Virus record (IMG/VR): IMGVR_UViG_2778261151_000009
Coordinates: 1 to 10,237 of that record
Strand: one strand, 5' to 3'
Source: a virus
Taxonomy: Duplodnaviria; Heunggongvirae; Uroviricota; Caudoviricetes
Length of the DNA stretch: 10,237 nucleotides
Under the pieces are notes generated by a model that had not been told where the DNA came from, made no database searches, and saw nothing but the letters and a program-made list of their open reading frames with translations. The translations under genes and the position numbers were made by a program. Positions 1 to 10,237 of this stretch are shown here, piece after piece. Position 1 is the first letter of the stretch. Each line of letters starts with the position of its first letter.

Positions 1-296
1 CGCGTTGTTTCCGGTATATCGACTTTGATGTACGGGTTAATTTGTCTGGCGACAGTGGCAAGGTCTTTATTCAGGAGGGCTTTGCATTCTGCTTCGGTAT
101 ACGTTTTACCGAGCATGATGTCTTTTCCGGTGTGTCCGTGGCATACAGTCCATACGCCAACGATATCTTTGTATGGTATGTAGCTGACACCTTCCAGACC
201 ATCGTTACCACCTGGGCCAGTGATGAGCACAGACGCTATGGCAATAGCCCCACCACCAATAGCAACTGCAACAGCCTTGCGTAATGATGGCGACAT
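1..296 (-). CDS. R: SAR endolysin (phage 21 R-like lysozyme), N-terminal ~98 codons only; gene continues beyond window start
   Basis: Absent from ORF track because truncated by the window edge. Minus-strand ATG at 296-294 overlaps the holin stop (TAATG). Own translation: [98 protein letters not shown]. It has a Gly/Ala-rich weakly hydrophobic N-terminal helix (signal-anchor-release type) followed by a lysozyme-like E-x8-D-x5-T motif, and sits directly downstream of the holin. Confidence 0.85.
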
Positions 297-511
297 TATT
301 CACCTCTCGCAGCCTTACGCTTGTCTTCTCTGATTTTGAAGTACAGATTTGTCAGATAAGTCAGGAAGCCCAGAACCAGACTCCCCAGTACACCAATCGC
401 AGCCCACTGTGACGGACTGACCTGATCAAGCCACTGTAAAAACCAGTAGCCAGCACTGCCTGCGGAGGTGCCGTAGGCAATGCCCGTTGAAATTTTGTCC
501 ATGGATTTCAT
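296..511 (-). CDS. S: Class II holin / pinholin, phage 21 S-like (71 aa) with dual-start motif M1-K-S-M4
   Basis: ORF track 296..511. Protein [71 protein letters not shown] has two TM segments and a charged C-terminus. Strong SD (GGAGGTGAGG) upstream; stop overlaps endolysin start. Confidence 0.9.
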
Positions 512-803
512 AGCCTCACCTCCGCAAATAACGGATGGCGTAGTTTTACACTGAGAAATGAAAGGGATTTGAAAAGAAAAAACCGCAAAAGCGGGCGAAA
601 CGATATATACAGTAAGGAAAGCACTCTATCCAACAAACCACTCACAGTTAATCGGAATAAAAGCAGAGTGCTTATGAATGATCGCCTGCCCGAAGGTTAG
701 TATTTCTGCACAGCAATTTTGCAAAAAAAAGCGATCATTCATAACTTAAACGTCTTTCAGTCACTCCGGGATTTCCCATCATCGCAGACTGAAAGACTCT
801 AAC

Positions 804-878
<75 letters not shown>

Positions 879-881
879 ATA

Positions 882-957
<76 letters not shown>

Positions 958-959
958 AC

Positions 960-1036
960 TGGACCGCCACCGGGGACTCGAACCTCGCACACTCAACTTA
1001 AAGGGTTGACGCTCTTTCCTGATGAGCTAGTGGCGG
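960..1036 (-). tRNA. tRNA-like gene, Lys-type anticodon UUU but atypical anticodon loop (C at position 33)
   Basis: Reverse complement CCGCCACTAGCTCATCAGGAAAGAGCGTCAACCCTTTAAGTTGAGTGTGCGAGGTTCGAGTCCCCGGTGGCGGTCCA. Perfect 7-bp acceptor stem, 4-bp D stem, 5-bp anticodon stem (TCAAC/GTTGA), loop CCTTTAA, T-loop TTCGAGT, encoded CCA. Isotype uncertain. Confidence 0.55.
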
Positions 1037-1040
1037 TTGG

Positions 1041-1113
1041 TGGCCCTTGCTGGATTTGAACCAGCGACCTGGCGATTATGAGTCGCTCGCTCTCACCACT
1101 GAGCTAAAGGGCC
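1041..1113 (-). tRNA. tRNA with CAU anticodon; resembles tRNA-Ile2 (lysidine type) more than elongator tRNA-Met
   Basis: Reverse complement GGCCCTTTAGCTCAGTGGTGAGAGCGAGCGACTCATAATCGCCAGGTCGCTGGTTCAAATCCAGCAAGGGCCACCA; anticodon loop CUCAUAA. From memory the body resembles E. coli ileX-type tRNA. Confidence 0.75.
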
Positions 1114-1215
1114 GGGCGCAGGATAATAACGTTACGAAATCAATGTTGCAAGCATTCAAAAATCACCCTTATCTCCTCCACCAGCGCATTCACCATGTCT
1201 ATCCGAGATAAGTGG

Positions 1216-1244
1216 CACAAAAAACCCGCTTGTGGGCGGGTTTT
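1216..1244 (-). terminator. tR'-like intrinsic terminator downstream of the late promoter
   Basis: Hairpin ACCCGC-ttgtgg-GCGGGT (1224-1241) with A-run on plus side (U-run in minus-strand RNA) and T-run on the other side, so potentially bidirectional. About 45-70 nt downstream of the candidate pR'. Confidence 0.6.
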
Positions 1245-1289
1245 GTTTGCTTTTGCCATCACGTAAAAAATCGGCAAAATATCAGATTT

Positions 1290-1322
1290 GCATGAATATA
1301 TGCCTTTCAATCTACTTTTGCA
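1290..1322 (-). promoter_or_regulatory. Candidate late promoter pR' (-35 TTGCAA, ~16-17 bp spacer, -10 TATATT) overlapping the Q-like gene end
   Basis: Minus-strand reading ttgcaaaagtagattgaaaggcaTATATTcatg. Position between the Q-like gene and the terminator/tRNA/lysis block matches lambdoid late-region architecture. Confidence 0.45.
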
Positions 1323-1995
1323 ACACTTTGCTTTGAAAATGCCGTCTTTTTTTTGAACGTGTTCTCATTACAAACAATAAAGCCTCACTATCCAGTCGGT
1401 GAAAAATGTGTTTCATTGCAACCCAGTGACGAGTAAATGTTTTGGACCAGTTTTTAGTTGTCACTCCCGCCAGTAATGCCAGCTCCTGGTATTCATAACC
1501 TTCCCCACCAAAAAGTTCTGCTTTTACTGCCTGCGCCGCCAGCCAGATTAATTTTTTCAGGCGTTCCTGCGTTTTCCCTGCAATTTTTCTGGTACCGGAT
1601 TGAGCATTAAATTCATTCCACGCCCACTGTGTTATCGCGATCTGATATTCCCAACAAATACTCCCGCTGTAACACCACAACAACCAGGCTTTATGATGTT
1701 CTTCAAGAGACAGAACAGCCCGCCGCCACGATGATGTCGAAAACTCAACCGGACTGACCAGAGGAATTGACGTCCCCTTCGCCAGCGATTGCTTTCCCGG
1801 GATTGGTGGATTATCCCGCGTTATCATTTTTCCAGTCACTTCATCGCGGTACCGGATTTTTTTACGCCTGTAACGCCCTGTATCGAACATGGCATTCTCT
1901 TGCCAGGCTTCAAGCTGACCTTTTGTTGCCCCACTCAAATCAGCGGTGGCGATAATGAGCTGCTCACGCACAAACTGTAAATACTGGTTATTCAT
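1312..1995 (-). CDS. Putative late-gene antiterminator Q-like protein (227 aa from ATG at 1995; family assignment by position)
   Basis: ORF track 1312..2001 (its first codon is GTG). ATG at 1995-1993 overlaps the rusA stop as ATGA. Located immediately upstream of the pR'-like promoter, tR' hairpin, tRNAs and the S/R cassette, downstream of rusA. No motif verified by search. Confidence 0.55.
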   Translation of the reverse strand: MNNQYLQFVREQLIIATADLSGATKGQLEAWQENAMFDTGRYRRKKIRYRDEVTGKMITRDNPPIPGKQSLAKGTSIPLVSPVEFSTSSWRRAVLSLEEHHKAWLLWCYSGSICWEYQIAITQWAWNEFNAQSGTRKIAGKTQERLKKLIWLAAQAVKAELFGGEGYEYQELALLAGVTTKNWSKTFTRHWVAMKHIFHRLDSEALLFVMRTRSKKRRHFQSKVLQK

Positions 1996-2351
1996 GCGCA
2001 CCCCAGTTCTGTGATTTTTATCCCCAGCCGCCCACCAGGAACGAGCTGACCGCGCACAATATTGATTTCATCAAACTGCTCGTCGTCTATAAGTAGTCCA
2101 GCATGCGTCAGCGCATCCAGCGGTGCCTTCAGGATATTGTCCAGGTCACGACGGCGCTTATCCGGTGGCTCTGCAATAATCTTTATCGCCAGCCTTCCGG
2201 ACAGGTTTAATTTCAGTCGCTGCTGGCGAACAATTAGCGCCACATCACGGCGATAACGCTCACCGGCTTTTGATACAGTCGCCAGTAGGTGTTCACCGTT
2301 GGCGGGTAAGGCAAAACAAATTCTATGCGTTCGGTCATTTATGCTTTCCAC
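1992..2351 (-). CDS. rusA: Holliday-junction resolvase RusA; N-terminal region apparently frameshifted (possible pseudogene or sequencing error)
   Basis: ORF track protein contains PDKRRRDLDNILKAPLDALTHAGLLIDDEQ and GGRLGIKITELG, matching the RusA catalytic core. The canonical N-terminal motif (MTERIEFVLPYPPTVNTYWR) is in another frame, starting at ATG 2338-2336 right after the upstream stop. Confidence 0.8.
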   Translation of the reverse strand: MESINDRTHRICFALPANGEHLLATVSKAGERYRRDVALIVRQQRLKLNLSGRLAIKIIAEPPDKRRRDLDNILKAPLDALTHAGLLIDDEQFDEINIVRGQLVPGGRLGIKITELGCA

Positions 2352-3397
2352 TTCAGAACACCCGAATTTCTCGCGTGCATTAAAAAACGAATCAGCAACA
2401 ACAACTGACTACCGTGTTTTTCTTCAAAATCTTTTACCCCGGCGTGTAGTTCGTTATGGCATTTACGACACAGCGGAATAACAAACAAATCGTCAGCCTT
2501 TGTTCCCATCCCTCCCAGTCCATGACCAATGATGTGGTGCGGATCATCTGCCTGATTGCCACACGTCATGCATTTCTGCGTTTTTACCCAGCGCGTGTAT
2601 ACAGGCATCTCTTCCCGTTGTGGTTTCTGGCGCTGGAGATACTGAGCCGGAGATTCCGGATCAACGGCAATGCTGACCACCGTCTCTTCCTGTGGTGGAT
2701 TCTGTTGCTGGTGGGCGTGAGGCAGCGGCGCAAGATTTTTTGTGCGCTGCTTCAGTATGCTGGTGGCGGTCTGCTCTCCCGGCACGATGTCGCTTTCACG
2801 GTACATTGAGCGGATTTTTTCCGCACGCAACCCCAGCGAACGACGTAATACCGCTTCCGGTAGCGCGTCCGCCACCTGATTGCGGACCGCCCACCAGGAT
2901 AATTCAGCCAGAGATAATTCACGCTCCTGCGTACCGCTTATTGCGTGACCGATGACGTCAATCATCCATGCTGACAGGTTTTGATGAGCAAGTTGCTCGA
3001 GTGATTCGGATGTCTGGTCACGCAACTGGTTGTCGCAGTGCCAGCACAACACCATTGCGCCGGTACCATAACGGTGAATGACGGTTTCGCTGTGATGATA
3101 ATCGCCGTGTGGCCACTGGCAGGATTTAATATGGCGCAACAGCCAGTCAGACAATGCACCAGCACCACCAGCAGCACGAATCACCCGTGCGTTACTGAAA
3201 AACGGCAGCAATGTTTTGTCTTCCACTAGCGGCTGGCGAACGGCAGGAACGACCCCGGACGGCAGATTACGCATGCTTTTCGGTTCCGGCTCCACCAGTA
3301 CCCGGGTATTGTGGAATACCGGCATGGATTCACGGCCTGGCTTAAGGACCACCAGCCCGAGTTCCGGAACCAGAACAGGTCGAAGTAATACCCGCAC
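2339..3397 (-). CDS. DUF968 / YdfU-like prophage protein with C-terminal HNH-like zinc-binding motif
   Basis: ORF track 352 aa; first codon is GTG overlapping the upstream stop. C-terminus CMTCGNQADDPHHIIGHGLGGMGTKADDLFVIPLCRKCHNELH = CxxC...HH...CxxCH...H. Position between a Rem-like gene and rusA matches Qin-type prophages. Confidence 0.7.
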   Translation of the reverse strand: MRVLLRPVLVPELGLVVLKPGRESMPVFHNTRVLVEPEPKSMRNLPSGVVPAVRQPLVEDKTLLPFFSNARVIRAAGGAGALSDWLLRHIKSCQWPHGDYHHSETVIHRYGTGAMVLCWHCDNQLRDQTSESLEQLAHQNLSAWMIDVIGHAISGTQERELSLAELSWWAVRNQVADALPEAVLRRSLGLRAEKIRSMYRESDIVPGEQTATSILKQRTKNLAPLPHAHQQQNPPQEETVVSIAVDPESPAQYLQRQKPQREEMPVYTRWVKTQKCMTCGNQADDPHHIIGHGLGGMGTKADDLFVIPLCRKCHNELHAGVKDFEEKHGSQLLLLIRFLMHARNSGVLKWKA

Positions 3398-3398
3398 A

Positions 3399-3677
3399 TT
3401 ACCTCCAGATCCGTTGCTGGAACGTGCAGGACGGACGCGGTGGCCGTTCGGAATAAGGGAGCCTGACGAAGATTATCCAGTGACGATAATCGAGACTGAG
3501 GGCTTTCTTAATCTCGTATCCGTGTCTGCGGTAGCGCTGAATCAGCCATTCAGCCTGTTCTTCGGTGCAGGGGTCGTGCTGATACCAGTCAGATTTGAAT
3601 GCATGAGAACGCCGCCCGTGCCTGCTGGCAGGGGCGGCAGAGTTATCCGAATTGTAAAATTTGGTATCGTGCGCCAT
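3399..3677 (-). CDS. Small conserved prophage protein (Rem-like position), ~92 aa from internal ATG
   Basis: ORF track gives 3399..3806, but codons 1-43 are translated through the hok terminator hairpin and U-tract (3745-3776). ATG at 3677-3675 is the first start downstream of that terminator. Start and identity uncertain. Confidence 0.45.
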   Translation of the reverse strand: MAHDTKFYNSDNSAAPASRHGRRSHAFKSDWYQHDPCTEEQAEWLIQRYRRHGYEIKKALSLDYRHWIIFVRLPYSERPPRPSCTFQQRIWR

Positions 3678-3744
3678 CTGTTTTCTCTGCTGGCGCAGCA
3701 GGTGCCAGTTGTTCAGGCTGACGGATGGATTGTAAACCAGAACG

Positions 3745-3776
3745 ACCAGAAAAAACAAAACCCGCCGAAGCGGGTT
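3745..3776 (-). terminator. Intrinsic terminator ending the hok transcript
   Basis: 7-bp stem AACCCGC / GCGGGTT (3759-3776) with CGAA tetraloop, followed on the minus strand by UUUGUUUUUUCU. Not U-rich on the plus side, so unidirectional. Confidence 0.6.
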
Positions 3777-3844
3777 AAGTGCGGGTGCGTTGAGGATGCC
3801 TGACACATCAGCGGTGGCGAGGGATTTCTCCCCCGCCGGGTCTC

Positions 3845-4000
3845 TTACTCCTCAGGTTCGTAAGCTGTGAAGACAGCGACCTCCGTCTGGCCGGTTCGGA
3901 TTCGTACCTCGCAGAGGTCTTTCCTCGTTACCAGTGCCGTCACTATGACGGTTAAACAGATGACGATAAGGGCGATTAACATCGCCTTTTGCTGCTTCAT
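3845..4000 (-). CDS. hok: Hok/Gef family type I toxin (51 aa)
   Basis: MKQQKAMLIALIVICLTVIVTALVTRKDLCEVRIRTGQTEVAVFTAYEPEE is a single TM helix plus the conserved Hok periplasmic tail. ORF track extends it in frame to an upstream ATG at 4057. Flanked by promoter, terminator and 5'/3' complementary elements. Confidence 0.9.
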   Translation of the reverse strand: MKQQKAMLIALIVICLTVIVTALVTRKDLCEVRIRTGQTEVAVFTAYEPEE

Positions 4001-4176
4001 AGCCTGCTTCTCCTTGCCTTTCGGCACGTAAGAGGCTAACCTACATGTGTTCAGCATGGATTGAGCCTCAGATTAATGTTAAGCGTCTTGCAGGACGCGT
4101 AATGTTAACTGGGGCTTTTCTCTATCTGCCTTTTGGTGTTCATGCCTGAGACAGATAGCCTCAAGCACCCGCAGTC

Positions 4177-4204
4177 ATTCTACTTAACTAAGATTTCCCT
4201 GCAA
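4177..4204 (-). promoter_or_regulatory. Candidate hok promoter (-35 TTGCAG, 16-bp spacer, -10 TAGAAT)
   Basis: Minus-strand reading tTTGCAGggaaatcttagttaagTAGAATgactgcGGGTGC. Predicted start falls right at the 5' element (4158-4172) that is complementary to the 3' end of the transcript. Confidence 0.4.
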
Positions 4205-4259
4205 ACCGTTTTTGTCCGGCACAGTAAATATCCAACTAAACCAATAGCGTTCGCTGTAT

Positions 4260-4439
4260 TTACCGCCAGTATTCAATGCACATGACCGCCATGAACACCC
4301 CTAAAAAAAGGGCATTTATATGTCCAAACATTAATATCAAAACATCAATTTTTTCCATATACCTTGCTGTGAAGATGATGGGCATACATGATGCGAACAA
4401 CCAGAACGCAACAAACAAAAACTGCAATGCGTTTTTCAT
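4260..4439 (-). CDS. Small hydrophobic membrane protein, possibly a lipoprotein (59 aa from ATG with strong SD)
   Basis: ORF track 4260..4478; Met14 (ATG 4439-4437) is preceded by AGGGGGAATA. Protein MKNALQFLFVAFWLFASCMPIIFTARYMEKIDVLILMFGHINALFLGVFMAVMCIEYWR has a signal-like N-terminus ending in a lipobox-like FASC and a second hydrophobic helix. Lies in an AT-rich island. Confidence 0.5.
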   Translation of the reverse strand: MKNALQFLFVAFWLFASCMPIIFTARYMEKIDVLILMFGHINALFLGVFMAVMCIEYWR

Positions 4440-4651
4440 TATTCCCCCTACAATCAATGTGCAATAACATTTAAACACACCTCAATTTGGCCGGACATAT
4501 AAATATCTAAACCAGAAAAAATCACTTACATAGCGTTACAAACTCTTTAGTCTAAATACTCATCGTAAAACATTCCCCATACTTATCAGTCCGTTCCGCG
4601 CCAGGTAGCTTATTGCCTTATCTGGCAACCTATAATCAGGTTTCCGCTTTT

Positions 4652-5074
4652 TCAGTTGGCTGGTCGTTTAACCGACATAGTTAACCCATTAATCTGGTTG
4701 CCGGATGCTGGTGGATTTTCGCGTTTTAGTTGTTCATAAAAGTGCACAGCTTTAACCAGTTCTTCTGATGTAACCGGGACTGGTGGGGCAGTGAATAAGG
4801 CCTGAATTTCATAGTTCGGCCTGTCGTTACAATCCTCTTTTTTCGGTACATATTTCCAGTCACCAACCCACAACTCCCCCTGAGAGTCCATAACACCTTT
4901 TTTCACGTAGCGATATCGCCACGCTATCGGCTCTGCTTCCAGCGATGCCCGTGCAATTTTGAATAACTCGCCCTCTACTCGCGCCATCCCTGAATTGGGG
5001 TGGCATTTCGTAATCGCTATTTTTAATTTGGCTTCTTCGATTAATTGTTCTTTTGTTAATTCAGTCATTTTCAT
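4652..5074 (-). CDS. Hypothetical phage protein (140 aa)
   Basis: ORF track; ATG start with second Met at codon 3. Upstream has AGGAGG followed by a CCGCC-TGAAAG-GGCGG hairpin. No family recognised. Confidence 0.6.
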   Translation of the reverse strand: MKMTELTKEQLIEEAKLKIAITKCHPNSGMARVEGELFKIARASLEAEPIAWRYRYVKKGVMDSQGELWVGDWKYVPKKEDCNDRPNYEIQALFTAPPVPVTSEELVKAVHFYEQLKRENPPASGNQINGLTMSVKRPAN

Positions 5075-5164
5075 TACCGCCCTTTCAGGCGGCCTCCTGA
5101 TGTTCTGAGGGTGCAGAAATCCCTCCGGTTAAGGATTAAATTTTATTTGCTGTGCTAAATTTAA

Positions 5165-5620
5165 TTATTCAGTTTTTATTCCTGCTCTCAAAACAGCCTC
5201 TGCCATTCTGATATCCGGATTTTCTGAAATCATCTTTTCCGGCGAGTCGCAATCACCACCACATTCAGTTATGCGTTCATGACCAAAACGAATTGTGGTT
5301 TTGTGCGCATTAATCATTTGTGTAAGCGCATCTGTCAATTCTGCAATGCGTTTGTCTTTAACTTCCAGCTCTTTCAGTAAAGCCAGTACGTCAGGATCGC
5401 TAACATCAACGACGGTTACGCGCGATTTCAGGTAATGCTCATCCGCAAAAGTTCGACCAGTTTTAAAATATCCATCATCCCCCTCACCTGTGCAGGCATA
5501 CACAATATGCGTTCTGGAAAATATGCGCTGTATCGACATTTCATCGCCACAAACAGGACATTCCGGCACCTGAATTGGTGAATAACGTTCACGTAATGCC
5601 TGGTAATTAGTCTTGCACAC
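5165..5620 (-). CDS. Hypothetical protein with zinc-ribbon-like Cys motifs and a coiled-coil segment (151 aa)
   Basis: ORF track; GTG start preceded by TTTTCAGGAGA. CPVCG...C and ECGGDCD motifs; LKELEVKDKRIAELTDALTQM heptad-like stretch. Overlaps the upstream gene by 14 nt. Confidence 0.6.
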   Translation of the reverse strand: MCKTNYQALRERYSPIQVPECPVCGDEMSIQRIFSRTHIVYACTGEGDDGYFKTGRTFADEHYLKSRVTVVDVSDPDVLALLKELEVKDKRIAELTDALTQMINAHKTTIRFGHERITECGGDCDSPEKMISENPDIRMAEAVLRAGIKTE

Positions 5621-5912
5621 TGGCTGTCTCCTGAAAAATCACCGCATGCCCCAGTTTCTCCGCCAGCGCCAGTTCTGCCTTAGCGCCTGCTGACCGCTGC
5701 CAGCCTTTCAGCATGTAAATCGCATCCACACAACGAATCATCGCCATGCAGATATCCATGTACTGCGGCTGTGTCAGCCCGTCCGGAAGTACTGCCGGGT
5801 TTAAGACGGTATGCCCTTCCCGTTTCAGTTCCTCTTCCGCATTGTGAAACGCCTCACGGTTGAAATTTTTATACCCGGTCATTGGACCGGCGATATAGAC
5901 TCTCACCCTCAC
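5607..5912 (-). CDS. DUF4406-like protein (nucleoside 2-deoxyribosyltransferase-like fold family), 101 aa
   Basis: N-terminus RVYIAGPMTGYKNFNREAFHNAEEELKREGHTVLNPA matches the characteristic YIAGPMTG...NF...F...G..V.NP signature. GTG start overlaps the upstream stop (GTGA); SD AGGAGG 7 nt upstream. Confidence 0.7.
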   Translation of the reverse strand: MRVRVYIAGPMTGYKNFNREAFHNAEEELKREGHTVLNPAVLPDGLTQPQYMDICMAMIRCVDAIYMLKGWQRSAGAKAELALAEKLGHAVIFQETASVQD

Positions 5913-6331
5913 GCCATCACCTCCTGAAAATTACCCTGATAAAACGACAATATGCGCTGCATAACTTCGCTCTTCCGGCACTCGCGACAGATTATGTTTA
6001 GGCGACTGTCGTAGCGACGTATTTCTCCGTCAGGTAATGACCAGATAAGGTCCGGATCAACCGCAGATGGTTTCTTCAGCTTTGCCCTTGAGAGCTTTTT
6101 ACGAGCATTTTGCCAGTCCTTACGCGCCTGTTCAGACGGGAATAACCCGTAACCAGAGTTGTATACATCGCCACTGGCAACCAGCTCTCTGGCCAGAATG
6201 CTCATCAGATATCTTGTTGCCCCAGTTTTAGCTTCCAGTTGTCGTAACGTCTCGCGCCCACTCTGGCGTACGAGTTCAAGAACCTGCCCTTTAATTTTTT
6301 CCCGCTCTTCTTGTGTAAAAACTTTTGCCAC
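5909..6331 (-). CDS. Hypothetical protein (140 aa), possible winged-helix N-terminus
   Basis: ORF track; GTG start with SD AGGAGGG 4 nt upstream. No Walker A motif, so not an obvious DnaC-like loader. Confidence 0.6.
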   Translation of the reverse strand: MAKVFTQEEREKIKGQVLELVRQSGRETLRQLEAKTGATRYLMSILARELVASGDVYNSGYGLFPSEQARKDWQNARKKLSRAKLKKPSAVDPDLIWSLPDGEIRRYDSRLNIICRECRKSEVMQRILSFYQGNFQEVMA

Positions 6332-6371
6332 AAGCCCTCCTGAAAATTACCTCATGACCAGAAATTAACAC

Positions 6372-7442
6372 TTACCCCCTGAAGCCCGGCGGAATTTCGT
6401 TATCCGGTTCAGAAATATGATTCACACAACGCTGGTTGTTCGTGCCGCTTACCGGGAGCAACCAGGGGTTCTCAAAATTCCGGTCCGGTCCAAAAAACGT
6501 CGTCGCTCGCTGAACAAATTCCGTTCCCGTTTTCCCGGTAGCCGCCAGGTATCTTGCGTAACGCCTCACGCCATCCAGCATGGCCTCTGGTGGCACCCCC
6601 TCGCGTAATCTGGCCTTCCAGGCACTGAAAGCGGATTTCTTCGGGTTTGCCCCGGCACGCAACGGGTACTCCCGCCAGACCTGTTCGAACACATCCGGAT
6701 AATCCACTCGTCCCACAGACTGCCCGGTGTTTTCCGGGACTACCCGATCGGCTTCCCGCTGAATGGCGGAATCGGCTTCAGGCTGCTGCAGTTGGTGTGA
6801 TTGCTCCGGACTTGCGGTCATCACCTGCTGCACAGCGCCCGAATCGGCTTTCAGCGCATACGCTGAATCGGCTTCCGGTGTCGTGCCTGCTGGCTGACCA
6901 GGATTGACGGTCTGAACATCCCCTGCCTGGTTCGTGGCGTTTTTTACGCCATGGACCATAGTGTTTTGATCTTCTTGATCTGTATCTTTATCTGTATCTT
7001 TATCTGTCGTGACTCGTCGTGACATGTGCGTGACATATCGTGACGCGCCGTGACAATCGCCATTTTGTTCCCGCTTTCTTTCCCTCTCTCGCTGCGCCCT
7101 CTTGCGCTCTGCAGGAGATTTTGCGGTTTGCGAAATATTGCCGTTGTCCTCTTTCAGCACCTGGCGTTTTTCCCATCCAGTGATTAAATCACCATCAAGT
7201 ACCCGCCCCTGCATCGTCTGCAAAATTGAATCAATTACCTCTTCTGTCACGTCGAGCGCACTTGCCAAATCTTCTGTCGTGACATCAATGTGACCTCGCG
7301 TGACATTTCGTGACGCGCTCACCAGGAGGTGGATATACACTGCCATCACTGTTGCAATTGGCTGCCCTGACACCCTGGCAATTGTTCGCCACTTAGGGTC
7401 ATTTGGCATGTCATGCCATAATCTGAGCCAGGCGTTAGCCAT
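6372..7442 (-). CDS. Putative replication initiator (O-like: N-terminal HTH, low-complexity linker, C-terminal domain) with iteron clusters inside the coding sequence
   Basis: ORF track 6372..7448 (GTG); ATG at 7442-7440 has SD AAGAGGTGA. Position after Cro-like and YdaT-like genes. Acidic repeat linker TTDKDTDKDTDQEDQ; basic stretch KRAQRERERKRE. Two clusters of CGTGAC direct repeats at helical-turn spacing inside the gene. Confidence 0.65.
   Translation of the reverse strand: MANAWLRLWHDMPNDPKWRTIARVSGQPIATVMAVYIHLLVSASRNVTRGHIDVTTEDLASALDVTEEVIDSILQTMQGRVLDGDLITGWEKRQVLKEDNGNISQTAKSPAERKRAQRERERKREQNGDCHGASRYVTHMSRRVTTDKDTDKDTDQEDQNTMVHGVKNATNQAGDVQTVNPGQPAGTTPEADSAYALKADSGAVQQVMTASPEQSHQLQQPEADSAIQREADRVVPENTGQSVGRVDYPDVFEQVWREYPLRAGANPKKSAFSAWKARLREGVPPEAMLDGVRRYARYLAATGKTGTEFVQRATTFFGPDRNFENPWLLPVSGTNNQRCVNHISEPDNEIPPGFRG
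7008..7054. repeat. Iteron-like cluster 1: five direct CGTGAC repeats at 10-11 bp spacing
   Basis: Copies start at 7008, 7018, 7029, 7039 and 7049, immediately preceded by a tandem 12-bp repeat ATCTGTATCTTT x2.5 (6978-7013). Confidence 0.6.
7246..7314. repeat. Iteron-like cluster 2: CGTGAC at 7278, 7299, 7309, variant TGTGAC at 7289, inverted copy GTCACG at 7246
   Basis: Same hexamer and 10-11 bp phasing as cluster 1, about 225 bp away, within the N-terminal coding part of the initiator gene. Confidence 0.55.
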
Positions 7443-7513
7443 ACTCACCTCTTTTGATACCGAATCTTTTTACTCACAAATTGCCGGAAGTGATCCGGTA
7501 TGAATATTGCGAG

Positions 7514-7939
7514 TCAATGCACAGCCACAATATTTCCTGCAGGGCCACCACGATTCATCTGGTTGAAACCAGCGATCGCCACTGCGACAAAATCATCAGC
7601 GTCTCTCACCAGTCGTTCCCGCGTCTCCACTAGTTCCCGAAAATAGGCTGAGCTATGGCTGCGCATTCGGGCCACCAGCAGAGGTGGCATTGCTTTTTCG
7701 ATAGCTGGTAACAACGCCTGAATTTTTTTAAGCGCATCAGGGGGGTCTTTCTCCACCCAGCGGAAAATTTTCTGAGTATTGCGAGCCAGGGCTTCCGGAT
7801 GGCTGTCGTCATACAGTTCCGGGAACGTCATTCCCAGCTCGAAATACGCTTTGGTAATTTTCGCAGCCGGTACTTTTTCGCCGTCCGGATGCGCCCAGGC
7901 ATTCATCGCCATGCGGATGTGTTCATGCTTGATTTTCAT
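7514..7939 (-). CDS. YdaT-like protein (position equivalent to CII in lambdoid early operons), 141 aa
   Basis: ORF track; ATG overlaps Cro-like stop as ATGA. Sits immediately downstream of the Cro-like gene. Family name from memory of Rac/CP-933P YdaT, not verified. Confidence 0.5.
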   Translation of the reverse strand: MKIKHEHIRMAMNAWAHPDGEKVPAAKITKAYFELGMTFPELYDDSHPEALARNTQKIFRWVEKDPPDALKKIQALLPAIEKAMPPLLVARMRSHSSAYFRELVETRERLVRDADDFVAVAIAGFNQMNRGGPAGNIVAVH

Positions 7940-8190
7940 GAATCAACTCCCATCAGCTTTTTCGTAGTAGTTTTATTCCTGCCAATAGTTAAAATTGCAT
8001 CGGCAGAAAATAATCCGTTTGATGCAAGAGCGATTTTTTCAGCGTAATTTGTTTCGCCGGTATATTCTGTGCGAGGCAATTTTCCGTTATCCATCCATTT
8101 ATAGATTGCTCTTTGGCTGACACCACAAACGTCGGCCACAACAGCAACGCGAACAGTTTTGATTACATCTTCAAGTGTTTTCTGGTTCAT
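7936..8190 (-). CDS. Cro-like HTH DNA-binding protein (84 aa from ATG 8190)
   Basis: ORF track 7936..8262, but the ATG at 8190-8188 has SD GAGGGTG 6 nt upstream. HTH signature VVADVCGVSQRAIYKWMDNGKLP. Divergent from the repressor gene. Confidence 0.7.
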   Translation of the reverse strand: MNQKTLEDVIKTVRVAVVADVCGVSQRAIYKWMDNGKLPRTEYTGETNYAEKIALASNGLFSADAILTIGRNKTTTKKLMGVDS

Positions 8191-8269
8191 ATCACCCTCA
8201 CAATGTGAACTTTGAGTACATGCTATAACAGAACTGACAGTACATTCAAGAGCGAATATCATTGAACTT
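8191..8269. promoter_or_regulatory. Divergent promoter/operator region between the Cro-like and repressor genes
   Basis: Repressor-side promoter: -35 CTGACA (8234-8239), 17-bp spacer, -10 TATCAT (8257-8262). Cro-side: -35 TTGAAT (plus 8244-8249), -10 TATAGC (plus 8222-8227). Two AACnnnnAGTACAT motifs at 8208-8221 and 8232-8245. Confidence 0.55.
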
Positions 8270-8689
8270 ATGGTTCATGAAGATAAAGCGCGTAAAGAGT
8301 TCGCCAGTAGGCTTGCGCTAGCCTGTGAAAACGCTGGTTATGAACAACATGGAAGGCAGGCAGAAATTGCCCGTCGAATGAAATTAACACCAAAAGCGGT
8401 TAGCAAATGGTTTAATGGCGAAACAATTCCTCGCCGGGAGAAATTAAGGGAATTAGCAACACTAATAGGAACAACACCAACCTATCTTTTGGGAGAGGAT
8501 ACAGAAGAAAGTGGACAGGTACGTTTCTATCAGGAGTTAAATCCAAGACAAAAAATCATCATTGACCTTCTGGACGAGCTCCCTGACAGTGAGACAGATG
8601 AACTTTTAAAAACTCTTGAAGAGAAAAAACAGAAGTACAATGCAATTTACGAAGAGTTAGCACGAAAGAAAAAACAAAAAGCCTCTTAA
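8270..8689 (+). CDS. CI/DicA-like XRE-family repressor lacking a peptidase domain (139 aa)
   Basis: ORF track; HTH GRQAEIARRMKLTPKAVSKWFNGETIP; C-terminal acidic/coiled segment. Divergent from Cro-like gene. No SD, with -10 placed about 7 nt before the ATG, suggesting a leaderless mRNA. Confidence 0.8.
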   Translation: MVHEDKARKEFASRLALACENAGYEQHGRQAEIARRMKLTPKAVSKWFNGETIPRREKLRELATLIGTTPTYLLGEDTEESGQVRFYQELNPRQKIIIDLLDELPDSETDELLKTLEEKKQKYNAIYEELARKKKQKAS

Positions 8690-8759
8690 ACCAGCATAAA
8701 TCCGGTAGCGCCTTCCTCCGGGTTTGTGCTTCACTTTATCCCATCTCATTTTTTTACAC

Positions 8760-8810
8760 ACAAAATGTACTATAAGTACTTTACAACAATGAACGCAAAG
8801 TACATTATAT
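8760..8810 (+). promoter_or_regulatory. Operator/promoter region upstream of the ydfA-like operon
   Basis: Near-palindrome ATGTACT-ATA-AGTACTT (8764-8780) and AACgcaaAGTACAT (8791-8804) overlap a candidate promoter (-35 TTTACA 8779-8784, -10 CATTAT about 8802-8807). Confidence 0.45.
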
Positions 8811-8986
8811 ACCTGCCACCCACCCCGCCCCACAGAATGCAGGGCAATACTTCGAGTTACCAGGCAGTGGTCAGGGGTTAAGTAGCCAGCCCGAGGCGTA
8901 AGAACATGACGGCAGGGTTCAACTTTAATAACTATGCAGCAGGTTTTTGTTCCGCTACCCCGGCGTTAAGGGGAAATGAGGTCAGC

Positions 8987-9142
8987 ATGGATACTATCGA
9001 TCTTGGCAACAACGAATCTCTGGTGTACGGCGTGTTTCCCAACCAGGACGGCACCTTCACCGCAATGACGTATACCAAAAGCAAAACGTTTAAAACCGAA
9101 TCTGGAGCGCGTCGCTGGCTGGAAAGAAATTCAGGTGGGTGA
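8987..9142 (+). CDS. ydfA: YdfA-like small protein (51 aa)
   Basis: Internal ATG of ORF track 8906..9142 with SD GAGGT 4 nt upstream. Protein MDTIDLGNNESLVYGVFPNQDGTFTAMTYTKSKTFKTESGARRWLERNSGG. Size and position after the DicA-like repressor match Qin ydfA (from memory). Confidence 0.6.
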   Translation: MDTIDLGNNESLVYGVFPNQDGTFTAMTYTKSKTFKTESGARRWLERNSGG

Positions 9143-9143
9143 T

Positions 9144-9272
9144 ATGGATTTCGACACAATCATGGAAAAGGCTTACGAAGAATACTTCGAAGGCCTTGCC
9201 GAAGGCGAAGAAGCTCTCAGCTTCAGCGAATTTAAACAGGCGCTTTCCAGTTCGGCAAAATCTAACGGCTGA
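9144..9272 (+). CDS. ydfB: YdfB-like small protein (42 aa)
   Basis: Not in ORF track (too short). ATG 9144 with SD AGGTGGG; own translation MDFDTIMEKAYEEYFEGLAEGEEALSFSEFKQALSSSAKSNG. Start 1 nt after the ydfA-like stop. Confidence 0.6.
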   Translation: MDFDTIMEKAYEEYFEGLAEGEEALSFSEFKQALSSSAKSNG

Positions 9273-9300
9273 TAAGCGAAACAGCACGCGAGGAATCAGT

Positions 9301-9411
9301 ATGCAGAAACGAGAACCCGTCATCATCGCGCCAGACTATACCGATGATGAACTTTATGAGTGGATTTTGGCGGCATCAGTTTCATTGCTGGCTGATGTCC
9401 GCCCTTTTTAA
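9301..9411 (+). CDS. YdfC-like short ORF (36 aa), uncertain; its 3' end is the DicF-like hairpin
   Basis: ATG 9301 with SD GAGGAA; own translation MQKREPVIIAPDYTDDELYEWILAASVSLLADVRPF. The coding sequence runs through the terminator hairpin, so it may be truncated or partly non-coding. Confidence 0.35.
   Translation: MQKREPVIIAPDYTDDELYEWILAASVSLLADVRPF
9357..9409 (+). ncRNA. dicF: DicF-like sRNA (processed 3' end of the ydfABC transcript) with intrinsic terminator
   Basis: GGCGGCATCAG...CTGATGTCCGCC hairpin (9369-9403) followed by TTTTT. Sequence and position after ydfC resemble E. coli DicF (from memory); 5' end not determinable here. Confidence 0.55.
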
Positions 9412-9591
9412 AGTGAATTTTGTGATGCGGTGAATGCGGCTCAGCGCACGCGGAACAGTTAAAACAGTAAGGAAAATCCCTTATTCCGGCGTTAATTATT
9501 AACTGGTTAACGTCACCTGGAGGCACCAGGCACCGCATCAACAAAGTTCACTTCGGTGATGAAAGGTAAGAGAAAATGTTGAATGTAGCTA

Positions 9592-9703
9592 TTGAAAACC
9601 AGAACGGGTGGAATTATAGTGCACCTGCACCTCATAAAACGGGTGCCGGGCGTGGAAACCCGAAATCATTCACGGCGCATAACCGCGCTCAGGCGGTTTT
9701 TTT
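9592..9703 (+). promoter_or_regulatory. Promoter-terminator unit: -35 TTGAAA (9592-9597), 17 bp, -10 TATAGT (9615-9620); terminator hairpin ACCGC-gctcag-GCGGT plus T7 (9682-9703)
   Basis: Near-consensus sigma70 elements followed about 60-75 nt later by a stem-loop and seven T. Could be a small RNA or an attenuating leader for the Rha-family gene. Confidence 0.4.
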
Positions 9704-9872
9704 ATGCGTTAAGCACAGCCACATTCGCATTATGGTGGGGCGTGCAGGGCAACCGCAAGGCTGGCCGGGTTCCGTGATGACCGGTATTTCCACCCCTGTA
9801 CGTCTCACCACCCTTATGGTCGTGGAAAACCTCGGTGGTGAGTTAATCAAATTCATCGCGGAGGCTGCCATC

Positions 9873-10237
9873 ATGGCTACTATCCTTACCCTTTCTCACC
9901 CTGACGTAACCATCGAAAATGGTCGCGCTGTCACTACGTCTGTTGCGATCGCCGAGTTCTTTGGCAAACGCCACGAACGAGTGTTGGATAAAATTCGCAA
10001 TCTGGACTGTTCAGCAAAATTCACTGAGCACAATTTTGTGTCGAGCGAATACACCGACTCAACCGGGCGCAAACTCCCAATGTACCAAATCACCAAAAAC
10101 GGCTTCGTTTTCCTGGTGATGGGCTTCACGGGCAAAAAAGCCGCCGCATTCAAAGAGGCATACATTGCTGAGTTCGACCGCATGGAGGCCGAACTGCGCC
10201 AGAATAACACCCCACCTGCTGACAAGATGATTCCGGG
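9873..10237 (+). CDS. rha: Rha-family phage regulatory protein, N-terminal part; gene continues beyond window end
   Basis: Absent from ORF track (no stop in window). ATG 9873 with SD GGAGG 8 nt upstream. Own translation MATILTLSHPDVTIENGRAVTTSVAIAEFFGKRHERVLDKIRNLDCSAKFTEHNFVSSEYTDSTGRKLPMYQITKNGFVFLVMGFTGKKAAAFKEAYIAEFDRMEAELRQ matches the pRha domain signature. Confidence 0.75.
   Translation, partial: MATILTLSHPDVTIENGRAVTTSVAIAEFFGKRHERVLDKIRNLDCSAKFTEHNFVSSEYTDSTGRKLPMYQITKNGFVFLVMGFTGKKAAAFKEAYIAEFDRMEAELRQNNTPPADKMIP

Follow-up and report, generated by a model that had tools for sequence, protein, structure and literature searches.

Is the hairpin near the right-hand end of this prophage sequence a DicF that inhibits the translation of ftsZ? 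The window, by which we mean the whole stretch of 10,237 nt that was analysed (positions 1 to 10,237 of IMG/VR record IMGVR_UViG_2778261151_000009), was described in a sequence-only reading as encoding a DicF-like sRNA at 9357-9409, in a variant of the Qin dicB operon with no recognisable dicB. We examine here what the element is descended from, what has happened to it, what it is predicted to pair with, and what surrounds it.

The operon

The description of the operon as a variant of the Qin dicB operon holds. A DicA-like repressor gene, ydfA, ydfB, the 5' part of ydfC, a dicF-derived hairpin, and the conserved dicF-dicB spacer follow one another on the plus strand, as do all features of the operon described below. 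The gene for a DicA/CI-like HTH repressor of the immunity region (8270-8689; Pfam HTH_3, 37.9 bits) is at the position of dicA in K-12 Qin, and its homologue in phage Tritos is annotated as a CI repressor. A candidate sigma-70 promoter of the ydfABC' operon (8780-8808; TTTACA-17-CATTAT, 9/12 consensus, a pattern match only) is at the position of the dicB promoter. The next genes, ydfA (DUF1391) at 8987-9142 (Pfam DUF1391, 97.7 bits), with a longer 78-aa form possible from 8906, and ydfB at 9144-9272, each have 97% nucleotide identity to the K-12 gene. Elsewhere in the window, at 3845-4170 and 807-1113 on the minus strand, there are a hok/sok type I toxin-antitoxin system (Rfam sok, 118.9 bits) and a cluster of four tRNAs downstream of the Q antiterminator; the four are annotated as Gly, Thr, Lys, and Ile in the related locus L004.

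Structure and descent of the hairpin

The CCGCC hairpin, the U-run, and the downstream AAAGTGAATTTTGTGATG that had been noted are all present. The terminator scan, the fold, and Rfam place a predicted intrinsic terminator, derived from dicF and of allele class B (see below), at 9369-9409. Its stem, GGCGGCAUCAG/CUGAUG(U)CCGCC in the RNA, is formed by the arms GGCGGCATCAG (9369-9379) and CTGATG(T)CCGCC (9392-9403), with a 12-nt loop and a U5 tail (T5 at 9405-9409). The 57-nt element folded alone gives the same hairpin, with an energy of -21.0 kcal/mol, while that of K-12 DicF is -15.9 kcal/mol. Directly 3' of the U-run, AAAGTGAATTTTGTGATG occupies 9410-9427 and is identical in K-12.

With blastn, window 9366-9550 aligns with K-12 from nt 13 of dicF into the dicB leader, with 82% identity over 185 nt (E 1e-50). 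The Rfam DicF model (RF00039), proposed earlier as a check, gives 43.3 bits on 9355-9404, under the curated gathering score of 48, and the match is missing from the default scan. A poor score had been named beforehand as speaking against a DicF, and the element falls on that side, though narrowly. The shortfall is only 4.7 bits, and the local-search E of 2.8e-8 shows real relatedness to DicF. Canonical copies score 76.7, 72.5, and 71.5 bits, and other non-canonical alleles 39-44. The position in the operon is also that of DicF, 3' of ydfC and 5' of the conserved spacer, colinear with K-12 Qin except for a deletion, and a hairpin with a U-run, as at the 3' end of the 53-nt DicF species, is there at the level of sequence. 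On these alignments, the likeness of the hairpin to dicF is homology and not chance. The claim of a DicF-like sRNA is thus correct as to descent, but the copy is a divergent and truncated allele. The interval assigned to it was also too long on the left, where 8 nt (9357-9364) are ydfC coding sequence and only about 4 nt of the DicF 5' tail are left.

The deletion junction and the fusion ORF

The blastn break points and the alignment place a deletion junction at 9364/9365, where codon 21/22 of ydfC meets the final 4 nt of the 5' tail of DicF. Window 8949-9365 aligns with K-12 ydfA, ydfB, and ydfC as far as nt 65 of the latter, with 97% identity, and the alignment ends there. The sequence at the junction is ydfC …GAG TGG A, followed by the four U's that precede the hairpin. 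The deletion amounts to about 506 bp compared with K-12, and about 825 bp compared with the intact class-B locus L002. Lost with it are the 3' part of ydfC, the intergenic region up to dicF, and the entire 5' tail of the sRNA, its 5' seed included. The 5' end of DicF, made by RNase E according to the published passages on its processing, falls in the deleted part.

As a result of the junction, truncated ydfC is in frame with dicF-derived sequence, in a 36-aa ORF (9301-9411) with the product MQKREPVIIAPDYTDDELYEW joined to ILAASVSLLADVRPF. A GAGGA Shine-Dalgarno sequence is located 7 nt 5' of the ATG at 9301. The ORF reads through the hairpin to a UAA stop at 9409-9411 in the terminator tail, overlapping the end of the U-run, so that transcripts terminated at 9405-9409 would carry no complete stop codon. 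From the same geometry, a ribosome at the end of ydfC' would melt the hairpin. The equivalent gene in junction-bearing E. coli genomes is labelled by PGAP as an incomplete ydfC that is missing its C-terminus.

A 53-mer spanning the junction is found, identical, in 8 of 5426 complete E. coli genomes and in one IMG/VR contig. A public gene index contains the exact 36-aa product in 67 of its blocks, with 100% identity wherever it is found. When window 9140-9440 was compared with six junction-bearing loci (L009, L143, L145, L146, L151, and L153), about 300 bp around the junction proved to be identical, and the flanks had up to 43 mismatches or gaps per 100-bp bin. These six loci represent at least three different replication and immunity modules, that is, prophage backbones, and the comparison took in four junction-bearing prophage arrangements besides that of the window. 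The identical block within diverged flanks indicates a single deletion event, which would afterwards have been moved between prophages by recombination. The sharing of this block across prophage backbones is also a clear case, in its own right, of a small block spreading by recombination.

Predicted pairing with ftsZ and other DicF targets

In the text passages of Balasubramanian et al. (2016; PMC5069750), the 3' region of DicF pairs with the ribosome-binding site of ftsZ, and its 5' end with xylR. We predicted binding as the RNAcofold net energy in kcal/mol, in which intramolecular structure is paid for and which takes no account of Hfq or kinetics. K-12 DicF gives -13.2 with ftsZ, through nt 25-52 and ftsZ -28 to -3, and -15.4 with xylR, through nt 5-15 and xylR +10 to +20. 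These predictions use the DicF regions named in the text of PMC5069750, an agreement at the level of regions and not of residues. With pykA and manX, K-12 DicF gives -14.0 and -13.3, respectively. For the 57-nt form of the window element, the corresponding values are -2.3 for ftsZ, -7.1 for xylR, -6.0 for pykA, and -3.4 for manX, and for the 45-nt form they are -1.2, 0, 0, and -2.6.

The terminator hairpin of the window element stays closed in the ftsZ cofolds inspected, with net energies of -1.2 to -3.1 kcal/mol. All alleles with the canonical loop fall between -7.3 and -13.5 kcal/mol on ftsZ. The class-B alleles with the 5' tail TTGATTACC and the deletion copy are all at about -3, and class-B hairpins with other 5' tails reach -8.3, with the Shine-Dalgarno sequence untouched. 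In raw duplex energy with the ftsZ leader, 76% of dinucleotide shuffles do as well as the window element, compared with 7% for K-12 DicF, and so the base-pairing that had been proposed as a check is no better than that of shuffled sequence.

The ftsZ-pairing residues of canonical DicF, ACUCCG...CUGCUCUGCC, are replaced in the window by AUUGCUGG...CUGAUGUCC, and the 3' region is predicted to have no complementarity to the ftsZ ribosome-binding site. The single-stranded 5' region UUUCUGGUGACGUUU, which pairs with xylR and pykA, has been deleted, and only UUUU is left before the hairpin. The 5' seed and the ACUCCG/CUGCUCUGCC residues are both gone, the predicted net energy with ftsZ is -1 to -3 kcal/mol where it had been -11 to -13, and the proposed inhibition of ftsZ translation is not supported. 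A search within the window for a cis target of the hairpin loop gave nothing above the level of shuffles except the antisense of the loop itself.

Allele classes at the dicF position

For a survey of alleles, a conserved 26-mer that starts in the terminator tail was used to retrieve 133 loci, in viral contigs and in species-representative genomes. Adding the E. coli loci collected before brings the total to 140 occurrences, and the 58 nt 5' of the 26-mer were compared. The dicF position is polymorphic, with at least six discrete hairpin classes and three classes of 5' tail (loci L010-L142). Class A is canonical DicF, with the loop ...UUUUACUCCGUGACUGCUCUG..., and is present in 3967 of 5426 complete E. 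coli genomes. Class C, with the loop ...UUUUUUUCUUGAAGUUCGGCUGAUGU..., is present in 1676 of the 5426 (31%), mostly followed by ydaE; it (…UUUUUUUCUUGAAGUUCGGCUGAUGUCCGCC) scores about 39 bits on the Rfam DicF model and is without predicted pairing to the ftsZ Shine-Dalgarno sequence. Class B is the window allele, with the loop ...UUUCAUUGCUGGCUGAUGU...; with its own 5' tail it is found in 84 of the 5426 genomes (about 1.5%), and the same hairpin with an intact 5' tail is present in L002 (E. coli Br_190_kylling) and in SE11. There are several rarer classes besides. The 5' tails UUUCUGGUGAC, UUGAUUACC, and GUGUAGUC combine variously with the hairpins.

What the 23 distinct alleles have in common is the five-pair GGCGG/CCGCC clamp and the U-run, with one compensatory change of C-G to U-A. 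RNAalifold over all alleles recovered the 5-bp clamp alone. The upper stems differ from class to class, so that one compensatory pair is all that covariation offers as an argument across the family. Variants within class B keep the stem through G-U changes and keep the motif UUGCUG.

The Rfam threshold catches the canonical allele only, and about a third of E. coli genomes have non-canonical alleles at this position. In the literature that could be searched, the coverage of which is incomplete, we found no description of these classes. The non-canonical alleles are without predicted pairing to ftsZ, and if they are expressed, then DicF as a regulator of ftsZ is one member of a polymorphic family. 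A broader proposal can be made, for which we would give only low odds, that the dicF slot of lambdoid prophages holds interchangeable cassettes (A-F) with a common clamp and spacer and with differing 5' tails and loops. Only A would then be built against ftsZ, B and C would be undescribed sRNAs with targets of their own, and the deletion allele would be a class-B derivative expressed within a coding region.

The dicF-dicB spacer

The conserved structured spacer, or dicF-dicB leader, extends from 9410 to 9553. Its fold has an MFE of -62.8 kcal/mol (z = -5.76), which no shuffle equals, and a long-range helix with arms at 9410-9432 and 9531-9553 closes a multi-branch structure. The spacer is nearly invariant in comparison with K-12, SE11, L002, and L004, and is more conserved than DicF itself. 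Homology to K-12 ends at about 9541, which is 35 nt short of where the start codon of dicB would be located. A 72-nt form of DicF made by RNase III appears in the published passages on DicF; its 3' end would fall in the 5' arm of the spacer, and the spacer is likely to be an RNase III substrate. The STnc100 model (RF02076) matches the spacer in part, with 33.5 bits against a gathering score of 47, and we rejected this identity. Matches of this kind below threshold occur in every locus tested, including K-12, where the spacer scores 34.4 bits, and the Pas sRNA paper from the STnc100 literature does not mention DicF or dicB. Inside the conserved spacer of L004, at 15039-15122 (about 9462-9545 of the window), PGAP annotates a pseudogene as 'cell division inhibition protein DicB, incomplete'. 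The protein that it would encode (VLWVDSLYPALIVNW…) is unlike DicB, and the annotation is probably an artefact of over-extended DicB models.

Absence of dicB

The earlier statement that there is no recognisable dicB proved correct, within the window and beyond it. A tblastn search of the window with three DicB variants gave a best E of 0.2-0.7. The fusion peptide led us to NCBI assembly GCA_900448845.1 (L144), which is 100% identical to window 3301-10237. There, Rha (window-equivalent 9576-10427) is followed by YdaE, a 137-aa ORF, IS1, RecE, and Gam, and the same three DicB variants again gave a best tblastn E of 0.2-0.7 over the 5.2-6 kb beyond the window. A dicB just past the window edge had been suggested by L004 and L002, which have 98% identity to 9545-10237 and have dicB after Rha, and is ruled out by L144. 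The junction-bearing prophages L145 and L147 do have dicB after Rha. The ATG at 9576 aligns with that of K-12 dicB; we rejected it as a dicB start, since its product has no relation to DicB and the two sequences part company from about 9541 on. No Pfam DicB gene therefore follows the dicF-derived element as in the dicBF operon, and the prophage of the window appears, with pairing taken from the energy model, to lack both a gene for DicB and a DicF that could pair with ftsZ.

The isrK-C4-rha module

What lies to the right of the spacer? The promoter-terminator unit and the Rha-family gene that had been noted to the right of the hairpin are present, the former at 9592-9705. By its match to the Rfam model, the unit is an IsrK gene and is followed by a C4 antisense RNA, neither of which had been recognised. 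The isrK promoter (9592-9620; TTGAAA-17-TATAGT, 10/12 consensus) has a -10 element that ends 7 nt before the Rfam match to isrK. This IsrK-family sRNA gene (9627-9703) matches RF01394 over its full length with 67.7 bits, compared with a gathering score of 50. The terminator scan gives it a terminator with a stem at 9681-9698 and a U-run, so that it has a promoter and a terminator of its own as well as an antirepressor gene downstream. The C4-type antisense RNA, of the P1/P7 immI type (9728-9815), also matches its model over the full length (RF01695, 76.3 bits; gathering score 45), and it overlaps the position of orf45 in Gifsy-1. The second loop of the C4 RNA, 9770-9780, is complementary to 9853-9863, where there is a GGAG 10 nt 5' of the Rha ATG at 9873. 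The predicted loop duplex with this antirepressor ribosome-binding site has an energy of -17.7 kcal/mol, and 2.3% of shuffled loops are as good.

The Rha-family antirepressor gene begins at 9873 and runs off the window at 10237 (Pfam Phage_pRha, 107 bits). Its domain begins just after the ATG at 9873, and in the identical locus L144, the gene ends at about 10427. PGAP and other gene callers start Rha at 9576. From 9873 on, the variable sites per codon position are 48/34/87, as compared with flat distributions upstream of about 10/10/9, 7/8/8, and 12/11/11. Starting at the ATG at 9576, an ORF extends without a stop across the isrK promoter, isrK, and C4 and continues into Rha, and its translation matches Pfam Phage_ASH with 61.5 bits. 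Because the variable sites in 9576-9872 are spread evenly over the codon positions, this Pfam family may have been built on translated RNA genes. As a counterpoint, the frame stays open over 9576-9872, and the indels are multiples of three in 19/20 variants. An AUG at 9732, about +106 from the start of IsrK, corresponds in position to orf45 of Gifsy-1; it shares the reading frame of the Rha ATG at 9873, and no stop intervenes. In the published passages on Gifsy-1, orf45 is a separate upstream ORF.

Proposed origin and function of the element

We suggest that the element is probably a degenerate remnant of a dicF locus in a mosaic Qin-like prophage, which now serves only as a terminator/attenuator at the end of ydfA-ydfB-ydfC'. 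The parent would have been the non-canonical class-B allele, which has only the GGCGG/CCGCC clamp, the U-run, and the downstream spacer in common with canonical DicF and differs from it in the upper stem, the loop, and the 5' tail. An illegitimate deletion would then have fused ydfC at codon 21/22 to the four U's that come just before the hairpin, leaving an intrinsic (Rho-independent) terminator at the very end of the 36-codon ydfC'-dicF ORF. Transcripts from the repressor-controlled early-left promoter would traverse ydfA, ydfB, and ydfC'. They would then end at 9405-9409 or else continue into the spacer and the isrK-C4-rha module, which has a promoter of its own. If a short RNA is set free, it would retain a 3' module of the Hfq type, with a U-rich stretch, a hairpin, and a U tail, a layout typical of Hfq-binding 3' ends. 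Since both seed regions of DicF are missing, such an RNA should not repress ftsZ, xylR, pykA, or manX, and it would probably have no function in trans. The intact 3' module also speaks against a role as a terminator only, because a stable small RNA could accumulate. The presence of the deletion allele in 8 complete genomes, 67 index blocks, and at least three backbones suggests that it is at least tolerated, and it could be selected.

Could the element nevertheless be a working regulator? The view of the sequence-only reading, that a working DicF prevents the translation of ftsZ by antisense pairing in an operon without dicB, has in its favour the homology to dicF, the correct position in the operon, and the Rfam match, which is significant although below threshold. 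Part of that score is fortuitous. The ydfC-derived 5' flank UUUAUGAGUGGAUUUU resembles the canonical UUUCUGGUGACGUUU by chance, and this likeness puts the score slightly above that of intact class B (43.3 and 39.4 bits, respectively). The anti-Shine-Dalgarno ACUCCG and CUGCUCUGCC, which are the K-12 partners of ftsZ -28 to -3, are absent, however, and the hairpin stays closed at a predicted net energy of -1 to -3, whereas canonical-loop alleles form more than 30 intermolecular pairs; the duplex energy, too, is not above that of shuffles. We consider an ftsZ-blocking function highly improbable, and we do not file the element as a working DicF, because it is under the curated score and has neither the 5' seed nor complementarity to ftsZ. 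A different possibility, which we hold to be rather unlikely, is that class-B DicF is a working trans-acting sRNA with non-canonical targets, and that the truncated copy acts through its loop and 3' stem (UUUCAUUGCUGGCUGAUG). Such an RNA would be released from the 3' end of ydfC' by termination and by RNase E cleavage at an A/U-rich site, for example GAAC|UUUAUG or GGA|UUUUGG. The hairpin recurs as a separate, conserved allele in 84 of 5426 genomes, its variants preserve both the stem, by G-U changes, and UUGCUG, and the recombining, discrete classes of tail and hairpin resemble modular seeds more than decay; the intact Hfq-type 3' module and the spread of the deletion allele by recombination fit as well. 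Against this, no target is known or predicted, and no complementarity above shuffles was found in the window or to the four validated DicF targets. The greater stability of the hairpin (-21.0 compared with -15.9 kcal/mol in K-12) would make the loop and 3'-stem residues less accessible, and the class-B 5' tail, the usual position of a seed, is deleted in the window copy.

The 36-aa YdfC' fusion peptide could instead be the meaningful product, with the hairpin merely incidental coding sequence. It has a Shine-Dalgarno sequence (GAGGA, 7 nt 5' of ATG 9301), and gene finders call it in many assemblies. Its C-terminal 15 residues, however, are a read-out of the terminator hairpin, its 100% identity everywhere fits a recent origin and shows no sign of selection, and YdfC is without known function; transcripts ending in the U-run would, moreover, miss the complete stop codon. 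We therefore give this explanation very little credence.

For the window, the result is mainly corrective, in that it would be wrong to call the element an ftsZ-inhibiting DicF. Both of the division inhibitors encoded by a dicBF operon appear to be lost from the prophage. The locus also shows how the early-left operons of prophages are rebuilt by recombination: several backbones share one and the same junction block, and the start of dicB is the insertion site of an isrK-C4-rha module.

Comparison with known systems

Compared with K-12 Qin DicF, the window copy has the same place in the operon, with ydfA-ydfB-ydfC on its 5' side and the conserved structured spacer on its 3' side, and it has the same GGCGG/CCGCC clamp and U5 tail, with 82% identity from dicF nt 13 on and a spacer 3' of the hairpin that is near-identical over most of its length. 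It differs in that nt 1-12, the 5' tail, have been deleted and ydfC coding sequence is there instead, and in that the upper stem and loop come from another allele. Unlike K-12 DicF, it is below the Rfam gathering threshold, it is inside an ORF, it has no dicB downstream, and it has no predicted pairing to ftsZ, xylR, pykA, or manX. The intact class-B loci of SE11 and Br_190_kylling are closer relatives. Their hairpin and U-run are identical to those of the window or one loop base off, that of Br_190_kylling (L002) having one extra U, and their spacer is highly similar. Unlike the window, they have a complete ydfC, the intergenic region after it, and a 5' tail of their own, UGUUGAUUACCUUUU. In SE11, dicB comes directly after the class-B allele, and in Br_190_kylling, isrK-C4-rha intervenes before dicB.

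The downstream module resembles isrK-orf45-anrP of Gifsy-1 in Salmonella and c4-icd-ant of P1/P7 immI. It has its own promoter, a 77-nt IsrK with a terminator, a C4-like structured RNA, and an antirepressor (Rha/AnrP), and the Shine-Dalgarno region of the antirepressor is complementary to the C4 loop. It differs from these modules in being located in the early-left operon, where it replaces or precedes dicB, and in that the AUG at 9732, equivalent to that of orf45, is in frame with the Rha start.

Follow-up and report, generated by a model that had tools for sequence, protein, structure and literature searches.

A P4-type RNA immunity cassette inside an open frame probably governs the Rha antirepressor of a lambdoid Escherichia coli prophage

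The C4 RNA of P1, P7 and P4 is freed from a longer precursor by RNase P processing. For the eta/kil genes of P4, the summary given in PMC10111431 states that eta is translated and that nonsense mutations in it cause termination (Forti 1999), that its frame begins upstream of the internal promoter, and that termination is prevented when ribosomes translate the long frame on transcripts of a regulated promoter further upstream. IsrK and C4 have been equated with seqA and CI of P4 and occur in lambdoid prophages too (PMC3632133). In Gifsy-1 a stable, Hfq-associated IsrK of about 77 nt has been demonstrated, IsrK trans-activates, STnc1160 is a processed downstream RNA, and translation of orf45 is needed for expression of anrP (Hershko-Shalev et al. 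2016, PMC4825925). The P4 literature describes the IsrK counterpart as needed for immunity and the Gifsy-1 work as an activator; because these roles differ, the sign of the IsrK effect at the locus described here is uncertain. Antirepressors decide whether a prophage wakes, and their control therefore matters for Shiga-toxin and Salmonella prophages. As the basic mechanism has been published already, what follows is a clarification and not a discovery.

We analyzed a stretch of 10,237 nucleotides (virus record IMGVR_UViG_2778261151_000009, positions 1 to 10,237), referred to below as the window. Positions 9576-9872 probably represent a P4-type RNA immunity cassette governing the Rha antirepressor in a leftward (dicB-type) operon of a lambdoid E. 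coli prophage. It is a prophage RNA switch of a known type; the observation is real and largely explained already. The features identified are given below, with target sites named after the P1 convention, in which a' is a single-stranded segment and b' a loop.

8780-8808, plus strand: candidate upstream operon promoter (dicB-operon or PL-like), TTTACA-17-CATTAT
9355-9408, plus strand: DicF-like RNA and terminator; sub-threshold Rfam DicF match (43.3 bits, cut-off 48)
9576-10237, plus strand: long open frame in which an Ash/Eta-like extension (9576-9872) is joined in phase to rha; continues past the window end
9592-9620, plus strand: predicted internal sigma-70-type promoter PisrK; -35 TTGAAA 9592-9597, -10 TATAGT 9615-9620, spacer of 17 nt
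9627-9703, plus strand: IsrK sRNA; Rfam RF01394, 67.7 bits against a cut-off of 50, full model 1-77
9627-9646, plus strand: IsrK hairpin 1, from fold and covariation
9647-9662, plus strand: IsrK hairpin 2, from fold
9652-9658, plus strand: site a1, GUGGAAA, in the loop of IsrK hairpin 2
9666-9675, plus strand: site b1, UCAUUCACGG, in IsrK just after hairpin 2
9681-9703, plus strand: predicted terminator; stem AACCGC/GCGGTT 9681-9698, loop GCTCAG, T-run 9697-9703 (T7)
9728-9815, plus strand: C4/CI-type antisense RNA; Rfam RF01695, 76.3 bits against a cut-off of 45, full model 1-87
9732-9734, plus strand: AUG within AUUAUGG on the C4 5′ strand; its Gifsy-1 counterpart is the orf45 start (PMC4825925)
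9769-9780, plus strand: site b', the C4 hairpin loop, GUUCCGUGAUGA
9787-9793, plus strand: site a', UUUCCAC, a single-stranded C4 segment
9822-9828, plus strand: target site a2, GUGGAAA, a site type identical to a1, with 7 bp of direct complementarity to a'
9834-9842, plus strand: GGUGGUGAG, which can pair with 9804-9812 (3′ strand of the C4 closing stem)
9853-9864, plus strand: target site b2, UCAUCGCGGAGG, complementary to b' and including the rha Shine-Dalgarno sequence 9860-9864
9873-10237, plus strand: nested rha, a Rha-family antirepressor-type regulator (Pfam Phage_pRha), truncated by the window end

The initial annotation, made from the sequence alone, had described an open frame running from ATG 9576 into rha, and the sequence agrees: from ATG 9576-9578 the frame is open through 10235, giving 220 codons with zero stops, and the nearest preceding in-frame stop (TAA 9567-9569) lies 6 nt before the ATG. 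The ribosome site ahead of this ATG is weak (UAAGAG, 3 nt away). ATG 9873 is in phase with ATG 9576, 99 codons downstream; it had been called a well-placed Rha start with GGAGG, and that Shine-Dalgarno sequence was indeed found at 9860-9864, 8 nt before it, the start context being AUCAUGGCU and not AUGA. Pfam Phage_pRha (PF09669) matches residues 120-204 of the long frame, which are residues 21-105 counted from ATG 9873 (E 7.1e-31). An N-terminally extended Rha had been offered as one of three alternatives, and this has support. The RefSeq CDS in the close relatives L001-L003 is a 284-aa Rha whose start is the ATG equivalent to 9576. The long frame is collinear with P4 Eta in BLASTP (2e-18), both carry Phage_ASH, and the nested starts align as EAAIMAT(I/T)LT(L/P)SHP, so that rha ATG 9873 has its counterpart in the start codon of kil, the gene nested in eta.

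Phage_ASH (PF10554) matches residues 14-109 of the long frame with 61.5 bits against a cut-off of 26 (E 1.2e-16). The match is almost end to end, model positions 1-105 of 107 corresponding to nt 9615-9902 in the frame-0 translation. This match and the RefSeq CDS calls are in favour of an ordinary two-domain protein, in which 9576-9872 encodes a folded Ash domain of the 284-aa Rha and the promoter and terminator resemble such signals by chance; the literature (PMC8951638) regards Ash as a protein domain whose function is unknown. Yet the bases under the Phage_ASH match coincide exactly with IsrK, C4 and the target sites, and two Rfam models score above their cut-offs on these same bases.

The promoter and terminator bear on this explanation directly. 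A near-consensus promoter, TTGAAA-17-TATAGT, had been proposed and was located at 9592-9620 with 10 of 12 consensus matches in a consensus scan; its -10 element ends 6 nt before 9627, and the predicted start is near G9627. The proposed hairpin and T7 terminator were likewise located, at 9681-9703. By number alone neither kind of site exceeds chance in a scan of the region (promoter-like sites, 3 found against 2.7 expected in shuffled sequence; terminator-like sites, 4 against 2.8), as the two-domain explanation would have it. However, a promoter-like hexamer pair ends 6-10 nt 5′ of IsrK in 39 out of 39 diverged relatives, in at least 7 sequence classes. Since this pair is present throughout, the Rfam ends coincide and the hairpins co-vary, PisrK and the terminator are more than chance matches. 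PisrK would be active by analogy with Gifsy-1 (PMC4825925). The second alternative, a small RNA of about 75 nt at 9627-9703, was matched by Rfam isrK at exactly those coordinates.

A C4 RNA gene at 9728-9815 had been overlooked by the initial annotation. Its fold has a 17-bp closing stem around two hairpins, and the MFE and model folds are identical (z = -2.86). Complementarity to this downstream RNA lies in the middle part of IsrK: a1 pairs with 9787-9793 (7 bp) and b1 (9666-9675) with the C4 loop 9769-9780 (9 bp and a bulge). Pairing between b2 and b' comprises 10-11 contiguous pairs. IsrK and C4 stand in tandem about 25 nt apart in all of the first 10 relatives, and the tandem is also found in P4. 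These data modify the third alternative, an attenuator for rha. The leader does appear to be regulatory, but its main regulator is C4, the loop of which is predicted to pair with the rha Shine-Dalgarno sequence. Overall, the evidence favours the three alternatives together and not any one of them.

Covariation was analyzed in 39 diverged representatives of at most 93% identity, with slid pairings as the control. Over the cassette helices and target sites, 92.9% of cells were paired against 38-45% for slid pairings; 31 of 62 pairs were altered on both sides, and none of 500 shuffles reached the observed covariation score. IsrK hairpin 1 was 99.5% paired with compensatory changes in 6 out of 6 pairs, the C4 closing stem 100% paired with 5 pairs altered on both sides, and all 5 pairs of C4 hairpin 1 were altered on both sides. 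The intermolecular sites behaved in the same way: a1-a' was 98.9% paired (6 of 7 pairs altered on both sides), and 9 of 12 pairs of b'-b2 were altered on both sides across relatives. The 40 sequences contained 31 different loops and 15 different a' segments. In 30-35 of the 40 the cognate target ranked best or tied, with a mean loop/target duplex of -14.6 kcal/mol for cognate and -7.8 kcal/mol for non-cognate combinations. So many co-varying specificity types suggest mutually blind immunity types among prophages.

Such extensive compensatory change in the helices and in three-way intermolecular sites counts against the ordinary two-domain protein, as does the experimental proof that the Salmonella and P4 homologues are RNAs (PMC4825925, PMC3632133 and the summary in PMC10111431). 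Together with the coding data below, this leaves the two-domain explanation largely refuted and very improbable.

A synonymous-site pattern marking 9576-9872 as protein-coding had been named as evidence that would speak against a promoter-terminator unit. The pattern was looked for and no coding constraint was found. Codon periodicity is absent in 9633-9872, where the third-position ratio is 0.97 against 1.55 in rha. Diversity at codon positions 1/2/3 is 0.286/0.299/0.284 in 9633-9872 and 0.346/0.291/0.494 in rha; the third-position excess of the adjoining gene is thus missing from the supposed domain. This lack of codon-position constraint supports the RNA reading. It is also consistent with a cassette in which IsrK and C4 are real and the 9576 frame is never translated, being open by ancestry and through RNA constraints that exclude stops. 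The weak ribosome site at 9576 fits such an RNA-only arrangement.

The distribution of stops argues otherwise. In 89 unique Rha-type relatives the phase of the long frame has 0 stop positions, while the other two phases have 17 and 22, that is 39 distinct stop positions. The chance of zero stops is (2/3)^39 = 1.4e-7, or about 1e-5 by a rough estimate that weights mutational opportunity. Insertions and deletions come in multiples of three, and 37 of 39 representatives have an upstream distance of 93, 96, 99 or 105 nt. The long frame is stop-free in 34-36 of the 39. That not one stop occurs in the 89 relatives speaks for a frame kept translatable, and the homologous P4 eta is reported in PMC10111431 to be translated, with nonsense mutations leading to termination. 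On the other side, a1/b1 and a2/b2 closely repeat each other at a distance of 171 nt and in one phase, which makes their stop-free status correlated. Furthermore, in a species-level sample the frame is stop-free upstream in 31 of 48 loci and downstream in 26 of 48, compared with 9-15 of 48 for other phases, and neither P1 nor Yersinia phage L009 has it. About one third to one half of the species-level relatives, and P1, have stops in the frame yet keep the RNAs. The species-level sample and P1 rule out an open frame as a universal feature of the family, and the lack of one in these relatives, P1 and L009 indicates that the RNA cassette works without it. Weighing both sides, we consider it unlikely that the 9576 frame is never translated. 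Judged from the sequences compared, it is the openness of the frame that is conserved in the extension, the amino acids being under no detectable selection.

Another possible entry point for ribosomes is AUG 9732. It is in phase with the rha ATG, 141 nt apart with no intervening stop, and the surrounding AUUAUGG is invariant among relatives. In 25 of 25 Rha-type representatives the equivalent AUG is in phase with the rha ATG, 138 or 141 nt away. Translation could then be of the Gifsy-1 uORF type, starting at AUG 9732 once IsrK opens the structure and giving Rha with 47 additional residues, while ATG 9576 and the frame over IsrK would be idle. The AUG occupies the start position of orf45, the frame needed for anrP expression (PMC4825925). 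A structural switch would also fit the alternative helix 9804-9812/9834-9842, in which 94% of cells are paired in 39 relatives against 34-37% for slid pairings, with compensatory exchanges between C-G and U-A in both directions; we regard this helix as a candidate for such a switch. A local anti-Shine-Dalgarno helix, CCUC 9830-9833 with GAGG 9861-9864, suggested by a 254-nt fold, had 72% of cells paired across relatives and no clean covariation, and was dropped.

Initiation at AUG 9732 leaves the upstream part of the frame to be explained. Within positions -99 to -1 relative to this AUG there are 0 distinct stop positions against 18 in the other phases, and the frame is stop-free upstream of 9732 in 36 of 39 representatives. 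In P4 the frame is reported to begin upstream of the internal promoter (PMC10111431). Moreover, AUG 9732 is buried in the 17-bp C4 closing stem, with no evident Shine-Dalgarno sequence. We therefore judge an entry confined to AUG 9732 to be improbable.

The reading that we prefer is that of a P4-type cassette lying within a translatable frame. PisrK would start a transcript near 9627 that first forms IsrK, ending at the hairpin and U7 terminator, and read-through RNA would carry C4 (9728-9815). The a' and b' segments of C4 are predicted to pair with a1/b1 in IsrK and with a2/b2 downstream. By analogy with P1, P4 and Gifsy-1, C4 would in the lysogen be cut from read-through transcripts and block the ribosome site of rha; transcription probably terminates afterwards, which would keep the antirepressor silent. 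IsrK, as a copy of the target, may compete for C4 and, when abundant, raise translation of rha, as the same three systems suggest. With transcription entering from the operon promoter upstream, ribosomes that start at ATG 9576 could traverse the promoter, IsrK, C4 and the targets into rha. Their transit would melt the terminator and the C4 target sites, making expression insensitive to RNA immunity, and would yield a long Ash-Rha isoform; the open frame and the P4 eta/kil precedent point to both.

Because the bases matched by Phage_ASH are those of the RNAs and their targets and no codon-position pattern was found, the Ash 'domain' appears to be a translated RNA cassette and not a selected protein fold. 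We propose, tentatively and at somewhat less than an even chance for the reading as a whole, that the 'Ash domain' preceding Rha/Ant-type antirepressors of many enterobacterial prophages is the product of read-through translation of an IsrK-C4 cassette, whose frame is kept stop-free and whose amino acids are free to vary. If so, ribosomes of the early operon can override RNA immunity, the P4 eta/kil mechanism extends to lambdoid prophages, and the truncated orf45 is what is left of this frame in Gifsy-1. In RefSeq and Pfam the bases of the cassette carry protein labels only ('Rha family', 'Ash domain'), so that two RNA genes and an internal promoter go unseen.

The site at 8780-8808 is a candidate for the upstream promoter. 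It sits between a repressor-like gene (8270-8689) and ydfA/ydfC-like genes, and may supply the cassette with transcripts and so with ribosomes that start at 9576. A terminator-like site (9372-9399) with a T-run lies between it and the cassette, within the DicF-like region; this site and the weak ribosome site at 9576 count against the preferred reading. Relative L002 has a full DicF match at the corresponding place. A duplicated dicB 5′ fragment, a possible mark of insertion, is annotated upstream of the cassette in L002 and L132; searches of the window with tblastn and blastn found none. Q is on the opposite strand, 7.6 kb away. An opposite-strand ORF at 9689-9874 (minus strand, 61 aa) matched no PHROG family and was not taken as a gene.

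Comparison with the described systems places the locus closest to P4. The same Rfam models match IsrK and C4 in P4 in the same order, and the eta ORF, 8168-8812 on the minus strand, contains both RNA matches as the long frame does here. In both, the frame begins upstream of the internal promoter, covers both RNAs and enters the nested gene in phase, and the ribosome site of the nested gene is the downstream target. PisrK is the counterpart of P4 PLE and of P1 P51b, and IsrK that of the P4 seqA region and the P1 a1b1 region. The nested gene, however, is a Rha-domain regulator here and a 65-aa Kil in P4; the IsrK-C4 spacer is 24 nt here and about 107 nt in P4; and the host element is a lambdoid prophage operon rather than a satellite. 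Neither the upstream promoter of P4 nor its translational coupling to an upstream gene is evident here; no ORF ends at 9576.

Gifsy-1 (isrK-orf45-anrP-isrJ) resembles the window in that IsrK has its own promoter and terminator, with read-through into the antirepressor gene. The middle of IsrK is complementary there to the downstream C4-like STnc1160, the Salmonella counterpart of the C4 described here, and an AUG at about +106 lies in AUUAUGG (PMC4825925). There, however, the frame from this AUG stops after 45 codons, with an AUGA overlap with anrP and translational coupling, whereas the frame from AUG 9732 continues stop-free into rha. The Gifsy-1 layout is a minority one, found in 1 of 39 representatives (L124, 45 codons, ATGA overlap).

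The immI region of P1/P7 (P51a/P51b, a1 b1, c4, a2 b2, icd, ant1/ant2) shares the RNA family RF01695. The P1 record annotates a1, b1, c4, a2, b2 and then a ribosome site, which is the layout of the window. In both, the first gene under control has b2 at its ribosome site, and the end product is an antirepressor; of the P1 promoters, one is constitutive and another, upstream, is controlled by the repressor. Unlike the window, P1 has stops in all three frames across c4 and no long frame. Its first controlled gene is icd, coupled to ant, whereas here it is the antirepressor itself, which belongs to the Rha family and not to the Ant family. A large E. coli/Shigella/Salmonella group would thus build a cassette of the P4/P1/Gifsy-1 type in the P4 way, with the RNAs lying within an open frame that is not conserved as protein.

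In the Rfam scan of the whole window, two models matched in tandem over their full length: isrK, scoring 67.7 bits (gathering score 50), at 9627-9703, and C4 antisense RNA, scoring 76.3 bits (gathering score 45), at 9728-9815. Overlapping IsrK there was also a weak hit to the model named "a1, b1 targets of C4". The initial annotation had predicted a short transcript at 9627-9703, coordinates identical to those of the isrK match; the feature is real and its interpretation was correct, but the C4 RNA at 9728-9815 had been overlooked. The promoter, the hairpin with seven T and the well-placed GGAGG described earlier were all recovered. By themselves the two kinds of match did not exceed the frequency in shuffled sequence (promoter-like, 3 versus 2.7; terminator-like, 4 versus 2.8), and the meaning of these signals therefore depends on other evidence. 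The elements of the cassette are listed below, with sites named by the convention of the P1 record.

9592-9620, plus strand, promoter-like site TTGAAA-17-TATAGT (consensus scan)
9627-9646, plus strand, IsrK hairpin 1
9647-9662, plus strand, IsrK hairpin 2, with site a1 in its loop
9652-9658, plus strand, site a1, GUGGAAA, in the loop of IsrK hairpin 2
9666-9675, plus strand, site b1, UCAUUCACGG, between IsrK hairpin 2 and the terminator
9681-9703, plus strand, terminator, a GC-rich hairpin of 6 bp and a run of seven T (consensus scan)
9769-9780, plus strand, site b′, GUUCCGUGAUGA, the 12-nt loop of the second C4 hairpin
9787-9793, plus strand, site a′, UUUCCAC, single-stranded in C4
9822-9828, plus strand, target a2, GUGGAAA
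9853-9864, plus strand, target b2, UCAUCGCGGAGG, including the rha Shine-Dalgarno sequence
9860-9864, plus strand, rha Shine-Dalgarno sequence GGAGG, 8 nt 5′ of ATG 9873

The predicted fold of C4 is like that of the family (z = -2.86): two hairpins, the first of them small, are enclosed by a closing stem of 17 bp. Covariation was analyzed in an alignment of 39 representatives sharing at most 93% identity. The combined structure was paired at 92.9%, versus 38-45% when the partners were slid, and both sides had changed in 31 of its 62 pairs; none of 500 shuffles reached the observed covariation. The a1-a′ pairing was kept at 98.9%, with both sides changed in 6 of 7 pairs, and the same was true of 9 of 12 pairs in b′-b2. 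Among 40 sequences there were 31 distinct C4 loops and 15 distinct a′ segments, each a better fit to its own targets than to targets elsewhere; the family therefore comprises many specificity types. Sequence and comparison thus show the two RNAs, their folds and complementary sites, and a b2 site that overlaps the ribosome site of rha, as well as the open frame and its homology to eta described below.

An alternative helix joins the 3′ strand of the C4 stem (9804-9812) to GGUGGUGAG at 9834-9842 (plus strand); its pairing is conserved at 94% across the 39 relatives, and compensatory changes occur. This helix and the mature C4 fold would exclude each other, the helix being a rival of the closing stem in unprocessed RNA, and the pair may be the counterpart of the two conformers described for Gifsy-1.

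All of the first ten relatives (E. coli prophages, Stx phages, Salmonella ST64B, phiP27, a Yersinia phage and a P2-like phage) carry the IsrK-then-C4 tandem, as does satellite phage P4. Pattern scans of viral contigs located over 120 additional copies, and those of species-representative genomes 50, mostly of Enterobacterales. The Enterobacterales with the C4 core pattern in the latter set (L133-L182) include Brenneria, Pectobacterium, Dickeya, Sodalis, Edwardsiella, Citrobacter and Klebsiella; single matches in records labelled Ralstonia, Pseudomonas lundensis, Vagococcus and a Chitinophagaceae MAG could reflect transfer or contamination. Five IMG/VR contigs (L019 4676-5391, L020, L027 9739-11107, L071 and L075) carry arrays of two or three complete units of IsrK, C4 and a small Rha-like gene, about 656 nt apart. 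The specificity-site pair differs in each unit, and the arrays look like independently gated antirepressor-type genes.

Translation bore out the open frame of at least 220 codons claimed to run from ATG 9576 into rha: it follows an in-frame TAA (9567-9569), is stop-free through 10235 (220 codons) and contains ATG 9873 in frame, 99 codons downstream. The ribosome site at 9576 is weak. In RefSeq, close relatives are annotated as Rha proteins of 284 aa that start at the equivalent of ATG 9576; the annotated start lies still further upstream in Stx2a_1447, UTI89 and ST64B, where an "antirepressor" of 383-385 aa overlaps the end of the cII/ymfL-like gene. Pfam matched Phage_pRha to residues 120-204 and Phage_ASH to residues 14-109, and the extent of the latter (nt 9615-9902) is precisely that of the RNA cassette. 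The open frame is homologous to P4 eta (E 2e-18), an ORF at 8168-8812 (minus strand) enclosing both RNA matches; the segment EAAIMAT(I/T)LT(L/P)SHP aligns the rha ATG with the start of kil, which is nested within eta.

The proposed codon-periodicity check was performed on 89 unique Rha-type relatives. Nucleotide diversity at codon positions 1, 2 and 3 was flat in 9633-9872 (0.286, 0.299, 0.284), unlike rha, which has the usual third-position excess (0.346, 0.291, 0.494). There is therefore no detectable protein-level selection on the extension peptide. That the region encodes an ordinary folded Ash domain, its promoter and terminator being chance matches, is very improbable: the flat diversity, the isrK and C4 matches above gathering scores, and the covariation and loop/target specificity all speak against it.

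In the same 89 relatives this frame has no stop, versus 17 and 22 distinct stop positions in the other two. The chance of this is 1.4e-7 if frames are equally likely, or about 1e-5 by our own estimate weighted by one-step paths to stop (20, 35, 24); both figures are rough, since independence among sites is incomplete. Changes in length keep the frame, with an upstream distance of 93, 96, 99 or 105 nt and a distance to the rha ATG of 138 or 141 nt. Upstream of the C4 AUG (AUG 9732) the frame is stop-free in 36 of 39 representatives and downstream in 34, versus only 1-16 for the other frames; in the species-level sample the counts were 31 and 26 of 48 loci, versus 9-15. The open frame is thus not universal, and P1 and Yersinia phage L009 lack it. 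An RNA-only cassette with an unused frame would suit these lineages, the flat codon profile and the weak ribosome site, yet the stop-codon and indel evidence and P4 genetics make it unlikely. Use of AUG 9732 alone, as in Gifsy-1, fits much of the data but leaves the stop-free stretch across IsrK unexplained, and is likewise unlikely. In L124, a Gifsy-1-like relative, the frame is only 45 codons long and ends in an ATGA overlap, as described for orf45. In L010 (1446-2063) and its P2-like relatives (Peduoviridae), the ATG behind the C4 target, at a distance of 140 nt from the C4 AUG, is not in the Ash frame and starts a 76-aa protein with an end-to-end phrog_3688 match; the Ash frame stays open for about 100 codons beyond, overlapping this gene, with no family match there.

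The window is a lambdoid (Rac/Qin-like) E. coli prophage. Its minus strand carries genes for a Cro-like regulator, a CII/YdaT-like product, a replisome organiser, hokD/sok, DUF968, RusA, Q and four tRNAs. On the plus strand a repressor-like gene (8270-8689) is followed by ydfA/ydfC-like genes, a DicF-like RNA with terminator, the cassette and rha, after which relatives have dicB, ydfD and an exonuclease. The cassette therefore lies within the dicB (PL-like) operon.

804-1113, minus strand, four tandem tRNA genes: Gly-tcc, Thr-tgt, Lys-ttt and one with a CAT anticodon
3845-4170, minus strand, hok/sok type I toxin-antitoxin locus
8780-8808, plus strand, promoter-like site, candidate source of incoming transcription (consensus scan)
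9355-9408, plus strand, DicF-like RNA ending in a terminator (43.3 bits, just below the cut-off of 48)

The DicF-like RNA lies inside a mechanical ORF (9139-9411), about 170 nt upstream of ATG 9576, and may limit upstream transcription reaching the cassette. Elsewhere, the Rfam sok model was matched at 3995-4170 (minus strand; 118.9 bits, cut-off 59), adjoining a 70-aa hok-like ORF (3845-4057, minus strand); a related RefSeq record has hokD. The tRNA cluster is just downstream of the Q gene (1312-2001, minus strand), the usual place of phage tRNA clusters; its CAT-anticodon member is Met according to ARAGORN and Ile in RefSeq. Sub-threshold isrK/isrJ matches (20.9-27.2 bits) at 1219-1292 and 3755-3836 (both minus strand) may be chance; the former is situated between the Q gene and the tRNA cluster, a position in which one would expect a short leader transcript from a late promoter.

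By analogy with P1, P4 and Gifsy-1, the internal promoter would yield mostly IsrK in a lysogen, and read-through would produce C4, which would mask the rha ribosome site and probably provoke termination. IsrK, which carries a copy of the target, would compete for C4, so that abundant IsrK would allow more rha translation. We regard the identity of the cassette and C4 control of rha as nearly certain. The conserved open frame and P4 eta suggest a further step: transcripts of the upstream operon may be translated from 9576 across the cassette, which would disrupt the terminator and target sites, permit escape from RNA immunity and give a long Ash-Rha isoform. We judge this override about evenly balanced between true and false.

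Earlier work equated IsrK and C4 with P4 seqA/CI and recorded the pair in lambdoid prophages of Salmonella (PMC3632133), and the Gifsy-1 locus was dissected by experiment (PMC4825925). CI and seqA are known to lie inside the "Bro-network" gene eta, and relatives have been found with the Rfam C4 and isrK models (PMC10111431). "Ash" is treated as a protein domain of unknown function in at least one recent Stx-phage study (PMC8951638). Our analysis adds, modestly, that the nested-gene layout of P4 is that of a large E. coli/Shigella/Salmonella group, that the "Ash domain" and the RNA cassette coincide, base for base, and that the frame stays open with no constraint on its amino acids. Compared with P4, rha stands in place of kil; the orf45 layout of Gifsy-1 is the minority form.
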